Source: Octopus vulgaris (Eukaryota). Taken from it: a stretch of 64,000 nt of DNA. This document shows positions 1 through 64,000 of this stretch, piece by piece. The stretch covers positions 84,816,001 through 84,880,000 of the forward strand of contig OX597825.1 in NCBI GenBank assembly GCA_951406725.2, in the 5' to 3' direction. Below the pieces are notes generated by a model. It was not told the DNA's origin, did not search any database, and saw nothing but the letters and a program-made list of their open reading frames with translations. The number at the start of each line of letters is the position of its first letter. Position 1 is the stretch's first letter. The position numbers and the translations under genes are program-made.

Positions 1-157
1 CCCAAATATGCATGTATTTATACATATAGATGTAAGTATGTATATACATGTACGTATACATGCATATGTTTATATATTATTTTGTAGTTATATGATCGAA
101 CGCAACGCATACACTTCCGAGTAAGTTCTATCTATCTATCTTTCTATCTTTCTATCT

Positions 158-206
<49 letters not shown>

Positions 207-687
207 CAAACACTTGCATGCATTATATGATAATATTTGATGCATGTGTATATATAGTTTCGTGTATATTTTTTGTAGTGGTTTATGGTCCTAAGCTCAA
301 CAGACAACGATTACTGATTCCACCTGACTTTCAAAAGCGTTGCGATACCAAAGGCAAGTTTCTCGTGATTCGCCAACTTACCAAACAAACATCATTACAA
401 GCGATCGTTACGTACACTACGCACATGCAAAATCCATCCGCAAACACATACACACACGCGCATATTCAGAGTGATGCACATACAAATACACACATACACA
501 CACACCCACACACTAGCACACAAATACAAACACACAATCAGTAGGAAAGACAAGTGAACAGGTGATTTTATTTCATTTCGCTTGAAGGAATTTACTCTCG
601 GATCAGGATAGATTTTACGTTTTTCTGTTCATTTATTTATATATAATCTTCTTACACTTCTCCAATGGTGCGACATTCAAAATCAGC

Positions 688-739
<52 letters not shown>

Positions 740-829
740 CTAAGTATATAAGCGTGTATGCGTGTGTAAATAAGTGTACATATATAAACATATGTATGTG
801 ATTGTGTGTGTGTGTTTCTGTGTGTGTGA

Positions 830-868
<39 letters not shown>

Positions 869-1728
869 GACACACAGACATATGCATGCATATGAACATG
901 TAAGGCAAGGCTATTCTGCAAGTGTGTAGCGATATCTATTAATTATGCATATATTAATAACTGCCACAATGATGAATGTATGTATAAACTGCAGCGTATT
1001 CCAGATATTCATAATAGAAACACGTATACAATTAATGCCTAACTAATTTGATTACGTATCAATTGATATCTCCGGTGGGAAAGAGAGAGATGGGAGGGAA
1101 GAGAGAAAGAGGGAGGAGATAGAGAAAGAAGACAAGGAGAGAAAGAGAGAGATAGATATTTACATAGATACTTAGATAGATAGATAGATAGATAGATAGA
1201 TTCATAAATATATATAGAGAGAGTGAAAGGTAGAGCGTTAATGAAATTGACTCTTAAGTTATAATAATGAATATTAAATTATATAATCCCACTTGATAAC
1301 AAGACAACTACTACTACAACTAATAATAATGATAATAGTAATAATAATAATGATGATGATGATGATGATGACGATGATGATGATGATGATGATGATGATA
1401 ATTTAGTACCAGTGTTTCACTGGTACTACTATTACTACTACTACTAATAAAATTAAGCACCAGATGGATCGACGCAGCCATATGTATATGTATGCAGGCA
1501 TGCATAAAAGTAATCCAATGCAAATGAACACAGCCGACTATTTATGGAGGTAATTAAATAGGGTGTTACTGGAGCTATTCCCTAAACATTTTCTTGTTAA
1601 ATTGCCTGCAACTCGAATAGCCTTTACCTTTTCCATTTTGTTAATTTCTAACATTTTACATTCTTCCCATTTCTCATTCTAAAACCCTGCAATTTTCTCG
1701 CATAGCATCTTTCTCTCCGGAATATTTA

Positions 1729-1964
<236 letters not shown>

Positions 1965-2268
1965 GATATGTATGCATGTATGTATGTAATCCACACATTC
2001 AGGCGCACGTTATTGGAACTCAAATTACGTGAGGTGTTAATGAAGATATTTCGAGACGAATAACGTCACCTGAAACAGATTGTGTGAGAATGTGAGATGT
2101 TGCGAGTCTCTGTGGATATTTGTATTCTTAAATTGGGAATTTTTTTCAGTGAATTAAAACGGATTAATAAGCTATATAAAGTTAAAAATAGAAAAAATAT
2201 ATCAGCTTAATACATACATAAGGCATTGTGACTTAATTTAGGACTCGGAACCAGAAGGAAGCATGTCG

Positions 2269-2341
<73 letters not shown>

Positions 2342-2682
2342 TGTGTGTATATGAATGTGTGTGTATGAGTGTGTGTATGTGTGTGTGCATTGGTGTAGGC
2401 ATGTGCATGTGTGTATGTGTGTTGTGCGCGCGTGTGTGTATCTTTGTGTCTTTCATTTGTCCTCCAGTACCGCACGACTGGCATTGGTTTGTTTATGTCC
2501 CCGTACAATAGCAGTGTTGCACAATACGCCGATAGAATAAATGAGGGGCAGAAGACATTCCTAAAGGTGGTGCCCCAGCATGACTGCAGTCTAATGACTA
2601 AGAAAACATTAAGATATTTATTTTATGCGCACGCACATAAATACACAGACATATTTCTCATATATAAAATAGTGCTAATAGT

Positions 2683-3080
2683 AATCATTTTTACCATAGG
2701 CACAAGGCCTGAAATTTGAGGGGAGAGGCGTTAGTCGATTACATCGACACCAGTATTTCACTGGTACTTAATTTTTTTCAATCACGAAAGGATGAAAGGC
2801 AAAGTCGACCTGGCAGAATTTGAACTCAGAACGTAGCAGCAGACGAAATACCTATTTCTTTATTACCCACAAGGGGCTAAACACAGAGGGGACAAACAAG
2901 GACAGACATTGGGATAGTGGATTACATCGCCCCTAGTACTCAATTGGCACTTGATTTATCGACCCCGAAAGGATGAAATTCGAAGTCGACGTCGGCGTAA
3001 TTTGAACTCAGACGTAGCGACGAGCGAAATACCGCTATGCATTTCGTTCAGCGTGCTAACGATTGTGCCAGCTCGCCGCC
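2683..3080 (-). mobile_element. tRNA-derived SINE family A, head-to-tail dimer
   Basis: Minus strand: GGCGGCGAGCTGGC..GTTAGC head, B-box-like GAGTTCAAAT, core GTCGACTTTGCCTTTCATCCTTTCG..GATAAA..AGTACC. Tail AAGAAATAG is fused at 2851/2852 to a second, 5'-less copy. Confidence 0.9.
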
Positions 3081-3097
3081 TTATTTTGCTAATAATA

Positions 3098-3280
3098 ATA
3101 ATCCTTTCTACGCTAGGCACAAAAGGCCTGAAATTTGGGGAATGGGAACTTGATTTATCGACCCCGAAAGGATGAAATTCGAAGTCGACGTCGGCGTAAT
3201 TTGAACTCAGAACGTAGCGACGAGCGAAATAGCGCTACGCATTTCGTTCAGCGTGCTAACGATTGTGCCAGCCTGCCGCC
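3098..3280 (-). mobile_element. SINE family A copy with internal deletion
   Basis: Same head and core as the 2683-3080 copy; 3148-3288 duplicates 2949-3088. Confidence 0.88.
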
Positions 3281-3792
3281 TTATTTTGTTCAGAGTAATA
3301 ATAAGAACAATAACGAAATATACAAAAATATGAATAAAAGAATTCAATGTATGTATGGATATACATATACAGGCGTGTATTGTGTATGTATATACATCTA
3401 CACGCATGTATTGTGCATGCATATACGTACACGATCAAGAGTGTATAACTGCATATTTAATCCAATCGTAAGTCAGTGGACAGATTGTCAAAACATACAT
3501 GAGTTGGAGATTATCTTTCTGTAGAAAAAGAGAAACTCGTGCGAAGAAGGCGGTGAGATGGAGGTGAGGAGAATGAGTGTGGGGGAGCATTAATGTGACA
3601 TGTAACTGTGACAGGGACATACGTGCACACACAAGCGCACACACATACATGCACACACACACGCATGCAAATACATATATTTGTATATGTCTTTATCGGA
3701 TTTATCCATGTATCACAATATCTTTTCAATCTTCCTCTGCTAGTTGAAAGTTAAAAAATCTGGACACATGTTCAGTAAGTATATATATACTC

Positions 3793-3871
<79 letters not shown>

Positions 3872-4236
3872 CATATGTTTGTGCATCTGTGTGTAGTCAA
3901 AATTTTTGTCAACCGATCTGGAATTCGTTGTTATTTATGTAAGTAGGTCTCCTCCTAACCTTGTCCTTTCCCGAGTAGAGTTTCCTGCGCAGAACTGTGA
4001 CCATATATGCCTATGCATGCAACTTATGTTCTTTGTCTATCTCCTCAACTTCTTGGTGATTTTAGGCATAATTATTCCAATGTGTCCATCTGTTCTAATT
4101 TAATTAAATTCTATGTATTTGTGCAGTTGAAGGTTGCTCTGTATTTTAAATTGATGTAATGGTTGCATTGTTCAATTAAATGGAGTTGCATGAAACGATC
4201 GTACTGCATTAACTCTGGATATCCTTGTTAGTTACT

Positions 4237-4281
<45 letters not shown>

Positions 4282-4405
4282 ACAATCAGAGAAAGCACTA
4301 TCCCTATAAGTGTTTGTTAACAATAATTCTGATACCAAAGCTTTCAACCGCAAAATAACATCAATTCCGTAAACAGGAGAAAATTAAAAAAACGTTTACC
4401 CTGCA

Positions 4406-4513
4406 ATTTCTTATACGATGCACCGTTTCGTCTACTGTTTAATGGTAAAACTAACCTGATTAAATTAAATCAAGCCAATCTTCCATAGGCCCTTAGATTC
4501 ATCAGTAAGAAAT
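4406..4513 (-). ncRNA. Type I hammerhead ribozyme (left-arm copy)
   Basis: Reverse complement of 4811-4918. Confidence 0.8.
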
Positions 4514-4810
4514 AGCCATATCGGAACAGATATTTTCACGAGGCATTTCTGTTGCTGCCTCGACAATATCTGACCTAAAATTTTCAAATCATCAGACTCG
4601 CGCCAAATTTATCGGCAGCAAATAAATATAAGCCGCCGATTCCATTATGGAATTAACCAGAAAATTCATAATTAATCAATATAGGGTGGCAAAAAATTTT
4701 GTAGAATTTTTTTGCCACCAGCGCGAGTCTGATGATTTGAAAATTTTAGGTCAGATATTGTCGAGGCAGCAACAGAAATGCCTCGTGAAAATATCTGTTC
4801 CGATATGGCT

Positions 4811-4918
4811 ATTTCTTACTGATGAATCTAAGGGCCTATGGAAGATTGGCTTGATTTAATTTAATCAGGTTAGTTTTACCATTAAACAGTAGACGAAACG
4901 GTGCATCGTATAAGAAAT
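4811..4918 (+). ncRNA. Type I hammerhead ribozyme
   Basis: Helix I ATTTCTTA(4811-18)/TAAGAAAT(4911-18); core CTGATGA 4819-25; helix II TCTA/TAGA with A.C at the closing position; GAAA 4895-98; helix III CGGT-GC-ATCG (near-palindromic); cleavage triplet GTA 4908-10. Confidence 0.8.
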
Positions 4919-5454
4919 TGCAGGGTAAACGTTTTTTTTAATTTTCTCCTGTTTACGGAATTGATGTTATTTTGCAGTTGAAAGCTGGCTGTTATTTCTA
5001 GTGGGTGAATGGCCTATTATGGCTGTTCCTTGATCGTGATGTTGAACTTATAAATGGTCTATGACTATTTAATTTTTTCCCGCTAGGCCGCTGGTGGCAA
5101 AAAAATTCTACAAAATTTTTTGCCACCCTATATTGATTAATTATATATATATATATGTACAATCAGAGAAAGCACTATCCCCATACGTGTTTGTTAACAA
5201 TAATTCTGATACCAACAGGGTTTAACCAAATATATTGATAGAAAGTTCCTCCATATTTATGTATAAACAGTGTCATAAAATTAAAAAGCCACTAAAAGAA
5301 AATGGAGAAGAAAACTTAAAGAAGACGATTGGTTCGTTTTACTTGTATCACAATTGGAAAAGTAATGTAAATTAAAAAGCTTGAATGATATACTTATAAG
5401 AAGAAGCGTAAAATAAAGTGCATCAACAAAACAACCCAAAAATATTTTAGAAGA

Positions 5455-5554
5455 AATTCTACATATGTTTCAATACAATATATTTGAATCATCAATAAGT
5501 GTAACTTTTATAGATGTAATGAGCGAAATATTGTCAGATCTCTTCAGGAGAAAT
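5455..5554 (-). ncRNA. Degenerate minimal type I hammerhead motif (PLE type)
   Basis: Minus strand: ATTTCTC-CTGAAGA-..ACAATAT...ATATTGT..-GAAAC-ATAT-GTA-GAAT. Core boxes intact; helix I and the base of helix II are damaged. Confidence 0.55.
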
Positions 5555-5809
5555 AAGTATATTCTCAGACTTGAGTTACGAAATGACTTATTTGAGGGAC
5601 ACGTTTAGAATTTTCAAATGTAAACAAACTACTTCGTAGGACGCAGAGTTTATGTGATTAGAAATGTATCATTTAAAATTTAGCTAATATTGAACGTTGA
5701 AATGATACTAATACATGAAATTTGTTTGAAAAATATATCTTTTATCATATTTAAATTTAAATTTACTTACACTTATAAATGTTTATGTGAGGGAGATGAT
5801 AGAAAGACA

Positions 5810-6125
5810 AATGTAATTATCATGAGGGATGTAATATACAAAGAATTATATTGGGAAATGTAAACAAAAATTGGATGAATAACATTGGTGTCATTTAAGA
5901 TTAAATTAGTTAGGATATAATTTCCGGTGTTCTAAGAAAAATATTTTGTATTTGAAATATATGGTATATATAAAAAAACGATATTGTGCTCACGAACTGC
6001 TACAGAAAAAATTTAGAAAAATGGTGTTAAAGGAAGATGATACAAATATAGCAAAACATGATATTTTCTAGAAGTCGTACAATGAAAAATATAACCTTGG
6101 GTCACGAAGGAATAAATTGGTTAGA
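5810..6125 (+). pseudogene. Penelope-like GIY-YIG endonuclease remnant
   Basis: Frameshifted fragments NVI..EGCN..KNYIGKCKQKL and terminal TLGHEGIN, resembling the PLE C-terminal TLxPxGLN motif. Confidence 0.45.
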
Positions 6126-6199
6126 ATTTATTTTCTCTTTCGAAACAAAAAAAATATTTAATAGTTCTCTCTCTCTCTCACTCTCTCTCTCTCTCTCAC

Positions 6200-6267
<68 letters not shown>

Positions 6268-6333
6268 ACGTACGAAATGCTAGAGAATTTAAAAACCGGT
6301 GTTACAGGATAAATTTCCAAGGTCAAATTAGCT

Positions 6334-6371
<38 letters not shown>

Positions 6372-6771
6372 TTTAAGAAGGTACAGTCAAATAACGGAAA
6401 CAAGTAAAAGAGTAAGAGAATGTATACATATATATATATATATATATATACCCACAAGCTATTGGAAAGCTGCAGCGTGGTATAACGCTATAGAAACCAA
6501 TGCCTGCTTGGTCTGACAGAAAGTAAACCGGGAACCTCAAAAGCCAGTTTGGTTCGTTGGGTGTTCTTTGAAAAGCCTCCTGTATGGAAAACATAACCCG
6601 TCACAGGATGGATAAACCCGAGAGAGTGAACGGCCATCCAATTATTCGTTTTGATATATTTCTGCTCTCATTTCAACATGACTAGATCATCAACTTAAAG
6701 CCATTGAAATCGGTAGATGCTTAGTTAAAAATGTAAATACTCTCTTACCCGAATATATATAGCTTCATATA

Positions 6772-6988
6772 TACTGGTGCTGCGACGTTCCTGGCTTTAA
6801 AGGTTTCGCGAAAGGCTTGACTGGAGGTCCAACCTTCCGAGTTTCTTTTACAGGGCTTAGAAAAACTCAAGGACAGCTGCAATAAGTATGTGAATCTGAG
6901 AGGAGAATATTTGGAATAAAATCATAACTAACTGACCCTCCTTTGTTTTCTTTTCATCCAAAGCCGGGAACATTTCAGCACACCGGCA
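6772..6988 (+). mobile_element. Mariner-derived MITE
   Basis: Imperfect TIRs GTGCTGCGACGTTCCTGGCTTT (6777) / AAAGCCGGGAACATTTCAGCAC (to 6981). Interior encodes a mariner C-terminus, FTGLEKLKDSCNKYVNLRGEYLE*. Confidence 0.8.
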
Positions 6989-8914
6989 CAACCAAACATC
7001 TGTGTTATTTTGACAAAGGTCAATGTTATATTTACAACATTATTTTAACTCCCATTCGTCAGAAATACTGTGAAGAATTTACTTGCTAAAACATTTTTAT
7101 CTAACTATTTGTTATATTTATTATCAGCAATATTTAATAATTGAATTATTCGTCTTGTTGCTGATGGAGTTGGTAGATTTTCAATGCAGTAATGATTTGT
7201 GATACCTTTGCTTCGTTTCTCATAGTTTAATAGGTTTCATCTACAATATCTGAGAATATGGTAAAGTAACAATGGAATGGGGTTAATGAAAAAAGAGGAA
7301 ATACGAAGCGAAAATATACCTAACATCTAATTGAGAAATGAGTAAAAGGAAATAATGCCAACAAATGACATCTGAATCAGGCGAAAAAAGGGAGAGAGTG
7401 AGAGAGAAAGAGAGGGGGAGGGAGAGAGATGGAAGTGACAGTGGTTTAGGGTAAAACATGTGTGAAAAGGAAAATACAACCCAAAAAGCAATAGAAAGCT
7501 GTAGACGGGGAGGAAACAAACGTGGACACGAAATACAAATAGTGAATGGTAGATGATGGTAACAAAGTAACGAAAATGAACGAAAAAGAACAAACAGAAA
7601 AAAAGATACGGAACTGAATAGAAAAAGAAGAAAACCGAATGGTAGTATGAATTTGTCTAAGAAACAGTAACATAAACCGTTCTGCAAATAATACTTGCGA
7701 CAGGGTATATAAAAAAATATATCGCAAAATATTGCCGTTATTTGACGTAGTTTTATTATAAAGAGGAAGTCAGAGACAGAAGGAAATAGACTACACTGCT
7801 TCAAGATGATAGAAACCTGAAGATCGATTTAGTTTCAATAATATTTTTCTTTCATTTTATAGTATTTTGTTTCATTTTTATTTTTTCTTCTCGTCATACA
7901 GATTCTGTAGATTCATCAAAAACTAAACAGTCCAACTTCTCGAAATATCTCTGGCTGCAATCTACAAATATCACAGAAATAACAACGAATATACAATACA
8001 AAGCCATGCAATAAACTATATCGTAGACAAATTTATAGATTCTATTTTCTTCCCCATTGGCCGCATACATAAAAAAATACGCAAACGCACGCAGTTTTGT
8101 TTATATGTATTTTTATATATTCATACATACATCTGTGCGTGCATGTGTTATGTTTGCGTAGCTTAATCCAGCGAGTTAATAAGGTCACAAATCCTTTATA
8201 TTTATGTATGAAACATTCAGTTTTGGGTTCTAAATACATTTGTCAGTCTTTTGTCGTAGAATTAAGTTCTTTAGTGCCATCTCAGTGAAAATACTTTAGA
8301 CGAATTTCGATATTTCATGTGAAGTACGTATTTCTACTATAAACACACTAACGCATATGCACATATACATTATTGCATGTACATACATAATATTTATACA
8401 TCAAACACTTTATTTATGAAAGAGGCAAAGCGAGAGAGAGCGAGAGGGAGAGAGAGAGGGAGGGAGAGAGAGAGAGAGATTATGGTGGAGTTTTGTCATT
8501 TATCGAATCTGACAAGATGAATGACTAAACTAACCACATCAGTATTTGATCTCAACTTCCAGAGAACCAGAACGATCTTCAGCCGCAAGTTAATATGTTC
8601 TGTTCTCTGATGGTTCTGCCAGTTCTATAGATGTATGATTCTTTTTTCTGTTTTTAATTATTAAAATTCTTCCTGTGAGGAAGCAACTGGTTTCTAACAA
8701 AGATTCAATGAATAATCGTTGGAATGAGGATAACAAAATGCTAAATATTAAACTTGAGAAATGTCTTGCAAACGTTTATTGTTCCAATTACAGATTAATA
8801 GTATTTGTAATGGTTGATTTGTTTCCTTGAAAACCTAGCCTATCCAGATTGTCACTTACTCACAAAACCAAACACACCAATTATTATTAGTATAAAAGCG
8901 AATATATAATCTGT

Positions 8915-9300
8915 GTATCGAAGTTGAAGCTTTGGAAGCAGTTACCCAAAGAGATATACACATCAGCAGAACAGCTGACATGTACGACCCTTTTTCTGTC
9001 CCCGACAGCAATGTCCGCTCTGATACGTTTACACATGAGAGATGTTTTGATGAGAATATTCCACCTGTGGTCTTTCTATCGATGTTTCTGTAGATATTCC
9101 CGATATTCATTTGGGAACAATCTTTTTTCGGAAATTCTCGATATTTATTTTAGGACTATCTGTCTTCTGGATGGCATTGTATATTATTTTTGTGACATTA
9201 TTTTGTCGCACAGGGTGGCAGTACCTTGATGACATTTTGGGGCAGCTACTGATTTACGTGCGCGATGTGCCCAGAGAAATACGACATCTACATTTTCAGC
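8915..9300 (-). pseudogene. piggyBac-like transposase C-terminal remnant
   Basis: Minus-strand fragments RARKSV, ENFRKKIV and ISLGNCFQSFN occur in the order expected for piggyBac RKSxKW / FRxxIV / LCxxxCFxxFH. Confidence 0.4.
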
Positions 9301-9525
9301 TGCATCGTGGGGCTCAAAAGACTCACTGTGTGTTTGTATGTGTGTGGTTAAGGAGCCGCGATTCCAGTCTAGTGATTTCTGGTTTAATCACGGTAGACGA
9401 CCGAAGACGTGACTTCTACTACAGCCTAGGACTGAAAATGTGATTGAATTGGAGCAAAAAACTTTGTGTGAAAGTCCCTCACTTATACATGTACATCGAT
9501 TTCTCTCTATCCCTGCCCCTCTCTC

Positions 9526-9578
<53 letters not shown>

Positions 9579-9579
9579 G

Positions 9580-10060
9580 GTCCCCAGCTTGGCCGTAGTC
9601 AAATGACTGAAACAAGTAAAAGAATAAAAGAACAAAAGAATACATATATAAATTATATATAAGACGGGTTTCTTTCAGTTCCCTTCTGTCCAATTCCATT
9701 CAGAAGGCTCTGGTAGGTCCCAGTTTATTCTACAAGACTCGCTTGCCAAAGGTGTGACGTAGTGAGACTGAAACTGGAAGCATTTGGCAAGGAATTAAAC
9801 ATCCTACCGCAGCCATTTCTGCGCCTATGTATATTTTTGAGACTCCCTTCGGTCATGACTGAACATGGGATTGCACCTTGAAAGTTACCCTCCCAGGCAC
9901 AAGTCCGGGCAAGGGCGATACAGCTTGGCACCTTTGACGTAGCAACTCATTTCTACAGCTGAGTGAACTGGAGCAAACGGGAAATAAAGTGTCTTGCTCA
10001 AGAACACAACCCGCAGCCCGGTCCGGTATTCGAACTCACAACCTCACGATCGTCAGCTCG
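9580..10060. mobile_element. Cluster of SINE fragments: family B tail (+), family B head (-), family C-like copy (-)
   Basis: CAGTCAAATGACTGAAACAAGTAAAAGA-type tail; reverse family B head at 9663-9822; CAGCTGAGTGAACTGGAGCAA..GTCTTGCTCAAG..CGAACTCAC at 9840-10060. Confidence 0.8.
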
Positions 10061-10156
10061 AACTCAGAACGTGGCGACGGGCGGAATACATGCAATAATA
10101 TATATGTGCATATGCGTTAGTGTGTTTATAGTAGAAATACGCACTTCACATGAAAT

Positions 10157-10212
<56 letters not shown>

Positions 10213-11059
10213 ATTATTTCTCACAGCTTCTTCCCGAACGAAAACCAAAATATGAAAGCCAGATATCTATTTAGCAGCCGTCATATTTGTGAAGAGAATA
10301 TGACTCACTCACGTAAAAATAGATCGCAATTTTTTTTTCTTAAAATGAAAAAAACTATTCCACCTCCCCACCAAAAACAAAACAAAAAAAGAAGCAGAAA
10401 TCAAAATACAAAAGAAATCCAAGTTCTACAGAAGTAAAACCTAATGAAAATCAATAAAATATTTTCATGACATAACATCAAGAGAACTGTTTATTATACG
10501 AGTAAATATAGAAATATTGACACAATTTTTTGACTTGTAAGTGGTAAGAGTATTGTGGGAATAATAAAATTTATGACATTAACACGTGACTTTTTCACTG
10601 GCGGTAATATTGCAGTTACTTTAATATATATAGCATGTGTGTATATGTGTGTGCATGGTGTATGCGCGTGTGTCTGTGTGCATTTGCATAGCGTATATAC
10701 ACGCACATACACGTATATATAACATTTTTATGTGTTAAGGTAAGGGAATATTATATCGGCATTTGGAGGTCTGCAATGGCTCGGTTGACTACAGTCAAGA
10801 ATATTTACACATAAGAATATGAATGCAGACATGTATGCACGCAGATACATACACAGACACAAGCACGTCAGGGTTTCGCGTTGCGGATTGTGCAACGCAG
10901 GAGTCGTGTATTTAGGTGGTAGAGAAAAGAGGCAGGTATTCGTAAAACGTTTCAGTTTGCGTATGTAGAATTTGGTTGGTTTTATGAAAGCTACTTTGGA
11001 AAGAAGCACATATTCACACGTACCAAAAATCTAGTCCTAAGAGTCGAACGTTTCCGTAA

Positions 11060-11275
11060 TGTAACACTTCCGTTGGGGATGTTTGATCAGCCGGTTCTAA
11101 CAGAATACCTCAAGAATCTCTTCAAAGTCGGTCCCATTGATTCCAAGATTTCTTAAGCTTGTGTTTAAGAACTTACTGAATCTCTTTTAGCCTAATGTTG
11201 CCGACGATATCTAAACCCTAGTTTGCAGTGGGTAAAGAATTTTGTGGGAGTCGACCATTCCTCAACGACACAAAT
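11060..11275 (-). pseudogene. CR1/L2-group LINE reverse transcriptase fragment
   Basis: Minus-strand LRNGR..LDIV..HK/LRNLGING..VF..NR, homologous to HKLQNLGITGK..FLQGR of the LINE near 55600. Confidence 0.5.
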
Positions 11276-11535
11276 TGTCAATCGATGCACATTTGTTATC
11301 TTCATAAAACGTGACACTTGGACGCTGAAATTTATTCACAAATCCAAAAGTCTTGTCTCTATTATAGAAATATGCGTAAAATATGCAACTCAATTATCTA
11401 CTTACACACGACAAATGTCCAAACGCAAAGATGAAGCTATCTATAATACTAATACTGAATAGCGCAGGGTAAATCTGAAGGTGGACGAACTTTATGCAGT
11501 ACTATACTACGTTCTTTACAGAATATATCATAACT

Positions 11536-11792
11536 AGGATCGCGGTTTCGATTCCCAGACCGGGCGTTGTGAGTGTTTATTGAGCGAAAACACCTAAAAG
11601 CTCCACGACGCTTTGGCAGGGGGTGGTGATCCCTGCTGTACTCATTCACCACTCTTTCTCCCATTCTTTCTTCTGTTGGCCTGCTCGCTTAGCCAGCGGG
11701 GTGGCGTCATTCAAAGGCTAAAACAATGCAAACGCATTGTGACCAGCGATGTGTAAAAACATCTGATGGTCTGGTCGGTCACGTGACGTGAT
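11536..11792 (+). mobile_element. tRNA-derived SINE (family C head, alternative tail)
   Basis: B-box GGTTTCGATTCCC, then GTTGTGAGTGTTTATTGAGCGAAA, shared with the 44515-44775 copy. Confidence 0.8.
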
Positions 11793-11904
11793 GTATATAT
11801 ATATATATATCATTGAAAAGATTGGATTCAACAACAAGGAGTACGGCTGGACATTTATCTTTTAATTATTTCAATTCTTACCGCGCAACGTAGTTCTCCA
11901 GGTG

Positions 11905-11935
<31 letters not shown>

Positions 11936-11939
<4 letters not shown>

Positions 11940-12000
11940 ATCACCGTCTGGAATCGAACTCGGAATCTTGGGGTTAGTAACCCTCGCTCTTAACCACTAC
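11936..12000 (-). mobile_element. tRNA-like SINE head running into (AAT)n
   Basis: Minus strand GTAGTGGTTAAGAGC (A box), GGG-TTACTAA-CCC arm, GAGTTCGATTCC (B box); no acceptor stem. Confidence 0.65.
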
Positions 12001-12119
12001 CCCTTCCACAGGTTAAAAAATTACATGTCAGTCAACAAAAAGAAAATAAATAAATGAAGTAAAGATTACATAGGACTGAGGTAACTCCTCCAGAAGTTAT
12101 AGAGAACTGAACAGCAGAG

Positions 12120-12522
12120 AGCCATAGGTGTGGTAAGTAGCTTGCTTACCAACCATACGGTTCTGGGTTCAGTCCCACTGCGTGGCATCTTGGGCAAGTG
12201 TCTTCTACTATAGCCTCGGGCCGACCAAAGCCTTGTGAGTGGATTTGGTAGACGGAAACTGAAAGAAGTCCGTCGTATATATGTATATATATGTATGTGT
12301 GCGTGTATGTTTGTGTGTCTGTGTTTGTCCCCCTAGCATTGCTTGACAACCGATGCTGGTGTGTTTATGTCCCAGTTACTTAGCGGTTCGGCAAAAAGAG
12401 ACCGATAGAATAAGTACTGGGCTTACAAAGAATAAGTCCCGGGGTCGAGTTGCTCGACTAAAGGCGGTGCTCCAGCATGGCCGCAGTCAAATGACTGAAA
12501 CAAGTAAAAGAGTAAAAGAGAA
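12120..12522 (+). mobile_element. Near full-length SINE family B (CORE-like), flanked by a 45-bp direct repeat
   Basis: GTGTGGTAAGTAGC..GGTTCAGTCCC head, CTTGGGCAAGTGTCTT CORE-like block, internal TA/TG tract, AGTAAAAG x2 tail. Confidence 0.92.
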
Positions 12523-12699
12523 ACTGAGGTAACTCATCCAGAAGTTATACAGAAATAAACAGAAGAGTGCGATAATTGGCATGTGAAATTAGTTAACCAA
12601 AAAAACCAAAAGAAGTGAAGTAAACTGACATATAATTTTGGAACCTGTGGAAGGCAGGCTAGATGCCGAATTATCGTTCAACTAATTTCACATGACAAC

Positions 12700-12900
<201 letters not shown>

Positions 12901-12961
12901 ATGATAAAACAACATTGAAAAATACCTTAGGAATGAGAACCTTGGTTCGAAATTTCCCCAA

Positions 12962-13003
12962 GACACCGGATGAAGGCTGGAGGGATATATCAGCCGAAAC
13001 GTT
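12962..13003 (+). ncRNA. Degenerate minimal hammerhead motif
   Basis: GACAC-CGGATGA-A-GGCTG..CAGCC-GAAAC-GTT. Helix II is a perfect 5 bp; U4 is mutated and the helix I 3' strand is missing. Confidence 0.5.
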
Positions 13004-13130
13004 AACAACGAGATGAGGACAAACATCTGTCAAATGTAAATAATATAAATAACGTACATAATTCCTCATGTCTTAAATATTGAAATGAGCTTTATACTGT
13101 ATTCTAGCAGGTTTTTAACAGAATATGACA

Positions 13131-13186
<56 letters not shown>

Positions 13187-13257
13187 TACATAGAAAGTTA
13201 GAAAAATATATACATACATATATCCATAAATACATACATACAGAAACGTCCATATTT

Positions 13258-13337
<80 letters not shown>

Positions 13338-13550
13338 AACACGTACATTAATGTGTATATCTATATAGATATGTGTGTGTATGTGCGTGTGTGTGATTGT
13401 GTGTGCATAGCAACATAGCTTCATAGATAGACAGCGTGATGCATTACCAGATGTTTGTATTCATATATTTATATATTTGAGGGTACTTTTGTGCATGCGT
13501 GTGTGTGTGTGTGTGTGTGTTTGTACGTACGTGTGTTTGTGCGTTTTAGG

Positions 13551-13588
<38 letters not shown>

Positions 13589-13718
13589 TTGTATTGGAGA
13601 AGCGCAGCATCAATGAAAATATGTTGATAACACTCTAGATTACCGCAAAAAGTCGAAGATAAATGACAGATCACTCGGAACCGAGATATCATATCTTATA
13701 ATAGATACTCTCTCAGTG

Positions 13719-13789
<71 letters not shown>

Positions 13790-13793
13790 TAGT

Positions 13794-13852
<59 letters not shown>

Positions 13853-14519
13853 ATAGATATGTATGTATGTATGTGTATATATATATATGTATATATATAT
13901 ATTTATTTATATATATATATATATACATATATGTATATATATACATGTGTATATACATATTCATACATATATGTATATGTTCATATATACGCATACACAC
14001 GCGGGGACAAACACACACACACACACGGCCATATTTCCAATTCCCTTTCCTTCTCAGTTGCATATAGACATAATGGTATTCGTGAACACTATAGCAGACT
14101 TTGATAGCAAGTACGGTACCATTGTTAGTTTTCTTTCATTCAATATGTTCTAGAATTTATGATTTATCATCGACAGTAATAATGCATTTGGAAACTCTTT
14201 GGAATCTTCCAACGGTGCTGTGTGTGTGTCACTCTTTGGTTTAGACATATTAATTTGCAAACATGATATTTCGGGTTCGATTCCACTGCTCAGGAACTTG
14301 ATAAAGTATCTTCGAATATAGCGTCGGTTCAACAAAATAATGCTCAATGAAAATTGGTTGATGGAAATTATGCAGAATTCCATAAAAAATTATTGTTCCT
14401 GTTCTTCTAGGACACCCTGTTCCTGATCTAGGCTGTAGATCTGTTCCTGTTCGTGTACATAGAGGTGGATGCAGCCCGTTTCCATATTAAGTAATAACAA
14501 TACATGGATTTTATCTGTG

Positions 14520-17025
14520 TTGAGAAAGCTTCAGAATGACGGAAAGAACACGATACAGAATAATAAAGATGAAAACAAACAACTGTTGGCCAAGCGACAC
14601 GACATAATCATCAAATATCAGCGAAATTAGTAAAATGGGATGCGATTTGAAGGTAGAGAAAGGAAATGTTTGCTGTTATATTTAATGCCGGCAGTATATA
14701 AATTCTAAGTAGAAATATGTATGTGGTGAGGAAAAGACATTTGTTGAAAATCTAGCATTATTTCAATCATTTCAGAAACTGAGGTCTAAGACACTGCAGA
14801 GTAGATTACTTTATTATTAAAACTCGCCAAAAAAACTTTGGCTATGTGAAAATGACAAGGCATAGAATATATTCCTATAATAGAACGCATAAAACAGTAA
14901 TGTTAATTGCATGTCTTCAGCAGAATGCAACTCTTTGCAAACCTTCAGACATGGTGTCTGCACTGAGCAGAAGGTTTTCAATTCCACCCACTCTTGGAAA
15001 GTATTATTACCATTGCCTTCCCTCATTTGACAATGCCATGAATCTTTTGCCTTTTAAAATTCCTGAATAATGCAACCTGATTTCGCTTCTACATACATCT
15101 TTGTCGATTAACAAAACAGATAGAGCGGCACACATATCATTTTCTAATGCTTAGATATCGAGTTCCAATCTCCTTTGACTTACCTCCGTTGTTCAGTATT
15201 CCAATGTAGCGGATAAAAATTACAAACAAAATCATTTGAATCGCTTTTGCTCATCCTCAAAATATGTCACACTTTCTGCCTTCTTTATAAATTGAATTGT
15301 TGCTGCATTACAGGATTCCATATGCAATATACATGTCTTGTGTTTTATCGTTATTTTGGAAACAGATCAACTGATTTGGTTCCAACCATTAACATTACTT
15401 GTTTTGACATATTTCAACGACTAATGACTCTTTGGCTAAGACAGACGACACAAAATGTTTTCTATAGAAGTTGTAATTTAGCTGCTGGTTTACTCTGGTC
15501 AAGAAGCTCACTGGTCATGGATATTTCAGTCGCAAGCATTTCGTCCTTTCGTATATCGAGGACAAGTTTTTCTTTCTATTTTTTTTTCAAATGGCAGAAT
15601 GTAAGCCGGGAATGTTTTAACTGCTAGTTTTAGCACATCTAGCAAACTCTCGGGTATTTCCCAACTTAATTCTATTATTTCTTTAGCATAACATACTCTA
15701 CTTTTAAATTGCAGGCTATGGTTTCAGAAACATTCAACCGCTAGATTTAGTAGACCTATGGAGCAATCAAATGCTTTGTTTATGCCCATAGCATGTGGTT
15801 TCAATACTTTAAAAATGAATGATGGCGCAAATAAAGAAATATCGACCCGCAAATCAGATATTTACTATATAGAGAGAAATACTCCATTGAAGGTAATATG
15901 ACTGCTTGTAATCTATAAAGAAGTGACAAGAGTTTGTTCTGGTTAGAAACACCCTAGGTTTATTCTGAAATAAAACCAAGAAAATCTGACGTAAATCATC
16001 TTCAATCGAGGGAAAATGAAAATCTATATCCACACCGAAGACAGTAATATTTTAATACTGGGAAAAGTAAAATGGTGGTAATTTGAGAAAGGTGGATAGC
16101 GCCATGTTGTAAGGTAATGAGGAATATAAATAAATTTTACGGTTTTTCTAGCAATACAGTTTCACAAATGTCTTTCTCTTTTGTTGTATGTGTTTATAGA
16201 AAATGGAACGTTATGCTGCTTCATTGAATCGTGGTGTTAATTTATAAATGTTAAGATTCTTGGAAGAAATAAGAGTATCGTAATAATGCTAGAAGAAATA
16301 CATAAACTGGAAGACAACAGTAAATTTGCTTCGATGGAATTGAAGACGTCTTGAACAACCATGCAATAATAATCGATTTTGTAGAAGTAACAGCTATTGT
16401 GGCTTAGAATCATTGATGCTCACTCTTCCGACATTCAGAAAACGAAAAGATTTGAAAAGTATATTTAAAAGATGAGACAACATCATTGTATATATTCGGA
16501 AAAATTTTATTCAGGTTGTTAACCTCCCTGGACGAAGAATAGTTTCTAACACTGAATATACTTATATACAAAAACTGTGGTATTTGTTTCTAAAGGAAAA
16601 TTGTGAGGCAACACTAATAAAGGAGAAACTACAGAAGAAAAAGCGAAAGTACAAAGTTGAGAAAGCTTCAGCTTGAGGGAAATGGAATGATTGCGATACA
16701 GAACAAAATCCGAGGAAACAAATTAACGTTCACCAAAGGACTTGACATTATCACTTAAACAATTAATAAAATGGGTAAATTATGTTATATTGAATGCAGG
16801 AATTATAAAAATTCTAAGTAGAAATATATATATGATGAAGAAAGGATAACATTGTTTTTCAAAAACTAGCATTATTTTAATTATTCCGGAAGCTGGAAGG
16901 AAAGACAATACAGAGCAGATTTCTTTATTATTAAAGCTCCTCAGAGATGCATGGGTTTTTTCAAGACAAGTAGGTATAAAATATTAGCATAATGAAACTC
17001 AAAAATTTGTAATGTTAAGAACTGA
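14520..17025 (+). repeat. Diverged ~380-bp direct repeat pair (14520-14910 and 16658-17025)
   Basis: Colinear shared blocks TTGAGAAAGCTTCAG, CGATACAGAA, AATTCTAAGTAGAAATAT, CTAGCATTATTT, CTTTATTATTAAA, GTAATGTTAA. Confidence 0.8.
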
Positions 17026-17039
17026 ATGCCACGTCAGGC

Positions 17040-17450
17040 CATGATTACCCCTGAGTATTTTAGGGATCTCTGCCAATGCATTCTCGCAAATGTCATTCTC
17101 ATTTGCCATGTGAGATTATTTCTCGACTATTTGTGGGTCCAAGTGGAATTTCTCGACTATTTGTGGGTCCAAGTGGCATGTAACATCAACTATATACCAT
17201 ATGTGGTGCACCTTGTCCACCTCCACTAGGTACAGTCTATTATGCTATAGCACTTGATCTGTTTGAAGTGGGAAATCCCGGAGGATTTTGCTCGTCTCCG
17301 ACTCCACCACTCTCTGCGGTTTCTACTCATACCACGTCTTTTCTGTCTCTAGACCTTTTGCACAGTCTCCAATGTAGCACTTTCGATACCTGGTCATGTC
17401 GCTACATCTTGTGGTTTTGGGCAAGTGTAGGGCATACGTTCGTGAAACGG
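17040..17450 (-). mobile_element. R4/Dong-clade non-LTR retrotransposon remnant (RLE endonuclease region)
   Basis: CPTLAQ..RHDQVSKVLHWRLCK..WYE*KPQRVVESETSKILRDFPLQTD..HNRLYLVEVDK..IVDVTCHLD; includes a 29-bp tandem duplication at 17118-17176. Confidence 0.85.
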
Positions 17451-17519
17451 GTAATGTTGTTATAGCAACAGAAAGAACAAAAACAATCAACAAAATAAGC
17501 AAAAACGATTACAAGAACA

Positions 17520-17960
<441 letters not shown>

Positions 17961-18506
17961 GTAGGAGGAAGTAGAGCGGGAAGAAGAGAAAAAGTAAGAA
18001 GAGAGAGAGGAGGGAGAGAAGGGAAAGGAGGGAGAAGACAAGGGGAATGAGAAGGAAGAGAGGAAGAAGAAGAAGAGGACATGGACGGCGACGACGATGA
18101 TGGCACGAATAAATTCGACTGCAATTCTTGTTCGTATAGCAGCGCAACAGCTGTTTGAAAGATGAGAAAAGGATTTTAAATTCACTTGGAAGAGATTAAA
18201 TTTGAAAAGCTTGGAGAAAGCAAGTGAGATGAAGGAAGAAAGAGAATCGAGAAATAGGTTTACGTTACGAGATTATATTAATAGTAAAATTGAATGAAAA
18301 GAGATTTGGTAGTTTAATGAGAAACAAAAGACAGAATGAAAGAGAGTCGGAGAAAGAGAGAGAAAGAGAGAGAGAGAGAGAGGGGATAGAAAGAGACAGC
18401 CACAAGGAGAGGTAGAGTAAAGAGGAAGACGTGTTTTGGAAATTGAGGAAATTGCATGTACGTTCGAACATGTAAGATAGAGAAGGAATAAAAAAAAACA
18501 GAGTAA

Positions 18507-18631
<125 letters not shown>

Positions 18632-18987
18632 AATTTAAATAGAATGGCATGTAGCCAGAATTTAGGATTTCGTATTCTACCTTATATAAGTGTGTTGGGG
18701 GAGAAGTTAGCGAAGAGAACTCTTGTACTATAGTCTAAGATTCCTTTCATTGGCCTACATCGTTAGAAAGAGCTCATTTAGGAAAACAAAATGTTACAAG
18801 GTTACACTGGGAAAAAAAGCTTGTTGAGTCACTTCGTATATTCTTTATTTACGTCATCGTACACGTGTTTCAGCGAAGTTAATGATAGAATTGTGGAACT
18901 CAGACCTAGTAAATTTTCTAGATCCTCACTTCGGCAGAGATTCCTACCAATGTTACGAATCTAGTTTTGTGTTTTTCATACATGATG

Positions 18988-19034
<47 letters not shown>

Positions 19035-19789
19035 TTGTTATAGTGTCTTTGAAATAGACGGAGAAAGGAAGGGAAATTTTACCAGAATTGAAATATAGAT
19101 ATGGGGGAAATAGAATTAAATGTCAACTAACGTGAGTGAAGGAAGAGAAGTGAGAAGCACTGCATTTGAATGTAAAGTTTTATTTGAAGGGAATTTCATG
19201 GAAAAACACAGCATTTACTGATAAGGATAATCAGAATTGAAAATGGAGTCAAAGAACTCGTCGGAATTTCATTTACGATGAAACATCTAAGAATAACACC
19301 ACCACCACCACCACCACCACAACCACCACCACCAAAACCGTGCACCACTATGCTCTTGGTTCATGTAACATAAGTGTCTGCCTCGTGGAGTCTTGGAGTT
19401 GCTTGGCTGTTGTATATAGGCGTTATAACAGAAGCTTCAGATCGGAATGATGTGTGTTAGGTTCGGGAGGTGGTCGTGACACGAGAAAATGTATTAACTG
19501 TCACAATTTGCTTTCATATGAGTATATATGCATGTTTATACATACGCATATATAATTATATCTGTATGTCAGCATGTGTGTGTGTGTGCATGTCTATATA
19601 TCTTTTCACTTGCTTCGGCATAAACTCTGTGGCCATGCTGGGGCACCACCAGAATTATCACCCTTTCAATGGCCATTCTCTTGTGATTGGCACTTGATGA
19701 AGGCGGGAGTTCGATATTGTTGCTGCCTTGTAAGATACTTGATCTGATGTGGCTTCACCCTGAGTTCTTTGGCAGCAGGCGATCAAGAT

Positions 19790-20335
19790 GATATTTCTTG
19801 AAAACATCTACCCCTACCCCACGTAGATATCTCAGATATTTTGACAACATATTAAATACCAGTGGACCTTTGAAACGTGTATTATTCCATAAATGTAGTT
19901 TAAATTAATTTATGATTGTGATAGCAAATCGAACCAGCATTACGATTATATCTCACCAGTCAAGTTCACATCTAGACTACGGCACCCGATACACAAACCA
20001 CTAAATGTTCAATTATATAACTTAAATAATGCTTAAACGATGCAATATGGCAGCCAGAGGAAATTTGAACTTTCAATTGTTTCTGGAGTCATATTGTGTT
20101 TTAAATGACGACATTGTAACAACGGGTGAATAATAGGTATTCATACAAAGAGGTGAGATAAGTTCAATCACAAGTCTTTCCTGTGAGCATCGATACCAGG
20201 GAGACAAGGTTAAATCTTAACAAAAACATCAAAGCATGTGGCAGTCAATACCTGAAGAGGTTTCAATGAAAGGAGAAGAATAGAGAAAATATTACTCGTA
20301 TTTCAACCATTGACACCTGTTATCGGTTATGACTG
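19790..20335 (+). mobile_element. Internally deleted Penelope-like element (RT, GIY-YIG and HHR remnants)
   Basis: RYLRYFDNI (19825-51), SHLDY/HPIHK, FNC..K*RHCNN, then CAGTCA..CTGAAGA-GGTTTCAATG...CATTGACACC..TGACTG (20242-20335) with the GAAA box lost. Confidence 0.6.
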
Positions 20336-21034
20336 TGTTTCAGTCAGACCGTATATCGTATGTGTTTATGTATTTGGATATGTATGTATACTAACGTGAA
20401 TTGTAACATATATACCTCCATTCATTATATATTTATAGATATTAATATATGTGTGTATATCTGTCTCTCTTCACACACATACGCACATAGATATATGTAT
20501 GTATGTATGTATGTATGTATTTATGTAGTCTAGGAAACATTAAATGATTTGTGTTTTTATTGATTTTCCTTTTTTTTCGTTTTTGCCCCTTTTCAAATGT
20601 CTCTCTCCTTCCGTCTGACTTTTTTTGGTTACTCGATACTTGATACATGTTTGTATGTATATACATACATATTAATATATGTGTGGGCATGTGAACCTAT
20701 CCACTCACACATATACACGCACACATATACATATATAGAGTCCATCTAAACATACCGAAACGCATGCGCAGATGTCTGTGTGTATGTTTGTACGTATGAC
20801 GTTGAGTCAGAATATCATACAATGTTTAATTGTACCATTTTTTGAGTCGAACTTGTAAGCATATATGCTTCGATGTATGTATGCATGCATATATGTATGT
20901 ATGAATGATGTATGTATGTATGTATGTATTTAAGTATGTATATATGTAACTATGTATGTACGCATGTATGTATGAATATATGTATTTATTTAAGTATGTA
21001 TGTATGTTTATATGTATGTATGAAAGTATCTATC

Positions 21035-21079
<45 letters not shown>

Positions 21080-21405
21080 AGAAAATGGAGAAATACATCC
21101 AAATCAAATATCAACTACCAGATAATACCCAATCACATACTTTATTAAACCACTACATAAGAAACTTTAAGGTCAAACATAATAATATATGACAAAACAG
21201 TGTACATAAAGGAGTGTACATAAAGGAGTAATATGATACAATAAGTACAATATCTATAAGAGAATATAAATATAAATAAATATAAATATAAATATAAATA
21301 TAAATATATTTATAATAAGTGCAGATCGTATAGGAGTAGGTATATATTTATAAAAAAGAAGTTTGAAAACGCCAATATATAAAATAAATTTTTATTTTCT
21401 TAGAA

Positions 21406-21451
21406 ATTTTACGTTTCGGTTCTTCTTGAAAAAACGAACCTTATCAAAAAT
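21406..21451 (-). ncRNA. Degenerate minimal hammerhead motif
   Basis: Minus strand ATTT-TTGATAA-GGTTC..GAACC-GAAAC-GTA-AAAT; two core substitutions. Confidence 0.4.
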
Positions 21452-23450
21452 ATTTTTTTAAGTAAAGTGTATATATATATATATATATATATTAGTATAC
21501 ATCTATTAGTATATGCATATGTGTGCGTGGCTGTATGTATTTATATATAAACATATATAAAAACAATTATATACACAAAATATATGTATATATATATAAT
21601 ACGTATGTGTGTGTCTATATGTATATATTTATGTATGTATGTAGATACACTTATAAAGTATTATATTTGGGTTTGCTTCGACGACCCCCTACGTTCTTAC
21701 AAACACCTCCTCAGCGTATCCAGCTCCATTTATACATTCCTATTGCATAGGCTTCATGAGACACGTAGCCATGAGCACGGCTGACTCACAAACAGACCAA
21801 ACACACGAACTTGTGTGCAGTGTATGTGGATGCTCAAACAACTATGGCCTATAACTGTAGTTATTTATCAACTTATAGATCACGTGGTCATTCAGTAAAT
21901 TTCCAGGAGAAACACGCTTCATATGCAATGCTCTGTTTCCAAAGTAAAGAAAGAGACTGATATATTTCGTTCGTGTAATAAGAACACCACCAAATAACCA
22001 TGTAGCCCTGGGCTTCTGCCAAGATTTGCTCCACGCCAGGTCACATGACAGACTATATTGAGAACTAAATGCAGTTGCAAAGAGTAAAGCCGTGTTGCGC
22101 TAATGGTCTTTTCTATTTAGCGTTCTCCAGGCTCTCAAATAGATGAACAATCCATTCAAACCAAATCTAATCTGAATGCTCAATGTGAGATATTGCATGG
22201 GAAATGCAAGACGGTCAACAACGGTCCACACAACATTCTGAATGGTACATCAACGAAACATATCCTTCTATTTTATTTCTAATAGCGTGACCCACCTGAA
22301 TACGAGCCACATCTCACCCGGCCCGCTTGTAGGGAAGAAATTGCCTATGGCCGTTCTAATCTAATGAGATGAAAAATTTAACAGCGATGATGACCAGTTT
22401 AGTCAAAAAATGGAGGTGATATATATGTCTGTAAGTTCAACCCGGTGTTTCATGGATAACCTCCTGCTCATTGTTTTGTTGGGCAACAATCTCCACCCTA
22501 TTTGTTACGATGCCCCACTTGCTTTGTCTCTGAATATCTGCGCACTCAGTTCTGTACAGAACACTGACCATCGCTATGGAATATCTTCGCCATTCAGCTA
22601 ACCACAAAACTTTTACTTATCCGATTAGAAATTATATTTAAAAAAAGTATTTTATGGCACAAACATTTCTGTTTCTGAAAACAAGAAAAAAAACGATATA
22701 AAATAGATTGATATAACCTGAAGAAATTACTGGTATTAAGATACTCGCAAATATAATGTTTATTTTTTCATCTGCATCTAACAAAGTTGGATCTAATACA
22801 TTCTGATTCCGGATGGCTTCTTCTCCAATTAATTTGCAGTTCCCGTCATTACTAGGTTTACTAATTAACTTATAGACATATGGAATATTTATTGAAATTA
22901 ATGGTTTAACATCAAACAAAATTTGCTTCCTATTATATGTCAGTCGTTTAATTATGTCTCGATTAATTATCTACCAAATAACTTATCGAACAAACTACCA
23001 AATAACTTATCGCACAAACATATTCACATACATAGAATGAGACCAAAATTATACACACATACGCACATTTATAATTTCATTGTTATTTTACTCAGTACTA
23101 CCTCGTTAATTTGCGTCCGAAATTTATACCATATATATATATATATATACATACATACTTACATACAGACATTCATAAATGTATATATATATATGTATGT
23201 ATGTGTATGTATGTATGAATCTATACAATATACATACACTGTAGAATATGAATATACATGTATTCTAAGTGTATGTTAAAAGTGTTTGTCTTTCATTTGA
23301 AATATACACAGATGCTCTTATCTATTGTTATACACCCACACACACATAGAGATTCATTTATTTATACACAGGCCATAAAACACTCACGAACATATGTATG
23401 CATATATATATATGCATACATACACAAATAAAAATACACATACACGTATG

Positions 23451-23540
<90 letters not shown>

Positions 23541-23792
23541 GCAAATAGGAAAATGGAGAGAATACAGAATCGAGAGATACAAGCCAGTAGACATTCTAGT
23601 ATATCTATTTATTCAAAAGTATTAGAAAATATTAGAAGAATACCAATGTAAGAACAATGTGTTAAACACACGAACTAATATTAAGAAGAGCAAAAGAGCA
23701 AAAGATCAGATCGTCAGTGATAGGTACTGTTCCATTGTGGTTGGTTTCCCAACCTCTAACACACAAACACACGCATACATGCATATATATGC

Positions 23793-23823
<31 letters not shown>

Positions 23824-23829
23824 AGCTCG

Positions 23830-24045
23830 CCGGTGACACGCAAATGGCACCCGTGCAGGTGATATATAACAGCACCAATTACGCTCTCGGACGGTTGACG
23901 TTAGGAAGGGCATCCAGCTGCAGGAAACCATGACAAATCACACTGGAGTATGCTGCAGCATCACAGCGCACCAGTCCTCCCAGAAAAAGAATGAGCAGGA
24001 TGTTATCCATGAAACACCGGACAATGAGCGTTGAATGATGATGCT
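23830..24045 (+). mobile_element. SINE 3' fragment with GGAAGGGCATCCAGC motif
   Basis: GTTGACGTTAGGAAGGGCATCCAGCTG block, typical of RTE-associated SINEs; ends in (GAT)n. Confidence 0.55.
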
Positions 24046-24084
24046 GATGATTATGTGTATATTATTCAGGTAGAATACTTTTAA

Positions 24085-24420
24085 AAGTGACAGAAGTTTC
24101 GGTCAGCTAAGCCCTCATGGGTCAGCGACCCATTAAAGTTAACCTTAGCTTTCCTCACAGTTATCTTAAAGTATTCCTTGATTTTAATGGAGTGGCAATT
24201 AGCCTGTCGGGTTGCTTGTTATGAAGAGATGTTTTGGAGACATTTTTATTGGTGAAATTTATGGTTTTGTTTACCAAGCTTGAAAAGAATCCAAATCGAT
24301 GGTCTGAAGTTTATGCAGTTAGCAGAGGCCAGCGATTCGGATTCTTTTCCGGGGTTATTCCAGTATAGAGCACCGAGGAACAGAAATAACAGTGAAATAT
24401 CGATATCGGTAATCCTCGAT
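24085..24420 (-). mobile_element. Penelope-like 3' remnant (GIY-YIG plus HHR-like motif)
   Basis: Minus strand FHCYFCSSVLYTGIT and IKIKEYFKITVRKAKVN, followed by TGAC-CCATGA-GG..CC-GAAAC..GTCA. Confidence 0.6.
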
Positions 24421-24700
24421 CAACTCCAGGGCGATTCGTTTAACCGGCTTTTGAAGTATGCTTTATTTCTTAAAACTCTAACTCTTTGAAGGGATTTTCC
24501 CTGGACGAAATGCCGCAGTCTAAAAGCATTTAACAAGACACACACGTTAAGTATATGTGACATTGATCGTGTTTATATTATAGAGCTGCTTCGAACACGG
24601 AATATACACACATGCATACACACACACAAAATAAAGCATATTACTCTACCACTGGTATTTGAGTACTCTTTCTTCCAGTTTCACATTTAATGTTTACTCC

Positions 24701-24763
<63 letters not shown>

Positions 24764-24812
24764 CATACATGTATACATACATATATACATACATAAATAT
24801 ATATATACATAC

Positions 24813-25230
24813 AGGCTCAGGAGTGGCTATGTGGTAAGTAACTTGCTTACCAACCACATGGTTCCGTGTTCAGTCTCACTACATGGCACCTAGGTATGTG
24901 TCTTCTACTATAGCCTCGGGCCAAAGACTTGTGAGTGGATTTGGTAAGCGAAAGTGAAAGAATCCCGTCGTATATGTATATATATGTGTATGTGTGTGTG
25001 TGTACGTGTGTGTGCGTGTATATGTTTGTGTGTCTGTATTTGTTCCCCGCCATCTCTTGACAACCGATGTTAGTGTGTTTACGTCCCCGTAAACTAGCGG
25101 CTTGGCAAAAGAGACCGATAGAATAAGTACAAAGCTTACAAAGAATAAGTCATGGGGTCAATTTGCTCGAATAAAGGCGCTGCTCCAGCACCGCCGCAGT
25201 CAAATGACTGAAACAAAACAATAAAAGAAT
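24813..25230 (+). mobile_element. Full-length SINE family B
   Basis: Colinear with 12120-12522. Confidence 0.92.
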
Positions 25231-26040
25231 ATATGTATATGTACGTATGTATATATATATATATATATATACATACTCATATATATATACACACATACAC
25301 ACACATGTATATATGTATAGATATATAAATGGATAGATAAATACATACATATACAAACACACACAAATATATTTATATATGCACTTGTAGATACATATGT
25401 GCATATATACCTATACACACACACACGCACTAATATTAATATATATACGTCTATAGATACACACACACACACACTAACACTTATCTCTATGTATGTATGT
25501 GTGTATATGAAATATATATGCGTCATTATGATGGATTTCGTTCGACGATTGCAAGCACGCATCCATATTGATTCGAAAAGATAGTCGGAGGTGGCTAACC
25601 CCAGCAAAACACACACACACATTGCAGTTCACTAAACAATACTATTACACGTTTCACTAACCTCATACATATGGATGCGTTATTGTGAACGAAGGAGAGT
25701 TCTTCGGTGTTTCCTCTTCTGTTTAATGTAACGTTCGAAGCAGTTTATTGTCTGTTAATATTTACAGAAATACAATTATTTCTTATCGACTTAAACTCTC
25801 TAGTTTATAAACTGTGAATAATACGATACATCTCTGTTTAATATCACGTAAAATCGCCAACATAATAGGTATTATTTTGTTCGTGTCGTAGTGACTATCA
25901 GAAGGCACTTATCATTAAATACGCATTTAAATTAGCAGAGAACAGATTCTTTTTCAAGGCGCCTATTTTCGCTTGAAATTGTTCTACTTCATCCTGGCCA
26001 TTCACTTGGTTAGCATGAAGTCAGTTACAAAGCTAATCCA

Positions 26041-26455
26041 CCTATTTCTTTACTACCCACAAGGGGCTAACACAGAAGGGACAAACGAGGACAGACAAAG
26101 AAATTAAGTCGATTACATCGACCCCAGTGTGTACCTGGTACTTATTCAATCGATCCCGAAAGAATGAAAGCAAAGTCGACCTCGGCGGAATTTGAACTCA
26201 GAACGTAGCGGCAGACGAAATACCTATTTCTTTACGACCCACAAGGAGCTAAACACAGAGAGTACAAACATAGACAGACGAACGGATTAAGTCGATTATA
26301 TCGACCCTAGTGCGTATCTGGTACTTAATTTATCGACCCCGAAAGGATGAAATGCAAAGTCGACCTCGGCGGAATTTGAAATCAGAACGTAGCGGCAGAC
26401 GAATTACTGCTAAGCATTTCGCCCGGCGTGCTAACGGTTCTGCCAGCTCGCAGCT
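26041..26455 (-). mobile_element. SINE family A dimer with 19-bp TSD
   Basis: Two cores, junction at 26223/26224; TTACAAAGCTAATCCACCT at 26025-43 and 26456-74. Confidence 0.93.
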
Positions 26456-26919
26456 TTACAAAGCTAATCCACCTCTACATTCTGTTGCAACTCTTTGGTT
26501 TTACTACCGCTACTACAACATCCTCTGTTCCACGAAATTTGCTATTACTGTGCTGTCTCTGGTCGATTCTCTTTCACTCAACACCCGTATTGTATTCAAC
26601 CAATACGTCCATCCTTCTTTCCCGCGCAGACTATTTTGGTCTCGCACTCGTTTCAAAACAACGTCGTGGGTATCTATGTCACCGATGTCACGGTGTCGGC
26701 GAAGGCCATCAAACGGATACAACCTCCAGACAAAAGTATTAACGATCATTCGATACTAATAACTTTGCCTGATCCGATAAATTCGATCTCTGTCTATGTG
26801 AAAATCTCTTTTTAAATGACATTTAGATAATTTTATCAATCAAGGTAACCAAGCGGTGTCTCGATCGCGACATTCTCAGTTTTCTGACCAACCAGTTACG
26901 TTAACATATTTTTGTTTAG

Positions 26920-27094
26920 TCGTCATTATCATCACCACCACTATCGTCACCACCACCAAAACCACCACCACCACTACGAACATCAACATAGCAATTGTTA
27001 CCGTCGTCGTCATCATTCTCTCATCATCATCGTCATCCTCCTCCTCCTCCTCATCATCATCATCATCATCATCATCATCTTCATCATCATCGTT

Positions 27095-27133
<39 letters not shown>

Positions 27134-27385
27134 TTCATCATCATCGTCATGATCATCATCATCATCATCATCACCACCATCATCATCATCATCATCATCA
27201 TCATCGTCATCGTCGTCGTCATCGTCATCCTCATCATCATCCTCATCGCCATCTTCTTCCTCATAATCATCATTATCATCATCATCATCATCATCTTCAC
27301 CATCGTCGTCGTCGTCATCAACGTCGTCGTCATCATCATCATCATCATCAACATGATAATCATCGTCATCATCATCACCATCTTC
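26920..27385. repeat. (CAT)n compound microsatellite
   Basis: Direct reading. Confidence 0.97.
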
Positions 27386-27689
27386 ACACTTGTAGAGATA
27401 TCACATATCTCATATAATCAACTTCAGGATTCCGTTCGATTTAGTAATTAACAAATTCACTCCTTGAAGATATTGCGTTATTAAAATGTCCTCTATCCTT
27501 AAGAATCAGGTTTCTCCAATTTTATCAAATTCATTTATTTATTCGTTTATTTATTTATTTATTCATTCGTTCTTATGGTTCATGGCGAAGTCAACGAACT
27601 CAGGAAATGATACAGATTCACAGACAAATTTCGCTTCGATTGTGAGTTTCGTCTTTGCAGCTCGTCGATATAAGCACCAGTAATATTGG

Positions 27690-28610
27690 TTTCAAATTTT
27701 GGTACGAGGCCAGCAATTGTGGGGGGTGGAGTGCAAGTTGATTACATTGACCCCAGTGCTCAACTGGTATTTATTTTATCGGACTCGAAAAGACAAGAGA
27801 GCAAAGTCGACCCGGACAGCATTTGAACACGGAAGAAGTGCTGCTAAGCATTTTTCTGGGGTTAAGGATTCTGCTAACTAGCCACCCTCTACGTACAAGG
27901 TATATTCTAATGTTTTTCATAGAATCCCTTGTCTTGTGCTTATTCTATGCATGAATGTTGTTGTAAAGAACGCTGGACAGATATATCAGTTGAGTGCCTT
28001 CGGGTATTTAGAAGAGACAAATATTGGGGATTCGAGAGAAAATATGAAACGTTCACGCCGAAATTTATGGCTTCTAATTGAGAATTGTTGCAGAGGCTTT
28101 TTGATGTGTCCTTCAAGATATCCCCCAAAAGTTGCCCTTGTGGAAAAAAAAAAGCTCATAACAATATTGACCCTATAATATATTTACTTTATAATCTTTT
28201 ACTTCTTCCAGTCAACTGACTACGTCCATGTTGGGGTACTATCTTGATGAATTTTAGTGAGAAGAATCGAATCCACGCTTTTTGAAAGCTTGGTAATTAT
28301 TCTTTCCTAACACTGCTTGGTAAGCGGTGGTGGGTGACAAACACAGACGCAAAAACATACACACGCATACATGCACACACACACACCCATACACACATGT
28401 ATATGCGAATGTATGTAAGTATGTATGTATGTATGTATGTATGTATGTATGTATGTATGCATGTTTGTATCCGGCGGGCTTCTTTCCGTTTCCATTTTCC
28501 AAATCCCTAAATCCATCAACAATGCTTTACACGTCCTGGGGCTATAGCAGAAAGTACTTGCCCAAGTTGCCTCGTAGTGAGGCTGAGCCAGGATCCTTGT
28601 GCTTAGAACG
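27690..28610 (-). mobile_element. Decayed SINE A (27690-27890) and SINE B (28195-28610) copies
   Basis: Degenerate matches to the family heads, cores and tails seen elsewhere in the window. Confidence 0.7.
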
Positions 28611-28929
28611 GTTTTAATATTTTTGACAATGTTTTGGGGGGAAATCGTTAAGGTGCTGCGGCAATCCTCATAGATGAGAAACTTCCTACTCTTCCACTTT
28701 TCAGATTATTGTTAAGGTCTCCGATCGAGGTTCTATAATTTTCGATACCCCCAGTAATGCTGTGCATGAAAATAATGGTAACATTAATGACGTCATACCG
28801 TAAATGATTAAATCGTGAGTGATGTCATGTAATAAGTTACCCTCAATTTTGTGATGACGTTCCCGAAGTATTTCGTAGGACATTACAACTTTGCTCATTT
28901 CACTGCCTTAACTTCTATTAATTATCCGT

Positions 28930-29200
28930 CCTGATTTCGCAATATTGGCCTGTATTTCCCAGTGGATGTATGCAGCCATCAGTATATGTCTTCATAGACA
29001 TTCTCCATTTGGTCAATTTTAACAGCCTGCCATTGCATGATCGATAGTTCGTCGCTATTAATTGTATATTCTATACTTCTCATCTAGTAACTTATAGTCT
29101 TATTCATCTCTAAAACAGCCACCTGTTATTCCTTTCATGTCAGAGCTGCTAATCCACTTCGGGGTTTTATAACACTTTGATCTAATTTTACTGATTATGT
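28930..29200 (-). mobile_element. R4/Dong-clade remnant (zinc-knuckle region)
   Basis: Minus strand KWISSSDMKGITG, DEKYRIYN..TIDHAMAGC, RHILMAAYIHWEI. Confidence 0.6.
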
Positions 29201-31029
29201 TACATAAAAGAACATACAACATCGCATTTCTATAGTATTACCACCAAGAACGTTCTCACGGTTCTTTTTCTGTTAACTTGCAACGTGAGCTGTCATTGTC
29301 ATTCGTGGGTCCAGATGCCAGAATATATTAGCGAAAAAGTCAATTTCATTTGAGAAAGATTAGCAAACAAATCTCTCCATAAATGCACAATTCACGAGAA
29401 AATTTAGACATTCTTTCAAACTGTATTACGAGATGGTTTTATAGGAGAGGAACCTCTCGATGGAAGACGGTGTCGCAGTTTGCCTTTAATTTCTTTTGTA
29501 CTTTCTTCCTCGTGTCCCCATATACGAAACAAGATACGCAAGAACCTTCGCACATATATGATACCATGTTTCCGAAGGGACATTCACACGCTAATGAGGT
29601 GATGCACGGAGGTGACTGTATAGTTAAATTATCATATAATTAGCATATACATTTAGTGAAGGCTTTTACGCAATATCTCCATGGAGAACTGTACTGAGGA
29701 CTGAATATATTGCAAAGTTCTGTTCAAATCCAAGAATTTATTTGTGATAGAAGTCGTTGCCGGTTCGGCATGGTATATGGTTGTAGTAACAAAATACTAA
29801 ATTCTTTGCAGTTTGTCTTCACTTCCCAGAAATAGAGACCTACAAAAGAAGCCGTCACCAGAGCACGTGCTCTTAGTTTGGAATTACGAATTATGTCTTT
29901 ATAAGAGAAAAGGAGCGACCAAAAGTTGCACGTAAGGGAATGAAAGCAAAGAAATGACGAAAAATGGCGTAGGAGTCTAACTAAATTAGTTGAGGTTATT
30001 TGATTTATTTACATTCACTGTGGTACGATTGTATTTTACTATTTTGAAAAAGGCCAAGAAGGATATTGTGTAATTGTAAGGAAAATTCAATTGAATAAAA
30101 ACATTCTAACTCACGGTTTTGCGTACGTGAGATTCGATTGAATACGTATTTAGCACGTGATTTCAAGAATCTATGTATGTATGCATGTATTTATGTATGT
30201 ATATATATATATGTATGTTTGAATGCATTCATCTATGTATATACATATATATGAAGACATATTTATATACATATATATATTTGCATTGACACATACATAT
30301 GTACAGGTAATTTTATTTTATTTTAAAAAGACGGATGTATATATATATACATACATACTTATATATAAATATTAACGTATTTACATATATATATACGTAT
30401 ATATATATATGTATATATATGCGTGTGTGTGTAATTATATACATATGTATGTTTGTATGTATATATATATACACATATATATATCGACATCATTGCTCAG
30501 ATAGTAGACTCACGTAAAGAGGTTTATGTCGTTGTCTAAGTCACATATATATTTACGTACGTCTATAGAAATGCATCTGCCAGCGAAGTTTAATATTTTC
30601 TTGATTAAGAAGTAGTTTGAATAAAGACATTAATATTTGTTACGTGTCAACACATTTGACACATTCAATGGTTTTTTTCACTCTCCATTTATATAACATA
30701 AACTGAACCATCTTAAATGTGTGGGAGAGAACAAATACTAAAAGAAAAAATTTCAAGAAACTCAATAAAAATCGTGCAAAGAATCTGGATTGTTTAGTTT
30801 GTTTTTTGGTTTATATAAGGCGAGCAGGAATTTATTTATGTCTTTGGTTATAAAATTGCAAAAGTTAATGTCAGCGAATCAAATATCGGTGCTGTCCTAT
30901 ATTCCTTTTCAGCAGCGGATAAACAATATCTTTTGGATAAATAAAAATATTGATACTAATAACAACAGTACTACAATTATTATTGTTATTAATATTATTA
31001 TTGATATTTGATTAAAACTTTAAGCTTAT

Positions 31030-31260
31030 TTTGGTGAGTATGAAGCAAAGTGTCCGCTGTCCACAACCAGCAGACTAAGGTGGCACCTGATTAGTGATTA
31101 AGCTTCAAGAATCCTGCGAAGACTTCTTGCAGTTCCCAGCAATGTAGATGTTCTATTTTTACATTTGTAGCAATCGCTTTGAGTCATGTTAGAAGATGAG
31201 TGGTGATTCTTTCCAGCCTGTCAGTTACTACAGGTATCACGTCCACTCTCAACCTACTTG
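31030..31260 (-). mobile_element. R4/Dong-clade 3' end
   Basis: VDVIPVV..ITTHLLT*LKAI..TLLGTARSLRRILEA*, then a short 3' UTR ending near a decayed (TAA)n. Confidence 0.8.
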
Positions 31261-33429
31261 GTAGTAGTACAGGAAGCTAGCACAAAAAGAGTATAAACAC
31301 CAGTCTAAACACCACCGCAAACACACGGACACACACATACATACATGGATACATACATGCATATGCAAAAGTGCATACGTACATAAATATATATACATAT
31401 TCGCTTGTTTTTTATTCTTTAATTTGTTTCAGTAATGTGACTGCGGTCATCCTGGAGAACCTCCTTTAGCGGAAGAAATCGACTTCAGGACTAATTCTTT
31501 ATAGACCTAGTATTCATTCTATTGGGTCTTTTGCCGAACCGCTAAGTTGACGCAACGTGAAAACAATTCCATCGGTTGCCACGTGATGTGGGTGACAGAA
31601 TCACACACACTTACACACACACACACACGCTCACATGATTCTTTCAGTAAAATTTATATGACAACAGAATGTGACAGTCCTATAAGTGATGATACTACTG
31701 TTGTTGTAGCCTCAGGAAAACAGCGTTTCAATATATAGCAAGGGAGGTCATTGCTTCCATCTCTAGCGTTACGTGATACTCACAGACCTAGTTTTCTGGA
31801 TGTTATCCGTCCTCAGTGTGAGACAACCACAAGCTGCTGACGAAAGTTCTTTCCATTTGCAGATGTTATATATTCCTTAAGCGACACAGCCGTTGATCAT
31901 GTATTGAGAAGAACAATATATATATACAGGTGGCGCTATTATGTTAGAAACAGTCTGGGTTAATCTTTGTCTTGAACATATCTAAGTTTTCTAAGTTATG
32001 TGTGTACGCACCTGTATGTGTATGTACACACATCCGTGTGTGTATGTTTATATGTGTATATACATATAACTGTGTGTGTGTGTTTACATTTACTTTTATC
32101 TTAATCAAAGAGAAAATCCGACGGCTACCTGCAAGTGTTTCTGGGAATTGTGAGGCATTATTTGTAAGTTTAGAGGGCCCTTTAGGGGGTCCGTTTTAGT
32201 TGTAACTTTCTGGTTTTGCGATGTTTGCCTATTTGTATTTGTGTGAATATGTGAGTGTGAATATGAAGCCGTTGAATTTTCTCTTTGAAGAAGATAAAAG
32301 TAAATGTAAACTTTTTCCAAATTTTTATGTTTTAGCAGCAAATAATTGTTACTGCTTAATGAGTTTTATGCGTTGATTAGAGTAAGACTTTTGTAGAAAG
32401 AAATAGAATCTAATTGCGGAAATGAAGGGCCGTTTGTCTTTCCTTCTTTATTAGGTTTCATATTACTTTTTTTCAGCACGAAGCCCATAATTGTATGAAA
32501 GCACCTCCTTCTATGTCATATTCTACAGAAAAAACGAATTTGCAGTAGAAAGGTGTTGAGAAAGAGATAAAGTTCGAGACGTCATACCGTGCAAGAAAAT
32601 TGTAACCTGAAGTCTTCATTTTCACAATGATATCTCTTAACGACTGACCTTTTTTCAGGTATGAAGTAGAAGGCTACGACTTGAACTCGTATTTTCCACG
32701 AGGAAAAAATATCTATTGAAATGAGAAGGTTCTTTGCCTCACTGTTTTTTTTTCTGGCTTCATTTAAAGATATACACCGCGCTTCACCTCAATGTAAACA
32801 GCTATTTTTCATTGAGTAAGCGATTTTTACAGAAAATACATCTACAATAGAAAAGAAATATAAGGCGTTCTTTTACATACTCTAAATAGTTGCCAGGGGG
32901 GTAACTGAATATTACAATTAGTGAATTTAAGTTTATTTTACATTAAAGTAATTAACTCCCAGGCAAATTTTCTATTACCACGATAAGCCCATGGCTAATA
33001 TATGCTACACAAAAGTTAAAAATACTTCAATATTTAAAAGTTGGAAACTATTCTACATTTATTTTCTCATCATTTTTATTTCTTTTCTCTGTGAAATAAA
33101 AATTTTAAATTAAACAATTCAAATAAAAGACTTCTTCATAATATTCGTGATGTTTAATACATTTTAAAATGTGTTTTATTTTGTAAAATATTACACTTTC
33201 TCATATGTTCAGCTTCTATCGAGTTTTTCGTTCATTCTATAATGTCACTAGAGCAATCACATATATATATACATTCATACGATGATATAAATATCTCTAT
33301 CCCTCGCTATCATTCTGTATACTTTCCTCTCTCTATCTCTCACTTTTTCTCTCTCTATCACACCCTACTTATATATCTATATATCTACCTATTTACTTTC
33401 CTCTCTCTCACACACTATCTTGCTAACAG

Positions 33430-33840
<411 letters not shown>

Positions 33841-34099
33841 CCCTAGCGATCTGCCTGTATCAATTTACAACTATGCATTTGCATAAGAATGAAGGAGTCT
33901 ATCCATAGATCTATACGACTATAGTTGTACATAGACCTATCTACGCATACAAACTCTCACACACAGATATATCCAATGCCTGAAAAGAGGCGATTGGAGA
34001 AGACGTTTGTGTAGTACACTTCATTACGTCATTAACAAATATATCATAGAATTTTTGAAGCAATTGTAAACTACCAAACATGGACTATATTATTCATGC

Positions 34100-34285
34100 C
34101 TACATACATACACACACATGCACACATACATACATACACACACAAACATACATGCATACATACATACATACATACATACATACATACATACATACATACA
34201 TACATACATACATACATACATACATACATACATACATACATACATACATACATACATACATACATACATACATACATGCATACAT
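34100..34285. repeat. (ACAT)n microsatellite
   Basis: Direct reading. Confidence 0.98.
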
Positions 34286-34694
34286 ATAATATAAGAGGCA
34301 TAGGTTGCAAGTGTCGGTACCTCTGACATTCCCCCTACATTTGGCCATGTTTTACCAATATCATAAATAAGGGGTGGAAACGACAGCAAATGAATCAATC
34401 ATACAATTAATGCTGCCACAAATTTGTAGCTTTGTGACAATGCAATTAATCATTAGGGTTCATTTGAATAATGACTGATGCTTAAGTACGGAAATTTAAC
34501 AGAGAATCGGTTGTGTACGAGGTGAAATATTTCGTATATATTACTGTCCCTCTTCCATTTTAAATTCTATGATCAAATTCAGAGCATGATCATTGGACAC
34601 TCCTTGATCACGTGTCAATTTATCGACGCTCAGGTCAATTGATATTGGCCATCGATTTCTGATTTTGAAATAATGTAATATACTGTATATAATA

Positions 34695-34906
34695 TCATTT
34701 CTACCATAAGCACAAGGCCTGAAATTTGTCGGAGATGGTAAGAAGATTACATCGACCCCAGTGCGTAACTGGTACTTATTTAATCGACCCCCCTAAACGA
34801 TGAAAGACAAAATCGAACTCGGCTGAATTTGAACTCAAAACGTATACATACATACATATTTTATATATACAAACATACATATATACATATATACATATAT
34901 ACATAT

Positions 34907-34978
<72 letters not shown>

Positions 34979-35290
34979 GTGTGTGTGTATATATAAAATA
35001 TAGATTTACATACATATATATAAACGTCACTGCGTGACATCTTGGGCCAATGTTTTCTGATATAGCCTAGAGCCGACCAAATCCTTGTGAACGGATTTGG
35101 TAGACGAAAGGTGAGAGAAGTCTGTTCGATATATATATTCATGTGTGTGTGTGTATTTGTATGGCTGTTCTTGTCCTCCACCATCGCATGACCACCGATG
35201 TTAGTGTGTTATAAAACGGTTCGGCAAAGGAGACTGATAGAATAAGAGCTGAGGCCGATTTATTCAACTAAAGGCGGTACTTCAGCATGG
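34695..35290. mobile_element. 5'-truncated SINE A (-, 34695-34845) and SINE B (+, 35028-35290) around a (TA)n tract
   Basis: Family motifs as above. Confidence 0.8.
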
Positions 35291-36174
35291 TAAAAATAGG
35301 TAAAAATTCACTGCATTGGTTTCGCAAGACGTCATGAAAAAGAATGGGGAGTTATACATCTTCAAATCTTTTCCACTGTATTAATGACAATAATACTGTT
35401 ATAAAGACATTTTGGAGTTCTATAATTCTCTATTATTCTTTATGCATTGTATATGTATGTGTGTATTCATACATACAAACATACATACATATGTCGCATG
35501 CAATTTTAAATGAAAGTTCTTCAATTTCTGACACTCAACAAGTTGTTAGCTGACGTTTTTGAACGTCGGTCCGTCGAGTTTCTTAGTTGCCGTCCTCTCC
35601 TATTTGCTTTCAAATTCCTTCAAGTTCGACATTTGCGCGTCATATTTCTCGTTCGACAAAACTATATTTTGAAATGTATTGGAGTCGATATTATCGAACG
35701 TACTTCTCCCTAAAATTTCTATTTTTGTCTCTCCACCACAAACAATATCACTCGGAGAAGTGATACAATTGCTAAAAAGTTTAGAACAAAAATCTGTCAT
35801 TATTTTATATTCGTATTTATTGTTTTGCTTTTACTAACTTTTGAATGAAGATCAATTAGGCGCCAGACTGTTGTTCAAAACTTAACGTCTCTAACACTAA
35901 TTAATTCATCTGTAATTAAATAAGATATGAATCACCAATAAACAGTCATTAATTCTGAAATTTCAGCAAAATTAAAAAGTTCAGCCAACAAATCAACCGT
36001 TTTTATAAAGTCTCGTTGCAGTTTTTGTTTCCACAAAGTTAAACCTGCACGCGTATTTTAAAATAGCTCAGCTCATATCTAAAACATAAAAACAAACACG
36101 ACCAAATGCCATGTAAGTACAAATGGTATTTTTAAGTCATGCTTTCTCGTATCATTATTTTATGACTCGGTAAA

Positions 36175-36340
36175 GGCGGCGAGCTGGCGGAATCGATTGC
36201 ACGCCAGACGAAATACTGCGCGATATTCCGATTGTCTTTGCGTTGTGAGTTCAAAATTCGCCGAGGACGACATTGCGTTCTGAGGTTGATGAAATGAATA
36301 CTAGATGGGAACTACAACACATGTAATTGACTACCCGCAC
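36175..36340 (+). mobile_element. Decayed SINE A
   Basis: GGCGGCGAGCTGGCGGAATCG head, GAGTTCAAAA. Confidence 0.75.
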
Positions 36341-36736
36341 TCCACCAGAGAAGAAAAGGTTCTTTGATATCCAGGGCAGATGATATTCTATCTGTGTGTG
36401 TGTGTGTGGAGACGTGGCTGTTTGTTTAAGAAATTTGCTTCAGAATCTTGTGGTCTTGAGTTCAATACAACTGCTCGGCAGCTTGAGCAGATGCCTTATT
36501 CTTGATGGAAAATAGCCAAAGAGAAGTTGCTTCGGAATCATGATACTACCCATACGTGAGAGATGACATGCTCATCTAAGCAGCACATATACACTACCTT
36601 CAGGTCGTAAGTCAAATATCCTCGCCCATAAGCCAACCGCCTTCCCTTCACAAAGAACAAGACCATATAATTGAAATGGAAGCCTGAGTATACATGAAAC
36701 AAATATATATAAATATTGGAAGATGGCATACACACA

Positions 36737-36783
<47 letters not shown>

Positions 36784-36896
36784 ATATATATATGTGTGTA
36801 TATACTCACACATGCACATACATAAATAAATAGATGTATACATAAATATATATGTGTATATATATATATATGCATACATAAATACACACACACACG

Positions 36897-36930
<34 letters not shown>

Positions 36931-37359
36931 GATATATAGATACGTAGATATATAGATTCATGATGATGATGACAGCTTTGACGACGACGGTCAAAACGTT
37001 GATGATCACTATAAAGATGATGATGATGGTGATGAAGGAAAAGGATGGTGATGATGCTGATGATGATGATGATCACGTTGAAGATGACGACGACATCCAT
37101 TATAATGATGTTGATGATGAATATGACGAGCGGGAGGAATAGTGTGAGTAGAAACAAACTACTGCGGAGATAGTGTTGATGATGCACATTGTGATGATAA
37201 TGATGATGCTGTTGGGGAGGAGGAGGGGAATCGGTGGAGTGCAAAGATGATTTGTTTGTTAAAGTTGTTCACATGGCTGGTGGGGCTTTTCTGGTTAATT
37301 AGAACTGTCAGTTCAAAACCATTGTCAGATGGGAAAGAAGATCAAATCAGATAACAAAA

Positions 37360-37890
<531 letters not shown>

Positions 37891-37899
37891 AGTTTGCCT

Positions 37900-38430
37900 A
37901 ATGAATTCAAGCTAAACGTGCAATAGAGTTAATTACAACAAATAAATCAAATAGATATAATTAGTTAAAACTAAATACTTTACATCACGACGATATGTTA
38001 ACATTGTTTTGTTGAAAAAGTAGAGCTGCAGGTGTGGAAAGAAAGAAATTAAAATTGGAAAGTTTAAAACCAAACCTGTTTGGAAACAAAATGTATCGAC
38101 GGGTGATTTAATCGGCTTAGCAGGGATAGAGATACAATGTGGGAGACCCTTGAATAAGGGCAATAATCTGAAAGGGGTAGAGAAGAAATATTTATTCAAC
38201 AGGTGAAAGAATAAACCTGGAGAATGCAGAGATTTGAAGAATAAGAAAATAAACAAAATGAAGATATTCGAACTGAATTAAGATGTTTTCAAGAATGTAA
38301 GAGAAACATTTTTAGAAGAATTTCAATGATACAACTTTACGCGTCGAGAGAATCCCCAGGGTTAAGTAAATGTTGTAACATTTTGAAGTGAAATATAACA
38401 AGTGGAAGAAACCGATGAAGAATATCTTGG
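37900..38430 (+). mobile_element. Probable R4/Dong-clade pre-RT region remnant
   Basis: KPVWKQ..DLIGL..EKKY..RFEE*ENKQN..TELRCF resembles the PxWKxR..KY..RY..KQN..FY region of this clade; abuts (AAT)n. Confidence 0.45.
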
Positions 38431-38435
38431 GAACT

Positions 38436-38730
38436 GGCTCTCCGTCGCTTACGAGAACGCGTATTCCAGTTATGCTAATCAATGGAACATCCTGCTCGTG
38501 AAATTAACATGCATGTGACTGAGCACTCCACAGACACGAGTACCCTTAACATAGATCTCAGGAAGATTCAGCGTGACACAGAGTTTGACAAAATCACTCC
38601 TTCGAAATAAAGGTACAGCTCATTTTTGCCAGCTCAGTCAACAGGGCAATGCGAAATAAAGTATCTTAGCCAAGGATACAAGGCGCCGCCGAGAATCGAA
38701 CTCACGACTTTACGATCGTAAGCCAAATAT
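38436..38730 (-). mobile_element. tRNA-derived SINE family C
   Basis: Minus strand GAGTTCGATTC B box, body GTGTCTGTGGAGTGCTCAG..GTTAATTTCACGAGCAGG; related copies at 44515 and 58458. Confidence 0.85.
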
Positions 38731-39831
38731 CGTAAGTAAATAGGTGTAGGAGTGGCTGTGTGGTAAGTAGCTTGCTTACCTCACTGCGCATGTGCGAGTC
38801 AGAGTTGTGTTTGACACTGAAGCTGTAAAGACGTCGTCCACTTCTCCTTTCATACTTTCGGGGTCGATAAATTAAGTACCAATTGCGTACTGGCGTTGAT
38901 CTAATCGTCTGGCCCCCTCCCACAAAATTTCGGGCCTTGTGCCTAGAGTAGAAAAGAATATACAAATTAGTCTTTCTCATTTACCTGAGTCATTAATATC
39001 AATCCGTTTGATAGGAGAATTTTTGTGGATAGAGAAGCAAGGTGCGCAGCTGCTTACGAAACCCCAAGAAAAATGTTTCCGTATATGAAAGTATTGTATA
39101 TAAAAACAAAGTTTACACTGGTCGTACCATGTAGTGTTAGCTAAAAAATTCTAGAGAATAGTTCTACGGCACGTTGTGGTAACGAAAGGAGACACAGTTA
39201 GCAGAATTAAAAATTTAATTTCCAATACGAAATATAACGTACGAAAAATAATGTCGCCAACAAACAAGGCTAAAATAATCGAAATATCGTAGAGCAGAAC
39301 AAGGAAACATTAACACATTAGTGAATTAGAGGGCAATACCCAGGAGACGGGGAATTAGCTGCATGATCAACACTTGCGCACCAAAAACCGAAAGACGTAG
39401 TGCAGCATAACACCTTAGGAACACAGCGGTGCACCAGGTGGCGCAATAAAGAAAATAAAACACGAAAGAGACTTCCGAGGAGACTCGCAATAAAGCTAAA
39501 TAGAATTAAACAAATCTAAATTAATCTTCATAATAACAGTAATTATATTAATAATAGCGGTGAATAATAATTAAGAATAATTAATACTGCGACTACCGTT
39601 ATCCTTGCTAATTTATATTGTAACAAGTTTAATAACAGAGTAAAACTTGCATGTAACTGCTGCAAAGTCACGCCACACAACTTTGATAATGTCAAAACAA
39701 TGTATTTTTGATGGTAATACTAGTAATTAGTAAAATTAATAATAATAAGACAAAGAAAGAGAAAATATTTTTTCAAGAATTACTATTACAAGTAATATGT
39801 TACCAATAGTTGTTGTTGTCGTTATTATTAA

Positions 39832-39892
<61 letters not shown>

Positions 39893-39904
39893 GTTATTGT
39901 TATT

Positions 39905-39935
<31 letters not shown>

Positions 39936-39964
39936 CTGCTGCTGTTGCTGTTGTTATTATTAAC

Positions 39965-40168
39965 CCGGCGTGCTAGCAGAATCGTTAGCGCGATGGACGA
40001 AATATCGCCCGTAGCTACGTTCTGAGTGCAAATTCCACCTAGGTCGACTCTTTGCCCTTCACCCTTTGGAAGTCGATAAGTTAAGTACCAGCGAAACACT
40101 GGGGTCAATATAATCAACTAGATCCCTCCCCTCAAATTCCAGGACTCATGCCTGTAGTAGAAAGGATT
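39965..40168 (+). mobile_element. SINE A between two (TTA)n tracts
   Basis: Head, core and short tail; microsatellites at 39810-39960 and 40165-40325. Confidence 0.85.
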
Positions 40169-40234
40169 ATTATTATTATTATTATTATCATTATTATTTT
40201 TATTATTATTATCATCATATCATCATCATCATCA

Positions 40235-40325
<91 letters not shown>

Positions 40326-40696
40326 GAAACTCCAAAGAGGCTAATTTACAATTTATTTCTCTCAAACACCGAGTTTTAAAAAAATTGCATGAAATTTACC
40401 AGTAATGAACGGTTATCTAGGTAACTGCTTATAGTGTACTCCAGCTGAGGCGTTCATTGTAGCCAGCCTTTCTTCAATTCAATCGGTACTAATTCAATGT
40501 TTCTGAAGCAATTTCACAATGCTCTCTTCGTGACTGGAATTCTTCAGATAATTCGCTTGCTAAGTACATAGAAGACGACACCAATATGGTACTGATTTTT
40601 AGTTACCATATATGGCCGTACCTTTTACACATAAGTTCAATTTACTTTGATAAGTTAATAAAATATTTTAAGAAATCTTTGTAAAATGTATTAATA

Positions 40697-40761
<65 letters not shown>

Positions 40762-40778
40762 ATCTACCTATCTATCCA

Positions 40779-40863
<85 letters not shown>

Positions 40864-41187
40864 ATTTATGCGTGTATTATTCAGTGTGTATTTTTGTGTT
40901 TCCATGCTTCAGATATAGATAAAAGTACGTCGTAGGAATCCTCAAATATTTGCAAGTTAGATCTAACTACATAACAAGTTCTTGAAAATATTGATAACCT
41001 ACATATTTACGAAAATGTCGAGCCTCCTGAGACGCTGTAGCTACATATGATATTTGCATGTCAAAATAAAAGATGTCGTCTTCAAATAACGCCTGTCTGA
41101 CGTCATTAATTTTAATCGTCTCAATATATATTACTTTGATTGAGGAGATAAAGTGACTATATATATATGTGTGTATGTGTGTGTGTG

Positions 41188-41218
<31 letters not shown>

Positions 41219-41769
41219 TGATGTAGGCACAAATTGGTTATTTTTGATATTTAAAACCAAACCAAATCTGAGAGAAATATGCTGATAGGCAATTAGCAAA
41301 AAGGCACGTCTAAAATTAATTTGGGGCGATCAAGCATCGACTACGCATACACAAATACCGTGTTGTGAATCACACAAATTTTCACTGTTAAATTCCCTGA
41401 ATAATTACAAGTATTAACACTTAAATATCCCTCTCCATCTCTCTCACTCTTCACACCCACGCACACCACACTCACTTACACACACACACATATATATATA
41501 CATACTATATAGATACATACACACACATGCACACACAGTCGCACACACACGCACACACATATATTTATATACATACATAGACACGCAGGCACGTACACTC
41601 ACTTACACACATATACACACATACATGTCAATATATGTTTATGCGTATGTGGATGTATATATATTCTTACTATACACATATGTATATATTGGTGTATAAA
41701 TGTGTATGTGTGTGTGTACAATGCATACATAGATGTACACCCCTGCAACTAAGAGTCTTAATAAATTGA

Positions 41770-42000
41770 AGGAAATAACCAGATTTGCAATAATTTGGTT
41801 CCAACGGCCATGAATAAAGGCAGTCTTTTAAATCGAGTTTTCTCTTACATATGAAAAGGATGTGATTTTCGTTCGAAGCTCTTGCATAGCTACGCAGTTA
41901 AGAAGTTGGAAATGGAATAACATGATTCCGGGTGTGACCACCCTGCATGGTAAAGCGGACTGTGGTGGCAGGAGTGGTGGACAGATTGGGAAAATTGATA
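41770..42000 (-). pseudogene. Possible mariner/Tc1 transposase C-terminal remnant
   Basis: LPPQS, ELRTKITSF and GRWNQIIAN fragments. Confidence 0.3.
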
Positions 42001-42710
42001 AGGGTGAGGCCAAGCAAATTGCACATACAGAATGAAATGAAGGGTATTTTCAATGTTACAGTGCCATAGTGAACGGTGTTCAAAATATTTCGTTTACTCA
42101 TTAATGAAGATGACGAGGGTGATGAGGATGGTTGGTGGGGTCCACTTTTTGTTGGCGCGTCCGGGATATTCCCTGCAGAGAAAAAAGTCGTCGTCAAACA
42201 ATTGGCCGTATAAACAATTGATAGAGCGTATTATATCAGAAATTTTTAGCATTGCCAAATAGGAATCATTAAAGATCTTATTGAATAGGCAAGTCTTGAT
42301 TCACTGTCAAACATTAAAAAGAAAATGTGACGGGGTTATCAAAAGCGAAATTTCTTGAGGCAAAATTCCCTACGGCGAAAATTTTCACTTCAGAATTTAT
42401 TATGACTTTTTGTTGGGGTGAGAGAAATGGTATTTATGGTTTCATTAAATTTTAACGCGTGTATAATCGATTTAATATTGAGTGATACTTTAATAGTTAA
42501 GAAGCAGACGGTGAGTTCTTAGACAAAATCATTAACCGCATTCCTTCCGTTTTTACATTCTGAGTTCAAATACCTGCTATGGTTGACTTTGCCTTTCATC
42601 CTTATGGGTTCGATAGTATAGAGTACCGATCAACTATTGGGGTTGATGCGATCGATTTTTCTCTCACAGCTGATGGCTTTCTACCAAAATGAGAAAGAAT
42701 TCTTACAGAA

Positions 42711-42860
42711 CTAGCAGAGATACCTGGCGTTGCTCAGGATTAAAATGGCATAGTCTGTATATATATATATATATTTACACATTGTGCGACCCATTTGATA
42801 ACAGAGTTGAGAGGAAATGAGCATTTAATGGCTGATTGTAGTCAATTGCGTATCTTTAAT
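42711..42860 (-). mobile_element. Helitron-type 3' terminus
   Basis: Minus-strand hairpin CCTGAGCAACGCCAGG (42723-38), 8-nt spacer, CTAG followed by T; far boundary unknown. Confidence 0.45.
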
Positions 42861-42939
42861 ACTACTACCGTCTCTGCAGAGCTTTCATGATGGTGCTACA
42901 ATAATCACTACGCGAGTTATTTGTACGAAAACATACGCA

Positions 42940-42999
<60 letters not shown>

Positions 43000-43332
43000 G
43001 ACACATATATACGCACGCAAACACACTATGTATATTGCTTTATTACTGTATCCAGTGACTCGACTTGCCGGTTGCAGTAACGACGTATGATAGGTCAAGT
43101 GATAGGTGGGTTATCCAATGTAATTGAACTTCAACGGCTAAAATGTAAAATGTATTTGTCTAATGTCCAACCATTATCTAATTCTTGAATTATGCATTAA
43201 ATTTCAAGATTTAAATTAGAATTTTTATGACGAAATTTTATCGCAAAATTTCAAACAGTTTCCATTTCATGTCTAACAATAAATATTCAGTCTTAATCTG
43301 GCTAGCAATTGCCTACTAAATGGACACACACA

Positions 43333-43428
<96 letters not shown>

Positions 43429-43429
43429 A

Positions 43430-44410
43430 TTCTTTTATTCTTTTACATCTTTCAGTCACTTGACCGCAGCCATGCTGGAGCCCCGCCTTTAGTCGAAAAA
43501 ATCGACCCGAGGTCGTTTTCTTTGGAAGCCTAGTACTTATTCTATCGGCGTCTTTTGCCGAACCGCTTCGTTATGGGGACGTAAAGACAGACACACAAAT
43601 ACATCAACACACGCTCACATATACATATCCATATACACATAAAAACATATATTGGGGGAAGAGTTTACGAAAAAAACGAAAAAAACAAACAGATGTATTA
43701 GTATAACGCTCAGGAATTGAAAGAGTCTTTTACGTTTCAAGCCTACGCTCTTCTACAGAAAAAAACAAGGGGTGAAACAAGGAAAGAAAAAAAAAGTTTG
43801 TAGTGGCTACCGATCTCTCTCTCTCTATATATATATATAATTATATTTTCATACGCACTATTACAAATATCCACCTTGTTGCATACAATAATATGCTCAT
43901 CCGTAGAAACGCATACATACGCAGGGAGAGGAAATGTGTCCTGAAAATGTTATACAGTGACACACAAAGGCGTACATAGAAATATATATATATATAGTGG
44001 TATAGAAATTAGTGCTGTATACAGGGCAGTTGTGATAAGGTAATTTTTTAAAAATATATATACGCGTGGCTACGTGGTTAGAAGCTTGCTTCCCAACCAC
44101 ATGGTTCCTGGTTCAGTCCCACTGCGTGGCACCTTGGAAAAGTGCCTTCTACTATAGCCTCGGGCCGACCAACGCCTTGTAATTTGGTAGACGGAAAATG
44201 AAAGAAGCCCGTCGTATATATACATATATATTTGTATATGTATGCATTTGCGTGTCTGTGTTTGACCCCACCATCGCTTGACAACGGTTGTTAGTGTGTT
44301 TACATCACCTTAAACACACCAACATTGCGGTTCAGCAATGGATAACCGATCGAATAAGTACTAGGCTTACAAAGAATAAGTCCTGGAGTTGATTTCTTTG
44401 ACTAAAGGTG
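43430..44410. mobile_element. SINE B tail half (-, 43430-43600) and SINE B (+, 44063-44410)
   Basis: Family B motifs. Confidence 0.85.
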
Positions 44411-44514
44411 ATAAATAAAAGAATAAACGAATATGAGAAGGATATACAAAGAAAATTCTACACAATGTAGAATTTAACAGTGAAAATTATAATATATGTA
44501 TATATATATATATC

Positions 44515-44775
44515 GCACTCCCACGGTTACGACGACTAGGGTTCCAGTTGATCCGATCAACGGAAGGGCTCCTTTGAAACACAAGTAGAATAGAAACAGA
44601 AAGAAATAGTGAGACAAAGTTGTAGTGAAAGACTACAGCAGGGCTCGCCACCACCGGAGCCTCGTGGAATTTTAGGCAATTTCGCTCAATAAACACTCAC
44701 AACGCTCGGTCTGGGAATCGAAACCGCATTCCTGCGACTGCGGTTCGCTGCCCTAACAACTGGGCCATTGCACCT
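44515..44775 (-). mobile_element. SINE family C variant
   Basis: tRNA-like head shared with the 11536 copy; tail shared with the 38436 copy. Confidence 0.85.
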
Positions 44776-45181
44776 TCACATACATTTATGCATACATAAT
44801 TATATGAATGATTATATATATATATATACGTAGACCTCTGCATATTTAAGTGTATGCATATGTGGGTGTATAAGTATATACATAATTGTGTGTGAGCGTT
44901 TGCGCGCTTGTGTGTGTGTGTACGTGTGCGTGCATGTGTGTGTGTGTGTGTACAAATGACTTTATCCATGTGTGAATGTAGCACTTTGTTGTATTAACGC
45001 ATCCGTGTAACGAGCGAATTCCTGACTATGTACAAAGTATATAGATGATCTAATGAAAATTGAGGTTTATTTCTGTCTTCATTTCTTTGTGTGTATACGT
45101 ATGTATTTACATACGCACACACACACACACACACACAGATACATACAAAGACACTCTCATACGCATATACATACATGTGCT

Positions 45182-45233
<52 letters not shown>

Positions 45234-45274
45234 GCAGAAGTACAGAGTGACTCAACGTACGAGAGTTTCACGCG

Positions 45275-45323
<49 letters not shown>

Positions 45324-45392
45324 CAATGCATGTATCTATCTATCTATCTATACATACATATATTCCAACGTATACATATATATACATACACA

Positions 45393-45440
<48 letters not shown>

Positions 45441-45926
45441 TACATATATGTATGTATGTATGTATGTACGGATGTTATTCTTGTACAAGATTGTTGTAGA
45501 GAGTGACCTCGAAGCTTCGGCAATGTGGGCCGTCGTATAGAGGAGCGCATCAGATTCATGCAAAGTGGATTTCATTGCAAGTGGACATAAAGAAAAAAAC
45601 AAACAGTAATACTACACACCCACATATTGTGTAGAATTGTCATTAAGGAAACTACTGTCCACAATTATTGAGTGATAATATCACCTCTGAGGAACGTTTT
45701 AACACATCTACACACATGCGCGCGCGCGGTGAGACACATACACTCACTCACACGCATGCACGCAAGCACGCACACATATAGTAGTGGTTGTGGGGTAAGA
45801 TATTGTCTCGAGTTCAATCCCTCGGTATGGGACCTTGGGCTAGTGTCACCTGCTGTAGTCTCGGTCCTTGCGAGGAGAGTGGGAAGACGGACATTGAAAT
45901 TGAAAGACGACCGTTCTGTGTGTGTG

Positions 45927-45962
<36 letters not shown>

Positions 45963-46218
45963 AACACACACACATACATACACACACACACACTTATCTG
46001 CTTGTGACTGCGTGCCTTTTGCTTTTCTCCGTCACCGCTTGACAGCCGGTGTTGCTTTCTTTACATCCCCGTAACTTAATATGTCAGAAAAAAACTATAA
46101 AAATATGTACCATAGAAGAAACTATAGAGACTACTATAGAAGAAACTATAGAATATGTACTAGTGCACACACACAAACACACACAGATCTATATGTATAT
46201 ATACACTCGCACATATAT

Positions 46219-46473
46219 ATTCTTTTCTACTCTAGTCACAAGTCCCGAAACTTTGGGGTGCTGGGCTAGTTGATTAGATCGACCCCGGTGCGTAATTTGT
46301 ACTTATTTAGTCGACCACGAAAGGATGAACGGCAAAGTCGACCTCGGCGAAATTTGATCTCAGAACGTAGCGACAGACGAAATACGGCTACGCATTTCGC
46401 CCGGTGTGCTAACGTTTCTGCCAGCTCGCCGCCTTACTCACACATACACGCACACACACACACGCATACACAC

Positions 46474-46516
<43 letters not shown>

Positions 46517-46763
46517 CACATATATATATATATTAAAAGGCGGCGAGCTGGCAGAATCGTTAGCACGCCAGGCGAAATACGTAGCCGTATTTCGTCTGTC
46601 TACATGTTCTGAGTTCAAATTTCGCCGAGGTCGACTTTGCCTTTCATCCTTTCGGGGTCGATAAATAAAGTAGCAGTTACGCACTGGGGTCAATGTAATC
46701 GACTTAATCCCTGTCTTCGTTTGTCCCCTCTATGTTTAGCTTCTTGTGGGCAATAAAGAAATA
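46219..46763. mobile_element. Head-to-head pair of SINE A copies (46219-46433 minus, 46539-46763 plus)
   Basis: Both begin GGCGGCGAGCTGGCAGAA; the ~105-bp spacer is CA/TA microsatellite. Confidence 0.92.
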
Positions 46764-47509
46764 TATATGTATATTAAACGATACACCAACAAATAAAAAT
46801 GCATTCAGACATACACAGATGGAAGCTATATGCAACTACACAGTACCTTGGCTGAATTAAGATATACACGCACTAACATATACATTCACATACAAACACA
46901 CACACACACACACACAGTCACTGACGCACACACGCGTAAATGCGGATTCATGCACACAAGAACACATGCGGCGCCCATAAAAAATTGTGCAACGCAGCTG
47001 TGTATGGATGCATGCTCGTCTGCATGTCAGTTGATGTGCAACAAAGATATGCTTCCTATAAGCGTGTGAGTGTGAACGAGTGCGTGCACGCTCGCGATAT
47101 ACGCCGCACCAACACTGCAAAACTTTTAAACAGATGGACACACACACACACACGAATCTACACATATCTATACACACATGTCTACACACATGAATACACA
47201 CGTACGCATTAACACAGACACTCGCACACACCTGACATGCATAAAATGTGCGAAAACATGCACATGCATGCATTCAAAGACACACATATGCACGGTGTTA
47301 ATTTCTACACGCTCTGCGTGTAATGACGCAAGCATGCGCGTGCACACATGCAACAAAGCAATACATATTTTAAACAGCTAACGAACAGTTCTGTTGGATA
47401 TAAAGCTTAGCTATCCTTATATGGTATGTGGTTTCGAATCCTTGTTAAGTTAGTTGTTTTCTTTTTTATTTAATTTTGTTGTTTTGATGTAGCTTTCTTT
47501 TCGTCTTCA

Positions 47510-47670
47510 CTTATTTCCTAACCAAATGGTTCGAGGTTCAGTCCCTCGGCGTGGCACGTTGGTGTCTTCATTAGAAGCCCTGTGAGCGGTGTTCGTAGAC
47601 GGAAACGGAAAGAAGCCCGTCATGTGTGTGTATGTGTGTATATATATACACACACATGTACACACACACA

Positions 47671-47729
<59 letters not shown>

Positions 47730-47744
47730 CATACATACATAAAC

Positions 47745-47776
<32 letters not shown>

Positions 47777-47790
47777 ATGTATGTTTATCA

Positions 47791-47845
<55 letters not shown>

Positions 47846-48150
47846 GCACATATTTTTTGTATGTATGTAAGTATGCATGTGTAAATACATATATATGTGT
47901 GTGTGTATTTGTGTGTCTTTGCTTCTCCGTTTGTCTCCTACTCCTCCTTGATAATCGGTTTTTTGGTTAATCGCTGTTGGTGTGTTTACGTCCTAGTAAC
48001 TTAGCGGTTCAGCACAGAAACCGACAGAATAAGCATCCGATTTAAAAAGAAATAAGTAGTGAGGTCGATTAGTTCATTCAATAAACATCGAGGCGGTACC
48101 CCAACATGGCCGCACTGCTCCAGCACGGCCGCACTGCTCCATCATGGCCG
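47510..48150 (+). mobile_element. SINE B with expanded internal microsatellite and an 18-bp triplicated tail motif
   Basis: Family motifs; CATGGCCGCACTGCTCCA repeated at 48105-48150. Confidence 0.8.
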
Positions 48151-48244
48151 TAGTCTGACGAGTGCATGGTGAAATATCTTCCACGCATAACCGCCTAGTC
48201 TTACAATTGCTTTTAGAGAGGCAATTCAATTTATTTTGAGCATA

Positions 48245-48386
48245 AATTGCCTGATATTTCTAGGAGTTCGAATACCTGCTGAATGTTGATGATAATTTGA
48301 CTGGTTTTTCTAGGAGGTCGAACACCTGATGAATGTTGTGGACTATTTGGTTGCTATTTCTAGGAGGTCGAACACATGAAGAACGT
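48245..48386 (+). repeat. Three-copy 50-bp minisatellite
   Basis: TTTCTAGGAG(G/T)TCGAA(C/T)AC recurs, with TAGGAG at 48261, 48311 and 48361. Confidence 0.9.
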
Positions 48387-48429
48387 CACCTGGTTTCCGC
48401 CTATTTACTTGCACACACTCATAAAGATT

Positions 48430-48950
48430 ATGGATCACACGAACACACGCGCAAGCGATGCACCAATACATACACACACACAGACACACGCATGCACACA
48501 ACCGCACGCATATATGAATGACACACACATGTACACACACAAATGGAAACGCGCACACAGCCACACGCGCGCACATACATACATACACACATACACACAC
48601 ACACAAATGCACACATATGCACACGAGCACGCACGCACGCAGTCAGGCACACACATACATACACATGAACATATGCGCACGAGTACGCACGCGCACACAC
48701 ACATGCAGACACGCACATACATAGGCATATACACTCACACACAAATATTCACATGCACACATGTATAGACACTTGCAACGCGCACAGGCACACACACATA
48801 ACAAACGCAACGCGCGCGCACAGATACACAGAAATGTACATACACATGCTTGCACGTACACGCACACGCACATACATGCAAATACACATACATACACATG
48901 CACGCGCCTACAGACAAGCGCACACACTACAACACACAAACACACATTTT
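48430..48950. repeat. Degenerate (CA/CG/TA)n alternating tract
   Basis: Direct reading. Confidence 0.92.
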
Positions 48951-49010
48951 GCCCGTCTGCTTTTCTTAAAGGTAGAGTTCCGCTATCATCTCAATGTTCC
49001 TAGAAACCAA

Positions 49011-49410
49011 GGCAGCGCGCTGGCAGAATCGTTAGCACGCCGGGCGAAATGCTTTGCGGTATTTCGTCTCCCGCTACGTTCTGAGTTCAAATTCCACCGA
49101 GGTCGACTTTGCCTTTCATCCTTTCGGGATCAATTAAATAAGTACCAGTTACGTACTGGGGTCGATGTAATCGACTTAATCCGTTTGTCTGTCCTTGTTT
49201 GTCCCCTCTGTGTTTAGCCCCTTGTCGGTAGTAAAGAAATAGAAATAGGTATTTCGTCTGTCTTTACATTCTAGGTTCAAATTCTTCTGAGGTCGACTTT
49301 GCCTTTCAACATTTCGGGGTCGATAAATTAAGTACCAGTTGCGTACTAGGGTCGATGTAATTGACTGGCCCCTTCCCCGAAAATCTCGGGCCTTGTGTAG
49401 AAATAATATT
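49011..49410 (+). mobile_element. SINE family A dimer
   Basis: Head, long tail ending GAAATAG, junction at 49248/49249, second core, short tail. Confidence 0.92.
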
Positions 49411-49934
49411 CCTAGAACCCTTTGTCATCTCAAACTAAACCATTACCATTTTCTGTAGCAGAGAAACACAGGTATAATGATCATAGCGCCGGACGAAATA
49501 CCAGCAAGTCTGTAACTTAGCATTCGGAGTTCAAATCACACCTAGGTTGGAAATACTTGTCATTACTTTGGGTCTGAAGGAGTAAATACCATATTGAATC
49601 ATCGCTAACATTTGGTAGCATTGTGCCAAATTAGTTATAATTATTAAAGAAAACACTAACTCCGGGAAAGAGAGGCCATTTTTGTGACAGGAGTGGTGGT
49701 GTGGAATCGGAGATATTGACCCAAGCACATAGCTGGTATTTTAAGATTAAAACGGTAGTATTTGAATTAAAAACGCCAAGGGATTGATGTAAATAGGTGG
49801 TGGGAATATGTTGTTGCCCACAGTCTGTTGATATAGGCATGTGTTTGTGACTGTATAGGTATATATACCTGGGTAAACACATAAATGTGAAACAAGGTGG
49901 AAAAAAAGAGTACTCAAATACCAGTGGCAGAGTA

Positions 49935-50050
49935 ATATACTTTATTTAAAGCAGCAGAAAATTCAACAAAACCTGTTACTCTGAGTTTCACGTTGCCGGC
50001 AACGTGAAACAGGTTTTGTTGAATTTTCTGCTGCTTTAAATAAAGTATAT
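49935..50050. repeat. Spacer-less fold-back palindrome
   Basis: Arms 49935-49997 and 49998-50050, centred on GCC|GGC; the right arm lacks 10 nt. Confidence 0.95.
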
Positions 50051-50099
50051 ATATATATATATATATTTATACACCAGCATGTGTGTGTGTGTTATGTGT

Positions 50100-50193
<94 letters not shown>

Positions 50194-50759
50194 ATTCCCC
50201 TCCCACGAAAGTGGTTTGGATGTGAAATGTACTCAAGGGAGAGAAAAAAATAACTATGTAAAGTTCCAGAGGTCAGAAATCCTGCCGATGTGAGCATTTC
50301 ATTGAAAGGGAATGCGAAAGAGGATGTTTGCGGACGACTGTTACAAAAGCTACAGATTTCTGCCCCGATTCGAAAATCACATAAAATACCTTAGTATTTC
50401 GTTAGGGGACATTTTTGAATTTGAGTCTTGGGACTCATAAGAACGGTTCCCTGGCTTCCATGGCGTATAAGTGACGGAGATCACAGGAGTCCCCTTGAAC
50501 AAGACACCGGTTCGTGGGAGGATTCAATACCAGTAACTGTTGAAGAAAGGGTACAAATTAAGTACTTTATTTTATCGATTCAGTAGGGATAAAAGGAAAT
50601 ATTGATCTGGGTAATATTTGAACTCAGAATACAATGAGTTGGAAAAAACGATGCAAAACATTTTGTCCGGCGTGCCAACGATTCTGCCAGGACGGCACTT
50701 TTGACTAAGGTATAAATCCAGATGTATACCTCCTAAAATATATTACGGCATTTGGCTAA

Positions 50760-51135
50760 GTGGCCATGTCGGAAAGCGGATGTTTCCAAACAATGTGACC
50801 AGCTCACATCTGTTTTGCCTCTACACAATGTAAGCGGAACAGTTAAAATATGGAGGACATTTGTCGCTGTCGCGATGCGAGGATACTATCTTCTTATAAC
50901 ACATCAATACGGCAGACAGAATGCAATATTCGGGAGCAAATAAGAAAGAAGAACATTAAGGCTTACAGAAACTCTAAGATGAAGGTAACAACGACATCAT
51001 TACAAAGGTTAAGGGATGATTGTCTTAAACAAACTACATTGGATAGAATAAGCTGTGTTGTCTGGAATACAGAGAAAAAAACCCAGACAAAACAACAAAT
51101 AAACACATTGGAATTAATGGATCCAAATAAATTTG
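50760..51135 (+). pseudogene. Probable RTE-clade LINE 3' remnant
   Basis: RK..KQC..VLP..W and CNIREQ fragments resemble the RTE KRKVFxQCVLP..ETW / IRxRT region. Confidence 0.35.
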
Positions 51136-51151
51136 GTGGAACCAAATAATA

Positions 51152-51534
51152 CTCTTTTACTCTTTTACTTGTTTCAGTCATTTGACTGTGGCCATGCTGG
51201 AGCACCGCCTTTTTTTAGTCGAGCAAATCGACCCCAGGACTTATTCTTTGTAAGCCTAGTACTTGGTCTCTTTTGCCGAACCGCTAAGTTACCGGGACGT
51301 AAACAAACCAGCATCGGTTGTCAAGTGATGTTGGGGGGACAAAAACAGGCGCACAATCATATAAACACAGACATACATATATACGACGGGCTTCTTTCAG
51401 TTTCCATCTAACAAATCCACTCACAAGGCTTTGGTCGGCCCGAGTAGAAGACACTTACCCAAGGTGCCACGCAGTGAGACTGAACCCGGAAACATGTGGT
51501 ATGTAAGCATGCTACTTACCACACAACCACTCCT
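51152..51534 (-). mobile_element. Full-length SINE family B
   Basis: Reverse complement is colinear with 12120-12522. Confidence 0.92.
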
Positions 51535-51539
51535 ATGAC

Positions 51540-51720
51540 TATAAAAAAATAACCGAAGAATTAAAACATAATCGATCTGATGTTGTGGTTTGGAACCATA
51601 AATTAACGATATGCACAGGAAGGTCCGCTGATATCAAAGAGGTAAGGAAAATAGTGAAGAAGAAAAAAGGATAGATTTATGAGCAAGTGATAATGTTTGT
51701 CGAAAACCAATGGAGAAAAT
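51540..51720 (+). mobile_element. R4/Dong-clade RLE fragment
   Basis: KHNRSDVVVWNHKLTICT..ADIKEVRKIVKK matches HNRPDIVVW..C..PAD..K..EK. Confidence 0.6.
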
Positions 51721-52467
51721 TGGCGGCGAATAATGACCGATTGGTTAGTGGACCCGAGCGACCGCTTCGTGGTATGTGTTTGACTCCATTTGAGGTTCAA
51801 GTTCTGCTGAGATCAACATTACCCTTCCTCTATTTTGAATTGACAACATAGAACTAATCCAGAGTGATGAATTGTTATGCTTGCCTTCTGTAACTTATTG
51901 TAGTTCTTTGTATCTCAAGTTCAATTCGCAACGTAGCCTGTGTGGGTAGTAGACTTAATTCATTGCCACGCGTAGAATTAATTTTGGTTTGGCGGAGGAA
52001 TCCGTTCTGCTGAAGAGCTTCGGTTCGAAGACACCTTCTTAACTCTACCACCCAGTTTCCGAGCCTCGCTAAAAGGAATGCGGGCATTGCCGACATGATT
52101 GACATAAATCGCGACAAAATCTAAATATTTTATAATCATTAACTTAGAGTATTTATTTATTCGGTGAGAGAGGACGTAGATTCCAGATTCAGATGTCCGA
52201 AATAAGTACGATACTTGGGTTAATAATCTTCAGAAGTTTTGAATTAAAGGGTGAATGCTGGCCAAAAGATAGGGAGAAATAAACTGAAAAACTTCAATTA
52301 AAGAAAAAGATAGGAGACTACTTTATTGAAGTTGTAGAAATTCCAATAAAAGAGCCATAATTCTGGTCTAGAAACCAGCTCCGTTGTCTATTCAGAAGAA
52401 ATTATAGATAAACTGTGATGCATGTGTGTGTGTGTGCGCGCATGTTGGTGTGTGTAAACATACATAC

Positions 52468-52505
<38 letters not shown>

Positions 52506-52559
52506 AATAAGAAATTATAATATATTAATATATTAAAAATATTCTACATGATTTATATT

Positions 52560-52900
52560 AACGGTCGTACCTTAGCAAGTCAAACCTAAAGGCAAATTAA
52601 TAAAGAAGGCTACTCTTATTTCTAGGAATTGACGCTACTATTTGGTAACCTTGTTTAATAACTTGTCTTTAGATTGAGTTGCTAACAGGCCATCGATATT
52701 ATAATATGTGTTGTATAGTTTTAATACATTAATATATTATAATATCATATTGTATTTACACTATACACTTTGACCGTTTTGAATTTAGCGCTGGCTTTCA
52801 ACAGTTTCTCTGATGCGTTTTTAACCCGGAGTAACGGTGACATCTTTGGATGATAACTAAGATTATAATCACCCGAGTTCGAAATCATGTGATAAGGATA
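52560..52900 (+). mobile_element. Penelope-like 3' remnant with degenerate HHR (52842-52899)
   Basis: KLIKKATLI..PCL, then ATCTT-TGGATGA-TAACT..AGTTC-GAAA-TCATGTGA-TA-AGGAT. Confidence 0.45.
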
Positions 52901-53338
52901 TATCTATGTTTACTTCATTTTCTCAGTATATCTCACCATGGAAAGGCCCTTTAGCTTGCTCCCTGGCTTTCCGTCAATTCATGATGTTAGTGCTGTGTGT
53001 GGCTAGTTTGTGTCGCTTTGACTCTTACTTCTCGCAATTGCCCTTAATATACATATGCATAGAATTGTAAGTATTTGTACACTCATATATATATAGACAT
53101 ACAAGTACAACAATACTTTTGTGAACGGGAGAAAAGTTACATGAAGTTTGTTGAAAGCGATCTACCTGGCGGCCCTTGTGTTACTTGGTGGATTTCTTTC
53201 GACTAAAGATAAAAGGAATATTTACACTCGTGGATACTGGAGTTTTTTCTACCATTTTGTCTGTAAAATGGGTGCCTGTGGGGGTTCCCTTGTGTGCTTC
53301 GGTGTATAGGCTTCAGTGCGTAGGAATGTGTATGTGAA

Positions 53339-53339
<1 letters not shown>

Positions 53340-53384
<45 letters not shown>

Positions 53385-53661
53385 TATACATATATGCATA
53401 TATATATAAGTATATAAACATATATATATACATATATATATATGTATATAGATATATATGCATATTTATACATACATGTATATATATATACACACACACA
53501 TACATATATACATATGTATATATATGCGCATAAATGTAGATATATATTTATATATATAAATATATATGCATATATATATAAACATATATATATATATATA
53601 TGCATATATATGCATATATATATAAGTATATAAACATATATATATACATATATATATATAG

Positions 53662-53742
<81 letters not shown>

Positions 53743-53745
53743 TGA
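53340..53745. repeat. (TA)n/(GATA)n compound microsatellite
   Basis: Direct reading. Confidence 0.97.
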
Positions 53746-55119
53746 TTGCAAGTATTAATGCATGTATGTATGTATGTATGTATCCTTGTATACTAGCGCA
53801 TAAACGCATGTATGTCAGCGTAAATAGCGAAAGAGATATGTTTGACGTGCACACACACACACACAGTGTGTGATATATAGATAGATAGATACATAGAGAG
53901 AGGGAGAGAGAGAAAGAGAGAGAGAGTGAGAGAGACTGTTAGAGCAAGATAGACCTACAGTAACAGATAGTCAGAGAGAGTTGGAGGAAAGCAGTTAAAC
54001 TGATGGAGAGTGAAGGAGAGAGAGAGACGAGAGAGTGCAGCAACCTCGTTATCACTCACTCTATAACTAATCAAGTCTACATTAACTGCTGTAGGTTTCG
54101 GTAACGACAGGACTATCACAATTGTCTCCCTTAGACTGTTCCTTCCACGTATATCACCTATATACAGATATATATATATCCATATATATTATATATACAT
54201 GGCAATTGTATAATTATATTTCATTAACAGCAAGCGAATGCGAACGTGGTTAATTACAAGGCAGGCTGATGAACCAAATGAAAGAAAATGTTTGCCAACG
54301 TGTAGACGTATACTTTCTCTTGTACTTTGGGAGGTCATTGTATTGTGTAAATCCGCTCCCTAAACTGTGTGTGTATGCATAAAAGGATATTAGTGTCTAC
54401 CTTTTTTTTCTATTCCTCGTGTTATGCATCTACATGCATTTACTCGTGCACGCGCGTATATATAAATACATATATTCATATATATGTACGTATAAACCCC
54501 CATATATATACATATATATATATGTTTATATGCATATATATAAATATATATGTATATATATATATATGTATATATATACATATACATATATATATATATG
54601 TATATATGTATATATACATATATATGTATATATATACATACATATATACATACAATGGGTTTCTTTCAGCTTCCCTTTACTAAATCCGTTCACAAGAATT
54701 AGGTTGGAGCAGGGCTATAGTAGAAGACACTTGCCCAAGGTGCCGCGCAGTGGGACTGAAACCAGAAACATGTGGTTGGCTGGCAAGCTTCTTACCACAC
54801 AACTACTTTAACTGCGTTGGATCTTTAGCCTATAGTGGACCAAGGAATGCGTCGCCAAAATGCTCAGGTGACTTTACGCATCCGCTTGGTATTCAATCCA
54901 TACTTGTTAGTATATGCGTAACTGGAATTTACTTTAATCAGTATATTAGTGTCTGTACGCACTGCTAGTGCATAGGTAAGGAATCCCTAACTTTACCTTG
55001 CTGCCTCTCTTTTTCTAAATACCTTGATTCCAGCGTACCTTAAAAATGTTGCTTTATATACAAGTTTGCAAAGGGGTCTGCCTCAGTTCGCTATAAGACA
55101 GGGCCACTATTCGGTAAAA

Positions 55120-56680
55120 ACGGCTTAATAACTCCAGAAGAGGTAACCATCGATTACGTCAACATAACAGAAGTGGATGCAATATTGGCCATTGATGAAA
55201 TGAGATCAAACTAAGCAACAGGTCCACATTGACTCCTGGCTGTTGTCTTAAAGACATGTAAAAAGGCTCTTGCGAAGCCACTGCAGATACTCTTTCAGAA
55301 TTTCCTTGCACGTGGCAAACTACCCAACATGCTAAAAGAGGGTATAATATGCCCTGTCCATAAAGGAGGGAACGGAGCAATGCTAAAACTAGAGGCCCAT
55401 CTCTCTGACATCAGCAAGACAATGTATCGAATTGTCAGAAAAAGGCTGATCACGTTCCTAGCAGAAAACTCCGTCCAGGGAGGAACTGCCTCACACAGTT
55501 GCTGCAGCACTTTGACCGGGTACTGAAACAACAGCTAAACCACTCAGCTGTAGACGTGATATATCTTGACTATGCCAAGGATTTGGACAAGATTGATATG
55601 TCACAAGCTGCAAAATCTTGGTATTACCGGGAAACTGGAAGCGTGGGTGCACGATTTTCTGCAGGGCAGGAGTCAGACAGTTGTAGGCAATTGTTCTCAC
55701 TCTGAAGAAACATCAATTATCAGCGGAGTCCCACAGGGAAATTATACTGGGGCCACTATTATTTGTGGTGGCCCTGTCAGACATGCCCTCTGCGGTACAG
55801 TCAGCCAATCTGACCAGTTATGCTGACGACACAAAAGTAACGCAGGCAGTTAGGAACCGAGAGGACAACATAAAACTGCAGAAAGATCTGAACGAAATCT
55901 ACAAATGCGCTAACAAAAATAATATGTAGTTGAATGCTATGAAATTTCAGGCACTCCACTATTGGTCCAACAAAAGGCTAAAATCAGAATACATTAGTCC
56001 AGAAGGTAATATGATCCCAGACTCAGAGTCGGTGTGTGACCTGGAGGTTTACATGAGCAGTGATGCAACATTCCATGTACATATTACCATGATGGCAACA
56101 TTGTGCAAGTAAGTGGCTTGATGCATTCTGAGGACATTCAGAACGAGGGAAAGGGAGGCCCTGCTACTCCTATGGAGCACTTTCCTTTTAAGCCGCTTGG
56201 ACTACTGCGCCCAACTATGGTCCCCAGAGACTGTGACACAAACTGTGGAACTCGAAGCAATCCAGCACCAATACACAAAGAAGATTGACTTAATGCAAAA
56301 GATCGGCTGCTGGGAGAGGCTAAAGGAGCTGAGTCTCTATTCCCTGAAGAGAAAACAAGAGTGATATGCGGTGATATATATTTGGAACATTTTGGAGGGT
56401 TTAGTTACCAATTTTGGAATTGGCAGCTATACCAATCCTCGAACTGGACGGCACTGCACCATGCCAAAGATCCCGTCTTCTAAAATAAAACTGCAATAGT
56501 CTGGCTTTGAAGGGCCTGCAAGTGTTCAACATTCTTCTGGGCAACCTTAGAGATCTACATTGTGTTGATTTTAAGGAACGTCTGGACATGTTTCTATCTG
56601 AAATACCAGACGAACCCACATCGCTGCAGAGAGACGCAAAAAAGAGCAGCTCCGTCCAACTCACTGCTTCAGCATAAACT
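55120..56680 (+). mobile_element. 5'-truncated, decayed CR1/L2-group LINE (ORF2 reverse transcriptase)
   Basis: LKTCKKALAKPLQILF..IICPVHKGG, VDVIYLDYAK, SGVPQG, LGPLLF, YADD (55819-30), SRLDYCAQLWSP, LEAIQ; multiple stops and frameshifts. Confidence 0.95.
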
Positions 56681-56714
56681 ATAATTGGAAACAACACTTG
56701 GCACTTCTTCGTAG

Positions 56715-57830
56715 TTTGACGCAAACTTTCGACTAGACACGTTATATTGCGTGTGCTTCAGACCACTCTGATAATGGAGAGCCAAAAGAAACACTATTGA
56801 CAACTTATTCTTCTTTTGTCGCATTTAAAAAAGGAAGGGATAGAAATTTGTGGAAATCAGCACAAAGTTCTGCACTCTGTTTGGAGAGGATGTTCTCACT
56901 GGACGAGGTTCCAAAAGCAGTCAGGAAAACTTTTATTTCAAGATGTACCTTGCTCTATACAGTCAACTGAGATTAACAGGGACTAACAAAAGGGGTTAAT
57001 CGAAATCAACTTCCCACCCGTTATACAACTGCTGTAGTCGTCGTTATTCTGCAAAAATTCAAATCGTGTGTTGAAAACCATCTGCGCTAACTTGGTTACA
57101 TCAACAAGCTCAGTGTTCGGTTCCCACATCAAATGAATGAAGGTAAACCCACGCAACGGATTTCCATCTCCGATTCATTGCAGAAACGTCAAGAAAACGA
57201 AAATGAGATCCTCTATAACAATGTGAAGTGCAAACGGTCGTGGAGGGTGACGGCAATGAACCACTGAAAGCAAACTCCAGAACAGCTCTTCACCCGAATG
57301 TCATACTTCCATGTTGGTTGTATTGGAAGAGTGCTGTCTTTTACGAGGTTCCACCCACAAACTTGACCATCAATTTGGATGTGCAGAGGGACGCGGGGAT
57401 CCAGTAAAAGTAAGTAGCACTTGCTAATCGTAAGGCAATTGTCTTTCATTACAATGATGCCAGACTGCACAATTCTTTGCAGTCGCGGCAGAAGTTCGAC
57501 AGATCGGCTTAGCTTGGCTTGGAAATTGGATTGCACCTTTTTCATTCATGCGAACTTGCGCCTTCAGATTTCCACCTGTTTCGGTAACTTCAGAATATAT
57601 TTAACTGGACGGGTACTCAAATCTGAAAAGAATGTAAAAGTTCCCTTTGCAAAGGTTCCCACGTCAGCAAAAAGAGTAATTTCTTGTTCCTGGAATAAGT
57701 GAAACACGATGACAGAAGATGCTGGAACGAAACTGGAATATATTTACTTGAATGAAGATATCGTTTTGTGTATAAAACTTATTCTTAGTTTCGCTTAAAA
57801 ATCCTGAGAAAATTTTTTACCGACCCAATG
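56715..57830 (+). mobile_element. Decayed mariner (DD34D) transposon
   Basis: ATG at 56774 MESQKKHY.., RFPHQM (WVPHEL), ILYNNVKCKRSW, FHYNDARLH, ELAPSDFHLFR (YSPDLAPSD); 3' TIR-like ..CCGACCCAATGTA. Confidence 0.92.
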
Positions 57831-57989
57831 TATAAATTTTGAAAAATTCCCCATTTGCCTCGGAATACAAGAATTTATTACATAGCACTAATCAAACTCG
57901 GTTTTGATAAATGCAATGCTAGAAACTCGAGTTGTCTGGGGTCACTTGTGCGGCTTTACAATTAAACCTTATGCTCCATCAGGAAGTTA

Positions 57990-58420
57990 TGTGTGTGGGT
58001 GTGTGTGTGGGTGTGTGTGAGTATGTGTGTGTGTGTAAGTGTGTGTATGTGTGTGCAGTGTGTGTGATGACTGTGTGTTGTGTGTGTGTCTGTGTGTGAG
58101 TATGTGTGTGTGTGTAAGTGTGAGCAGTGTGTGTGTGTGATGAGTGTGTTGTGTGTGTGTTGTGTGTGCGTTGTGTGTGTGTTGTGTGTATGTGTGTGTA
58201 TGTGTGTGTGCTGTGTGTATGTGTGTGTGTAAGTGTGAGCAGTGTGTGTGATGAGTGTATGTTGTGTGTGTGTGTTGTGTGTGCGTTGTGTGTGTGTTGT
58301 GTGTATGTGTGTGTGCTGTGTGTATGTGTGTGTGTGTTTTTTGTGTGTTTGTGTGTATATGTGTGTGTGTGTGTGTTTTGTGTGTGTTTGTGTGTGTGTC
58401 TGTGTGTGCGAGAGTGTATG
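57990..58420. repeat. Degenerate (GT)n tract with internal higher-order repeats
   Basis: Direct reading; GTAAGTGTGAGCAGTGTGTG recurs. Confidence 0.95.
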
Positions 58421-58457
58421 TTGTGTTTGTAGACATACAGATATATACGTATATAGA

Positions 58458-58637
58458 ACTGGCACTTTGTCGGTTACAACGGAAGAGCTTGTTCGTGAAA
58501 TTAAAGTGCAAGTGGCTGAGCACTCCACAGACACGCGTGCCCTCCTCGGCGTTCTCAGAGAGATCAAGCATGAAACAAAATGTGACTAGAGGGGTCCTCT
58601 GAAATACAGGTATAACATATTTCTGCCAGCTGATTGA
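58458..58637 (-). mobile_element. SINE family C 3' half
   Basis: CAAGTGGCTGAGCACTCCACAGACACG, shared with the 38436 copy. Confidence 0.85.
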
Positions 58638-58691
58638 ATAGACTCTCTCTCACTCTCTCTGCCACCCCTCTCTCTCTCTCTCTGTCTCTCG

Positions 58692-58758
<67 letters not shown>

Positions 58759-58767
58759 CACACAAAC

Positions 58768-58900
58768 AAGTGGTCTGATCAATAAATATCTGGACTGTTG
58801 CCATAGTAACGCAGAGCGAAGCCACTCGGCACAGATTCACCTGAACTCTGCTGTGCATGAGCACTAAATTTTATCCTTCTAGCTTACTTCCGCTGTTTAC
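58768..58900 (+). mobile_element. Possible mariner-type terminal fragment
   Basis: GGTCTGATCAATAAATATCTGGACTG resembles a mariner TIR; no partner seen. Confidence 0.35.
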
Positions 58901-59198
58901 AGCCGTACTTGGAAGGAAGGTGTGTAGCGTGTGATTGCTGTAGGTTTCAGTCTGTGATTATGTGTGTGTGTGTATGCGTGGGTGTGCGTGTATGTATGTG
59001 TATGTGAGTGTCTGTTTGTCTGCCAACACCGCTTGACAAGGTGTGTTGGTGTGTTTGCGTTCTCGTAACCTAGCAGTTCCGCATAAGTTCCCCACAAAAT
59101 AAGTACCAGGCTTAGAAAAAACGGGGGAAGTAGTGGCGTCTTTTCATTCGACTAAGATACCAAGCATGGCCGCAACTAACGAATAAAAGGCAGAAATA

Positions 59199-59371
<173 letters not shown>

Positions 59372-59501
59372 GTTGCCTATTCTTTATGCAGAACCTGACC
59401 ACATTTGAACCTACCTTAGATCCCTCATGGCGTTTGATGCGGCTTTTGAAACGACACCACTTTATATAAGTTCTTATATATATATATATATATATATATA
59501 C

Positions 59502-59544
<43 letters not shown>

Positions 59545-59550
59545 GATGGG

Positions 59551-59590
<40 letters not shown>

Positions 59591-59618
59591 CAAGGAGATG
59601 AAAATATACTCGTACATA

Positions 59619-59658
<40 letters not shown>

Positions 59659-59859
59659 CAATTACTATGATTCCAACGGGTGGAGGCGGTGGTGGTGGTG
59701 GTGCTGTTCAGATAAAAATACCCGAATAACCGGCTGCAAACATCAATCAAATAAATAGCTTATAACCTTATAACCCGTTAAATTTATAACAATAATTGGT
59801 TGCTGACGCTATCCGTGACCATCCTTAATTGTAATAAATTTGCTACAACTGTGCTGTAC

Positions 59860-59900
<41 letters not shown>

Positions 59901-60277
59901 TGTATATATATGTATGTATGCATACATACACAGATAGTGAGAGATAAAACGAGTTAATGCGATTTTATATTCAAAATAAATTCTAAGCTTTAATGCAAGC
60001 ATTTTTTATAACTGTGCTTCAAAAGAATTCGGTCCTTCAAATTAAATTTTATCGTCGCTACCTAAGTAGAAATAATTGGCTGTCTCAACTTATATTATCG
60101 ACTCTTCTGATATTTCTCATTTTCAATATCTTCATAATTTCTTATCCAATTCTTTATCGTCGTTGAAATTCTGTGAATCATCCACGCCGTTCTTTATAGA
60201 AATAGGAATATTCAAACTAATAAAAATTGCCTTGCAACTATCGTGGAGATGTTCACAGAGACAGTATTCTCATTAGC

Positions 60278-60370
<93 letters not shown>

Positions 60371-60484
60371 CCTACCTACCTAACTACCTATCTATCTATC
60401 TATCTATCTATATATCTATCTATCTATCTATCTCTTTCTCTCTATCTATTCGTCTGTTTGTCTATACATACATACATACATACA

Positions 60485-60516
<32 letters not shown>

Positions 60517-60689
60517 ACTTTTTTCCTTTTTTCACTCATCAAGCAGCCAGCGTGCCGGGGCACTGCGCTGAAGAATCTTTAGCCGAACGGATTGACCACT
60601 GGCCGTTTTTAAGGTCGATCCTTATTCTATCGGCCACTTATGCCAAACTGCTAGGTGATGGGACGTAACTATTGGAGTACTGTGTCCTT

Positions 60690-61037
60690 ATTTTAGATGG
60701 GGAAGACGGGATCTTTGGTATGACGCAGTGCCGTCCACTTCAAGGATTGGTATGGCAGCCAATTCCAAAAATGGGAACTAAACCCTCTAAAATGTTCCAA
60801 ATATATATCACCGCATATCTCTCTCGTCTTTTCTCCAGGGAATAGAGACTCAGCTCCTTTAGCCTCTCCCAATTGCCCATCTTTTGCATCGAGTCATTCT
60901 CCTTTGTGCATTGGCGCTGGATTGCTTCGAGTTCCACAGTTTGTGTCACACTCTCTGGGGACCATAGTTGGGAGCAGTAGTCCAAGCCGTTTAGAGAGAA
61001 AGTCTTCCATAGGAGTAGCAGGGCCTCCCTTTCCTTG
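60690..61037 (-). mobile_element. Fragment of the same LINE family as 55120-56680, nested in a SINE B (60530-61215)
   Basis: EREALLLLW..LDYCSQLWSP..LEAIQR..LYSLEKRRERY matches 56145-56490. Confidence 0.92.
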
Positions 61038-61419
61038 GTTGTCGAGCGGTGGTGTCGAGAAACATATATACAAAGATACACACACACACACACGGACCTC
61101 CATAAATTTCCGTCTACCAAATCTTGTCACGAGGCTGTGGTCGGTCCGTAGACACGTACTCAGAGGGACCAAACCCGGTGCGATGTGGTTAGAAGCAAGC
61201 GTCTTACTACACAGTCAAGCTTGATCTTATATCTATATATCAATATGTGTGCGTATATGTGGGCGTGTGTGCGTGAGTGTGTGTGCGTGTGTGTGTGTGT
61301 GTGTGCGTGTGTGTGTATATATACATATATATTCAAACCGATTTTGTTCGTGTACGTGATGTTGATAAGCCACAAGAATAGCGAAAAATCGATGTCCATC
61401 AACTGTGAATGGGATTCGG

Positions 61420-61870
61420 AGTGAGTTGTCTCGCCTGTCCATGACTTTGAGGTGTTTAAACATACGGCGCTTTATGTGACTAAATTGCATCAATCATAAT
61501 CGTTGGCTTCCGATAAATACGCACCATATAAGACTTATATCTTGTTTTCGTGGACGACATTTCTGACTGTGCCTTCTGGAGATCTTTTGCATGTGACCTT
61601 ATGGACTATCTGGGATTGTAAATTAATGGTCTGTTGAATTTGTTGGATAACGTCAGCTGTTCTAATGATTTCAGAGCTTTTAGAATGCTTTTATGCTTTG
61701 ATACTGGTGATACGTTTCCACCTTCAGTCTCTAGCTCCTTATAAACTTTATAGATGAAAGATCTGGCAACTTTGAAAAGTCGTGATATTTCTAAATCGCT
61801 ATGCTCAGCCTTTATAACCACAATAACAGCATGTCTCTTCATTTCTTGAGTAAGCTGAGGGTCTGCCATT
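61420..61870 (-). mobile_element. Tc1/mariner-superfamily (DD37D/maT-like) transposase N-terminal remnant
   Basis: MKRHAVIVVIKAEHSDLEISRLFKVARSFIYKV HTH, then SIRSHAKDL..TVRNVVHE..RYKSY. Confidence 0.75.
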
Positions 61871-62779
61871 ATTACCTTCCGAAACAAAGATTATACGTGA
61901 TGTATTATATATGTACACGATTTTATTCGTATAGCCTGTCATTGTGGTTGTTCCACCAGTGTTCTTTTTAATTGTTGATTTAGTTGTTTTTGTTGTTATA
62001 GTTGCTGTATTTATCTCCGGTGTTCCTTTATTCTTCCATTCCTAATACGTATCCACTCTGTATATTTCTGTTTTTGTCACTGTGCTATTACTTCTTTCCA
62101 AACTGTGCTTCCGTACTTTCTCTTTCGTGTTAAAAACTAAAACATCTAAACACACAGTCATTGCCCTCGAGGAATATTTACAATTCGAAAACGCTTCTAA
62201 AAGCTTAGAACAATAAGAAGACAGATCGAGTTTTGAAACAATTTAACGCTATTTCTTTAATCAATGTGATTATATCATTTGTCATGTTATTGTGAATGTA
62301 TTTTGAGTTTTATTTTTTAAAACAATTTATTTTAATAATAAAGTTAACACTGCTACAGAAAAAAACTGCGAGAGGTGGAATCGAGACTGAATGATCAAAA
62401 GTGATGAGTAATTTAACATTTAATGATTGTCGGTTCGCCTCAGTTATCTGAACAGACTGTTATGTGTTAGAATATATTAATTTTGGAGAATATTCGTAGC
62501 ATAATGAAATAAAAGGACTCTTAAATGAAGCATTAGTTTAAATGTAAATTTAATTTCAATGCAGTTCATAATATCAATAAAGTTAATTTCAGTTGAGAAA
62601 AATTGACTAAATTTCAAACAAGCATAAACGATAAATCATTTCGTAGTTTTTAGAGTTTTTGCGTAGTTCGGAGATCGATATCTGCCGTCGTCAACATTGA
62701 ACTTTGTTCCCCAGCATCAATTAAAAATTTACCTCTAAGACATAATGCCGTAAAAGAAGAGAAAAAAAAAAACACTTAC

Positions 62780-62835
62780 CGTTTACAAGTTGATGAAAGT
62801 ACGAAGAGCAAAGGCACGACGGGCAGCGGTTCAAA
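62780..62835 (-). other. Candidate 56-nt internal exon of an unidentified gene
   Basis: Minus strand: polypyrimidine TTTTATTTTTTTCTGTTACCCTCATAG acceptor and ACG|GTAAGT donor; GC-richer than its flanks; two frames open. Confidence 0.35.
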
Positions 62836-64000
62836 CTATGAGGGTAACAGAAAAAAATAAAAGCGATAAAACTTTAGCTTCGTAAAAACACTGTTACCAT
62901 CTGCATAACTTCACTAATTCATATAAATCGAAGCTATAAGGGTTGGATGTTTTTGTTTTCTGCTGCACTCTTGGTGGCCGTAACAATGGTAACGAGCACT
63001 GAAGATTTCGACTGATTTAGTGACCAAAGAATTGGTAGAACCCTGCATTGATTGAAACCCTGTTACAGTATTTTAGATCTTCTAGATATATTCTTTCGTT
63101 TCCACTAATGCATCCTTTTAGTGGTAGCATGGATTACACAGAAAGAAATTGAAGCATGGTTTTTATGGGCGGAGGCATTTCCTGATGTTTAGGCAAAGCC
63201 TCTCTCTTTTATTCAAGAGGAATTCAGAAGCACAGAGATAGCGACTAATTCTTTGATTGGTAATGTCTATGCAACTTCTTTGAGATGATAATATCTTGTC
63301 AAAATAACCAACCAATTCTGTGTCTGTACAGTGGTAAGTTTGTTACAAACCATTTGTGTTCAAACAATCCTTTGATAAGAAGATATTTAATGCTCAAAAT
63401 TATTGTTTAAAAAATGGGTGCTCCAGCATGACCGCAGCCAAATGACTGCCAGCATGACCGCAGCCAAATGACTGAAAAAAGTAAAGGATAAAGGATAATG
63501 CGAGTACCTCTATGCTGGTATACTGCCTGCTAGATATCATAGTCACATCTCACTCAATCTGCACGCTGTCGATTACCACAATGGTCATATTACTCCTGGA
63601 TTTATATAGAATAAGGGGAAAATGGAGTATTTAGTGGGATCAGGGAGTAGAATATCTCTTTATTGCATTTCCCGTCAAACAATATCAAAATATTCCAACA
63701 AAATCAGTTCCAGTTAACCAAAGACATCGTCTCCTTTGGCTGCGGTTTCAACACCGCAACCTTTAAAAGACTCTCAGTTTTTCAGTTTTATGAAGAAATA
63801 TTAAAAAACTGTATTTTGAAGGAAGAATCAGACTCTATTTTCAATCAAAGAGCGTTATTTCCTTCTAGCTGCTTACCTAACAAGTTGCATTGAACGAAAG
63901 AGGCCATAATGAGTGAGTCTTAGATTTATGAATTCTAGTTTCAGTGTTGACCATCGTAGACTAAAGAATATATATCTTATGCGATCGATGCTATTTCAAG

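Follow-up and report, generated by a model that had tools for sequence, protein, structure and literature searches.

An inverted element with a predicted ribozyme in octopus DNA that resembles a retrozyme moved by a Penelope-like element

The window considered here, a 64-kb stretch of microsatellite-rich, non-coding animal DNA, contains a two-armed inverted element that, judging from the sequence, resembles animal non-LTR retrozymes, with a Penelope-like element as the likely carrier. None of the family-level retrozyme features that we tested failed. We posit that it is quite probably a retrozyme-type non-autonomous element, likely inserted via two-ended target-primed copying by a Penelope-like reverse transcriptase-endonuclease. 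The class of the element, its Penelope-like link and head-to-head Penelope insertions are already published; the departures from the published cases are a long target duplication, an offset of 158 nt between the starts of the two arms, and the permutation of the arms relative to each other. The accessible literature leaves open both how Penelope-like elements come to insert in inverted or tandem form and what enzyme mobilizes animal retrozymes. With a short template whose ends are marked, the insertion mechanism becomes testable, start points, the distance to the second nick and junction microhomology all being countable over hundreds of copies.

The element is built of four segments, B, Y, C and X, distributed over two arms that meet head to head at a GCG common to both (Table 1). 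The initial annotation had read the plus strand as B-Y-C and the minus strand as C-X-B with a 3-nt overlap of the two halves; realignment reproduces the overlap and finds the map, with arms of 424 and 385 nt, correct to the base. A self-comparison of the sequence recovers the same inverted arms. These are 99% identical to each other and differ at two sites: the 266-nt B of the right arm differs from the reverse complement of the 265-nt B of the left arm by one substitution (4976) and one indel in a T-run, and the C segments match at 56 of 56 letters. The sum by which the annotation arrived at a unit of 488 nt (266 + 102 + 56 + 64) stands, but the length itself has to be revised to about 490 nt, because 488 depends on using the B|Y joint of the right arm, which is 2 nt shorter than that of the left arm and of several other copies in the family contigs. 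Elsewhere in the window there is no further copy of the unit, and no LTR layout is visible in the segment map of the element. Two consecutive units with complete hammerheads are absent at the locus, where both arms fall short of a unit and carry their ribozymes on opposite strands.

Table 1. Coordinates of the inverted element and its flanks in the window
Feature	Position	Strand	Basis
Target microsatellite, left, (TA)9 then (TG)12	4237..4278	+	repeat scan
Left T copy, likely target-site duplication	4279..4338	+	self-comparison
Left arm C-X-B, 385 nt	4339..4723	-	segment alignment
B copy, left arm, 265 nt	4339..4603	-	self-comparison and segment alignment
Type I hammerhead pattern, left arm; core start 4505, predicted cut 4414	4406..4513	-	pattern scan
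Segment X, 64 nt, left arm only	4604..4667	-	X-to-B and C-to-X continuity in other copies
C copy, left arm, 56 nt	4668..4723	-	self-comparison and segment alignment
3-nt overlap joining the 5' ends of the arms head to head	4721..4723	no strand	segment alignment
Right arm B-Y-C, 424 nt	4721..5144	+	segment alignment
B copy, right arm, 266 nt	4721..4986	+	segment alignment
Type I hammerhead pattern, right arm; predicted cut after 4910	4811..4918	+	pattern scan and folding
Segment Y, 102 nt, right arm only	4987..5088	+	Y-to-C continuity in other copies
Segment C, 56 nt; its end is the recurring family 3' end adjoining (AT)n	5089..5144	+	family contigs
(AT)n tract, right junction	5145..5155	+	repeat scan
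Right T copy, running on into flank; low-depth, outside the repeat family	5156..5215	+	alignment and depth

A scan of both strands of the window for the hammerhead pattern returns two matches in total, one per arm, and in 50 dinucleotide shuffles the count was zero when a stem I of 8 bp was required and averaged 0.16 when 5 bp sufficed. In the right arm, stem I pairs 4811–4818 with 4911–4918 (8 bp), CUGAUGA and GAAA lie at 4819–4825 and 4895–4898, respectively, and cutting is predicted after A4910; the left-arm version is its mirror copy, running from 4505 to 4414. Stem II consists of four pairs over an A·C mismatch with a long hairpin on top. The mismatched closing pair, A4826·C4894, is found in both arms, and across the family contigs described below U takes up 91% (run X1), 51% (X2), 100% (X16) and 13% (X15) of the depth at 4894, restoring an A-U pair, with C being a real minority form. 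A further pair of changes, T>C at 4814 and A>G at 4915, would convert one stem I pair from U-A to C-G: these reach 14% and 27% in X2 and 31% and 33% in X15 and are rare in X1, as read position by position rather than on one contig. In X16, G at 4915 stands at 11% without C at 4814. At the level of the pattern, the variants in the family contigs keep stems I and II.

Stem III is short and self-complementary; it is barely stable by itself (-0.2 kcal/mol) and pairs with a second copy of itself over 12 bp at -17.5 kcal/mol. For the unit as a whole, adopting the predicted active ribozyme fold costs 3.6 kcal/mol relative to the minimum. Low stability of a self-complementary stem III is described for the dimer-type hammerheads of tandem units (PMC4209133), and that of the predicted ribozyme here appears to be of the same design as in these dimer-acting versions. 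As a separate observation, the consensus tail of a loose end at 4876 in run X16 shows a variant of stem III in the form of a perfect 10-nt palindrome, possibly a compensatory change, which may rest on one contig. At the gathering score Rfam matched nothing in the window, and its 16 weaker matches included no hammerhead family; the miss may be due to the 69-nt stem II region. These weaker matches, to models of miRNAs and other hairpins, were rejected as a product of the inverted arms. An exact 22-nt motif from the ribozyme has no match in metagenome contigs or in viral contigs.

The unit has a GC content of 35.9%, below the 45–50% used as a retrozyme criterion. The ribozyme strand has no ATG frame longer than 25 aa and the opposite strand none longer than 55 aa, the longest stop-free stretch amounts to 47–60 codons with no remnant of an ORF, and neither a reverse transcriptase nor a GIY-YIG ORF is found in it. 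Among the 68 stop-free frames of at least 110 aa in the window, the 14 least microsatellite-like were compared with Pfam and none matched either domain. When folded as a circle, the unit is more stable than expected from its composition (z of -5.35, with none of 40 shuffles as stable), and the opposite strand also folds well (z of -4.33). These results bear out several earlier claims: the unit does carry one type I hammerhead pattern, it lacks coding capacity, and the hairpins that had been named in B, C and X appear in the fold. No Penelope-like ORF is attached to it at the locus or was found among the 14 frames tested.

Part of the stretch is contained in 20 of 24 listed public runs, covering seven organism codes. 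Contigs were aligned from six of the 24 (X1, X2, X3, X8, X15 and X16), with runs X17–X24 having a small or zero share. The alignment over 4604–5088 comprises 3197, 9978, 58 and 100 contigs from X1, X2, X15 and X16, respectively, and that over 5040–5700 comprises 1374, 3631, 252 and 726 contigs from X1, X2, X3 and X8. Runs X15 and X16 are putative RNA, and the family pieces in them were not counted as transcription. No run recorded as RNA is listed as containing the stretch, which carries no information on expression. Crude depth ratios place the copy number between a floor of about 50–200 and a ceiling of 3000–6000, depth being no true copy number; the unit thus belongs to a high-copy, non-coding animal repeat family.

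Each of the four junctions in the ~488-nt cycle is found again in other copies, on short contigs, and no fixed 5' end is seen. The X-to-B joint is crossed by 14 of 3197 contigs in X1, 19 of 9978 in X2, 1 of 58 in X15 and 2 of 100 in X16, the shorter side reaching 38–40 nt; it alone passes a rule of 31 letters on each side, with B|Y, Y|C and C|X being read on shorter overlaps. Loose ends extending past the start of C read as Y in 28, 58, 1 and 3 contigs (X1, X2, X15 and X16), and C continues into X in 8 (X1), 17 (X2) and 2 (X3) contigs, with no entry for X8. At X|B, Y|C and C|X, the loose ends match the next segment of the cycle with an agreement of 0.93–1.0. That B precedes Y is seen from loose ends corresponding to the end of B in 13 contigs of X1 and one each of X15 and X16, with small indels at the joint; in X2, this joint is heterogeneous, its 44–45 loose ends including a further short variant and agreeing only at 0.74–0.78. 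C is instead followed by (AT)n and then by mixed flanks in 8, 22, 4 and 17 contigs of X1, X2, X3 and X8. The initial annotation had proposed looking for other copies with Y-C and C-X-B continuity, and such copies are indeed present at the level of short contigs. The longest contig piece listed on the unit is 199 nt, which is too short for two ribozymes; among the contigs listed, none spans the whole unit or two tandem ribozymes, and none crosses the inversion or the left junction specific to this locus. The letter at 4976 of the right arm was not found in the aligned X1 contigs. A loose end at 5048 in run X3 offers a side observation, in that one contig seems to join the first hairpin of B nearly directly to the middle of Y, possibly a shorter variant without the ribozyme.

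Within the rows listed, which are part of the total, the family is accordingly closed on itself, its copies repeatedly ending at C next to AT microsatellites, with no large branch leading elsewhere; a rare autonomous partner would escape detection. The share of contigs running on into unlike DNA is 0, 0, 0.03 and 0 in X1, X2, X15 and X16, and since the loose ends continue the cycle and almost no contigs enter unlike DNA, an ORF-bearing form of the family would be a small minority. These observations weigh on the alternative that the unit represents the pseudo-LTR ends or stubs of a Penelope-like element collapsed by deletion of its ORF, with the cycle closing only at the deletion joint and with no separate life cycle of a monomer RNA. 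Such a history would draw on features that are ordinary for Penelope-like elements, namely ends inverted head to head, internal deletions at microhomologies and AT-rich targets (PMC3846280, PMC8557442), as well as on the match of Xenopus retrozymes to pseudo-LTRs (10.64898/2026.07.22.740005); the variable B|Y joint and the lack of a tandem ribozyme pair among the listed contigs of up to 199 nt also suit it. We nevertheless regard it as unlikely, given the regular continuation of the cycle at the other three joints, the near-absence of contigs entering unlike DNA and the lack of any ORF remnant in the unit. An origin by deletion is in itself compatible with the retrozyme-type reading, from which the collapsed-element history differs only by denying an independent amplification of the unit.

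Head-to-head arrangement appears to extend beyond this locus. Within 4604–5088, the part up to 4723 is antisense and that from 4721 sense, so that a contig skipping from the first to the second part marks a head-to-head joint. Fourteen of the 15 joints listed (with 12 more beyond these) are of this kind, each being a single X2 contig that passes from antisense (4624–4713) to sense (4776–5046). They occur at differing positions with depths of 97–727, and three have 2–3 shared letters; their sides are 20–28 nt at 85% likeness, the software flags them as doubtful, and those near A and T runs may be mapping noise. They offer moderate support for head-to-head insertion with variable 5' ends across the family. 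Together with the description of head-to-head copies as the usual product of Penelope-like insertion (PMC3846280), these many, if doubtful, joints from one run make it improbable that a one-armed or tandem copy was inserted first and that repair or fold-back replication later inverted a part of it and duplicated the flank. The left junction also agrees with the family's B|Y letters over 4 nt, as priming would leave, even though the 3-nt microhomology, the long duplication and the unequal copies of the flanking repeat would suit repair too and the unit is rich in hairpins. Still less probable, indeed very much so, is an artefact of assembly or of a fold-back read: the near-identity of the arms would fit it, as would the fact that none of the listed contigs reaches across the junctions specific to this locus, but a fold-back is a plain mirror image, which cannot place X in one arm and Y in the other, each in its family context, nor does it explain a direct repeat outside the arms or the two sites at which the arms differ.

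That direct repeat, T, is 60 nt long, with its two copies 58/60 identical and each preceded by (TA)n. The depth on its middle (5178–5200) is 0, 105.6, 0 and 16.4 in X1, X2, X3 and X8, whereas Y and C have 1e4 to 3e6, from which it follows that T is host DNA. T is thus likely a target-site duplication; its assignment to the element was rejected on this low depth. The two copies carry more differences than the arms do, namely substitutions at two of the 60 positions (P = 0.067) and a (TG)12 tract; both the tract and the two substitutions are confined to the left copy, without a counterpart in the right one. In X2, T is covered by a single contig, which agrees with the right copy apart from one letter in 100; contigs of the left type are absent from X1 and X2, which reflects a coverage gap and does not establish an empty site. 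The final 4 nt of the left T are complementary to a UUGG found directly after B in several contigs of the family, possibly a microhomology used in priming.

Several features of the arms bear on the template. Both carry letters that are rare in the family, those at 4805, 4920 and 4930 holding 0.1–4.7% of the summed depth in X1 and X2, which suggests that both arose from one RNA species in one event. Both also pass the ribozyme cut site unbroken, implying that the template was either a ligated circle or an uncut longer transcript. The arms start 76 and 234 nt past the cut site, the left one 158 nt upstream of the right. Since neither exceeds one unit and both could have been copied from a linear C-X-B-Y-C RNA of 544 nt, the locus does not prove a circle. 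We would favor the circle by a narrow margin, only because circular RNAs predominate among mussel retrozymes (PMC7229834). Unprocessed RNA is reported as the main substrate of a purified Penelope-like protein in vitro, and ribozyme cutting as unnecessary for insertion there (PMC11167929); eight of nine Xenopus retrozyme dimers showed no cutting in vitro (10.64898/2026.07.22.740005).

Under the retrozyme-type reading, a source copy would yield an RNA with an intact ribozyme site, be it a monomer ligated into a circle or a head-to-tail transcript left uncut. The endonuclease would then nick the bottom strand within (TA)n, and the first copying would start inside the RNA at the C end, extending 424 nt through C, Y and B and across the cut site; C ends next to (AT)n, corresponding to this proposed start, are seen in the family contigs. 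A top-strand nick at least 60 nt to the right would leave an end that could pair with the 4 nt just past B, and a second copy from that end would run 385 nt through B, X and C. The two cDNA ends would finally meet via the 3-nt microhomology, a junction that is itself observed in the sequence, with fill-in duplicating the target. A left start at the T/B microhomology, a right start at C/(AT)n and a 3-nt join form the trace that two-ended target-primed reverse transcription would be expected to leave. A Penelope-like enzyme would be the inserting agent. In work with a purified protein of this kind, both strands of AT-rich DNA were cut and extended and copying began within the RNA; the protein is a predicted dimer (PMC11167929). 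An older model for head-to-head joints invokes self-priming on an antisense template (PMC3846280), and the junction of the arms here is without a long palindrome. The inserted copy is likely inactive and would be a dead end, because its arms are shorter than one unit, its ribozymes are oppositely oriented, and its transcript would fold back on itself; the computed transcript through both arms folds into one long duplex.

A bolder and more doubtful reading is that a single ligated RNA circle was copied from two internal starts by a dimeric Penelope-like enzyme with nicks at least 60 nt apart, the first start being fixed at the C end on (TA)n and the second set by chance microhomology. If true, such loci would be a genomic record of animal ribozyme circles written back into DNA, a step that the available literature on retrozymes and Penelope-like elements proposes but has not demonstrated.

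The element can be placed among several known systems. It shares with the animal non-LTR retrozymes (PMC7229834) a short, non-coding, low-GC unit with many copies and a stable fold, one type I hammerhead per unit (here predicted at the level of the pattern) and a target duplication of more than 4 bp (here the 60-nt repeat of low-depth DNA). It differs from them in the length of the unit, which is 170–400 nt there and ~490 nt here, in the long hairpin on stem II, and in the arrangement, which is tandem there whereas this copy has two sub-unit arms; circles and cutting are demonstrated for those retrozymes, while the element here is known from its sequence. Penelope-like elements have been proposed as retrozyme carriers (Cervera and de la Pena 2020, PMC7229834), and the word "inverted" does not occur in the available text of that paper. 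More recently, vertebrate retrozymes were described as non-autonomous Penelope-like derivatives on the basis of co-occurrence and pseudo-LTR similarity (Li, Clavereau and Pollet 2026, 10.64898/2026.07.22.740005). The unit of ~490 nt falls within their range of 51–972 bp, and the proposed dependence on Penelope-like elements and the commonness of monomers and partial copies are likewise shared; however, an "active" copy in that study needs two consecutive ribozyme units, which the locus lacks. In the available text of that study, no mollusc appears among the sampled classes listed and insertion junctions are not analyzed.

Published accounts of Penelope-like elements include copies inverted head to head, insertion at (TA)n and non-autonomous derivatives arranged head to tail (PMC8557442, PMC3846280). 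The element resembles their insertions in having a head-to-head inverted 5' copy with a short overlap, a recurring internal 3' end and an AT-rich or (TA)n target (PMC3846280, PMC8557442, PMC11167929), and further in its type I hammerhead with a weak self-complementary stem III (PMC4209133). Unlike the endonuclease-bearing versions, it has no reverse transcriptase or GIY-YIG ORF; moreover, the duplications are 8–10 bp there as compared to at least 60 nt here, and a 30–40-bp tail there contrasts with arm starts 158 nt apart here (PMC3846280, PMC8557442). The arms are also different permutations of one closed unit, in contrast to Penelope-like insertions. Our literature search, outside of which lay supplements, Repbase and Dfam, found nothing on cephalopod retrozymes or two-armed retrozyme insertions; PMC10886601 contains both "retrozyme" and "octopus".

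The window holds some further structures of note. At 49935–50050 there is a short, unrelated head-to-head fold-back, with a self-match of 83% over 121 nt, a perfect central palindrome and a right end leading into (TA)n; it has no match to the hammerhead pattern and looks like a second Penelope-type stub. The stop-free frame at 60740–61126 on the minus strand had no match in Pfam; we take it to read like the C-terminal end of a LINE protein, and a stretch near 56142–56480 is similar to it. An inverted pair, 8312–8381 and 10087–10156, consists of 70-nt copies that are 97% alike and 1.7 kb apart, the right one ending at (TA)n. Finally, a dispersed SINE-like repeat, presumably of a type typical of octopus genomes, has many copies in the window (2626–3302, 26040–26459, 46164–46763, 49009–49410 and others), including a 200-nt tandem pair at 2942–3302.
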